A DNA stretch of 64,000 nucleotides. Origin: the human T2T-CHM13v2.0 reference genome, Homo sapiens. Shown here piece by piece: positions 1 to 64,000 of this stretch. The stretch's first letter is position 1, and the number at the start of each line of letters is the position of its first letter. A model generated the notes under the pieces. It saw only the letters and a program-made list of their open reading frames with translations, was not told the DNA's origin and did not search any database. The position numbers and the translations under genes were made by a program. The stretch lies in the NCBI RefSeq assembly GCF_009914755.1, contig NC_060942.1; one strand, 5' to 3'.

Positions 1-519
1 TATTTTTGTGTTATGTTTAGATTTTTATGGGAGGTTCTATAACAAAACTTATTATATGTCCCATGTTTGCTTTTACTTAGCCCTCCTTGTAAATATTGTC
101 CATTGCCCCCCAGTGCCTCTGTATAAAAATGTCTATGTGAGACACTTCTCTTAGTTTAGAAATAAGAAAGCGTTTATCTGCTCTGACAAACTCATGTTTC
201 TTTCATTCAGCTAATGAGAGTTAACTAATGTCTGCCTCTACATTTTAACTGCCATAAAATTGGGACAATGTTCAAGATCAAAGTCACAGCAACTTTATCA
301 TCGGGCATGATTTCTCATTTTTGAAGCATTTCACTGGATTAGTCTCTTTTAAACTAGTGCAAGTTTCTTTCAAGGAGATGTGATAAGAAAAGTTACATGA
401 GATAAGTTATCTGGGATAAGAAATGATGACATATGAACCTCGATGACAAGACACTGTAAGAATCTGCAGGTATGACCAGGAGGTATTGTGGATAACCATG
501 GGGATAATCATGGAGAACA

Positions 520-730
520 GGAGAGCAGTTGTCCAAAGGCCTGGGTTCAGATCTTTGTTCTCCCACTTTCTAGCTGTGTAACACTGGGCAAATTAAATTA
601 ACTCCTTTGTATCTTCATTAATTCATCTATCATCTATAAAATGAGGGGGACAATAGGCCCTATGTGATAGGGTTGTTAAAAGTATTAAATGAACTCATAT
701 GCATGTTAGAATAATGCTTAATGCAGAGTA
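520..730 (+). mobile_element. MIR SINE
   Basis: cctgggttcagatc...ctagctgtgtaacactgggcaaatt...catctataaaatgaggggacaata...gggttgttaaaagtattaaatga resembles the MIR core. Confidence 0.8.
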
Positions 731-1099
731 ACTGCATTTTAAAAAAGAGAAGAGAAAAATTTTTAATTATAGATTGTTGAGCTTCATCTCAACCTTCAGT
801 AAAATACAAGAGTGTATTGTTAAACAGATGACTGTAAGCATATAGAAGCGGAAGATCATATCCCTGGAAGGCATTATGGATTCTCTAATTCATGTCAAAC
901 TAAATTAATTTATTTTTGATAGGATTATTAGACTTATACATCAGGAAGATGCATATGTTAGAGCTAAATTTCAGCCAGTCATTTGATATAAGTCTGTTTA
1001 TTGTAAAACTCATTCATAAGTGATGGACACTTATAAACTGGGTGGTAGTATAATTAAATGAATTTGTAGTGGATTGAACATGTATAGATAAAGTATATA

Positions 1100-2200
1100 G
1101 ATTGAGTAATCAGTATCAGTCTGAAAAGAGATCCCAGTGGCAGCCACAACAGTTTGTTTTCCATTGCTTTGTTTAGCTCTGTCATGAATAACTTGGAGGA
1201 ATAAGTCAAAATCATGCTTGTCAAATAGGTGGCCAATAAAATAAGGGAAACCGAGCAATTGGAAAACAATGGGGATTACAAAAGAACTTTGTAAGCTTGA
1301 GAAAATAATATGTAACTAAAAGATAAAATTTACTTGAGATCACAGTGTCCTTTTTTGCAGCAGGTTTTTTTGGGGCATGTAGAAATCCAGTGGAGGAGAT
1401 TTCTGGGATGAGTTTAGCTGTTACTTTCAATAATCAGCTATTTGGCACTAATAAGATTTCAGAGCCTAAATAACTGGATTAAACAAACACTAGTGCATTA
1501 AAACAAAGATATGCTTATGCCTGGCAAGTTTGGAAAACACACCACAGAGCTGTGGGTGCAATTTCAGAAGCAGATATTGAAAGATCTGGAACTTTTAGTT
1601 GAGTGACAATGTGAGGTGGCTGCTGAAAAAAAGCACGTCATATTAGGTTAATGTAGTTACTGCAGATAGAAAAAAATGATTTTCCCATATTCTATTTGGA
1701 TCAAGCTACAGTTAAAATATTTATCAATTTTTAGCTCATTTATTTTAATGAGTGTAATTCTTAAATGTATTTTAAAAGTGACACTGGAAAACTCAAGAAT
1801 GTTCAGAGAAGGATGATTTGGGTGACTGTGTTTGCAAACTACTTTATATGAAGATTGATGAAGAAACTAAGGATCTATTAGTCTGGAAACAAAGGGAGAC
1901 TTGGTCTGAATAGTGTTTAAAAATATGTGGCAACGTATTTTGTGTATAACTTATTGAATCCCATAATTGTAAACTTATATAACACAATTGCCTTTTGACC
2001 TTACGTGATAAAACAGTGTTTGTAATTTAACATTAAATAATTATTGTTATATTCAAAGGCAAAAACTAGGATTACTTGATAGAAATGAAAGGAAAGCATA
2101 ATGTTTACTTGAAGTACTGAAAAAACTTTAATAGTTACTAAGCTCTTAAGAGAATAGACTGCCTGCAAATTTCTGTAGTAGGAAGATTTCTCTGTTTTTT
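1100..2200 (+). mobile_element. L3/CR1 LINE 3' fragment, highly degenerate
   Basis: CR1-like segments such as caatgtgaggtggctgctgaaaaaaagc, gaatgttcagagaaggatg and tatgaagattgatgaagaaactaaggatctattagtctgga; boundaries approximate. Confidence 0.65.
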
Positions 2201-2981
2201 GTTAAGAGAAGTTTTACTTTGTAAAACAAGTTTTACATATCATTATTTAAACAATTATTCTTTTCTTACTTTTTAGAACATTGTGTAAATTCTGAGTGTC
2301 TGCCACTTTGTTTTCTTTCTGTGTGAAAAAGGAATGCGAAGTGTTTTAAATGATTAGAAACTTACTGAGATCCAAAAAAGTTGCCAAAATCCTGCAGGAA
2401 ATTAGGATTCACTTCTCAATTGCATAGAATTTCATCTGCAAATTCAGGGAATGACCACTTTGTTTGAAACTCCAAAAACCATGTCTTTCAGCTGTGCTCA
2501 GGTTTTATGACCCTGGGCAACTGAAGTATGTTGCTATAAAACAGAGTTTCCTTCTCATGAATATTCTATGATACCATATATCATAATTGCTTGAAAGTTT
2601 CAGTATATGTTGTTGGAAGTAAGTTGTTACTGTTGATATTCTATATTTTTGATTTGTAACAAGCAAAACAAGATAATTGGTCCTTTAGTATGCTCTTCTT
2701 CCTAGTCATCTGAACAGTATCTAAAAGCATGCCATGAGGAAACCAGGCACAGTATGGTGCAGGCTTTCCTGTGCCTCATTGGTGGAATACGTTTGGAATT
2801 GGTCAGGCAACGAGGGATGAGAATATGTGGCTAGTCTGATTTGTAGTAACTAGTGAAGTTTACTTAGGAAATCTCAGACCACATTTAATTCCTATGATTT
2901 TCTGGTAGCGCTCTTCTTTGTATTGAAAAAAATCTGTGTTTCTAGGCTGTGTTCAAAGGGGCCAGCTTTTTTTTTTCAGCC

Positions 2982-3205
2982 AATAATATTAGCTACTATT
3001 TATTAACACTCATTGCTGTAGGCAGTCATTTGGCTCATTGGAATAATAAGTGCTTTATATTCATTATCTCATTTAGTCCTCACAATATTTTTGTGAGTAA
3101 GGAAGAGAAGAAATTATGACTCAGAGATTTCTGATGTCTTATCTAACATCAGACATCTAGTGAGTAGGGATTCCTGGTTCATCTGATTCCAGAGCTCACA
3201 ACCTT
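2982..3205 (-). mobile_element. MIR SINE
   Basis: agctactatttattaacactc...tgctttatattcattatctcatttagtcctcacaa...tctgattccagagctc is the reverse complement of the MIR consensus. Confidence 0.75.
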
Positions 3206-3492
3206 CATTATTATTCTATAAAAAGTTCCAAATATAGAATGACTGAAAACATTCCCCCAAATTAACTTGGTCTTTGTTTATTGGAGCCTATTTAGTAGTG
3301 CTACAATTTGGAGATATAGATGTGAATGAGGACCAAGGCCCAGGATTACATGAGGTTTACAGTGAGCAGGAAGAATATCATTAAACAAGATAACACTAAT
3401 TAATGACAATTTTGACAGGTCCTATACCAAGGGAATGTATAGTTTAAACCATTATCTGAGAATTTAAGTAAATATCTGATTGTATATATATA

Positions 3493-3798
<306 letters not shown>

Positions 3799-3861
3799 TG
3801 ATTGTTCTTAAGTGTGAAATTGCTGAACTGGGGTTTGTGAGAGCGATGATACCTTGACTTA

Positions 3862-3991
3862 TGATAATCTAACTAATGCCTAATTATCTGAGGTGGAAGT
3901 TTCATCCAGAAACTGTTCCCCCCTGCCATTCTATGGAAAAATTGTCTTCCATGAAACCAGTCCCTGGTGCCAAAAAGGTAGGGGACAGCTA
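3862..3991 (+). mobile_element. MER1-type hAT-Charlie DNA transposon, 3' fragment
   Basis: atggaaaaattgtcttccatgaaaccagtccctggtgccaaaaaggtaggggac matches the recalled MER1A/B end. Confidence 0.8.
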
Positions 3992-5789
3992 TACAATAGC
4001 ATATAATTTTACCATAAAGTACATTTAAATAGAATAGAAAATTGTTAGTATCATCTTTAACCCTTCATCCAGCAGCCACATATGCTGGGAGTGAAGAACA
4101 ACCTGATTGAGCTGTGAATACTGGGTATTTGCTGAGGTGCTGTCACTTTTGATGTAATTTATTTTCTCATCTGAAGGCTATCAGTAATCCAAGTTCATGT
4201 TTCATCAAAATGACATGGACCTTTGAGGTTTTCAAGAGTAGTAGAAATAGGGAATGTTAAACATATTAATTCTAAGTCTTTTGTAATAATGGAAAGCCCC
4301 CAGAGAGGACTTAGCACATAGGAGTTGTCTAATAAATATTAGCTGCTCTTATTATACTTAAACATTGTCATCAGTATCGTAATGCATACAGGTCCTGTTC
4401 ATCTAGTCACTAGCCTAATGGCCTTGAGCCAATTCAGCTTTGTACATCTCAGAGAATGTTAATAATACTTCTCTATGCATCTCACTGAGTTGTTTTGAGG
4501 ATCAAATAAAATAACATATGTTGTGTGAAGCAAATGAAATAAAATATGTTGTATAAAAGTCATCTGTAATTGTAAAGAGGTATATAATGGTTTATTGTTG
4601 TTATAACCCCAAAATCGTTTACCTTGGACATGAGGCCCTAAACATCTGAACACTTTAATGAACTGCCAGTATTGATTGAGGGAAGATGACACATTAATGT
4701 TAGAAAAAGGGAGAAAGCCTGGTCACTGATACCCACTTAGAATTCCACAAATGTAGACATCTATCATTGAAATGGTACTTAAATTGTAGGGATTATTTTT
4801 TATTTTGCCGTCAAATAAGTAAGCTCTCTCAGAAAGTTTTATTTTGGGCCAGAAGGGCAAAAATTTTAACCTTTAAATGAACACTGGTCTAATGTGTTGA
4901 TCTTAGAGATACTTAGAATGAGTTTTCTCTTTGAGAGACACCAAGGAATTCTTGAGTAAGCCTTAATATGCTTGAGCCAGTGTTCCTGGGCCAGAAAGGT
5001 ACTTAAGGACCAAAGTTAACACATAGAAAATTGCATTCTTAACTTGGCCCTAAATGATTTGGCAAATCATCTCTCTTTCCTTTAATTATATTGCAGGTAT
5101 TACAGGTCCTTTTTTGCATTTTTTTTCTCCCCATACTAGGACGTGTAGTAGTCTAGGGGAGGAAATTTCTGGAATGAGACTATCTTGCCTCAAAACTGTA
5201 TGAATGTATATGTCTTTGAGATAGGCCCTGATAGAGTTAGTTAGATAAGAAGGTGGAATGTAATGGTATGTTTGCTAGCTCTGTACATCTGTTTACCTCC
5301 TGTGAAAAATAGATCCACCACTAGGAAGGCAGCTAGTTGTGTGTTTGCTTTGTGCACCAGCCGTGGAGAGTCCCGTTTGTGGAGAGCAATGTTGAATTTG
5401 AAACCTTTCATGGAGTAGAAGTGAAGAAAAAAGAAAGTAGCTGGGAATTGAAAAGACTTCAGTCCATGAGAGATGCAAGACATCTCAGAGATTGAGTGAA
5501 GTAAGATCACAAATATAGTTTTAACACAAGAGAACAATTTGTTTTACAAAGAAAGAAAGGACATTTTATGTAAAAATTGAGCACTGTTTCAGAATCTGAT
5601 TTGTGAAGAGACAGTGATATGTGGCCAGTGGTTTGTAATTACAATCTTCCTGGCAGTGCTAGTTCCAATAATTCTAGCTACAGATATTCTTAGCGAAACT
5701 CAGCAGTTTTAGGGGACTGTTTTTGAGGAAATGAATTGTAAAGTGCTCAGATTTTCAGCAAAAATTTTTTTGAAATGGACTAAGAAAGA

Positions 5790-6800
5790 TTAATTGTTAG
5801 CCAATATAAATAATGTAGGAAAGATAAAGCATACAGCTATTATAAAGGAGAAGCAATTCACAATATTTGTAGAAAACATGATTGTATACTCTGTGCTATT
5901 AAAACTATTAACTCAATTAACTATTCATATAGATAATAATTACCCTGATTTAGTGGCTTTTATATGTATTAGCAATAGAACGTGGGACTATTACATGAAA
6001 AAAGTATATTCAAAGTTGCAACTGAAAATATAAAATAATAGAAAGCTTATTACAGGTTACAAAATAAATCTTAAGTGGAATGATGTATAAAATTCCTCGG
6101 AATTTAATTAGATGTTTCGTTGAATTCCAATCTCAATTTCATCTGGAAAAATAAAGTGAATAATTAGAAACTTAAGAAGGAGTAATGAGAGCAGTGTCCT
6201 GTTCAGAGAGTGAAGTATAATATTACAGCAATTAAAACAGTGTAGTGTTGGCTCAGCAATTGATGGAAAGATCAGTGGAACCTAGTGGGACCCCTGGACA
6301 AAGCCCCCCAAGGACAGCGTTATGCAGTTTCTTCTGGAGACTCTTAAAATTCCCAGAAGTGCCGTTAGCCATTAGAGGGAGTAAGTGTGGGGGTCCAAGC
6401 TCTCTCATCTCCAGCTCAACATGAACAGCTCTGCATTTGTGTGTTTTATATATTGGGTTCCCACATTTATATTTAGGTTTCACATTTTGAAAAGTTTTTA
6501 TTGCCCTACTACTAACATATGGTAGAGGATGCCTCACTAGCCAATGTGTGGCATATGAAACAAATTATGTTGGGGAAATAAGGCTTACTGTGGGGAGGAG
6601 GGGGCAGATGTTAATATTTCACTTTAGCAAAAAATATAAATTCGAGATGAATTAAAAAATAAGTACTTGAAAGAAATACTTGTAGGTATTTGCATGCTCT
6701 CTGGATAAAAGGAATTTCTAAACATTAAAGAAGTTAATGGAAAAGCCTGATGAATAGTTGCTTGTGTAACAATAAATAAAACAGATCTCCCACCAAAACA
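5790..6800 (+). mobile_element. Old L1 (L1M) ORF2 remnant, interrupted at ~6280-6500 by a probable hAT-Charlie MITE
   Basis: A-rich L1 ORF2-like phrases (tatttgtagaaaacatgattgtata; gcaattaaaacagtgtagtgttggc...gatcagtggaac). The insert carries cagctctgcatttgtgtgttttatatattgggttcc. Confidence 0.6.
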
Positions 6801-9290
6801 TCCAAAATGTAAGCAACAACAAGACCAGGTAGTGCCTTATGGTCAAGAGATTGTTGGGGCAATGGACAGTTAGTCTAAGGTTTGGGTCTGGTAGCTTAAG
6901 ATGCCTTTGTGCTCTGACTGTGGCTTGCCCCACTCAGTGTATTAGAGTATGGCTGTCTGTGAGTCTGATTCATGTCTCTGCCATGTGTCACATTATTTTG
7001 ATGGCATCAATGTTTTGTTCTGTGAAGATAATTTCTCCTTATCTTTTGTTCTATTAATGTTTACACAGCTCAATCAATAAAGCTTGTTCACACCCAGGAA
7101 CCTCTCCTTCTCTCTGTTCTCTGTCTTGCAGGAATTGAGGGTGGCTTCTGGTGTTTTGTGTGGCTTCATCATTTCCTTCCTGCCTCTCATCCACTTCATG
7201 ATGTAATTCTTGGCACTTTTACTTCCTTTGTAGAGTAGGATGTGATGTCATAGAGAAGGGGACAGGGCTATCCAAATTCTCTCAATTGCTGGGAGGAGCT
7301 GCCCAGGTGTGCTGAGGGGCCTGTACTCAGGAAGAGAAACAGGGAATCCTCCACAGTGAGTAACCCCAATTTCCAGTGTGCCCAAATTTCCATTTAAACA
7401 TTGTCTAGTACACTAGAGTTTCTTCTTTGGCCCTTTCTAGATTTAATCAGTTTGCCTTTAGACATTCCCAGTTCAGCTCAATTTTCCTCCTTTCTCACCC
7501 TCCTCCTATCTGTCTCCTCTTTCCCCATCGTATGCCTTTCCCTCCAGTTGCCCTCTTCCTTGCTTGCTTCCTGTGTGTCTGTGTCTATTGACCTCCTGCC
7601 CATATCTTTTATGAGAGACCCGTTGCCTTTCATTTGAGGCAGTGCCCACACTATATATAGTCCATGTGAACACAGCATCTCCTTTCAGTAATTCATAATT
7701 ATGTACTGTTCTACTTACAGTTCTTATTTTAAAACTTCTGTCAGCTTTTTGTTTTCATATCAGCTTCTTCCTCTTTTCCCTGTGCTCTTCTACTCTTTCC
7801 TTCTTTACAGCTCTATTATGCAGTTTCCTTATTGCCTTTTTTCCAATATATTTATACTCCTCTTCCCTAAACAACTTTGCCTATGTTTCTGTTTCCCCTT
7901 TTCGAGTGTTCAGTTCACCTCTACAGTGTCCTCTTCTGCAAGGACCATTTTCCTTCCTTCCCGTTCACATATTCGTTGCCATACCCTTGTTGTAGTGTGG
8001 CTCATATTTCTGTATTCTTTTAATAATTTATAACATGAGTAAGGAAGGGGCTGATCAGGATTGGGAAAAAGGAGGAAATTTCCTGGGAACTAGAAAGAGA
8101 GAATAGGAAAGTGTCTGAAAGGTTAGGATGGGCAGGCTGTGTGCAACACACTGAGGGACCTTGATGAACAGAGCCTTCACTTGTGAATCAGTTGAAATTT
8201 GGTTATTGACAGTATAAGAGATCACAGAGCCATTTTGAACAGATTTGGAAGCCTTTTCAAGTTTACATTTTCAGAATGACCCTGTTAATTCTTAATAATT
8301 ATGATTCTTCCAATAATCATAGATTAGAACTCTAGTGTCTCTAAGTTACAAGAGGCCATGACTTGAGCATGAAGCTCTTGCATAGCATCTTTAATTAGGT
8401 GTCATCTACCCTTGGAGTAGGTCATTGTGGAGATGTGTGTAACTTGTTTCTTGTACCCAGATGTGGTCCCTGTAGTTCATGTTGGTGCACAATAGGGGCA
8501 CTGCTGCTTATTGTTTCCACCACATGGGGTTAAGTCCCTGCAAAATAAAGGAACCTGTTTTCCAGGGCTGATGGTCTAAGACCTGTGGAAATAATCAGCT
8601 ATGTCCTGTGTATTCCACACCCTTTGTTTAAAAGAACCCCTTTCACAAAAGATAAGTAGGGCAGAAGAGGAGAGAAAGAGAATGGGACTGAGTTCATATG
8701 ACTGAGATAGGCTAAATCGGAAGAGGAAAGGGCTTACTTGAAATTAATTGGAAAAGGCAAAGGAAAGGAAACTGAGCTGAACTGGAAAACACACTGTAAT
8801 GAGTTACTTGGGTTCCTGTATGCTTCTTTCAACATTTTGGCCGTGAATCCAGTGAGGCTGTTTGTGACCAGCACTCCGTTCTCTTCTATTGGTAGTATTC
8901 AGGCTCCATGTTTCCAAGGACCTGGAATCTTAGGAAACATTTTAACAGCCTGAAAACATGACTTTCACCATAAAATTTTAGCAACTTTTTAAATAAAGGA
9001 AATTATATACATTTGTTAACTTGTTTTCTTTAGGGTTCACATTCCTTTTTTGGTATGTACGCCTTTGTGACATGTTTGAAGGATGGCCCCTTTTTGTTGC
9101 AGAAATTTCCGATTTAAATGTCCAAAAAAATTACGTTCTTCCTTTGGACACCTGATCTGTATGATGGACTGCTTTTGATGTAAAAGCCCCTTCCCCTCTA
9201 ATAAAATAAGCAGAGAATGCATGATTCACATACATTTTCATTTTGTATGCTGCCATGCAATAATCTAGGAATCTTATGTTTATATTTTAG

Positions 9291-9413
<123 letters not shown>

Positions 9414-9844
9414 TAATAATTGCCACTCGTTGCTAAGCGATAGGTGTATCTAGATTTTGATATTGTAGTTGATTGTGAATTAACTCCCCACAAATTCTTT
9501 CTAATTAAGAAATCGTTGGATGATTTAAGATTTCCTTGGACTTGCCTGTTACCTTAATACATTACGTTAGATGGATTGATACAGGAGGTACTTTCTTAAC
9601 AAAGAACAGCACTGTGTGACTTAGCCCCTCATTGAAGTTATTCCTGTTTCTTGTAAGAGGAGATTGTGTTTCTGAAACCAAATGGTGAAAGAGAAACACT
9701 TTTACAGGTTTAATAGGTAGATCCTAGGATATAAAGATGAGCTCACTTTGATAAAATTCAGTGCCAATAAATGTGGTTGAAAATCTAGTCCTCTTATATT
9801 TAAGAACTCTACTTGGTGCATCCCGTAATAGCTGTTGAGCCTAA

Positions 9845-10190
9845 TATTTATCCTTTTAAAATGTACAGTTTAGTGGGTTATGTTATATTCACAAAGTTCT
9901 GCATCATCAACATTATCAAACTTTAGAACATTTTCATCACCCTAAAATGAAACCCTGTACCCATTAGCGGTCACTCCATATCCCAACTACTCTTGCCTGT
10001 GGCAACTGCTAGTCCACTTTCTGTCTCTATGGACTTGCTATTCTAGATATTTAATATAAGTGGAATCATCTAATATGTAGCCTTTTGTGAAAGGCTTATT
10101 TGACTTAGCATATAATATTTTCAAGGTTTTCTCATGTTGTAGCATATATCAGGAATTCATTCCTTTTGGTTGCAGGTAGTATTTCACTGA
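9845..10190 (-). mobile_element. L1MB-type LINE-1 3' UTR fragment
   Basis: ttagaacattttcatcaccctaaaatgaaaccctgtacccattagcggtcactcc...ctttctgtctctatggacttg...catgttgtagcatatatcag. Confidence 0.85.
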
Positions 10191-12254
10191 TGATTCTTTA
10201 TTCTTGGGTATTAATTTTATGGTTTTGGCTTTAGATAGCAGGTTAGGGCCATATAGATGATACTACTCAAGGAGAAAAAGGTTTACTATAGGATAAAACA
10301 ACTATGATGTTGTCATATGTGTATGTAATCAGCCATGTTACATAGAATAGATTTGTGTACATGAATTGTCCATCTGTAAGCCATTGAGCATACAGTAGTT
10401 GCAACTTGATGAAATTAAACCTACTGAACTGCCTTTTGAATGTTTTCATTGATGTGGATATAGAAACTGCTAAGATAAATAAATATCCTTCTGAGGCTGA
10501 CTTTTTGTGAAAAATAGGTTTCACCTATAACTCCTGTAACTTTAATGTGTGGGTAACATCAGCCTCTAGCTGTTTAAAATGTATTATTTAGCAAGGTAGG
10601 TCCATGGACATCACAATTTACTGGCGTACAGGACACCTATGCTCAAATTTTCATTTTTTATTTTGGAGACTTTTTTTTTTTGCCTACGCTGGAGAAATAG
10701 CCTAAGATAATATAACCACGCTGTGTTTGTGCTAGTTGTTCCCCCAGAAAGTGGAGGCAGCAGTGGATAGATTAGTTGCTAACAGTACCTAACAATTCTG
10801 TTAAAGGAGATCCTATTTTAACCCGGATGTCAGTTTAAGGAGTTAGGGAACAAAATCAGGAAAACAGGAGATTAATTTTCTTCTTGCCACCTGTCAGTAA
10901 CCCTGGAAATATTTATGACATTTAGAAAGCACTGAAAATATTTGTGCCACAGTCAAAAGAAAAGAGGGGCTAAAAATCTAAGGATGTCTACTGTCTTATG
11001 TGGGCTTTGTTGCCAGAGGAATCTGCCAACTTGGACATAAAAAGCACCTCCTAAAAGCAGACGTTTGAAATTCGTTCATTAAGATATTCTTCTCCACAGG
11101 AATGACTCTGCTGTTATCAGTTGTTATGAAGCTAGAGATATAAAAATCCCTGTACCGTGGCTCACAACATTTTAATTACACTTGTTATCATTATATCATT
11201 ATTTCAATTTTTTCAAAATGCTGGTCCTCCCAGAATGGTATATAAGAGGGCTTTCAGCATGCATAGTTAACAAATACAAACAAATTTTAAAAACCAACTT
11301 CTTCAAAGAGTAATTAAAGAACACTGAAATGGGAAACATAACTCCCTAGTCCTCTAAATTGAATCCCTCTCCCCACTTCACCCACTACATCACTATTTGT
11401 CCTTCTGTAAGGAAAAAGAGTCCTTTGTTACAAACACTCATGAACCAGTATAGTATTAGTGAAAGTACCTGCACACAATTACCAGTTTGAATAGGGAAGG
11501 GAAAGGCAAAGAAAGAGAACACAGTTGAAGTTTTCTTCTGTAAAATCTGCTCTGCATCAAGTGGCCTCAGACTATGCATTTTGTGCTCCCATTTGTTTTT
11601 TCATTCTATTCCTTTAAATTTCCCCCTTCTTGTCAATGGTAATCCATTACTTATGGCTCATGCATCTCTGCTCACTGTTCCCTTGCTTTCTAGTTCTAAT
11701 TTGCTTATTTGAGTCACCTCTAAAATATACATACCTAGCTTTTGAGTAAGTTTAGGACTGTCCTGTATGTATGTATGTTGTTTCAAGGAGCAGATACTGA
11801 CATTTATTTTGCCTACTTAATGTACTGTTTTGTTACTTTCCAAGTTTTTAAATGTTTTCCAAATATTTAAGGCAGTTGAGTAAATGAAGTGTAACTGTAT
11901 GTATTTTTCTTAAGTAAAGTTTAGAAATTCCACCTTCATGAAGTCAAACATAAGCTGATTGATTTCTAGGTATTTACTAATGATGTGTTTTAAGAAATGC
12001 ACATTGGTAATATGCCTGATTAAATACAGGGAAGTGCTTGTGAAGTTACTAATATGGCCATAACCCTCTGGTGGTCTCTTCTATGGATGAAAGGTAATGT
12101 TTTAATGGTCCTCCCCCAAACAGTCCTCCACTGTACCTAGCAGTTCTAGACAGTAGAAGATAAGGTCTTCAGCCATCATCATTCCAATCTGTACTCAAAG
12201 CAAGGCCATTTGTTTCAAGTGCTATCGGGGTCCTTCATTCTATGTGTGCCAGGC

Positions 12255-12395
12255 AGGTCTCCGAGAGCACTTACCTCGCTGTACTGTAATTTTGTCTTTG
12301 TATGTCTTCCCTGCCTGTGTGTGAGCTCCTTAAGGGCAGGGTACCTAACACTCCTGGCTCTCGGCAGATACTCAATAAACAGTTGTTTAGTCAAT
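12255..12395 (+). mobile_element. L2 3' end
   Basis: gtgagctccttaagggcaggg...actcaataaacagttgttt resembles the L2 tail. Confidence 0.65.
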
Positions 12396-15136
12396 AATCT
12401 TCATTCTCAAGACGTTAATTTGCTGGTGCTTAGTAACAACTTCGGCTTGCATTCAGAGTTAGAAGCTTCTTTTTGACATTACATGTTATATTTTTATGAT
12501 ATTTAATAGTAGTTATTTTTAACATCAAAAGAAACTTAACACGTTTGTGGAAATCCCATTAAATATATGTATGCTGATAGTTTCCAGCAGGTTATCTGTG
12601 AACAACTAAAGTTATGGTGCTGTTGCTTGTTTTCAAACACTGTGAAAGCCACTGGTTTGAACTTGCAACTTATAATAGAAAAACTACATTATAATTTTGT
12701 TAAAACTAATGAGGATATTTGAATGTGTTCGTTATATATGTTACTGTTATTTGACTGAGGTGAAATTTGACATTGTATGCTATATTTTCCTCTTTACAAC
12801 TGACACTTTAAATATAATTTTCATGTAGACATGATAAAGATAGGACAACTTTTTTACATCATGTTCTGTGTCTCATCTTCATATTATTGATGAAATGTGT
12901 AGAGTAGGATTGAATTCTATTTGGAAAAGCCAGAATGAAATAAGTACCTTCCATGTGGGTAAAAAAGAAATATGAATATAATAAATTGTCAGAAGGACAT
13001 GTGGTTTTGTTGAAAAAAAATAATAGAATGATTTTTTAAGATCTGGTTTTCTTTCTTATGAAAATATTCTTGGTAATTTTTACTTTCCCTCTGTATAATA
13101 GGGTAGAAGATTTTATTAATGTCATTTTCTTCTGGTCCCTCTGTGTGCTTGCTTCACTGATTCTGAGTATTTTTAGGGCTTCTGCCCTTTATGTTTATTG
13201 ATTGTCAACAGTTGATCAATCAAAGTTACTGGAAGGCTTTTCAGATGATTGGAATCATATAATCAAATGGCCATGCTGCTTCTATAGACGGGATTAAAAT
13301 GTGAATATTCCAGTCTGCTGCTTTTGTGGATGGATATTTGATATCCCTCTTTGGACTTCTTAGATAAACATCCTCACTTCCTTAGGGAGTTAGGGTGCTG
13401 CCATGGAATATGTTCTTGTCTGCAGTAAGTGAAAGTATTCATTTAGAAGAGAGGAGTACGTCTAGTTACAGTGTTGTTTTGGGTGATTTTGGGGGACATC
13501 CCAATTCTGATTTTCTGTTTTTGATTTGCTCATTCAGAGGTTATCATTCCTTTACCAAGAGGACTATGGGGTTTTTGATGCCTGAGGATGTGTTTTTTGA
13601 TGCCATGTCTTACGTAATTTTTAAAGTGGTGCTTCCAAAGAAATGTGTGCTCTGTTATAGTAACATATCCAGGGGCTGCAAGGTTATGGAGTAAGGCTTG
13701 CATGACTTACATAGTGAGAGCAAAACAACCATTCATCAGTGAGGAATAATTTTTTATGTGCTGGGCATTATCATTACAAGATACCTGTCATTAATGTAGC
13801 ATGAACTGTGATTTAGTTTTTATATTATTTGGTAATAGGCAAATAGTTTATAATGAGGGTGAAGTGGTCATAAAATTAAACATATATATATATATACACA
13901 AACCACACAAAGCAATTAAGAAAACCTCTGTTGGGTTGAAAGCAAGACAATATTTATGAGGTACATTTTAACAATATTAGAGATGCCATATTTTAGATTT
14001 AAAAACTATGTTAAATTTCATCAACTGTTTAAAGAGAAGCAGACTATAAATATATATTCCAGTAGGGACATTTTAAAAAGTTTTATAAACAGTATCTATT
14101 GTGTTTAGCGTTCCTCAGAATAATGGACATATTTTAGATTTCATGATGTAGAACATGCATTGACATCCCAGATTTTGTCATTATTCTAGTATCAATGAGA
14201 ATTCTTTATTCCACTGATAACTCTGGAATTTATTTTTACCTCATTTTGTTTAAGACTTTTTATGTTTTCTGTTTTGCGGTCTCTGTTATGATATGCTGAA
14301 ATTAGAATCTCCACTTTGTACTGTGGTTTATTAAATATGTTGCATTTCTTTAGGGGGATAACATGTCAGAAATTCTATTACCATGTATAGTGACAAACAA
14401 TAAAATTTCTTGGCATTGCTCTTGGTGAGATTTACGTTGCTAATTAGTGCTTTAGGAGATGATTCTTTCTTGCCGCTGCAATGTTTTGCCTAGAGATAAG
14501 AAATAAACGCAAGTAATTTCTACTGCAAAATCAATTCTTATCTGCAGACTCCATGTTGGTGCCCTTCCTTTAATACTGAAATGGTGGTCTAGTTTGTTTG
14601 TGTTGGGCATTTTAGAATTACAGTGTTAGCTCACAGTGTCATCCCTGCCATTTGTTAACATCTAATTCTCTCATTGTGTAAATGGTGTGCACAGTCAGCT
14701 ACTTAGAGAGGGATGTATGAGACAATGGTGTTATTAAACAGAAACATAGGGCAATTTGCATATATTTGTGTGTGTACATGTGTATAAGCAAGCTTCGAGA
14801 ATAATCTAGTTCTTAGTTGACATAAAATTTTACTTGTCATCATTACTCAGATTAGAAATCTCAATCAGTGCCATTCTTAACTCCCTTCTCCTATATCATC
14901 ATGGCCAGATGGTTCTGGGTAGTGTTAGTTTTATCTTCCTAAACACGTCTTTCTTTCTGTGTACCATACTTTTTGCAATTCTTCAGATACTTATTCCTTA
15001 CCTTACCTGGATTATTGCACTATCTTCTTATCTGGTTATCTTATCCCAAGTCTTCCTTCCCCCTTTACAAATCTATTTTTTTCCTCAAAACCGACTGCAG
15101 TTTATAGTAGCATTTCTTAATAAGGAATCCATAATC

Positions 15137-17348
15137 CAGGCATATGTTGAAGATATTGCAGATTTGATTCCAGACCATCCCAATAAGGAGAATATTGCAA
15201 AAAAGGGAGTCACACAAATTGTTTGGTTTCCCAGTGCATATAAAAGTCGTATTTGTATACTGTAGTCTGTTGGGTGTGCAGTAGCATTATGTATGTAAAA
15301 CACTGTACATACCTTAATTTAAAAAATACTTTATGCTGGACATGGTGACTCATGCCTATAATCCCAACACTTTGGGAGGCCAAGGAAAGAGGATTACTTG
15401 AGCCCAGGAGTTTAAGACCAGCCTGGACAGTAACAGAAACAGACCCTGTTTCTATAAAAAATAAAATATTAGCCAGACTTGGTGGTACATGCCTATAGTT
15501 CCAGATATTAATTAGGGAGGCTGAAGCAGGAGGATCACTTGAGCCGATGTGGTCAAGGCTGTAGTGAGCTGAGATGGTGCCGCTCCACTCCAACTTGGGT
15601 GACTGAGTGAGACCCTGTCTGAAAACCAATGATAACAATAATCTGAACCTTCAGCAAGTCATAATCACTTTGCTGGTAGAGAGAGTCTTGTCTTGATGTT
15701 GATGGCTGCTGACTGATCAGGATAGTGGTTGCTGAAGGATGGAATGGCTGTGGCAATTGCTTAAAGTAAGACAACAATGAAGTGTTCTGTATTGATTGAC
15801 ACTTCCTTTGTTGAAAGATTTTTGTGGCATGCAATGCTATTTGATAACATTTTACCCATAGTAGAACTTAGTTTAACTGGAGTCAGCCCTCCCAAACCAT
15901 GCTGTTGCTTTTTATCAACTAAGTTAATGTAATATTCTAAATCATTTATTTGTATTTCAACAATGTTCACAGTATCTTCACCAGAAGAGGATTTTATCTC
16001 AAGAAACTACCTTCATTACATATCTATAAGAAGCACCTCCTGACCTGTGAAAGTTTTATCATGAGATTGAAACAGTTCAGTCACAACTTTGGGTTCCACT
16101 TCGAATTCTAGTTCTCTTGCTGTTTCTACCACATCTGCAGTTAGTTCCACCACTGAAGTGTTGAAGTGGATCAGAATCCACTTCTTCCATACTCTTGTTA
16201 ATGTTGCTATTGTGACCAACTCCTGTGAATCATGAATGTTCTCAACGGCATCTAGCAGGGTGAACTCTTCTCTGAAGATTTTCAATTCACTTTCCTCAGA
16301 TCCATAAGAGGAATTGCTATCTATGGCTTTTACAGCCTTAGGAAATATATGTCTTAAATAAGAAGACTTGAAAATCAAAATTATTCCTTGATTTATGGAC
16401 TGCAGAATAGATGTTATCTTAGCAGGTATGAAAGCAACATTAGTCTCTTTGTACATCTCCCTCATCTCTTGGGTGACTAGATGCATTGTCAGTGAACAGT
16501 AGTATTTTGAAAGGAATCTTTTTTTTTTTTCTTTTCTGAGCAGTACGTCTTAACAGCTTAAAATATTCAGTAAACCATGTTGCAAACAGATGTGGTGTCA
16601 TGCATGCTTTGTTTTTCCATTTATAGAGTACAGGTGTAGCAGATGTAACATAATGTTTAAGTGCTCTGGGATTTCCGAAATGCTAAATGATCAACTTCAA
16701 CTTAAAATCATCAGCTACATTAGCCCCAAACGGGAGAGTGAACCTGTTTTTTGAAGCATTGAAAGCAAACCTTGACTTCACCTCTCTACCTATGAAAGTC
16801 CTAGATGGCATTTTCTTTCAACAGAAGGCTGTTTTGTCTACATAGAAAATCTATTTCATATAGCCACCTTTGTCAATGATCTTAGCGAGATATTTTGGAT
16901 AACTTGCTGGGGCTTCTACATTAGTAATTGCTGCTTCACTTTGCACTTTTATGTTATGGAGATGGCTTCTTTCCTTAAGCCTCATGAACCAAACTTTGCT
17001 AGCTTCTAACTTTTCTTCTGCGGCTTCCTTACCTCTCCTAGCCTTCATAGAATTTTGACCAAGCTTACCATTTTATATGGGCACTGTTCATGACACCCCA
17101 AACAATTACAGTAGTAACACCAGAGATAACTGATTACAGAACACCATAACAGATATGATAATAATGACAAAGTTTCAAATATTGTGAATTACCAAACTAT
17201 GACACAGACAGGAAATGAGCACATGCTGTTGGAAAAATGGCACCAATAGACTTGCTTGATGCAGGGTTGCCTCAAACTTGCAATTTGTAAAAAATGCAAT
17301 ATCTGCGAAGCATAATAAAGTGAAACACACAAAACATGAAGTATCCCT
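15137..17348 (-). mobile_element. Tigger1 (TcMar-pogo) DNA transposon fossil with both ends, an internal deletion and a nested AluJ
   Basis: Ends caggcatatgttgaagatattgc and gcaatatctgcgaagcataataaag...gtatccct. Minus-strand ORFs 16851..17048 ([29 protein letters not shown]) and 16016..16486 (FIPAKITSILQSINQGIILIFKSSYLR) are Tigger transposase HTH and DDE fragments. Confidence 0.93.
15335..15625 (+). mobile_element. AluJ inserted in Tigger1
   Basis: gctggacatggtgactcatgcctataatccc...ggattacttgagcccaggagttt...gagtgagaccctgtct; Tigger1 sequence resumes on both sides. Confidence 0.95.
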
Positions 17349-18093
17349 AAATTCCAGAGACTGTATCACACATATTAATCACTTAATGTGATTAATCAAA
17401 AGCTACAGTCTTTTGTATGTTTGATGATTGTTTGATTAAATTGAATATGGTGCTTTTTCTAGTTAGATGGTATCTGGATAAATCTATTATATAATACTCT
17501 GATACTATAGGGCTTATATATGAATGATAAAGCCTACATTACACCTTACATTTAGATAAAATTTTGAATTTCTAATCTGGCCGTTTTTATATACATTTGG
17601 TTTTACCCAAAATATGTCACTTAAGATGTTTTGGGGCACTGTATGTTTTCTGTACATATTTAATTAGTTTTGAGTTAAATGGTATAACATTGATTAAATA
17701 AGTCATAGTCTGCACATGAATATCACTAATTGTTTAAAATAACTGTGTAATCTCTAATAAGTTAAGCTTCTTTTAACTTAAAACTATTTTTAAATGTAGG
17801 GACAAAATTAAGTAGTTCTTGAGGAGGATGATAAGATTAGATATTATTGTGGTAGCATTTTCTGAGTAGAAAATCATTATGTGAAATGTTACCCAGCAAG
17901 ATCAGGTTTCAAGTTTTCAGCACAATCCTAATCGACTTGGGCTTGGGTAACTGTAAAGCCTTTATAGTCAAACATCTGATACTGCAGCCATAGTTGAGTA
18001 TTTGTGGTTCATTGTGAAATGTCCCGTTATTTTTTTCATGATATGAAAAGTAGAAGTCGAGCCCCACAAGAAATTCAAGGACTGTTGTGTGTG

Positions 18094-18096
<3 letters not shown>

Positions 18097-18124
<28 letters not shown>
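18097..18124. repeat. (TG)n microsatellite, about 14 units
   Basis: Direct reading of the sequence. Confidence 0.95.
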
Positions 18125-18126
<2 letters not shown>

Positions 18127-18295
18127 ACGTGCATGCATAGGCACTCACATTTCTGGTAGTTATCACATTGTTGATGTAAGATTGGATTGCTGAATGGGAA
18201 GGAAATACTTTTTATACAGAATGCCTCACAGTAATGCAGTAAGCATGGAAGAGGACTCTTAATTACTATTAAGTCCTCCCAGACTTAATTGTGAT

Positions 18296-18691
18296 TGTCT
18301 TAGTCAGCTTAAGCTGCTGTAAGAAAATACCATAGAGTGGGTGGCTTAAATAACAGAAATTTTTTTCTCACAGTTCTGGAAGACAGAAAGCCCAGATTAA
18401 GGTTGGCAGTGTCCGTTTCTGGTAAGGGCTTTCTTCCTGGCTTGTAGCTGGCTGCCTTCTTGCTGTGTCATCACATTGGCCTTTCTTCCATATGTCTGCG
18501 CAGAGACACAGCAAGCTGTCTACTGTCTCTTCTTATAAGGACACCAATCCTATTGGATCAGGGCCCCATCCTTAGGACCTCATTTATCCTTAATCACTTC
18601 GCTAGAGGGCCCATCTTCAAATGCAGATACACTGAGGGTTAAGGTTTCAATGTATGAATTTTGAAAGTACAAAGACATTCAGTCCATAACC
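18296..18691 (-). mobile_element. MaLR solo LTR (MLT1A-like)
   Basis: tgtcttagtcagctt...ctcacagttctgga...cattcagtccataacc, flanked by a perfect 5-bp TSD GTGAT (18291-18295 and 18692-18696). Confidence 0.9.
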
Positions 18692-18882
18692 GTGATTCAG
18701 AATTTGGAAGATTTATAGAATTCATAGTATAACATAAGAATATTTCTAGAAATTTTTTGTATCTGATTCATTTTGAAAGTTATTTATAACAATATGCTTA
18801 ACACAGTACCATGGTTCTATTTTTGCTTACTACTCATATGTGTTTTCATATGTTATTCCTAACATATAAACCAATAAAATTA

Positions 18883-19304
<422 letters not shown>

Positions 19305-20569
19305 TCAATAACCACTAAGCTATGCAATTATAGCCACGAAATGGCCATTTCTTAATATATCTTTTTATGCTGTCAAGCTTTCTTTCTCCATTCTTCCAAA
19401 TAATTGAGCAAAAAAAGGTAATTTCAGTGATTTCAGCTTTATCAAGATCTAGGTATAATTTACTCCAGAAACATTGAACACTCTATAAATATTTCAGTGC
19501 AGAAATAGGACCCAAAATGGATGTAAAATTACATTGTGTGTGAGTCTTTCCAAGTATCCTATGCAGGTGAAAATCTTTGAGGAGGAATAGGCATTTAACT
19601 GGGATGATTTTATTTAATTTTTTTTCTAAGTGGAGCTCTTCTCTTCCTCTCTTATTTCATTGCTTGTGCTCTTAATTGCCACACGCCTGAATGATTTTAG
19701 TTTTGCTTCATTGTTTTGAACTTGACAACATAATTCAAATGCAGAACAGTTGATATGCTCACATAGGGACTTCTTTTTATAGTTGATTTGTTTTCAGAAG
19801 GAATAAAAATTATATTTTTGTTGAGCCAGTTTTTCTAAAAGCAATAGCACATAATTCTTAAAAATAAGTCTTAGTTCTTTTAGGACAATTAAAAGACTAT
19901 TTATCCTTTGTCTTCTTACACACCCAAGCAAAAATGAAATTGATAATTGTTTACTGGAACTCAGGTCGTTTTTCTATTGAGTTTCTTTTTTATTAAAAAG
20001 TTAAGGCCTGTGCTGGTGCAGTGCAAGATGTCTATATGATATCTGGATTCTCTGTAGTCTGCTAGTAATCATCTCCTGGGCCTGTTCTTAGTACTCAGGT
20101 ATATATATGCAGGGTGGTTAGTTGTCAAATTAGAGGAACATCACAGAAATTAGAGGACCTCAGAGAAATTAAGATAAAGTTGTGGAGATGTAGATATTAC
20201 TGTTAAGTTAATTAAATACCTACTAAGCGCCTACTCAGTGTTTACTGTGTAAGATCCTGATAACTTTTTGGAAGTTTTAAGGCATATGTTCATTCCATTA
20301 ACATTTATTCAGCACATTCTGTGTTCTTGAGACTGTAGAAGTTGTGGGGGTTAATAGATGAATAAAATACCATTTCTGCCTTTGAGTATTTCAGACCATT
20401 TTCTGTGTTATTTAATGAGGTCTTTCAGCCTCTTCTCTGTGAAGCATATCTTAAGCCTCATACTTGATGTTATTTTTTGATTTTAAAGTTGATAATTTCT
20501 AAATTATCTCTTGAATTATTCATGTATATGATATTCCAACATGTTAAAAAGTATTGTCTTTCCAACACA

Positions 20570-20920
20570 AATATAAGCTCTTAAAGGAAAGGAACTCATA
20601 CCTTTGTACCATTAATTTTCTTGGCATAGTGCTGAAATGCTGTGTTTTATATAGTATGTCAAGCAAATTAATAAATAGGGACATGATAATAAAAATAATA
20701 CCTAACATCTATTGATCCTTTATATTAGGCTTAATGCCAAGGACTTTACATAAATTACCTTGAAACAAAAGATTTGAGATGGGTAGATACTATGTTCCCC
20801 ATTTTACCAGTAAAGAATCAGAGGCAGATGAGGGTGAGTAATTTGAAAAAGTTCATCAAGCTAGAAAATGATAAACCTGGGATTTGATGTCTGACTTAGA
20901 GCCAATTGTTCTTAACCTTT
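20570..20920. mobile_element. Adjacent L2 3' end (+) and MIR (-) fragments
   Basis: taagctcttaaaggaaagga...ggcatagtgc, then cccattttaccagtaaagaatcagaggcaga...tgtctgactt. Confidence 0.6.
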
Positions 20921-23090
20921 TTAAACATTTGTGGCCTAAGTCTAATAAAACTGTGATTTAAAAAAGTATTGGTTATAAGATTCTATCGAGTAAACACTCC
21001 CCTACTGCTGTTGGCAGTTTTTCTGCCTGATTATTGCTATCCTATATGATTACTCACCAAAATGAAAGTCTGGTTTGTCAAAGACAGGTATGTTGAAACT
21101 CTTTCAGTTTATACCCTAGTTGTAAATAGTTTTGAAGACTGAAAAAAAAAAAAAAACATTTCCACAACCCACTTACATTTGGAGGATGCAAAACCTCACA
21201 CCGTTTTGCTTGTCCAACATGAGGATGACCATTTTGGGTAAAGATTTGGGCTTATGGACAGCAGCATGACATATTTTAAATGTAACTTCGTACTGTTTGT
21301 TTTTAGAAGATGGTGCTCTGAGGGCAGGAAACGTACTGTGGGTAATGGGAGAACTAAAGACTTCATGAAACTCAATTTTTTATTGTTGATCTTGGACTTA
21401 CAGATTGAAATTCTTGTTTCTTGCTAACCTACTAGTCAAATCATAATTGCTAACAAAATGTAGATAATCCAAAAGGTAATTTTAGAAGGTGTCAATTTCT
21501 ACACTTGTGGAAACAATTGCATGGAAATAGTTGAGATTGTCTACCTCCACAATGTTTAGGTCCACCATGTTTAGGTGGAGGTAGAGGGAGGCTAAGTTAT
21601 TAACATCGTTTTTCCTTTTGAGATACGTGTCTAGGCAAAGAAAAGGAGGCCTGAATGAATGCCCCAGTATAGTTTCAGAAGCAGCATGACTGCATCCTTT
21701 AGGAAGTGTTCTTAAGCAGAGAATAAGCAGAATCTTTATCATGACCACTTGTTCATCCACTCTCCTATCACCCATTTATTATACTCCCACTGGGAAGTAT
21801 GAAAACCTCACCCTTTCCTTTTTATTTTTATAAAAGACATATGCATAATTGCCAAGCAGGGCATGTTTCAGGCCACTGTGGCTATCTTAAATTCATAATG
21901 TAGTTCTTCTCTAGCATGTCTGCAGGAAATACAATTCGTACAATGATTATTCAGTTTGTAGCTTAATTTGTGTTCATTGAAGATGACCTGATGGTAGCTA
22001 GAAATAGAAAATTGGCATTAATTAAGATTTGTTGGAACAGATTGTTGTCAGTGAGGTAGTTTAAAGAATAGCTCAGATCTTAATTTCTTAAATGTTAGGA
22101 TTAGCAAGGCTCACTTTGGAAGCCTCCTCTCCCACTCTCCCACTCTCCCCCACTACGAGAAGGAAAGTACTGAACAAGAATACAGGAAGTACTAGTAGGA
22201 ATTGCCAAAGTTTTTACGGCTTACTCTGTTTTTATTTAACTTTTCGAAATTTTAACTTGATTGCTAAGACGAGAATTATTTATTATTTTTCAATTCCCTT
22301 CTTTTTTATTGTATTACTAAAAGTCATCCAATTATAACTTAATTCCCAAAGTTTTATAAGTTACTTTTTATAGTACATAGAGTGGTAAAGTCTTCTCTCC
22401 TTTTCTCATAAGAAGGTGATGAGGGATTGTGAAATAGTCTCTGAAGCATTTTGAGTAACCTGGAGCAGATAATTATTTAAACTTTTGAATCCAGTCTTCC
22501 CTGTACCCAACTTCCAACCACCTAATTTCCCCAACAATTTCTAGTCTTTATTAAAAGGGTACCTTTGTGATAAGAGAGTAGGGGGATACATAATTTTTAA
22601 TAGCTAAGGAGTTGTGTCCTTTGGTAAAAAGAAGGCCAGGACTAGTTTCCACATGGACCATTTACTGTTGTTTATTACTATCCCAATTTTAAACCATGCT
22701 TGTGAGAATTGATCTGAGAGGAAGCTTCCTCTTCAAAACAGATCATTCAAAACAGCCCCTACCACATTAGGATGCAAACTAAGACATGAATGAGGTTTAT
22801 CTGAGAATTATATTTTGTTTCTGGTAAGGATGTTTTAGATCATATAGTTTTAGACTTTTGTTTCACAAATCAATAAACTAAGGCTTAGGAAAAGTGAGTG
22901 AGTTGTCCACAATGATAGTCAATGAATATTTGACTCATCTTTAAGCTTAGAAGAGGCTGATTATTTCAGAATTTAAGAAGAATGTACAAAAGTATATTCA
23001 AAAGTAAGTGAAGGCTGAACCCTGTGTAAAGAAAGAAGGATCAATGTTCTGTTCTTACGTACTATTGAAATGGAACTATTGAAATAGTTC

Positions 23091-23162
23091 TTAGGTACTA
23101 TTCAGTGGGTTTGGCCATTGAAAGGAATGGCAAAAACCGCAATTACTTTTGCACCTACCTAA
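23091..23162. mobile_element. MADE1 (Hsmar1-derived MITE) with a damaged left TIR
   Basis: Right half aatggcaaaaaccgcaattacttttgcacctacctaa followed by TA matches MADE1; the left half is partly replaced. Confidence 0.85.
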
Positions 23163-24189
23163 TAGTAAATAGTTGTAAAACTGTTGGCAGGAGTTAGGGA
23201 TGCAAGAGAGATTGTACTATAATTTGTACTTCAAATAGTGATCTAAAATTTTTGATTCTGGTCTCATTGGCTTCTTGTTGCCACCAGGACCTCACCCAAA
23301 GGAAGACTGAAAAGAACAAGGAAGGGACTGTGACTGGCTCAGATTCCCACCATGGGTTGGTGGAGAGAGCCATTGAGCTCAGTAAGGCATGGTGAGCCAA
23401 TGACGACCTCGCAGAGAGAAATCATTGAATTGAGTATTATTTTCCAGTTTTTGTTTGGAATGCATTTAACTATGGGATATGTGAGGCAAGGGCCAATAGA
23501 TTTGTCTGTAGACAATTTGATTAAGAGGGTTTGTCCAACAGCTATTCTCTTTTCAGATTTTCCCCATGGACTTAACAACCCACTCTGTTTCTTTATTTAC
23601 ATTATATTTTATGTTTTCTGATTGAATTTTCCTTCTGTTTCTCTATAAAAAATAAAATGGATAGCAATTAAATATTTAAATATAATCACAGTAAAATATA
23701 ATGGTCTGAAAAGCCCAATCAGTAAATGAAAGCATTGTGAAGTAATGTGAAGAGACAGTAAGAATCAAGTTTTCATTTACCGATTATTTTTTCTGGCATT
23801 AGTAACATTTAAATTTTCTTCATGAATGGATCTTTAGTGTATCAAATGCAGTATATAATATATGTAATGATTATTTTACTGATTAAAAGCAGCTAAATCC
23901 AATATAATTCAGAGCTATCAAATGCTTTGTGTAATTAATTCATTATGTGTTGTCTTATTCATCACATACAAAATGGTGATATTGATCCCTGACCTTCCTA
24001 TTGTCTAGGCTTGCTATGTAGACTAAAATTAAAACATGCATTTGATAGCCTGTTACAAGTGTATGCTGCTGATTTTATTAAACCCTTTGCATTTAATTTA
24101 AATATTTTCAGATTGTTTTTCTTAGTTTGGAGAATCAAGATCCAAGAAATTAGCTGTTTACTTTATAGCACAATCTATTCTGTAAGCTG

Positions 24190-24628
24190 ATGTGTAAGTT
24201 TGCATGGGTATCATGGAGTCCCAAAATTTAAATGACATAATCAAATAGAAGTTCACTTTGCATGTTGCAGTCTGAAGGTGGGTAGTCCTATGAGTTATGA
24301 GATAGCTGTGTTACCCCAGGATATCAAGGAAGCTAGGTCCTTCTGTCTTGTTGCTTTGCTGTCTCTAGGATTTTGTTCTTATCCCAGTGGTCTCAGATAG
24401 CTTGCAGCTGGAAGAAGGGGCATGCATAGTCCCTTTAAAGACATGCTCTGAAAGTTGAATAAACAGTTCTACTCATGTCCCATTGGTTTAGACATACACT
24501 TGCACTGAGCTGAAAGGGAGGCTAGAGAATAGATCTTTATTCGAGGAGGCATGTTCCAAGATAAAAAGTGGAGGATCTTAACTGTAGGGAAGGGTCCTTC
24601 TTGGAGAACAACCACCAGCCTCTGCCAA
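24190..24628 (-). mobile_element. Old MaLR LTR (MLT1J/K-like)
   Basis: ctaggtccttctgtcttgttgct...ttctactcatgtcccattgg...aagggaggctagagaatag...cagcctctgcca. Confidence 0.65.
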
Positions 24629-25571
24629 ATCTGTTTTTTCATTAAATCCCATGTGTGGGCTTGATTTATATTAAAGATGTGTTATCACTTTTTACCTTTG
24701 AAAAAAATTACCTATATAGTTTACACAGACACTCCTTATATTTTAGGTCTCTCTGACAATGCTGAGCCTCTAATGGCCTTCACCAATTTTTGCTCTCCAC
24801 CCCCACCTTCAAGGCCTAATTCAAATGTCACATAGCACCTCCTTGTGAAGAATTCTTTCACTCCTTTAGCTTCAATTAATCACTTTATCTTTGCAATTTC
24901 ATTTTAACGTAATATGTGTGTTCTTCTGTTGCAGTATCTAATAAACTCTCTCAATTTTTCTTGTAATAGGACTGCAGTTTGCTTAATTGGTAGAGTTCAC
25001 GTCTCATTGATCTTCTCTTCCCCATGGTGTCCTTGTTAATACTGGACTTGTGATATTTTCAGATTGAATGAGTGGAAATTTGAATTCTAGCTCTGTTTCT
25101 TCTTTGAACATAATGTGTTATCTTGGATAAGTCACTTAGACTATTTTTCTTGTCTTTCCAGTAAAACAGGGGAAATCATAATTCTTGCATCAAACTATTA
25201 TAAAAATAAAATAATTTGCAAAAACTTGAAAAATGTTCTGTCAGTTGTAAGATATTTAGTTTATGAGATGTCACTGTTTGCTGCCATTGTTAGAAATTTG
25301 GAGAAAGATAATCAAGATAGAATGAAATCCAATTTGCATTCTAAGATATTTTACAGCAGTATTTTGGCATACTGGTGCCAAATGTTTCATGTTTCCATAA
25401 GAAATATTAAAATATCTGATATTTATTTTTTATCTAAAATTTCATCAGTAGTTAGAAAAGGGAGTCTAGTTAGTGTTCTTTATTCAGATTCCATGACAGG
25501 ATATAAAACTACTGTTACTTAATGAAGCAGAGCCTCAGTTGTTTTTAATATATATTAACGACTAATGTTGG

Positions 25572-25874
25572 GGCTGGGTATGCTGGCTTGTGCCTGTAAT
25601 CCCAGCACATTGGGAGGCCATGGCAGGAGGATGGCTTGAGGCCAGGAGTTTAAGACTATTCTTGGAAATATAGCAAGACCCCTTATGTACAAAATAAAAA
25701 AAACCAGCCAGGTGTGATTGTGCATACCTGTGGTTCTAGCTACTTGGGAGACTAAGGTGAGAGGGTTGCTTGAGCCAAGAAGATGCAGGCTGCAGTGAGC
25801 TGTGATTGTGCCACTGCACTCCAGCCTAGGTGACAGAGTGAGGCCTTGTCTCAAAAATAAAATTAAAAAGAAAA
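25572..25874 (+). mobile_element. AluJ
   Basis: Full dimer with AluJ diagnostics (ggatggcttgaggccaggagttt; gctgcagtgagctgtgattgtgcc). Degenerate TSD actaat(g/t)ttggg at 25561 and 25875. Confidence 0.95.
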
Positions 25875-28550
25875 ACTAATTTTGGGACTCCAATATCAGG
25901 GATTGGGATTTTCCTGATGTACACTCTACCTATAAGTAAATTATCCTTTATTAACTGAGATGCTTTATTTGGATCTTATTTGTAACTCAGCATTTTTTTT
26001 TTTTACTGTGAAGTTAAAACTTTATGTAGCAAATTATACCTATTGATATTTCCTAATTTGCCATGTTTGGTATAATGACAGTTCATTTACAATAAATCCC
26101 AATTCACTTAACATATTAGTGCTCAGGTTTTTTTGTTGTTGTTGTATTTTGGTGGAGGCAGTGGTGATATTTCTTTAGCTATTTTCATACTTAGGTCACT
26201 TCAACCTTCTGAATGTATGATATTGATGTAGAATTTCCCTTGCTTTCCCACCGTCCATACTCATAAGTGTTAACAGTAGTATCCCGACAGTATTTCTGCC
26301 CATTATCTGATGGGTATGTTTTTGGGGAAAAGGGATGTGTCTTAAAGTCCTGTGTCTGCACCGTCATCCAAATTTTGTTTGAAATGTGATTATGAAGCTT
26401 CATATACACAAAATGGAAATTTGGAGAAGAGACTTTAGGGAGCAAAACCAATTTGCTGTCTCTTAGGAGGTGCATATGTATGTAGGAAATAATTCTTTGG
26501 AAAATCTGTGTCATTATTTGTGCGCTTCTGTCTTTGAGATCCTCAGTTTAATATTTATTGAACATTCATTATATGCTAGGATTTTTCCATTATACTGAAA
26601 TAGTTTGCTGCCTGTTAAACTAAATACAGCATAGAATATATTTTAATTATGAACAGTAATCTGGTTTCCGAGATTCTTGTAAATTGCACATACATACACT
26701 AATGCTTTAGCCTCTGTTGGTTATTAGGATCACTGCCACGTTAATACTCCTTTATCATTTAAGATACAGATGGTTAGTGCTCCTGGGAAACTTCCCCCAA
26801 GAAATATGGTTTCTTCTTTTGTATTCCTTGGGGGAATTTCTAGTGTATCATTATCGTTGTTTTTTTAATAACTCTTTCTCTGAACTAAACTATGAATTCC
26901 AAGAAAGCTGGTAGCATATCTCACTCGTTTGCACGTCCTGTATGATTCCTAGATCATAGTGGCCATCACAGCAAATGTTTATTTGACTGAACATATATTA
27001 CTTAGACATCTTTAGCCAATATTTGTATAAGGAATGGTTTGAGAAGATTCTTGTACTTGACTGTGATTGGAACCTCAGGTTATGCAACAGGAAGTCAGTA
27101 TGTCAAACATGAGAATTTAAAATTTTAGGAAGAAAACTACTTCATATTACTAAGCAACCAAGTGAACTCTCTCTTTCAAAATAATGTTTTCTGAGTTTTA
27201 TGCCTAGGTGAGTCAATTCTTTGCATTATCCTTAGTGAGAGACATGTTATTCTTTATGAGATATAGTGAAGTTAGTGAAGATGTCCAGAAAAACATAATG
27301 AATGTTATGTTTGCTATCTCAGGTCCAAATCTATCTAAAAGGTTTCTAGGTATCTGACATCAGCAGAATAATTGACATAGGAACCAAAATATATACCAAG
27401 TAGGTAGGGGAGGCAGTACACCAAGTGGATATTTCCAAGTTTTCTTTGTTTTAATATAGATAGAAAATAACTGACAAGGATGGAATGGGGTCAAGTAGAG
27501 CAAGTTAAGTGGAGATAAGAAGACAGAATTCTGTTAACCTTAAATGCAATTATATATGATGAGCATTTTTATAGATAGCAGCTTGACTCAAAAATAATTT
27601 AGGGTAAGTACATAGAAAATAATGCTGCAGTGATTTAACCCACTTAATTTTGTTTTAGATGTATTCTGGAACTAGAGGAAGTTGGTAAAATTTGGCAGTA
27701 GGACTAAAAGTTCCAGTTGTCACTATTATGGTAGTTTAGGTGAAAGGGGCAAGCGGAAAGGAAATAGTCCTCAGTCTTTTTATAATAAAGGACTCAATGA
27801 AAAAAAAACAGTGAATTCTCTGGTTCAACTTTAAATACTCTATGTAATGTCTATTACTTTGTTTCTAAAAAGCCTATTCATTAAGGAGAAGGAAAATGGA
27901 AATTCTTTTACTTGGTTTGAATTCTTTTTTGATTTTTATGTATGATAGCTATTGTAGCTCCATTGATCATTTAAAAAAAAATCTTACCATTTCAAGTTGT
28001 TGTTCCTTCTAAGGTTCCTGGCCCTGCTCCATCATAAGCAAGTGCAATCAGTCTAGAGCTCTTTGATCAGGAGGGAGTCAGATAATGCTGTCAAGGTGAT
28101 GGTAGTTAGACTTATGAAAGTGGTGGGATTCAGGAGGAGTCAAGGCACATTTTATAATATCAAATAGACCTTCAGGGGTTAATCTGGCATTGCTATTCTA
28201 TCTGCTGGGTCAAGGCTTTTTTTTTTTTCCTCATGCTCTTTTAAATACTGGATTCTGTCCACCCTGTTTAGAAGATTAGCCTTGGAAACCAATATTGTGT
28301 TTTCTTTCTTCCCTTCAGGACAAACTATTTTCCATTTGGGATCACCTCAACAACCTTAACAGGCAGCACCAGGTCTTCATATGCTTTTAAGTTTACCTTC
28401 TGCTATGGAAAGGATCTTTCCTTGAATGTTCATATTTTCATCTTGAGAAGGCAATATATATATAGGATTGGTTAAGCAGCTGTAAATAAATATGACAAAA
28501 TAGAAGAGTGGTTTGTGGGAGTTTTACTATATATACACATATATAATATT

Positions 28551-28946
28551 TTCCAGTCTGGTTTCAGACCCCGGCATGGCTTGGAGACAGCGTTGGTGTG
28601 TATGAAGGATCTTCCTCCAATGAAGGATTTGGGACAACTTTCCATGATGATTATATTAGAGCCTCAGCTGCTTTCGTGTTGGTCATGAGGTGATGCTGAA
28701 CCGAATGCTTGAACTAGCAGGAGTGGCTGGGATTGCATTGGAGTGGTTCCGTTCATTCCTTCCGGGTAGGTACCAGCTAGTGACGTTGGGTGAAAATGGA
28801 CATTGAGGGTCTTCCCGTAAGGAACCCCATAAGAGTCACTCATTCCCCTGTCATTTAGTGGGCATGAGAGGACAAATGGACAACTGAAGGCCAGGCAGTG
28901 CGATTTGAATGACTGGGTAGAAGGTTATGAGAGTGATTCCCAGATT
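28551..28946 (+). mobile_element. Fossil reverse-transcriptase segment of an ancient L2/CR1-clade LINE
   Basis: Manual translation across frameshifts gives FQSGFRPRHGLETALV..MMIIL(E)/SAAF/HEVMLNRMLELAGVAGIALEWFRSFLPGRYQLVTLG/GTP*ESLIPLSF..GYESDSQI. This is colinear with the LINE RT motifs QSGFR..HxTETAL, LDLSAAFD, WFxSFLxGRxQxV, GVPQGS and YADDTQL. Confidence 0.85.
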
Positions 28947-29744
28947 GGTGTCGCTCACATATGTTATTTCTGTTTTGTCAGTGTGACAGTGCAGTCTAGA
29001 ATGGAAAGTGAGAAAGTGTGAATTGTTGGAAAGTGAAAATTTGAGAGGCTCTGGTGTGCTTTCTAATTTCTCTGTCTGAATTAACAGTTTGTGTAAACTG
29101 TGGCCATATTTTAACCACAAATTTATCTAAACATGAAAATCCTATGTAATATTAGATAGAAATGTTTTATTTTCCTTTCTTGTATATATCCAGAGCCTTT
29201 TTCCCTGTGAACATTGACTGCATCTCCATGATCTTTCTTGCTGAAGTTGTAGTCTCCTTGTTCACTCTTTTCCTTGGGACCCTTTTAAGCAAAGTAGCAT
29301 GATGACATTAATAAATATTCTTGAGGCTGATTTTTCCCGGTGACTGTTTTATCTTCACTGAAAGCACTTCATTATTCTGATTCTGCTTTCCTAAGAATCA
29401 AATTGGGTTGTAGTTTTAAGGAATTTGCAGCATAAATACTGCCTCTACTTTGCCTTAAACTGCTCATGCATTTTAAATTTTTACAAGGAATATACTAGAG
29501 TTTCTCCAATTTTGAACATGTTGCTTAGAAATGTGGTGCTTGTTCTTGGTTATTTATTTATATAATATGATTTCAGTATTTTCCTTTAGACTAATGAAAA
29601 GCTTGCTGAGTGTTGAACATGAAAGAAGTTTATTAGGTCTAAGAGTAGAATACAGGTAAAGAACTGAAAAGAAAACACAGATGTATGTGTCTGTAAATAT
29701 CATTAGAACTGTCTGTTCAATGTCATTTTGGCAAAAAGGCAGGA

Positions 29745-29990
29745 AACTAACATTTATGTAGTAACTGATCAGTGTCAGGCACTGAGCCAAGCAGTTTCTA
29801 TTTTTTTTAGCTGATTTATTCCTGATGGTAACATTGAGAAGTGGGTGCTGTTTCTTCATTTTACAGATGAGGAAATTGGTGCTGAGAGAAGCTAGGTATC
29901 TTGCCTAACTTCACACAATGATAAGTGGAAAGATCTATTATTTGGCCTCGGTCTCGCCCATTCCAAAGCTCAGTATTTCCGTCACTGTGG
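29745..29990 (-). mobile_element. MIR SINE
   Basis: cattttacagatgaggaaattggtgctgagagaagctaggtatcttgcctaacttcacaca is the MIR core. Confidence 0.85.
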
Positions 29991-32619
29991 GCCACAGGCA
30001 AGCGTTAGACTTGAAGTGGGGTCCCTAGAGAAAAGATTTTGAAAAGAAGAAGAAAATGATGGTTAGGAGACATGAACAAACCAAGGAGGAAATGAGAGAC
30101 ATAGGAATGTATTAGGATAATGTTGATTTTGAAAATTTCCAGAGTTTTCCTCACACTTAGTTTGAAAAGCCAAGTGATAAAAGGAACAATTTTAAGATTA
30201 TCAAATGAACAGGTTTAGAATTTTGGATTTTCTATCTTTGTTCTGACATTTCTTCACACTCTATGCTGAAAATGAAGTAAAGATACCCCACACTGGATCC
30301 TAGAAACTTACTCTAAGGATCTGTGCATGGAAGGCAATCAGGTGGTTAGTAATTAATTATCTGAGGAAAGACAGCATTTGAAGACAAATATCAGGTGTTT
30401 ACTGTTTATAAAAGCTTTTTTTGTTTTTAATGTGTCTGCAAAAATTTTTCTATGTGGAACGTTGGCTTACCACTGCTTTTAAGTATAACATGGTACATAT
30501 GACAGAGATGTGGTGAATTCTTGTGTTCTACTTAAAGAGTAACTTGTCTGGATTTCAGTAAATGGTTGTTTTCATCTTTGGATGGAGTTTGAATTCATAC
30601 TAGCAGTTTTCATTTTTATGTTGATGATCGCTGTCTCTCATCATTACAATAGATTTATTTCAGGTGTAGTCAGAGAGGATGTTGTTTCTGTGCTTATAAA
30701 TGGACGTTGACACTAGAAAGGTTAAAGCTGTTACTGTTATCCTAACGTCATGTTGTCATTACTGATTGTTACTAGTACCTTAGAAAACAATCCCCCCACA
30801 CGCCAAAAGAAGTAAAGCCCTTTAACTGTAATGATTTTCAATGTCAATGCTATATTTTATCTACTATCAACTCCTGAAGTAACATTTGTAATTGAATTCA
30901 GCACCTTAAGATTTCCTGACTTAGCTTTAGTGAGATATTGATTTCATGAAATTAGGTGGCAGGTGTATCCAGAAACTATTTCCTGAAAGCTTTAAGTGGC
31001 AATATAAAAGACCAAGAACATTAATTCAAGTTAAATGAGTTGGTTGGAGTTGTGCTTACTTAAATAAGATGCTTGCCAAATGGCCAGAAACTGTGATATC
31101 CCAAGTTGTGTTTTTAGGAAGATTGAAAAATGAAGGGAAACAGAAGAATATTTATCCTTTTGTTACGTAAACCTAGGTAGTTCTCTATAATTTTAGCCAT
31201 GGTTTAATCAGTTGCCATTTAGTTAGTTGATTAAATAGGGGCCCAGGTTTAAGATAATTTTTTTCTTGAACTACTACCTTGGCTCTCCAATTCTCTTTTC
31301 TACCCCGATTACATTTACATATTCTCCTTTTTCGTTATTGGAATTGCTCTCTGGAGAGTCTCTGTGTGTCTGGTTGGAACATTGATATTGCTGTCAAATA
31401 ATGCACAGGAAATCTTATTTTGTTTATAGATACATTTCTCCTCATGGGTAATCAAAACGCACGTTTTTTCCTAAGGAAGATATTTCTGTAAAACAAAAGT
31501 AATACTTACATAACTGATTAGTAGCATTGCTTGTGGAATTTATTAATATGTATGTATAATTTTATAAATTTTAAAAACTATTAGCTTGCAACATTGTTAT
31601 TTATTCTCTTTAAACATTTACATTGATCCTAGTCATCTTGACCTTTATTTTACTGGTTTTAATGTACGGAAGAAGAGTATTAATATTGGCTTGTAGCAAG
31701 CATAGGCATTTCTGCGACCCCCTGCTCTGAACTTAGGTTTCTCATGAATCATATTTCCCTGAGGGTGAAATTAAAACAAGAACTAGGTGTATTGAATTTC
31801 TTTTAGGCCTACTACTGGATTCTTAAGATGTATTTTTAAGTGTCACATACTAAGTCTGGGGAGGGGAAGGGTGCTTAAATTCACTGCTCTTTCTAGTTAT
31901 ACTTCCTTTCTAAAGCCTCTTGTTTCCATAAGAGGACTTACTTTGAAATTCGTCCTTTTGTAAAGTTTGTTTTTACTTCATAATTCTATCTGCATTTTAC
32001 ATATATATATTTCACACCATCCTAAATAACTATGATGTTTGAATTTCACAAAACTTTCAGTTTACTACAGAAACCTATGGCTTTTTTTTTTCTAGAAAGC
32101 TTATGTTTTAAAAAGTATGTTTATATGGTAGCACTTCTAATCAAAATGGAAACCACCAGTGGACAAAGTACCTTGAGAATATAGGTGGATAAAGAAGGAG
32201 GAGGAGAGAGGAGAAAGAAGCTAAATTAAATTGGCACTCGTCTTGTGTTATGAATGCCAGTCTTAACACTAGTGGTTAAGTTAGTTATTTTTAGACATTT
32301 CCTTTATCAAACATTTAAAGGTAAAATTTTTCCCATAGCCAGCAAAATGCTGAGCTGAATTCTTTTGACATTCTGCTGATCAAGGAATTTCAGATGAGTA
32401 GTATCAGAATTTTCTGGAGAGAAAGGGGTAGGAGGATGAATCAAAAATTAGATAATGAACAAGGAAACTCTGCTGTTTTTCTTTCTGAACCATAGAAAAC
32501 AATTACAAATGATAATTTTTTCTTCAACATGTAATATGCTTTTCTTCAACATGTAATTTTTTTACATTTTGAAAATAATTTTTTCTTCAACATGTAATAT
32601 GTGTTTTATGTTGAGAAAG

Positions 32620-33345
32620 ATACAGACACAATCAAAAATGTAAATATGAAAAGTCATACCAATAGAAAAAAATTAGAAAAAATTTAAATGTAACATTTAA
32701 ATCCACCTTTGACAGGGAAATAACTTCACAGTTAGAAGCTGTGAAATAAACCACAAAGGAAAAGATGGAGATAATTGGCTACATAACATTTTATGTATCT
32801 GCATATGAAAAACAAAACATTAAGTCATAAACCATGGAGAAAATATTTTTAGTTAATATGCTAGAGGTATTATATGAAGAGATTATTAAAACAACAAGAA
32901 AAACCAATGACCCTCTAGCATCATGGTCAAAGGACAGGAACAGCAGAGGAGCTCTAACGCATAAAACTAAGGAATAAACAAATATGTGGATAAGCATTCA
33001 GTCTTACTAATAATCCTAAAAATCAGAGTTAAAGCAACCCTTGAGAATTGTTTTTTTAGTTCACCTAATAAATTAATCAGTCTTTGCATCTCATTCTTGA
33101 TTCCAAGTGATGCGTCTTGCTTATATACTGCTGGTGAGAATGTAAACCAAAACAATACATTGAAAAGTCAGTTGGCATTATTCACAAAGGTCATTAAATA
33201 ACCCATATCTCATGAATTAATAATGCCACTCTACAAACCTAATATAAAGTATTCTTGATTATATAAGAAAAGAATATAATATGCATTAAGATATTCATAG
33301 CAGTGCTATTTTAATTGTAATTAAAGGACAATTTAAATGTTCGCT
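32620..33345 (+). mobile_element. Old L1 (L1ME-like), ORF2 end and 3' region
   Basis: atggtcaaaggacaggaacagca; cattcagtcttactaataatc; tatactgctggtgagaatgtaaa; gatattcatagcagtgctattt. Confidence 0.7.
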
Positions 33346-33353
33346 GCTGATAT

Positions 33354-33527
33354 CAGCGACTCTCAAACTTGGTTGCACATTTGAATCATTTGGAATGATT
33401 TAAGAAAACACTGACACCTCAGCCCCATCCAGATATTTTTACTTAATAAGTGTGAAGTTGGCCCTGACATTTGCATTTTTTAAAAATTTCCCTAAAATTC
33501 GAATATATAGCCAGGTTGAAGACCACT
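33354..33527. mobile_element. MER5A-type hAT-Charlie MITE
   Basis: cagcgactctcaaacttggttgcacatttgaatca...catttgcattttt...gccaggttgaagaccact. Confidence 0.8.
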
Positions 33528-34049
33528 AACTTGAAACAAGTTTACAGAATATTTTAAACCATTTGATGTGATATTTTTGATAGTTTTGTGGTAGTATGTA
33601 AAATGATATAAATATTGTTATTCAGCATTTAAATAAATTATAAATTTAAAATGGAAAGAATTAGGCTGGAAGAAAGTTTACAAAGTGCTTAGAGTTATGT
33701 TCAGGAGTTGGTATATTGAGTGATTTTTCTCATCTTTTCTTCAATTTGCATTTAGTAATGTTCTTGTATTACAAAGAAAAAACTGTATTTAAAGAAATGG
33801 TTCCTTCTGGCCAGATCGCCTAGATAGCTTCCTACTTACAGGTTATTTCTACCTATGAGTAGAGAGATTTATTCTGGCTTATAAAACAATTATATGCTGA
33901 TGCTAGGGTATATATCATATTATAATAAAATTCTTATAGGATTTTTTTCCTTTCTTTGATCTTAGTAATATTTTCTCATATAGTTTTCTGAAGTTTGGAA
34001 TATAAAGAACTCACATCAGTCATTTTTCTCTTATTACTCTACAACCATG

Positions 34050-34800
34050 ACAATCACTTGTCACCATTTTCTAAATACTGTCTGTATACTGGTAGCTGCC
34101 CCAGTGTTTATCCTGAACACCACCATTAACTCTCTGATGCATGTACATATCTGAATTTTGGATGCATACTGTTAAATCACTGAGTCCAGAACTAAATTCA
34201 TCATATTGTCAAACTGATTTCTTCTGTATTGTCCATCTTAATTATACCACCATTCTTCTCTAGTTCCCAGTCCTAAACTCCTTCTTCTCCTTTATCTCAC
34301 ACATTTTGTCAGTGTCTTTGTCCAAAAAGCAACAAGAAAAAACCAGCCTACTGTTTTGTTTTGTTTTTTGTCTTTGCATGTATTTCTTGACTTTCTCCAC
34401 ATTGCTGCCTACCATTAGTTCTCTGGCGAAGCTTGCTCCATCTTCCCTGCAGGCCAGTCCCGCAGGCTTCTAACTGGTCTGTCTTCTAGGTGTATCTCAG
34501 CTGAAATCTATCTTTGTGCTAATAAATGGACAAGAGCACCTTCCTTGTTAAAGTCCTCTGGGGCTCTCTATCATCTCCTGCATGAAGTCTAAGCTCCTTG
34601 CCATGGCATTTAAACTGTGGAACTAAATGTCATGAGCCATGAAGTGGTGTGGACCTTCCCTCTGGAATCTGATTCCTATCCTATTCGCTCTTCTACTCCT
34701 CGCTCTGGAATCACGTTCCTGCACACCACATTCAGTTCTGTCCATTTGTGCTTCCCTTGTGCTGCTCCTCCCACGTGGTATGGCCTTTTCATCTCCACCC
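34050..34800 (+). mobile_element. L2 fragment
   Basis: Pyrimidine-rich L2 phrases: ttctaactggtct, aagtctaagctccttgccatggcatttaa. Confidence 0.65.
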
Positions 34801-35256
34801 CTGGAGTGAATTAGCAAAAATTTAAAGATTGATACTATCCGTCATTAACTAGTTACTTTCATTAGAAGGTAATTTGGAAGTAGCTATTAAAATTTACAAA
34901 GCACACTTCCAACTGGAAATACAATCTTTTTATTTATTGTAGGAAGATAGTTGTACATAAACAAAGAGAACACTATATAAAACTCTTTATTGTAGCACTT
35001 TTTTCATGGATGAAATTAAATGCAAACTAAGTGTTCTGTAATAAGGAAATACTTAAACGAATTATGATACAGTACATATATTTTATAGACTCTTAAGAAC
35101 ATTACGTGGATATTAAAAACATTCAAAATCTTATAATTAAACTAATTTGCATTTTTGATATGTTACTTTTTGGTAATGTCAAATTACATTAATGCCTTAT
35201 ACATCTTATCAATTTTCCACTATTTGTAAGCAGAATATACACTTGTAAAAAATTCA

Positions 35257-35558
<302 letters not shown>

Positions 35559-37998
35559 TTCAAGTAACAATTAATAAAGTAAAATGTTAAGGCATTGAAA
35601 GAATTCTATAGAATATTAAGAGCAAAAAATGTTTTCATTTGTATTGAAAATAAATGTAAAAATCTAAACCATAAAGTTGAATATATGCATATATATGAAT
35701 GTAAATACAAAAAGATCGGGAAGAAATCATGGTTGACATTTAATAGTTATTCATTCTGAGGCAGTGGATGGGATTGAGGGGAGTTGAGGAGGACTTTTAA
35801 CTGGGTATAATGATGTACTTTTGCACTTTCCATGTAATTACATTTGCTTGCATGAAAACATTAATTGAATCAAGGCAAGAATCTGACAAAATTAGAGAAG
35901 AGTCACATTGTGAGGAAGAAAATAATAAACAATTTTTTTCTGCTTTGAAAATACAGCAGAGTACCCACGTTCCAACAAACAGTAGCTGGAATTAACAGTT
36001 GTGGATGTGGCATAGTTGCTTCTTTTTTTTTTTTTTAATAAAGTCTAACAAAAAGCTGAAGTTGCTTTGATTTCCTCTTCTTTCTCCTCAGAAGCAGTGT
36101 CATAGATTTGCTGGGTATTGTCATAGTTCAGAATTTATACTTTTATTATGAATCTATAGGGGAAATATATCTAAATCTATAGCTATAACCTATTGAACAT
36201 TTAAGTTATTTACAATTTATTTTTCCTATAACTAATAATGTCTTTTTGTGAAAGTATGTGTTTTTCTATGGTCTGTACCAAAAAGTGGATTGCTGATCTG
36301 TAGAGCATGCACAGTTTTTTTAAAAACTGGATCTTGCCAAATGCCTTTCCAAATTGGTTATATCAGTTTATGCTCTCACTGGAGTATTTAATATTTCCCA
36401 TTTCTGGATGTCCTCAGCCAACACATGGAATTGTCAGGCTTGAAATTTTGTTTTCTGTAAATGGTAAAATGTTAGCTTATCAACAAGCCCCTGAATGTGT
36501 TCCGAGCACTCAAACCTGGCAAGGCGCTATGAGGTGAACACCTAGAATCTTTATTAAAGTCAGGGTCCTCAAGGAGCTAGTTGCCATCAAGCAGTGTGGT
36601 GGTAGACTGCACAGAACTAAATGCTACAATAGTAGCATAGGCTGTAATGCCTTTGGAAGTGCAGAGAACATCATTGTGCACTGCAGAGGTGATTAGTAGC
36701 TTTTAGGAGATGAAGATGAGGGGATCTTGACAAATGAGTAGGAAGAGAGGAGAGCAGTGGGCATTGAGGAAGAGAGAAACATGCTGAGAGGCAGCCTGAT
36801 TGGAATGGGCTTTAGAAAGCTAATAGTCAAACTATTACTAATTGCCCTTAAAACCTTAACCAGAAATGGATTAATAGAGCCTCAAAACACGTGTATTTTA
36901 AACTCACTATCGCTATGTAAATGAGGCCTAGAAAAATAGTCAGCTTGTACAAGTCATATAAGCTCTCTCTTTGGCATCCAAAATAAAACTAGGTAGAGAC
37001 TTATTGGCTTATTTAACTTGGGCATCCATCAGGTTGATCTTCAACATGACCAGGCAATACGGGAGTTCCCATGATCTTTTCTCCCCTTTTCTTTCCATGC
37101 TTTACTCTGCTTTCCTCTGGTTAGCTTTATCCCCTGCAGGCCCTGGCCTTGTGGAGGCAGAGATAGGCACCAGCTATTCTCTTTTGTGTCTTTATAGCTA
37201 ATGTTATTACTGGAAGATAATTTATACTCTTTCCTTTTATTTCTGTATCTGTTTTTGAAAAGACACTCAAAATTCCACCAGCTTACCAATTTCTATGACC
37301 AAGTAGATAGTTTAATCTGGCCAGCCTTACTGGTGATGAAATCAATCCTATTTTATCGATGCATACACTGGAATCACATTGTTATGAAAGGGAGAGTCCC
37401 TAAAAGAAAAGAATGCAGGGTATGCAAATATAAGATGGCCACTGCAGCCTTTTGGTATATAGAGTCCTTCACAGACATGATTGCAGCCATGAATTTAAAA
37501 AGAATTTTGGTGATGTTCATTGCATGTATTTTATGTCTACACATCCATGATCGTAACAGCTTTTATTTTAGTGATTAAATGTATTTCAACAAACAACTTT
37601 TGAGTACATTGGTGTTGCTTGTCAGGCAATATAAAAATAAATATGTCTATCTCCTGTGGAATTTCCAAACTTGTTGGAAGTAGTAAGGGCAGGAAAGTTA
37701 AAGGTGTAAACAATTTTCAAAGAAAATAAACCATGAGAGATATGCAAAGTATCGTGATTGTTCTAAAGGAATGGGGCTATCTTAGGTCGTAAAAGGCTTC
37801 CCCATACAGATGGTAGCCAGAGCAGACATGGGAAACCATAGAAGCTTGGTGATTTACTGAGTTGGATTGGATTATAGGAGAGTGGTCTGAGAGTTGGAGA
37901 AGATGAAGATGAGGTAGATGCCAACTGTGTTGTAGATGACCCTAATGCTGGCCTGAGGACTTTGTGCCTCCTTCGGTGGGCAGTGAAAACCACTGATT

Positions 37999-37999
37999 C

Positions 38000-38036
<37 letters not shown>

Positions 38037-38061
38037 GCCACAACAACAGCCACAGCCACAG
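37999..38061. repeat. (CAA)12 microsatellite decaying into CAGCCA units, inside an antisense L2 fragment
   Basis: Direct reading; it produces the poly-V ORF 37763..38071. Confidence 0.9.
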
Positions 38062-38419
38062 TGAATGGCATGGCTAAGAAGCAGTCTGAGCAGTGTTTCT
38101 GTTGTTGTTTTTAAATAAGAAAATTATCTGGCACCAGTGTGTAGGCCGAATTGGACCTGGGAGTTGAAGCAGGGAGACCAGTTAGAGATTATAGAATTGT
38201 CTTGTGAATGAGGTAAAGATTTTTTGAAATAGAATGTAATGAAGTAAAAATGTAAGGTTTCAGGTGAACGTAGTTGGGGCTTTGTGATGCATCAGTCATG
38301 GGTACTGGAGGAGGAAGATTGTGCCCACGGCTGAGTGAGGCTAGTGGGGATCAGGAGGAAGATCTGCTCTGAGGAGATGCATTTCATGTCAGATGTGGCA
38401 TCTGTTGGGTAATATAATG

Positions 38420-38647
38420 CAGGTTGAGTTTCCCTTATTCAGAATGTTTGGGACCAGAAGTGTCTTGGATTTTGGATTTTTTTAAAAAAATTTTGAATAT
38501 TTGTGTTATACCAGTTGAGCATCCCAAATCTAAAAATCTGAAATCCTAAAAGGTCCTATGAGTGTTTCCTTTGAGCATCATGTCGGTGCTCAAAAAGTTT
38601 CAAATTCTGGAGCATTTCAAATTTTCAGATTTGGGCTACTCAACCTG
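38420..38647. mobile_element. Tigger4a/MER46A-type TcMar MITE, full length
   Basis: TIRs CAGGTTGAGT...ACTCAACCTG with TA on the right flank; internal gggaccagaagtgt and catgtcggtgctcaaaaagtttc. Confidence 0.88.
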
Positions 38648-39782
38648 TATTGCAAATACATAGTATTTTTAAGTACATAGAGATACGTTTGTGAATTTTC
38701 AATGCTATTTACACTTCCTGGATGTGTTTTTCAATTTTATGAATTTATACAGGGAAAATAATCATCACACTGTATTTTTCACAGAAAAAGAGAGCTTTTG
38801 CACATTTTTCAAGTAATCTTTTAACATTTGCTTAATAAAATTAAACATTCCTGGGAGTGCTGACTGCTAGGTGTTTTATTCCTAGTTATCCTAATCATAT
38901 AAATATGGTATAACATTTCTCTAAGTATATTTTTTGGCATGCCATGATAGGCGTTGTTGCTAAATGTTATGGTGGAGAGGATTCTTTCATTATATATGAT
39001 CAGAAAACACAGAGTTAAACAGGATTTTTCAGAGACTTCAATAATATATATTAATGTATTTGGTGAGTGTGCAAAAGGAGAATGCAACATACATTTCTCA
39101 AACACATTTGAGAATGTTTTTGAGCAACACTTGGGACAGATATCCCACAGAACAGATTCTGGAAATGGTGGAGTATTGACCATTGCTAATATGATGGGAG
39201 AGAATGAGTAGCTACAGGTTGAATATAGAAACTTACATTTTAGTATGAAACTAACTCATACCAGATATAATTACAATGTCTGTTCTTTTAATATATAAAA
39301 TTTACTATTTTATTTTGTAAGATACAGTTTTTGACCTAATTGGAAATAATTTTTTTGAGCTTGCAGGGGTGGAGAAATAGGCTAAAAGTCCTGAAGAGCC
39401 ACCTATGGCCATGGGTTGACTGCCTCTGCATAGGAGTCAATGACATGATATGTTTGTACATGATCACATCTCAGTCATCTTGGAATAAACTAAGGATAAC
39501 ATTTAAATTCCAAATGGTTTTCTCTTGTTTGCAGCATGCCTCAAGGCTGCCTTTCTGCTGAGTCCCCTGTCATTTCATATGTATTCAGAAAATTTAGTTC
39601 AGCTCAGCCTACATTTCTATTATGTGCAAAACACTGTTGGAGTACAAATTTATTTCAAGATTAGCTTGACATACATAAATAGCGTGCTCAATAAATGTTT
39701 GTTCAGTGAAAGAATTGTGTTTTTTCTTAATGATCCAGTTTAATAAAGAGGCATCTCAATTATGGATCTGAATTCTCTACCA

Positions 39783-40040
39783 CATATATGTATATATGTG
39801 CATGTGTATAGTATATATATATATAATACACGCACATAGTGTGTGTATATATATATCTTATGTGTATATATATCTTATTTATGATATATATATATTATCA
39901 AATACACAAATATATATATTTGTAGAGATAAGGTCTCACTGTGTTGCCCAGACTAGTCTCGAATTCCTGATCTCAAGCCATTCTTTCGCCTCTGCCGCAC
40001 AAAATGTTGGGATTACGGGCATCAGCCACCATGCCTGGCC
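39783..40040 (-). mobile_element. Alu monomer (FLAM-like) whose tail has become a (TA)-rich microsatellite
   Basis: Single arm at 39918-40040 (gtagagataaggtctcactgtgttgcccag...gccaccatgcctggcc), TA-rich tract 39783-39918, degenerate TSD tctaccacat/tctatcatat. Confidence 0.85.
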
Positions 40041-40299
40041 TCTATCATATTTTCTTTAAGTTTCTTCTTCCTTTGTTTTCATTGGTGACATTACCAGAGG
40101 AAGATAACCAACAATGTCATCTTCTGCAGCCTAGTTCTTTATATTTGAAATCTACTCTGGAGAAGTCAGAATTGAGAATGAAGCAGGTCACCTTATTTAG
40201 CAGCATCTGGCTTTAAAAATGTATTTCCTTGAAGTGCTAAATATTTGCTTAAGTGTTCAAGTTAGATTAAATAGAGGAGGCAGTTCTATGGAGAGAGAA

Positions 40300-40530
40300 T
40301 GTGAGATAGTGGAAAGAGCACGGGCTTTGGAATCAGATTAGAATTTAGATTTCATCTGTATCACTTAGTTGTTATCTGACTTCTGTAAGATTCCTCATCT
40401 CTGAATCTCAGTCATGTCTATAAAACTGGGAATCATGCCTACATTTTGGAGTGGCTATGAGGCATATAGATAATAGTTGTGAAAGCCCAGGCACATTATA
40501 GATGCTCAATAAATGGTAGCTATAGTAATA
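40300..40530 (+). mobile_element. MIR SINE, near full length
   Basis: tagtggaaagagcacgggctttggaatcaga...ctctgaatctcagtc...ggcacattatagatgctcaataaatggtagcta. Confidence 0.85.
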
Positions 40531-40809
40531 GATGTGTTGCCATCATTCTTCTCCCTGTCCCCTTACTACGTTATCAGTTATTTTTAATACTATCCACATG
40601 TGACAGACTATGGACGAGCTGTGTACACATGCCTGTGTCTTCACTTATTTTTGATACTGAGATGAAAATGAAATTAGAAATTAAAATCTTTTTAAAAATT
40701 AAAATATTACCTGAGCCAATTCTTTAAACAAGCTGTGAAATATTAATTTCTTTCCATTTGTCATTCTTTTTACATTTAGATGTTGGTTACTATGGTTAGC
40801 AGTAGTAGT

Positions 40810-41050
40810 ATTAATAAAATAAGTCACAATTTTTGAACATTTACCACGTACCAGACACAGTTCTAAGTGCTTTATATGTTTTAATGCATTTAATCTTCGG
40901 ATTAATTCTCTAGGACATAGTGAGTTTTATTATCCACATTTTAGAGTCGAGGGACCTGTGACCTAGAGAAGTCCAATGTGACACAGCTCCTAAATGGTCC
41001 CAACCTTGTTGAACTCAGGCTGACTGGCTCCAGAGCCCACAGTCTTCCTC
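40810..41050 (-). mobile_element. MIR SINE
   Basis: ccagacacagttctaagtgcttta...tattatccacattttagag...tgactggctccagagccc. Confidence 0.8.
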
Positions 41051-43500
41051 GTTGTTCGCCACCGCCCTCCCCAGCATAGGGATGGTAATATAGCATGTCA
41101 TGGCATGTGTAATTGTAGAGGAACAATTGTCAGTGTCTAGGTGTATGTGTGGCATGTTCTTTACTAGATGTCTATAATTAAAGATAACCACCTCACCTCC
41201 TATTTTAGTTGAGGGTCTTTGAAAATTATGATACAGATCATATATTTTGGTTTATGCTTATGTAGGGCTATTTCTTAATTTCCCTGTAGATCTTGTTTTA
41301 AAATAATACTAAGCAAACTTTTGTCCTTGTATTAATGTTTTTGAATTTTTGATTCCTAAAACAATAGGTCCATTTAGTGAGTGTGGCTGTACGAATCGCT
41401 ATAGTCTATCTAATGATATCTTGGTAGTTTTTAATAGGATAAGAGTTCTAAATTCAAATGTATGTCTCTACTTGTTGTACAAACAGACATATTCATGCCA
41501 ACAAGAGATACACACTGAGGTCTGGAGTTCGAAGTTCTTTCTCTAAATTTAAGAATTAAAGTGTACAACATATATTATTTGATAACTATTTTTTGTCTTA
41601 ATCCTTCCTGATAAAAAGAGTGCCAATACTGCATTTTAACATTACTTTAGAGACATATTGAATATCAAAAACCACATATCCTCACATAGAAAATCACAAA
41701 ATATCTTCCTTTGAAATGTGACCCGTCTCTTATTTGATGGATTATTCCCATTTATGTTTATATTTTCTAAATCTTTCTTATTCCTCTTATGTTACTGCAC
41801 AATAAAAGCTTTCACTAGTGATTGTAGAGAGACCATGAAGTCTGGGACACTGTTTCTTCACTATCAAATTTGAGGCTTAGTATAGATCATTTTGTATTGG
41901 AATTATTCAGCTAACTTATATAACTATATACATATATTACAAACATATATATATATATCATTCAGATAACATATATAAAGCCCTCTAAATTTTAAGATTT
42001 TATTTTCAGTCATTTTAGAGAGTTTCTTATTGACAATAATATCTCCCAAGAGTAATAAGTTCATTTGGCCTTGGTTTTTCTAGGGTGGTTTGTAATCATC
42101 TAGGTTACTGAGTTGTCAGTTGATGTACACTGGGTTACTATGTGTGTTTAGGAGCCATCCTCATTCTTCTCCACTAGTAGAGACACGCCCATTAAATAAA
42201 TAAATCTAAGTGTACATTATTAATGTTTTAACATTCAAAAATAATTTTCGTGAAGTATATACAGAGTTTAGTCCACAAATTCTAAACAATTTTCACAAAG
42301 TGAACACAGATACTGTATCAAGAATTAAAATGTTACTTGCACCTGAGACCCACCTAACTTACTCTTAAAATATATTCTTTATATTTTCTCAAAGCTAACA
42401 TTTGAGATGCTTGAAAGAAGCATTATTAATTTTTTTGAAAGAATGAGCATATAATTGTTTATATTAATTTATATTAATAGCACTAAGCACAGTAACTAAT
42501 TATGGTGTTTAATAACTGCTTGAATTTGTTCAGTTTTTATGCTTTTGTTGTACAGAATTAATTTTTTTACATTTCTATATTTAAAAAATGAGGCTAAAAG
42601 AAATGTTAGCAGGAAATAGATTACATCTGAAATTTTTATTAAGACATAACAATATAATAAAATAGTTTAATATATGTATTACTGAAATATTATAAATCAT
42701 TATGTTATATATAAAGGAATAGTGGCTCTCAATTATATTTTCTTTGTCATGCCTGCAAATAGTCTTCCAATTGCATTCCCCAGGTATTCTGTCTAGTTTT
42801 TAAAATTATTTAATAGATAGGCCTTTCATTCCTTTCACTAAGTATTCACTGTCGGTAAAATTGTGTGTATTCCGTCAGCAATTTGATAATATAAAGCAAT
42901 AGTTTTTCTGTATTTCACACAGCACTGGGGCTCTGTAAAGCATCTCTAGGGGTTCTTTGATGTCTAGACAGTTTAAATTATGCCTGCTCCCTTGCCTCCA
43001 GATTCCACCCCGTTCTGCTTCAGGGGTTGTGGGAAATGAAAACAAACCAGAAGGGTCCACAGCCTTACAGTACAGGGGGAAAAACAAACAAGTAGAATAA
43101 GCTGTATATCTACCCTGGCAGGTGTATAGGAAAGGGCCCAATTGTAGGGGATGGGAGAAAGAAAAGAATTGGGGACAAATAGTGTCCTGCTTATTTATTT
43201 CTAGTTATATTTATTATATAGAAATACATGGGCTTTCTGAACAAAATGAAAACATCGTAGAAGTATTAGGGGAAAAAATCGAAGCCACCTTTTAGCCCAG
43301 TGCCCCAGTTTTTTCTTCCCAGCCTCCCCATAGGCAGCCAAATTTGGCTTTGGTGGGTTTCCTGTGCATTGTCCTATTTGTTGAAATGGTAAGATGAAGA
43401 ATTGTGTTTTAAGTTGGAAAACTAACTTTGTTTTCTTCCTTTCTTTTTGTTTTCCTTCTATAAATCGGGATATCGTGGTTTTTCCAATTCATCTTGTTAG

Positions 43501-43503
43501 AAA
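43501..43503 (+). CDS. ASXL3: Candidate 3-nt microexon (AAA) of ASXL3; inclusion changes ...KET-S-GTS to ...KET-R-N-GTS
   Basis: ACTAAC branch motif 43421-43426, long pyrimidine tract, no AG from 43414 to 43498, then ttgttag|AAA|gtaagt. Frame-preserving, at the position of the 3-nt exon of ASXL1/ASXL2. Confidence 0.65.
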
Positions 43504-46500
43504 GTAAGTAAATTTGAAATTTCAGAGACTTTTAAATTAAAACTTGGATGTTTTATTATTTCATATACACACACATATAGTTACAGGATTTCAAACTTCT
43601 AAATTCCGACTGAGGTGATGAGCTTTTGCATTAACTGTGAAGAAAATTTTGTTGAATAAATTAAAAATAAGAACCATTACATAGAAGGCAATCAATTCTA
43701 TCTAAGAGTACAGACTTTTAAAGCATGTACATCTGCCTCATTTTTTACCCACAGTTAATCATTATGTTTAAGATATATATATGTGTATATACAATATATA
43801 GTATACATGCCAATTCTATTTTTTCTGAATATAAAAATAATAAAATTACATAAGACTTATATTTATTTCTATTCAATAGCAGTTAAGATATTTCTGCAGA
43901 AAATGTTGTCTAAGTTTTCTGTAGTTTATGGAATTGATGAGGATAGCAGCAATAAGGAAATGGTATGAAATGTTTTTGAAATACATTTTCCTCTGTATAT
44001 TTTACATTGGATGAATCAGTTACCTTTTAATAAGCATTTAGCTCATTTGATGCGTATTTTTCATTGTTTTTTTAAAAAAACGGACCAGAATAACTAGTTT
44101 TTCCTCCATAAAGGAATGAAACTCGTGTGCTTAAAACTAAGTGACTAATCAGTGAGTGATTTTAGTTGTAAAATTTGCATTTGACTGCAAATTATTTTCT
44201 AATGCAAATGTTGTATAGTTTTGAAATAAAACAAGTTTCTTTTGGGAAAGATTTATAGAAATTGCAATAGTTATTGAGACTTTGGAGATGTTGTGATTGT
44301 GAATTACATATTTTTAAATTTTTCCGTAGTAAATCTTGTGTTTATTGAGTTACTAAACAGTATAATTTAATAATATATTCATGCTTAATAGAGCTTATTA
44401 TTTGTAGAAAACTGGGTGCTTATCACATATGTTTGCAGCAAGCACAGCATTAAATTGCTATTTAATAGCCAATTTATCTTCTACAATTATCTTTAGCTTG
44501 CTATACCTTAGAAAGGAAATGTAAATTATAGTAATGTTACATTTGTTTAGTACTTAGTCGTTGCCTTTAAATCTGTATTGTTATTTAACGTGCTGAATCT
44601 GAGTTGTTGGAATCATGTGCATTAGGGCCTTAGGAATAAAGAGAAGAAACAGCATTGTGAGGTTTCATATTAGGTGAACAATTTTATTAAGTTATATTTT
44701 TAAAATTCTACATTGTGTCATTTTTATGTATTGGATTCTATTTTACTTGTCGTGTTAACATCTTCTTGCCAAGTCCCTACGGAAAGTCTGTATTTCTGAC
44801 AGTTCTACTAAATTAAAACTCCAAAAATCTGGCATAATCATTCTTAGCTTCAAATTTTCTATGCTTTTGTCTGAAGAATATAATGTAAAAATATGTATTT
44901 GCAATGTTCAGTATAACATGTATTGCATAATTTATTTGGAATTTATTCATGGAAAGACATTTCTGGGGAGATGAATATATTTTACTTTATAGGTATGCCT
45001 GGGCCCTCTCCAAATACGAGAAAAATATTTTGTGAGAGAAAATAATGAAATGAGGTCTGCAAACTTGTAGGAGCTTCATGAGGAAAGATATTACCTAAAC
45101 ACAACATTGTTTCCATGTGTACTTTAATGTTACAACTGCATTGTTCTGTGACCAAATTTATATTAAGATTCTTGTTTCCTGTCAAATTCAATGGAGTCAT
45201 ATTTATATGTTGGCACAGAGAAGCTGCTTCCTAAAATAATTGTCTTTGTAGGATGATAATACTTATAAATCCTTATGACCATGATGTATATATATGCTGC
45301 CTTGCTATTAAGTGTGTTCTGGCAATTCAGCATATTTGACTTTTCCATTTTACTGGTGAGTTTTCATTATAAGTAAGAGATTTGATAGTCTTGATCTTTA
45401 GAAAACTTTTAATTAGGAGCAAAATTATGTCTTTATCCTCGAAATTTGAAGTTAGAATTCTGAACTTACGAATTCAAAGTTTGAAAGCTTCGTATCCTAA
45501 AGGCTGTATTGTCTCAGAATGTGAATTAAATACCCATAATTCCTAAGAAGCATGTGAGTGTAGTGGGGTTAGGGCTTTTAACTAAAATTGGTTTGACCAG
45601 ATATTGATATTTCGGCATATTAGGAAGTAAAATGTATATGGATGTATAATTTTAAAAGGCAATAATTGTAGCTCTAAATTTTAGCTTCTAAATATTAGTT
45701 TGCAATCAAAACACAAAATTTGTTCCAAAATCTACTCCAGGAAATATATATGTACTTTATATTTTATAAACATCATTCAAGTATATGAACTCATTCTAAT
45801 AATGTTTATACATATGTACTTTGATATTTTAAATGTTAGTTTAATGCTGTTTGATTTCTTTAAAAAGTGATCTGATATTCCAATCACTTGCATGTTTACT
45901 ACAGAATTCTGTTAGCTGGACAGAATTTCCCAACACATATTTCTTTGACATATCTAACTGAGAAAAGGATGTCATTGTAGAGGCTGTATCAGAGATAGAA
46001 ACACATATGTACATTCTTATTTTGCCATGTGAGAAATGCAGTCCTGTGAGTAACTTAAATACTTATAATTTCAAATCAGTTCTTCCCTGGTTTATTATTC
46101 TTTTGTTGCTTTTAAACGAATGGGATGGAGCTGCTCTTGAACTTGGTGGGTTTTTTTGTTTTTTTTTTTTTGATCATTCAAGTGCAACCATCAAGTTGTC
46201 TGTAATATTTAAAAGCTAAGGCTTCATGGTGTTATTTGTAAAATAACACCACATAAGTATTTGGGCTTTGGTTTCTGTAAAATATAGTATTGGTTACTCT
46301 ATGAATAAAAGCATAATTTCAATTCAAGAGACTTTTGCCTGAAGCCTTATAAGACAGATGCATCTGATTAACTTTGGTGAAACTGGACTAGCCCTTTATT
46401 GTAATGTAGATGTTTTCAGGGTTGAGAGGGTATTTTTAAAAGGCATGCAAAGAGGTCTTTTTTTAATTATTTTTTTATTTTTTTTAAGAGAGAGCGAGCG

Positions 46501-46526
46501 AGACTCAGAGAACAGTTTTGCAATAG

Positions 46527-46769
<243 letters not shown>

Positions 46770-47925
46770 TAGAAGAATGACTCCTATGCCTTTAAATGTT
46801 TACAGATGTCTTAGAAATGATTTCATATTAAGAATAAACAATGACATTTTTCTTTAAGGAAAGCATATCTGTGGTTTCACTCCGTGACATATGGTAATGC
46901 AGAATACTTGTAGCTTCCTTAAAATTCTTGATTCCTTAAAGTTTATGGGGAGGAGTGTCATGGGTCATTGGCCAGGAGTTTAAGATGAGCAGAGTTACCA
47001 TGAACTCTTTGACTTAATGACCGTCAGTTGATATACAGGCTTCACACCTGTATGCCCTTGTCTTTTATAAAAATAAGACATTTATTCATTCTGCTTGAAA
47101 ACATTGAATTAAATCTAGTATTCAATTTTAAAACAAATCGTGATCTCAAGGAAGTTTTACTAATGCACACTTGTATGAGAAGAAGAGAGAAATAAAAGCT
47201 TCAGATAACTGAGTCTTAATTATTTTAGTATAATTATTTTAAAGGCATTCCCATTTTTATCTAGGGGAAATGCCACCTGAAATGCAACATTCCAGAAGAC
47301 AAAAGCTTATAATCTACAAATGGTTGTGTAACTTGGAATAAGTACATTCATTGTGTTATTTCTTAGAAATTAAAAAGAAGTCTCTGCTTTAATAAGTCAT
47401 GGATTATATTTAAAGTTCATTAACTACATGTGAGTTTTTTTTTTAATGTCAAAAGTTAGACAACAAAGCAGGGATTCTTCTTTAGCTACTAAGCATCAGG
47501 CTGTGGTCTACTGTGTGTGTTTCAGAAAATAACCCAGGTTAATCAGAAAGACTTGCAATTTTTCCATTGCTTTTTGTAGCAAGTTGGGTATTTAAGTAAC
47601 TGATTAAAATTCTGAGTTGGTAAGCCATTTCTTTACATGAGGAAAACTGTAGAATTGAAAAAAGATGGAAACAACATATGTCAAAAGGAAACTTTTTTTG
47701 GGTATAGATTTTAAAAGTTTATCCAAAAAAAAAATCAACAGTAGCAATGGGCTTTACCCAGTTTTTTTTTTTAACGGAAGAATGATTTTACATTAAAAAG
47801 TAAATCATTATTGAAATGTTAAGTCACAAATAACTGATCATACTGTAGGATTCTGCAAGTATTTTGAATGTTTTTAGTTGCTAATACATCTTCTCCATAA
47901 ATCATCACTTTTCAAAATAATACAG

Positions 47926-48034
47926 AAAGAGGAGTCGTCATGCCCAGCAGATGGCACGTTGGATTTAGTCTGTGAATCTGAATTGGATGGTACAGATATG
48001 GCCGAGGCAAATGCCCATGGAGAAGAAAATGGAG
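47926..48034 (+). CDS. ASXL3: ASXL3 coding exon (exon 4), [36 protein letters not shown]
   Basis: aatacag| acceptor and GAG|gtaagt donor; 109 nt; lies within ORF 47878..48099 and is in frame with flanking exons. Confidence 0.96.
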
Positions 48035-49324
48035 GTAAGTGTGATGAATTCCAAAATATAATCCCTTGTTCTCTTAAAAGTTATATAGAATGCCAATGAT
48101 TCATTAATTGAATTTCCCACCATTATCAATACAGTTTTCTTCTAAATTTTTACCGCTGAGATTTATCATCAAGGTGTTTTGATTCAAAAAGGATAAAATC
48201 TAAAAGAAGTATATAGTTCTTTGCTTTTGTTGTTTTTTAACAGTACATATTTCCCTGAATAATTTTCTTAAATACTTCTTTAAGTATCAATATATTTCTC
48301 CTGCAAAGTGAGAGGGTTACTGGGGGCATCTAGTGGTTTCATTCTTATGGGAGGACTGAGAATGCTAATGTTTTATTTCTGATTGTGCTGATTTTTCCTG
48401 TAATCACAAGTAGTTTTATAACAGCTTTGTTCCTTGGTTTGTCTTTTGCAAATGAAGCTCAGTGTTATCATTCCTCACAGTGAAAAGAGGGCCAAATAAG
48501 ATATTTTCTTGTTAGACACTTTTAAGAAGTGAGTGAACCTTCCAGAATTTTAAGGGGGAGCGGGGGGGGGGGCATTTTTCACCTCTGAATTTTATATGTG
48601 AACTTATTTTTGTCTTCCTTAAGACAATTATATTGTGATCCTTTCGGTGTATGTAATTCTGCACTGCAATTTTGGCAAATCTTTGTCCCACAATAGCTGC
48701 AGTGCTTTCTTCTACTCTACCCACTGGTTCCACAAAGGGACCCAGATCATGATTTGAGAGAAAACTGTGTAGTTAAAGTCTCTGTCAGTAGACTCATAGG
48801 AATCAGTAAATTACCTTTAAACAGACAAACCTTAAAGGATGTTTGCAGAAATATTGTATTTCAGTAATAACCCAAAGTCATTCATTTTATTAATGGCCAT
48901 AGAGTCCCTTTGTTTGTCCTCTGCATTCTCACTGAATGCTCTCTTTAAACTTGTGTGCTGATAGACCCTGTAAGACTGTTACTGCTTCCGTTCCTCTCTG
49001 ATCTGTAGCAAAGGTTGTGAATTTAATGTAGGAAAAACACAGTTTATTGCCCTAAGGAAATTACAAGAATGGCTGCAGACTGCTTTATGGATGTTTTACT
49101 TTTCATGTGACTTGTTGTCCCTATTCCCAGGCTTTTTGAGTATCCCCCCAATTGTTGTGGTAATGGTGGAACCCTGGCTGGTCTTTGTGATTAGAGAGGG
49201 GAAAAGGCAGAGAATCACAGTAATTTCTGGCTTTCTAAAAGGGGAGGTGAGTGGGGCATACTTTTCCCTTTCAGGAGGGTGAAGGAGAATCTTAACTGCA
49301 GTTGCTCCTAGTGTGGTACTCTTG

Positions 49325-52260
49325 CCTGGGTGAGCGCTCATGTGCTCTCTCAACATATATACTGAGCTTCTTTCATGTGCCAAGTACTATTCTTGACATT
49401 GCAGTTACAGCAGTGAAAAACAAAAGCAAATCTCTCATGAAGCTTATTTTCTTTGAGAGACAGAAAATAAGCAAAATAAATACCTAAAATGTATAGGTTA
49501 TTCAGTGGTGACAAGTGATATGGGGCAAAATACATAAGGGAGTGGGGGAGTAGGGGAGAGGGTTACATTTAGAAAAGACCTGAGGAGCATGAGAGAACAG
49601 GCATTCAGGGGAGAGAACTCCAGGTAGAGGGAACAGCAGTTACAAAGGCATTGAGGCAGGAGAGTGCCTGGAATATTCCAGAGATAGCAAGAGGCTGGTG
49701 TGGCTGTGAGGCCAAAGTGAACAAGGGAGAGTATGTTAAGAAACAAAGCCAGGGAAGTTATGGGGGCCAGGTTATATGGTGCCTTGATGCTGGCTTCTGT
49801 TTTGAGTGAGATATTAAGCCATTGTAGAGTTTTGAGCTAGAAAGGCAATGGCCACATGTAGGTTTTAGCAGGATCACTAACTACGAAAAAGATACGAGAA
49901 CAAGGAAAAAAGCAGGGAGACCCATTAGACAGCTATTGTCGTAATCTAGAGGAGAGGTGTTGTTGATTTGAAGGAAAGTACTAGCAGTGGATGGGATGAA
50001 AAGTGATTGGATTCTGGTAGATCCAGCAGAAGCTGCTGGCAGATAAATGTGAGTGTAAGATAGAGAAAGGAGTTGGGGATAACTCCAGAGTTTGAGTATG
50101 TGAGCAAGTTGAACAATAGCATTGTCCTTAGTTTAGATGGAAGAATCTTCAAGGGAACCAGTTAAGGGGAGGGGCGTTGTTGATCAGGAGCTCAGTTCTG
50201 GACATGAAATTCTTTTTCAATATCTAGGTGGACATGTTAAATAACTGATTTTATCTGTCTGAAAATTATGGGAAAGATCCTTCTTGGAGATACTGATTTG
50301 GAAGTGGCCAGTTTATAGATGGTAGTTAAAGACAGGAAACTGGATGACATTACCAAGGAACTGAAGGTAAATAGAAAAGAAAAAAGACCCAAAGACTGAG
50401 CTCAGGGGCACTTGAATTTTAAGAGCTTGGAGAGAGTATAGAAAACAGTGAGACTGAAAGTAAATGGACACGGTAAGATTTTCTGTCCTGGAAACCATAT
50501 GAAGAAAGTATTTTGGAGGGTGAAGTGACTCAAATGTGTCAATGCTTTTGAAATGTGAATTCATGATGAAGATTAGGAAATTACCACTGGATTTACCTTT
50601 ATGAGTGTATTGATGAATTTGGCAGTGGTAATTTTTGTGGAATGGTAAGACCATAGCTTGAATAAGGTGGGTTCAAGATAATGAGAGGAGAGGAATTAGA
50701 GACCACAAGTGTAGACAATTCTTTCAAGGAATTTTGAGGTCAGGGGAAGGAGTGGAATGGGAAAATGGCTGGAAAGGAAAGAATCAAGAGACAGTTTAAA
50801 AAAATGGGAAACAATTGTTAGCAAATTATTCACTAATGGGAACATTTCAGTTAAGGAAAATTGATAATGTGGCAGAGGTGTTCTGTTATGGTTTGGTTAG
50901 ATGAGGGAGAATGGGACTATTCAGCAAATGGAGAGATTGGTCTTAGCAAGAGATGTAGACAGGTGCTCTAAAGGAGGCAGTAGGAAAAGCGAGGGTGTTT
51001 CAGTAGAAGTGAAGGTAGGCCAGTACTTGTGGAAGGGGCTCGTAGAAGTTTGCTTCTGTGTGTGTTATTTTTCTCAGCAAAATAGAAAAGTAGTCCATCA
51101 GTTAAGGGTGAGAATAGGGGAGGTAGTTTTGTAGACTTAAGGAGAAGATAGAAAATATTTGTCTGAGAGAGTCTGACAGCATTAAGGACATTCTTAAGGT
51201 TAGTCATCCTGAATTTACTAGGAGACCAACCTACATGGTTGTCCATTTTTCTCCAGTCATGTTCGGGACCACTCTACAAGTACAGAAGATGTGTATAGTG
51301 ACTGAAGCTGGGGTTTTGCCAAATGTAAATGATGAAGCAAGAGAGGAAGAAAGGAGTTAAGGATATATGAAGTGGAGTAATGAAGGCAAATGTCCATAGA
51401 ATTTAAGCTGATGTGGAGGTGAGTAAAGGATAGTGTGAAGAAGGAAGTCTCATTGGTGTGAAAAGGTTATTTGATCTGGTGTTCTGAAGGAAATGAGTTG
51501 GAAGTGTAAGTGATATGAGAGTGGAATGCATGGATTGAATTTAGGATACTATTATGGGATGTATTTTCAGAGCTGATAAGAAAGAAGGGGGCTAGGTTTC
51601 AGGCTATCAAGAGTGCTTAGGCCATGTGTGCACTCAAGAGTTGCCTGGATGAGGTGGCATCAGCGGCTGAAATTCAGCACCCCTCCATTTGCCCAACCTA
51701 GTGCTGTGGGATGGGACTGGGTCCACCTGGAAAAAAGATTGCCTTTTCTTTTTTGCACAAAGATGTTTTAAAGGCTGGTGGTGGCCCTTGCATAAGATAT
51801 TAGAGAATCATCAGCATGGATATTGAAACAGACAATTATAGTAGAACTAACATTGACAAGATGTCATATTAGCAGCTAACATATTCAAAAAATCAAGGAG
51901 AGTAACCAAGAGTTGGCAGATAAGTACAGTAGGTTGAATAGTTAGTAATATAGTCTGATGGCATGAGATACAATGCTGGAGGCATCATAGGAACCAGGGA
52001 GGGAGAATGGTTTGGAGGGAACAGTGAGGGGAATATAGGTCACTTATTCCATTTCCAGGCCCAGTGGTACAAGAGGTGTAGAAAAGAAAAAGGCTACCAC
52101 CTGAGAGCATTCCAGAGGAACCAGTGTCCTAGCTGGGAAGACAGCCAGATTTTGTATATTAAGAAGTAAAGGGAGTTTTCAGAGAAAATATGGAGGCTGC
52201 AGGAGATTTTGATAATGACATCCTAAATTCCAGAGGAAACCTTGGGAGTTTAGTAGCTGA
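49325..52260 (-). mobile_element. Long (~3 kb) L2 element, antisense, running from the 3' tail into ORF2
   Basis: Reverse-complement tail tcaacatatatactgagc...atgtgccaagtact. Minus ORF 50313..50654 ends in SVFGSFFFSIYLQFLGNVIQFPVFNYHL, an L2 RT motif remnant. The 5' boundary is approximate. Confidence 0.8.
51620..51790 (-). mobile_element. MER91-like hAT-Tip100 MITE nested in the L2
   Basis: ggctgaaattcagcaccc...gccttttcttttttgcacaaag...ggctggtggtggccct. Confidence 0.6.
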
Positions 52261-54283
52261 GAAAGGGTGACAGATAGCATGAGAGCACTCAGCCAATAGT
52301 GAAACCAAAACAGGGATAAGCAAACTTCCCTAATGTAAAATGTGAATAGGCACTTCACCAAATAACACATACCCAAACATATCCAGCTAATGTGACAAAA
52401 ATTAGATTTCCTGACCTCTCCTTTGAAGTTGCATTCGGGAAATTACTTTGGGAAAGCAGTGAAAGAATAGTAAATAGCTTATTTCCTTGAGTATTCCTTG
52501 ACTTGCTCACTTTTGCATCTTATTGCAAACCACAATTGCATCTCCATGTAGGCACCCTGTGCTTCTATGTATAGCTTATTAATCTAGCCTTAGGACACAT
52601 TTTCAAACCTAGATATTGAAAATGTATTGAGTACTTTTTTATTTTGTTTTATTTTTACCTCTGAGGGAACAAACTTAGCTTAAATGTCCCATCCAAATTG
52701 CAAGCCCAGGTGTGACACCAAAGGCCAGACTCTCATTACTCTGATACCTTGCCTGGAACCACAGGGAACACTTAGTAGCCAGTCATCATTGGTACGGTTT
52801 GCCTTTCCAATGTTAGTTCACATCCATTATGATCCTAAACTTAAGACTTTGACAAAGAGGAACCCTTGGCTTATCCCAATAAAATAGTGGGATACCACAT
52901 GATTTCTTAAAATTCAATAATAGATTTCAGGAAACTGAACTGCTTTAGGTGATTTCCTTGCTTACTCTGTGTCTAATATATATTTGAACCAAAAGTTAGA
53001 ATGGATATACTTTCCACACTTCCTACAGCTGTACAAATATACTTTGAAAATGTGATCAGAGAGAGAAGGTTGGGTATATGAGTGGATGTGTGTGTGTGAG
53101 GGAGCAAGAGAGAGGGGTGTGGGAGAGAAAAGTTGGAAAGGAGGGAGAGAGGGAGTGGGAGATGAGTACACCATCTGTTTTGCTATTTTATTCATCTTTC
53201 CTTCTTATATTCATCCTTTGGGATGAAAGACTGGGGAGTATTGAGAAGAATATTAACCATCAATTTGTAACATACCCTTGATGCGTTGAAAGAATAAGCC
53301 GCTGCTACCATAGTGTTATATTGGATTGACAACTATTTATTGACATTTGCTGTACCATTTAGGGGATAAGCAGAGAAGTATTTGAGAAGAAAGTATTTTG
53401 TAAAAACTGATAAGAAATCTTAGTTTGATTCCAGTCATTAACACTTGAGTCCTTAGGCAGAGTTAAGATAATGATTATAATACTTTAGTCCTCTTCTTGG
53501 GATCAACTGGGCAGGGAAACATTCTTTTAAAATGGGAGATGTGTTGCCAAGGTACTTTGTTACAAAGTTTTGTTGAAAAATTTTACAATGTAGGAAAAGT
53601 GGTATATTTTTAATTGTGGAATTTACAAGACACAGAACTATGGTTATGTGTTTCTTTGACTTCTGAAGAGTTTCTCAAGTTAATAATAATTAGACTTGAG
53701 AATGTAAACTTCACATTTTACAAGCTAAGCTTTAGAGATCAAAGAATGATTTAGGTGAATTACTTGATATATCCGTGTTGACAACCCATGACCATTTATG
53801 CCTATGTAAGTATAAATCTGTGCCACCCAAGTAAAATATTATAAATTTTATGGTCTATTTTAGTCAGAGATTTATGGGTATGTTTGTGTCTGAGTTGTTT
53901 TCTGAGCATAATACATTGATATATCGTGAGTTTCCTAACACATATTAAGTTGACTCACAATGTGTTGTTGGTCTGCAGAACTCATACATATTTTATATGA
54001 GATGATACCATCAGTAGACAGTCTTCGCTCTCTTCATCCTCTATCTATAAATTGTTATTAACAAGAAAAATTAAGTTTCTCCTTTTGTGGCCCTAATATA
54101 GTTCAGGCTTAAAATCAACAGCAACCATCCTATATATTTCTTTTAAATGAGGAAACTAGAGATTGTACACATTTTATCCACAGAGATCAAAAAAGGTTCT
54201 GCTTGCTATTAACCCTAATGGCTTTCAGGGAGGAAGCAGCACTCTAGCAAGGGAATTAGTATTTCAAAAGTTTCTGTTGGGGC

Positions 54284-54306
54284 AAAAAAAAAAAAAAAAA
54301 AAAAAA
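54284..54306. repeat. Poly(A) run of about 22 nt
   Basis: Direct reading; no SINE body recognised upstream. Confidence 0.9.
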
Positions 54307-57300
54307 GAACATGAATCTTATGTTTTAGACCTTAGATCCCAGGGCAAATAATGATTCCAACATTTGAAGAATTTTATGAAGTCCTTTTTCATTATTCTTT
54401 ATGGCCAGTTTTATAAGTGGGTTTCTGATTGTGTGATTCTTGGCAGAGTTGTGTTAACTTAATGAAACGTTACTCAGCTCACTCTTTGTTTTCATTGGCT
54501 CAGAGGCTACAGTTTGAGGGGTCTTTTATCAAAAGTGAAAAGTGTGTTAAGGAGGCCTGAAGTGTGTGAATATAATCTCAATTGAGACATCAGTTACATG
54601 CAGATGAGAAGCTTCATGGAGAAATTGGGGCATACATTTAAAAGGTCTGGACACCCTGGGGAGTAGTCACACTGACAGCTCATGAGGCAATTTTATACAA
54701 GGCTACAAAAAAGGAAAATGAGGGTGACTGTGGAGTTGTGAAGGGAGTGTTTTGAGTAACTTTGGAAGATGTTGCCCACCTACCCAGTGTCAGTTGGTAT
54801 TCTGGTCTTGTTTTGCTGGAGGTTTTACAGTAACTTGCCTGTGAATGCTCCAGTGTAGTTTTACATTGGATGTTCTGTGTCTGCATCTTTGTGTTCAGGA
54901 GGGTGGGGGTAGGAGAGTGTCAACAGGCTTCTACATGATCGTGGAGAAAGACGACACAGTGTGACCAACTACCTGGCAGCCATTCCTAAGAATCTTGCAG
55001 GGGGCAGGAAGGATATTCCTTCTATGCCTGAACCAGGTCCCCTAATTTTGGGAGACTAAGCTAATTTGTCTTTCATCCAACAGCTCTGCATTTTAGGCAA
55101 CAGCTTTGTTTGCTCATGGAGACACCTGCTCTACATTGGTGGCCTAGAGAAACTTAAGTATGTGAGAATTATGTTGTTTTAGTTACACATTGAAGAAAAC
55201 ACAGAGGAAAGCGAATACTCTTCACAGTCAGAAATGACCATTGGCAGGATATAGAACTTCCATTGCCCACTCTTTCTCCTTCTCCTTTCTTTTATTCCAG
55301 CCCCCAGATTATACAGTTCACAAGAAGTGTGAGGAATTTCAAAAGATCATGAAGCCCTGTTTCCTCTCTCCTGCCAGTGTTTTTCTTAAACCACTCAATT
55401 GAAGTAGACAATATTCTAATAGTATATGATCCGGGGGATAGAAATCGCACAGTCCCCCTTATACTTCTCCCTGTGTTCTTGATAACTTTTATAGAGAATA
55501 TTTTTTTCTTTATGTTGAAATCTTTTGTGCTTTTAATTAAGCTAATTTGCTCCTTTTTTTTTTCTGTGCTCTGATGATAAACAACAGATGGTCACCCCTT
55601 CATCTTAACTTCTCCAAATGACTTATCCCAACTCTTTCAAACATTACTTACAGACACTTTTCATTTCTTTTATCTTTTAGAGACCTCTTTTTCTTACATA
55701 TTTCCTCTTGAACTGTGAACTTCATTCCTGTCTAGATGGATTTTGGTCAATTTTAACAGTCCAGAGTCATGTAGGAAAACGTTTTCTTTTTAAATGGGAT
55801 GAAGTGACCCATTTAAGCATACTTTCATCTCTCTTCTTGAATTGTGAGATAAATATTTCATAATATACAGATCAAGAACAGAATATGATCTCATAAAACT
55901 AAAGATTGAGAACAGAATATGATCTCATAATAAAACAACAAACTACTTCTCAAAAACAGAATTGAAGGTATTCCCTCAATTACACATCTTAACTAGCCAA
56001 TTTTCTGTTTGATTTATATAATCTGTGACTGTAGATATGAACAAAACACTCATGTTCTTTAAAAAAAGTACTTTTTCATTGATGCCAGATAATTCGTTCT
56101 CACTTTTCTTTAGTTATATTGTATAAGCATTTCTCAAACTGCCATCTGGATAGCTAACCTGATTCCCCTTTATCGGAGTTTATAGTTTATATGATAAAGT
56201 ATGAAATAATTAGTAGTGATGCCCATGAATGAAACACTTAACCTTGACCTGTGCCAAACTTTTGCTGATCTCCTTCCTGTCCACTTTTTTCTGTTTCTCA
56301 TTTTCTAGGCTGATTGCTTTATTTCTGTGCAGATGTTTCAGGAACCTGATGCAGTGTAGATCACAGGGGTTATACCAGTATAAAATAAATAAGCTCTGAT
56401 GTCATTTTTCCCACACAAACAGCATATAGTATTATTACTCTCCATTACCCTGTGAGCGAAATCCTTGTTGGTTCTATGGTAGGAGGAGGTTAGGTGGCTA
56501 AAGGCTGGTAACTACAATATATGCTTTTCCTACTAAATATATTTATTTTTGGTTTGAGTTTTCTCTCTTCTGTGTTTAAGGAGATATTTTTATGAATATC
56601 CAGAGATAATAGTATAACTAAATTGGCCTGGCTGATAAATTGAGTACTTGTAGGAGAGATTCTTATAGCTACGTCTTATGTATACAATGGTCTTCCTAGT
56701 TACCTTTGGAGCTTCAGTGTTCTAACCAAAATGTTTGTGAACCATTTGTAGCCATTGTAATGAGGTGATGGCATATCCATTTCTGTGGCAGGTGAACGAC
56801 ATTTGCATCATATGATATCAGCCACCCAAATCACTAAGGTCTCTGGCATGATGACATTTTGCAGCAGCATTTTGTCACTCATATATGGTTGGTATAATTA
56901 TTATCTGATTCAACATTCCTCTTGGTTTATTTTGCATTTTTTCTGAAAATCTCTTCTGAATAAGAAGAGGCTTAATTGGGCTAATGAAGCAGGTTATAAA
57001 ATATAGTAATCATTCCAGTTACATTAGGTATGTTTCATTATAGAAGATATTGTTCTAAACGTTATAAAGAGAATCAGTGCTTGTAATTTTTAGACTCCAT
57101 GTCCTTTGAAAGGGTCTTAGGAAAAAATTGCTGTTTCCATTATTTTATTGCTAGTATTACTAGCAATTTATTAATCTATTTACTGACTTTTCTTGGCAAC
57201 TTATATCCTTTGGATTTTCTTTTAATGTAATAAGGAAATTTGCTTAAACCCAAATACCTATACCTATCTTGAAACAAATGTTTTTAGAAAAGGCAGTTCT

Positions 57301-60300
57301 GCTTAGGCTGAATGCAAAAAGGATTTTAAAAATAGAGTTCAGGAATGGTTTAATTGGGGTTAGATGGTTTTCCCTGTTCAAGTCTTTTTAACAATTTGTA
57401 GCATGTATTTTCTGGCTGTATATATCCAAAATATCTGATATACACAATTTCAAATGTAAATACTATACATAAAACAAATTATAACCCAAACATAAACTGT
57501 TGTGTTTATTTGCCATTTGGGGATACTTCTGAATTGTCTGCTTGTTGATCTTTCAAAACAAATTTATTATTGTTAAGTTTTCATCGGTAGTTCTCCTCAG
57601 GTAGAATTAATGGTCTATATCTAGACCATTGTTCTTTGAAAACATTTTTTAAAAATTCTTATGGCCTCCAACTCAGGTATTCTATCTTTTTCACTGTTTT
57701 TCCCCCAGCATCTTATACAGTGATTGGCATGAGGGAAAGTACTCAATAAAAGTTGTGCAACTGAATGATTCATCAATAAACCAATAAACTTCCTCTAAGA
57801 CCCCGCCCTCTATTCAGATTTTATTGACTTCTAACAATGTACCACAGTGTTATTCCTAATACACTATGTATTCTTTGAGTTAAATTTTTTATTCATATAA
57901 CTTTTTAAAATTACATTAGGAGGGAATACCAACCTATAATATATGTCAAGATCATTCATACAGAAAACTGTTGTGATTTGAGCAAATCTAGTCTGATTAT
58001 TCAGAAGAATGAAAGGGAGTGTTTGGAAAGAGAACTTACAGAAATGAAATTGGTAAAAGGCTGCACCCCTCCTTGTCTTTATTAGGTCTTTGAGCACCAG
58101 TTTCCTCAGATAGCTTGTTACTTATTGGGTGGCTCAGTGGGACAGAGAGCAATTAATAGTACACAATATCGGTGTTGCAGAGACTATATAATGTACAGAT
58201 CCTGGTCTGTGTTGTGGTTCTGCACCCACACAGCTTCTGCCATTTTATGTAAGCATTGTGATTTCTAATTTTGACTTTTAAATTTTATTTTTATTTCCCC
58301 ATGCAAAAGCACAAAACTGACTTTACTCGTTAAATAAGACAATGAGTAAAGATGGCAAAGAGAAATCTATCTATAATTAGTGGCAGGTCGTGCAACTTCC
58401 TACTGTCTTGCAAAGGAAATTCTGTCATTTGGCTTTCATATTATCCCTAATTGACTTTAGAATAATTTGAGAAAATAATTTAAGAAGGCTTCTATTTTCA
58501 AGTTTACAACAATTCATTTTATACATACTTTTTCATAAAAAATAGCTTTGCTGACCTCCACTTTCATGAATTCTTATTAAAAATCATAGTTGAAAGTTAA
58601 CTTCAAAAATACTTTAAACAAAATTTTTGAATTTGATACTTTAAAATTTGATTTTTAAAAAATTCAATGAACATTAATAGATCGACTGCTCTGTGCCCAT
58701 CTTCCCATGTAAGTCCCTGAGTTTCCAAGCCTGTGGCTGCTGAGGCAGATGACAGCACCAGAATTGCAGGGACTGTCATGAATTTGTACACTAAATTCCA
58801 AGAAAGCATGGCTAGGGGAGGAGCAAGTCTACCTCAGAAGCTGGGACAGTCAGAGAAGCTTTGGGGGAAGCTGTTCAGAATTTGGACTGCCAAGATGAGT
58901 TTGCCAGGCAGAGTGCTGGGAAAGGATATTTGGAGGAGGGACAATCAGACCAAGTACAACAAACACAGCAAGTAGATGTGTTCAGAAGACACTGAAGAGT
59001 CTCCAGATTGGCTGGATTATAGAGGCTGAGAATTGGGAGGCTGGCAGGATGTGAGACAAGAGAGATAGATCAAGTTTGTATTCTGATTGCTCCTTTCTGT
59101 ATATCCTGGGTTGTAAGTCACAGTTACAATTGTGGATGTCCTCTTGTACACCTGTCAGTGGATTAGTAATTACATTAGGAGGGAATACCAACCATATCCC
59201 CTCCCTAGCATGCAGCTTTAAAAATAGGAACTCTAATTTACATTTTCTAGTTCCATAGTATTTTCAAGTTGAATGGTAAATTAAAAGGAGAGACAGACAA
59301 CTTGGAGACACTGAAGCCCGCAGTTTTGCTGGAGCAGTCACCAGTTCTCTAGCCTTCAAGGCTGTCTCATGGTTACCTATAATCTCCCACCTCCTTTTGC
59401 TCCCTGATCTTCTAAATAGAGTATTTTGAGGGAGGGTTTGGGGAGTGCGAGTAGAGGTATTGAGAGGCAAATTTAAAATCAGCAGATTAGCTTTTAACTA
59501 TGCTTTTGGCTTGCCTATTTTTGGCAGGCAAGCAAAATGTAGACAGAAATAGTATTTTTATACCTTTTAAAAAATGTGGAATGATAAAAATTCTAGGGAG
59601 AACTAGTCTCATTTTGTTTCCTCATCTTCAGTTTGAAAAGGACAGGCTGTATTGTGGGATTTCAAAGTATAAGGTCCTGGCATTAGTTTTGTGATCATGC
59701 CAGTACATAGTTAGAAAAGATAGCTCCTGTTCTGTTCTGAATGCCAAGAAGATATCACTTTCTAAGCTGCATGTCAGTCTTTGATATTTATTGGATAAAA
59801 CATCTGTCCTAATTCTTCAGTTTCCTGGCTCCTGTTGTAATTTTACATGCAAGGGATTTTCCCTGATCCTTTCTTTAACATTAATTTTCCTTTGGCTTGT
59901 ATTTCAGAGGCCAAAGTCAGTCTCTTAGATAAATATTCAGGCAACTGTTTAAAATGAGTCCTTCATTATTTATTTATCACATCTATTATTAAGAAAGCTG
60001 CAAGAATAAGTAAAAGTGAAAACCTTGCATTTTGTCAGAATATGAATCTGCACGAACCTGCACAGCCAACTGTACTCAGTGAATTAGTGTTTTTAGATTC
60101 AGCTATTCTCACGTCATACGCATGGAAAAAGAATGAATAAAGCAAGTCAAATGCCCATGAAAAAAGGTCTGTATTTGTCAGTAATTTAAAAATGTGTATG
60201 AGCACACTGATTGAAGCCTATGGGTGAATTGCAAATATGTCCTACCCATTTTTTCTTTCCTGATTTTTTGTTCTTAAAAATAAGTTATTTAACCCAAAGG

Positions 60301-61751
60301 AACAATCACATACTTTTTTTCTGTTACATTTTGCTTTTCTTTAAAGTTCTATAGTTATTGTGTCAGTAAATAATTAGGGAAATATGGTTTGATCCAGAGA
60401 AATAAAGTAAGGAACAACTTCCAGAAAGAGGGATTAGGGAGAAAATTGACTACCTAGGACAGGTATTCTTGATGTTTTTCTTGGGTCTAGAATGGAGTGT
60501 AAGATAAAGCAAATAAAGTTGGGTTAAGGAAAATGAATCATTTTTAGAACAAACTGCATGGTATTCCTTAGTGCAGTTTCAACTGTTGTCCTGCCCTCCC
60601 TCTGAAATTCTGGGCTCTAAATTGAATAGAATCTTTCTTTTGGATACAACATATATAAATAGATGTCAATCACTATCAACATAGTGCCATAATAAATTTA
60701 ACTCAAAATGTACAGTGTATATGCTGATACTGAAATAGGTATCCCAATGTCTGATGGTTTCCTAGGTCAGAAATAGAGCAACTGGTGAGCTATGTAGCAG
60801 TTACCCTCAGGAAGGACAGATGATTGCATACTGCTTATTTTCTTATTCAGAAAATAGGAGGGATGCGAGGCCTCAATTACATGTACACTGGGTCAGAATT
60901 TGTTATTGTTTAATCCTGCTGAAGTGGAGTTTGCCTTTGAAAGACAGAGGAATAATAGCATTTTCTAAACAAATTGGAAGTACATTTAGACGCCCAGTAT
61001 GCAGAAGCATTCTCATATTTTCCCTAAGTTCCTTAATATCTATGGACTGCATTTAGTTCTCCTTTAAACGAACTAACCTGTAAGTTTCCAATTTTCTAGG
61101 TGTAAATGCCATTGTAAGAATGTGAAAGTAATAAAACATATATGCTAATGCACACTTTACTTTTGGCTGGGCATACATGAGATCTGTTCATTTGGGATCA
61201 TATATTTTATCTGCCGTCTCTCTGTCACCTCCTCAGTTGGTCACATTTCATAGAGACTTCAGAACATTGAAAAGGCTATCTGTATTATCAGTAAATACCA
61301 TAAATTTATGTTTAGACTATAAACTGATTATTATTTCTAATATTTCTTGATAAATAAGCTTTGGCAAGGTGTTAAAAATTATTCCAGTGATTATTTAAAG
61401 GAGAGAAGCCTAGGAAGCATAGTTTATGTGATCAATGTAATAAACTGTTTCTTAGCTAGAACATTTAGACTGTCTTAAGCAAAAAAATCATATTAAGTAA
61501 AAAAAGTCATATGATCTTTAATTCAATGACTTTTCTCACTATATTCATCTGCAAATCTTTTTGCTACTTCAACCATAGTATTTCCTAGACCCATCACTTA
61601 CAATTCTAAGTTTTTCCTTGTCGGGGGCTGAGTGACTTGTTTCCCCCTGCCTTTGTTAACTTCTAGTTTCAGTATCATGCAACTAAATTATGCTTCTTTA
61701 GATATGATATTTTCTGTATCAGATCTTGACTTTTGAAACCAAATATTGTAA

Positions 61752-61965
61752 GTGGAAAAATCATGGGTTCTGGAGCTAGACTAGGCTGGCCTTGAATCCC
61801 ATCTCTGCAGTTTCATTGGCCCTATGACCATGGGCAAGTTATTTCACCTTTTTGAGCTCTAGTTTTCTTCCTCCATTATAGAAATATATACCTTATTGTG
61901 TTACAAGAAAGCTGCAAGGATTAAATCAGATCACATGTTGGAAGTGTATGGCATTAATAACTGTT
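61752..61965 (+). mobile_element. MIR SINE
   Basis: catgggttctggagctagac...tgaccatgggcaagttatttcacctttttgagctctagttttc...aggattaaatcaga. Confidence 0.8.
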
Positions 61966-63279
61966 ATTTTATTTTCCTAAATTTGTTCATTTGTCTTTCT
62001 GATTACTTTCTGTATTAACAAAAAACTTGATTATTTTCTTCCCAGAATTGCCTCTCACGGGCCGCATAGTTATTTCTAGGCAAGGTGTGCTTGAGTCTAT
62101 CAGAAGCCACTTGAGTGTTCTCAAGGTGCATATGCCTGTGCTTCCTTTGTTACTACAATAATTTTTACTTCTTCACCTTCTTTTAAAACTCAGGTCAGAA
62201 CCCTCTCAAGTTACCATCACTTGGAAAGTTTTCTTGAATTAGCATTAACCCTGGTGCCCTTAAAAAGTCATGTTTTGAGTTTTTTTACAATATGTTCTCA
62301 AGTTATTTTCTTCTGACTTCCTCTTGCCTCCTGCCTTTGACATATGCCTCCATTCTGTCGCTAATCATAGTACTTCCTCGTTTTAATTTTCCAAACTCCT
62401 TCTCCCCCAGTGTATACAGAAAAGGGCCTGCATCTGTGCTCCTACTCAAACCATTTCAGTGTTAAAGTCTCTCAGTTTGAGAAGGAGTCAAATGAGGACT
62501 CAGAAGTCTGTCCGTTTGAGGAGAACTAAAGGTAGAGTTCTGGCTCAAACATAGGTTTCAGAGAGCAGACACTGCCTGTGGGCTCTACTTGGTCACCCAA
62601 GTCAGTGAGACATTGATTCTCCTAAAAAGCGGTCTTTTGGAAGAAAATGTCTTCTGTAGAATAGACAACATGCAAGCCTGACTCTGATAAAAATGAGCAG
62701 TTGTACTGTAATCTGTGAGAACACCATTTTCCTCAAAATAATTATCTTGAATTGATAACAAGCATCTCAGATTTCTTTTTTCCTTATCCATGCTTTATGA
62801 CTCAGCCCATAAGAGAAAATAAACATGTCCCATAGGTCACAGATTCTATAGTAGTAAGGCTGTTAAGTAGAAGCATCATAATATCTGTGAGGCTGGGTAG
62901 ATTTAAAACAATTGCATTAATTTATATTGTTTTTTTTTGTTTGTTTTTAGAATACTATGCATTGCCTAATCTCCATATTCAAATTCAAATAGTACCTACT
63001 GACTCCCAACTCCTGAGGCAGATATTGTCTATTTTTTATGTCCATACAATAGCTCAATGACATAGAAATTATCATCAATTTGCGGGTTAGGACAGGAAAG
63101 CTTAAAAAGGTTAAATGGAATTGCGGCCACACAGTTATTAAATGATTCCTTTTCTTCATATGTAGATACTATTCTTTTTACTGTGCTATTTTGCTTTATT
63201 TTAGGTATCCATTTTCAATTGGAGAAAAGCTCCAAGTGTGTAATTACAGTGGATATAAAAAAGGAATTCAAATTAGTAA

Positions 63280-63432
<153 letters not shown>

Positions 63433-64000
63433 TAGCTGCCATTTATTCTTTGTCCTTCAGTTCTGCATACTTAAGGTAATGTGTGTTTTGCTGATCAAGT
63501 AAACAATAACCTAGCAATCAGAAAGCAGAATCTTCCTGAATTCAATCCCATCCATGATATTCAGTTCAATAATTTTAATCTGTGATAAAAAAAAAAACTA
63601 GGAGAGGCTTGACTGAGAACTTTGATGTAAAATAGAAGAAGGAATATGCACCCACTGAAAATATGTAAAAATTTGTATTAACATTTTGTGTGTCTATTTA
63701 TGATTTATAGTAGTAAATCTGTTGGGTTCATAAATGCATTGCATATTTAAAAAATAACATCTATGTTTTTTGTGCTTATCTGATAGTATAAAAATAAATG
63801 ATAATTTATTTCTTGTTACTGAGATACATTAAGTTACAAATAAGAAAAATAGTGTTGCTTACTTATATCTGGAATATTCATTTATGAGTGTTGTTTGGTG
63901 CTGAATGGCAGTTAAAGTTGCCATATTATTCTGCCGTCACAGAGGCAGTACGGGCCTTTGTGGCCTTGCACTGAGATGGTGCAGGGATAGACACAAGGTT

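What the first reader, a model, noticed from the sequence alone, without database searches (positions are those of the whole stretch)
28551..28946. Unusually well-preserved, CpG-retaining ancient LINE reverse-transcriptase fossil: candidate exapted element
Seen: about 400 bp, missed by the ORF track, translate across three frameshifts into colinear RT motifs: FQSGFRPRHGLETALV, SMMIIL/SAAF, LAGVAGIALEWFRSFLPGRYQLVTLG, GTP*ES (GVPQGS) and YESDSQI (YADDTQL). I count 10 CpGs here, in flanks that are strongly CpG-depleted. It reads more clearly than the ordinary L2 RT at 50313-50654. From recall it resembles reptile/amniote-type L2 RTs more than mammalian L2a-c. Established: very old TE fragments that remain legible are often conserved enhancers or exons. 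Inference: purifying selection on a cis-regulatory element in a neurodevelopmental gene. The catalytic motif is dead, so it is not an active RT.
Basis: partly seen in the sequence, partly recalled or inferred. Interest (0 to 1): 0.7.

Follow-up and report, generated by a model that had tools for sequence, protein, structure and literature searches.

The report
Ancient LINE-derived poison exon in ASXL3
A decayed piece of an ancient jumping gene inside the brain-development gene ASXL3 forms an optional exon with an early stop, kept nearly unchanged across placental mammals, which likely sends the message to decay and so lowers ASXL3 output; the exon was already catalogued, but we found no paper noting its jumping-gene origin.

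Summary
The fossil is real. Two stretches (28551-28661, 28678-28794) match LINE reverse transcriptases at 53-54% identity (E 1e-14). The GVPQGS/YADD-like tail is weak but colinear (2 of 1500 controls). There are 9 CpGs, not 10. A profile of ordinary human L2 copies finds 50296-50779 but not this element.

Its best-kept part is a 198-nt cassette exon (28568-28765) in ASXL3 intron 2. Both acceptors lie in the RT motif FQSGFR. Inclusion reads 31 RT-frame codons, then runs past an old frameshift to TGA 28686, predicted to trigger NMD. Beaver, rat and bat gene models carry the same exon and stop (38, 34, 37 of 39 residues); pangolin has other indels and still stops. Lim et al. 2020 list this exon as an NMD event in human RNA-seq.

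So the element is exapted and constrained, most likely as a poison exon, not an enhancer. NMD sensitivity and regulation of this exon were not shown. A 2026 brain AS-NMD supplement has no ASXL3 row. It is a new member of a known kind (TE-derived conserved poison exons, as with LF-SINE).

The parts
28551..28946 (+). Decayed LINE (L2-like) ORF2 reverse-transcriptase fragment, sense to ASXL3, three frameshifts, catalytic motif lost
28568..28765 (+). 198-nt stop-containing cassette exon of ASXL3 intron 2 (main form)
   Evidence: RefSeq table given with the finding; Lim 2020 Suppl. Data 2 row chr18:33626873-33627070 EI_NMD; proteins P0003-P0006, P0009
28557..28765 (+). 209-nt form from the upstream acceptor; stop after 16 added codons, 160 nt before the donor
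   Evidence: RefSeq table
28555..28567 (+). Two acceptor AGs (28555-56 and 28566-67), both inside the codons of the RT motif FQSGFR
28686..28688 (+). TGA premature stop of the 198-nt form, 77 nt before the exon end and 258 nt from the AUG; a second in-frame stop follows at 28710
   Evidence: same end (...LLSCWS/LLSWWS) in human, beaver, bat, rat models and P0013
28766..28771 (+). 5' splice site GTAGGT
28479..28567 (+). Conserved intronic flank before the acceptors; no RT homology detected before 28551; likely splicing-control sequence
   Evidence: 28 of 30 conceptual residues identical, no indel, against rodent-like P0013
28319..28372 (+). Candidate 54-nt frame-keeping exon just upstream, used together with the poison exon in the beaver model
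9291..9373 (+). ASXL3 exon 2 (upstream constitutive exon; ends in phase 2)
   Evidence: gene table
46574..46682 (+). ASXL3 exon 3 (downstream constitutive exon)
   Evidence: gene table

Best explanation
A fragment of an ancient L2-like LINE reverse-transcriptase gene in ASXL3 intron 2 forms an optional 198-nt exon with an early stop codon, conserved across placental mammals, that likely acts as a poison exon, sending included transcripts to nonsense-mediated decay and so lowering ASXL3 output. Shown: RT origin; splice sites inside the RT sequence; the stop; human inclusion in published RNA-seq; sequence constraint over the exon and its flanks. Inferred: decay of this particular transcript; regulated inclusion; an effect on ASXL3 dosage; that constraint acts on RNA splicing signals and on keeping a stop, not on a peptide; insertion before the boreoeutherian split.
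For: In-silico splice of exon 2 + exon + exon 3 gives a stop 77 nt before the exon end, with further junctions downstream in a 12-exon gene; the 209-nt form also stops. Lim et al. 2020 Suppl. Data 2 lists the 198-nt exon as EI_NMD; their filter was at least 3 junction read pairs and 3% PSI. Coordinates map with offsets 191695 and 191697.

Gene models of human, beaver, bat and rat read the same added peptide and end at the same place: 38, 38, 37 and 34 of 39 identical. Two pangolin models have other indels and a different end, yet still stop within the exon.

Untranslated parts are equally conserved: after the stop 24/24, 23/24, 22/24, 20/20 and 20/20 conceptual residues in 5 of 5 peptides; before the acceptor 28/30. 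62 of 69 codons match P0013; 0 of 20000 simulations reach this at per-base identity 0.80 or less. Beyond about 28786-28905, all 5 peptides show indels or frame changes against human.
Against: No NMD-inhibition or protein data for this exon were seen. Lim's events are in-silico predictions, 70% validated among those assayed. [quoted passage not shown]

Non-human evidence is gene models and ORF calls, some possibly projected from human, and they were found by similarity, which inflates identity. P0013 is unnamed (rodent-like by residues shared with rat). The neutral human-rodent identity of about 0.67-0.70 is recalled. The acceptors are modest (11 and 13 pyrimidines of 18), and no YTRAY branch motif was found in 28400-28900. 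No marsupial or sauropsid ortholog was recognised.
Confidence: 0.78

Rival explanations
1. The constraint is on a DNA-level element (enhancer or silencer of ASXL3), and the exon is a low-level by-product of cryptic splice sites in it.
For: CpG retention (o/e 0.40-0.52 against 0.16). Conservation extends about 90 nt upstream of the exon. No ASXL3 row in a brain AS-NMD catalogue.
Against: The conserved block is centred on the exon and falls off about 20-30 nt after the donor although the fossil continues. Splice junction and stop are shared by gene models of four mammalian orders. The RefSeq table lists no functional element here.
Confidence: 0.13
2. The included transcript escapes decay and makes a product: either the 85-aa protein (first half of HARE-HTH plus 39 exon-derived residues) or, by re-initiation downstream, an ASXL3 lacking most of HARE-HTH.
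For: The added peptide is 87-97% identical among mammals. The stop is early, 258 nt (or 186 nt) from the AUG, where start-proximal escape from NMD can occur (recalled). P0003-P0006 match PF05066.
Against: Untranslated parts are as conserved as the translated part, pointing to nucleotide-level constraint. Pangolin changes the C-terminus. The domain match covers only positions 1-40 of 71.
Confidence: 0.06
3. Neutral old repeat, legible by chance.
For: The 3' tail is decayed and variable among mammals.
Against: 62 of 69 codons are identical to a rodent-like sequence without indels, against about 29-32 expected at neutral identity. The rat model shows 34 of 39. The branch is 1.23 long against 3.1-3.2 for two ordinary L2 copies.
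Confidence: 0.03

Closest known systems
ASXL3 EI_NMD event chr18:33626873-33627070 (hg38), Lim et al. 2020, PMC7347940 Suppl. Data 2
   Same: The same 198-nt exon, listed as NMD-inducing inclusion in a disease gene.
   Different: The table gives gene, coordinates, type and disease only; no origin, conservation or test for this exon was seen.
LF-SINE-derived exons (PCBP2 and others; Bejerano et al. as reviewed in PMC9148063)
   Same: An ancient retroposon exonized and conserved; 16 of 19 such exons are alternative and 11 bring an early stop.
   Different: Here the source is the RT-coding part of an autonomous LINE, in sense, with acceptors inside an RT motif. It is a single recognisable copy in the DNA search, and only placental depth is shown.
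Conserved poison exons such as SCN1A exon 20x/20N
   Same: Stop-containing cassette with conserved flanks in a dosage-sensitive neurodevelopmental gene (ASXL3 haploinsufficiency discussed in PMC13393785).
   Different: SCN1A's exon is validated by cycloheximide and ASO skipping; this one is not, as far as seen.
L2-clade LINE ORF2 proteins (nearest: P0017 and its group)
   Same: 41 of 76 residues identical over the RT stretch; PF00078.
   Different: The hits are unnamed (lizard/snake-type L2 by recall). The human copy is a frameshifted 400-bp fragment with the catalytic motif lost.

Membership tests
Non-LTR retrotransposon RT (PF00078) fossil | Significant, colinear homology to LINE RT proteins | tested here: met
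   the window fragments alone do not reach Pfam (0 of 3)
Active or domesticated RT gene | Open frame with intact YxDD motif | tested here: not met
   three frameshifts, stops, YESD in human and YEGG in P0002
L2 clade (against CR1, Crack and others) | Groups with named L2 references in an RT tree or Dfam/Repbase match | tested here: inconclusive
   sits beside the P0017 group at 96/63 support on 87 columns; references unnamed; L2 label is recalled. An L1 ORF2 does not hit the locus.
Ordinary mammalian L2 (L2a-c type) | DNA match to a profile of common human L2 ORF2 copies | tested here: not met
   profile of 9 human copies hits 50779-50296 at 117 bits and nothing in 28551-28946; the copies' subfamily label is recalled
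Named ancient L2 families (L2-3_AMi, X15_LINE, X24_LINE, UCON49/86) | Match to the family consensus | not testable with these tools
   families listed in PMC5753468; no Dfam or Repbase here
Poison exon | Alternative inclusion in normal human tissue | tested here: met
   listed in Lim 2020 at 3 or more read pairs and 3% or more PSI; RefSeq alternative transcripts
Poison exon | Premature stop more than 50-55 nt before a downstream junction | tested here: met
   77 nt (198-nt form) and 160 nt (209-nt form) before the exon end; exon lies between exons 2 and 3 of 12
Poison exon | Conserved sequence and conserved stop | tested here: met
   by protein models, not DNA alignments
Poison exon | Transcript rises on NMD inhibition and skipping raises protein | not testable with these tools
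   no data seen for this exon
Poison exon | Regulated inclusion by tissue or stage | tested here: inconclusive
   no ASXL3 row in supplements of PMC13078869
TE-derived enhancer | Open chromatin, H3K27ac, reporter activity | not testable with these tools
   no chromatin data; RefSeq lists no functional element in the window

The most novel reading that the evidence does not exclude
An L2 lineage otherwise known from reptile-type genomes left a single RT fragment in the ASXL3 intron of an amniote ancestor. Its own RT motif supplied the splice acceptors, and it became a regulated switch that sets ASXL3 dosage in developing brain. Skipping it would raise ASXL3 in Bainbridge-Ropers syndrome, and variants that strengthen it would be a hidden cause of the disease.
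Probability: 0.25. Interest if true: 0.7.

Novelty: new member of a known kind. Interest (0 to 1): 0.45.

Why it matters
ASXL3 loss of function causes a neurodevelopmental disorder thought to act through haploinsufficiency (PMC13393785). A conserved poison exon is both a place for missed deep-intronic variants and a handle for raising expression. The origin adds a clear case of the coding part of an ancient LINE turned into a conserved gene-dosage exon; this is known mainly for SINEs. The exon itself is already in a published target list, which limits surprise.

Tried and rejected
Family and structure libraries:
- Pfam on three window fragments: 0 of 3.
- PDB sequence searches: only chance hits or none.
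- Rfam over 27500-30000: one sub-threshold match outside the element.
- ESM Atlas: weak RVT_1 leads only (0.89 and 0.92).
- Viral contigs: 0 of 35 pattern matches confirmed.

Human genome searches:
- No second DNA copy.
- Protein queries returned only self, weak L2-like loci, or lists that look dominated by L1. Whether other copies of this L2 lineage exist in human therefore stays open.

Alignments and scripts:
- The first multi-row alignment A1 was misaligned and not used.
- RT homology upstream of 28551 and 3' of the YADD-like site was not found.
- In one search the 54-nt exon was mis-set by one base; corrected.
- In one search the pangolin upstream comparison (1/19) is an off-by-one error; alignment A3 shows one change in that stretch.
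- An active or domesticated RT was rejected.

Literature:
- Searches joining ASXL3 with exonization, exaptation or cassette-exon terms gave 0 papers.
- Searches gave listings. In those read (and 52, where the one 'intron 2' passage was not displayed) this exon was not discussed.
- Yan 2015, Felker 2023 and Thomas 2020 were not held and may list it.

Full report
Observation. The + strand reads FQSGFRPRHGLETALV...SMMIIL from 28551, shifts to ASAAF, shifts to GHEVMLNRMLELAGVAGIALEWFRSFLPGRYQLVTLG, and returns to the first frame for GTP*ES...YESDSQI. There are 9 CpGs in 28551-28946, not 10. O/e is 0.40 against 0.16 for the window, and 6 of the 9 lie in 28568-28765. Only 2 of 161 non-overlapping windows of the same size hold 9 or more; the other CpG-rich stretch of the window is an Alu by its sequence. 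The excess is modest (Poisson P about 0.012, chosen after the fact).

RT origin. Single fragments do not reach Pfam (0 of 3). A two-row profile bridging the first frameshift through a pangolin protein (A2) found 320 proteins at E<=1e-3 among 1.84 billion. I scanned 17 of the 150 listed, plus none of the rest: 13 carry RVT_1, 3 are ortholog peptides and 1 is an unrelated repetitive protein. After dropping 8 of the 150 (7 ortholog peptides and P0069), 142 of 142 remaining proteins have their best window hit at this locus. That is partly circular, since they were selected on it. P0017 aligns at 53% and 54% in two colinear pieces, E 1.4e-14. The 3' tail was not part of the selection: it is missed by local search but reached by only 2 of 1500 random peptides in a position-fixed test. 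No RT homology was found upstream of 28551.

Family. An L1 ORF2 does not hit it. Over the RT stretch the element is 41/76 identical to P0017, against 23/68 and 17/62 to two human L2 copies. Its branch is 1.23 long against 3.1-3.2 for those copies (tree of 57 rows, from 55 of 140 RT segments, 87 columns, weak support). The nearest proteins are unnamed; that they are lizard/snake-type L2 is my recall. Repbase lists ancient L2 traces in human (PMC5753468, passages), but no consensus could be compared.

It is an exon. The gene table lists alternative exons 28557-28765 and 28568-28765. Both acceptors fall in the codons of FQSGFR, and the donor is GG/GTAGGT. Exon 2 ends in phase 2, so the 198-nt form enters in the RT frame. 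It reads about 31 RT-frame codons, passes the old frameshift and ends at TGA 28686-28688, 77 nt before the exon end and 258 nt from the AUG. The 209-nt form stops sooner. Lim et al. 2020 (PMC7347940; passages and four rows of Suppl. Data 2) list chr18:33626873-33627070 as EI_NMD, 198 nt. It maps here with a constant offset at both ends and a 2-nt difference from the exon 2 anchor. So the exon was already known as a predicted NMD event with human read support.

Constraint. Database proteins named human, beaver, Rhinolophus and rat carry the added peptide with 38, 38, 37 and 34 of 39 residues identical and the same end; in human, beaver and rat it follows exon 1-2 sequence. Two pangolin models have different indels and still stop inside the exon. 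Untranslated sequence is as conserved as the translated part: after the stop 24/24, 23/24, 22/24, 20/20 and 20/20 conceptual residues in five unnamed peptides; before the acceptor 28/30 in rodent-like P0013. Over 69 codons P0013 matches 62. None of 20000 simulations reach that at per-base identity 0.67, 0.70 or 0.80; 1 in 10000 do at 0.85; about half do at 0.95. The neutral human-rodent level near 0.67-0.70 is recalled. From about 28786-28905 on, all five peptides show indels or frame changes, and the YADD-like site differs. Caveats: these are gene models and ORF calls found by similarity, some may be projected from human, and no marsupial or sauropsid ortholog was recognised.

Mechanism. Shown: RT-derived splice sites, inclusion in human RNA, a premature stop, and constraint on exon and flanks. 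Inferred from the established junction rule: inclusion triggers NMD and lowers ASXL3. Inferred from the pattern of conservation and the pangolin variant: selection keeps splicing signals and a stop, not a peptide. ASXL3 disease is thought to be haploinsufficiency (PMC13393785, passages), which fits a dosage role. Against: the supplements of PMC13078869 (abstract start and supplement searches) have no ASXL3 row in 8 files, one cut, though ASXL1 and ASXL2 appear. The acceptors are modest, and no decay or skipping experiment on this exon was seen. Rivals are an enhancer with incidental splicing (0.13), a short or re-initiated protein (0.06) and a neutral fossil (0.03).

Novelty. Retroposon-derived conserved exons with early stops are known: 11 of 19 LF-SINE exons (PMC9148063, passages). 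Poison exons are defined in PMC8819188 (passages). Searches for ASXL3 with exonization, exaptation or cassette-exon terms returned 0 papers. Searches returned listings; passages of PMC13542418, PMC13769315 and bioRxiv 10.1101/2025.06.26.661736 did not discuss this exon. The library lacks most subscription papers, three relevant papers were not held, and repeat tracks may already label the stretch. Verdict: real, exapted, a new member of a known kind; interest 0.45.

Noticed in passing
window 28319-28372: A 54-nt frame-keeping candidate exon with a strong pyrimidine tract and weak donor, 195 nt upstream of the poison exon; the beaver model P0004 includes its ortholog. Not in the human gene table.
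   Followed up: partly
window 18374-18421: A 48-nt AG/GT-flanked exon matching the length and place of Lim 2020's ASXL3 row chr18:33616679-33616726 (labelled ES_NMD); it keeps the frame between exons 2 and 3 in silico and is not in the gene table.
   Followed up: partly
window 10748-10750 and 29013-29015: Both 3-nt annotated exons read AG/AAA/GT; ASXL1 has a 3-nt microexon at the equivalent junction. One of the two may be a real microexon and the other an aligner's placement.
   Followed up: partly
   Followed up: yes
window 35259-35591: Alu element; the only other CpG-rich stretch of comparable size in the window.
   Followed up: yes
P0003 against window 28569-28685: The 85-aa human database protein differs from this assembly at one residue of the exon-derived peptide, suggesting a polymorphism inside the exon.
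   Followed up: no
window 747-836: Weak match to the N-terminal part of the RT profile (13 bits), possibly another very old LINE scrap.
   Followed up: no
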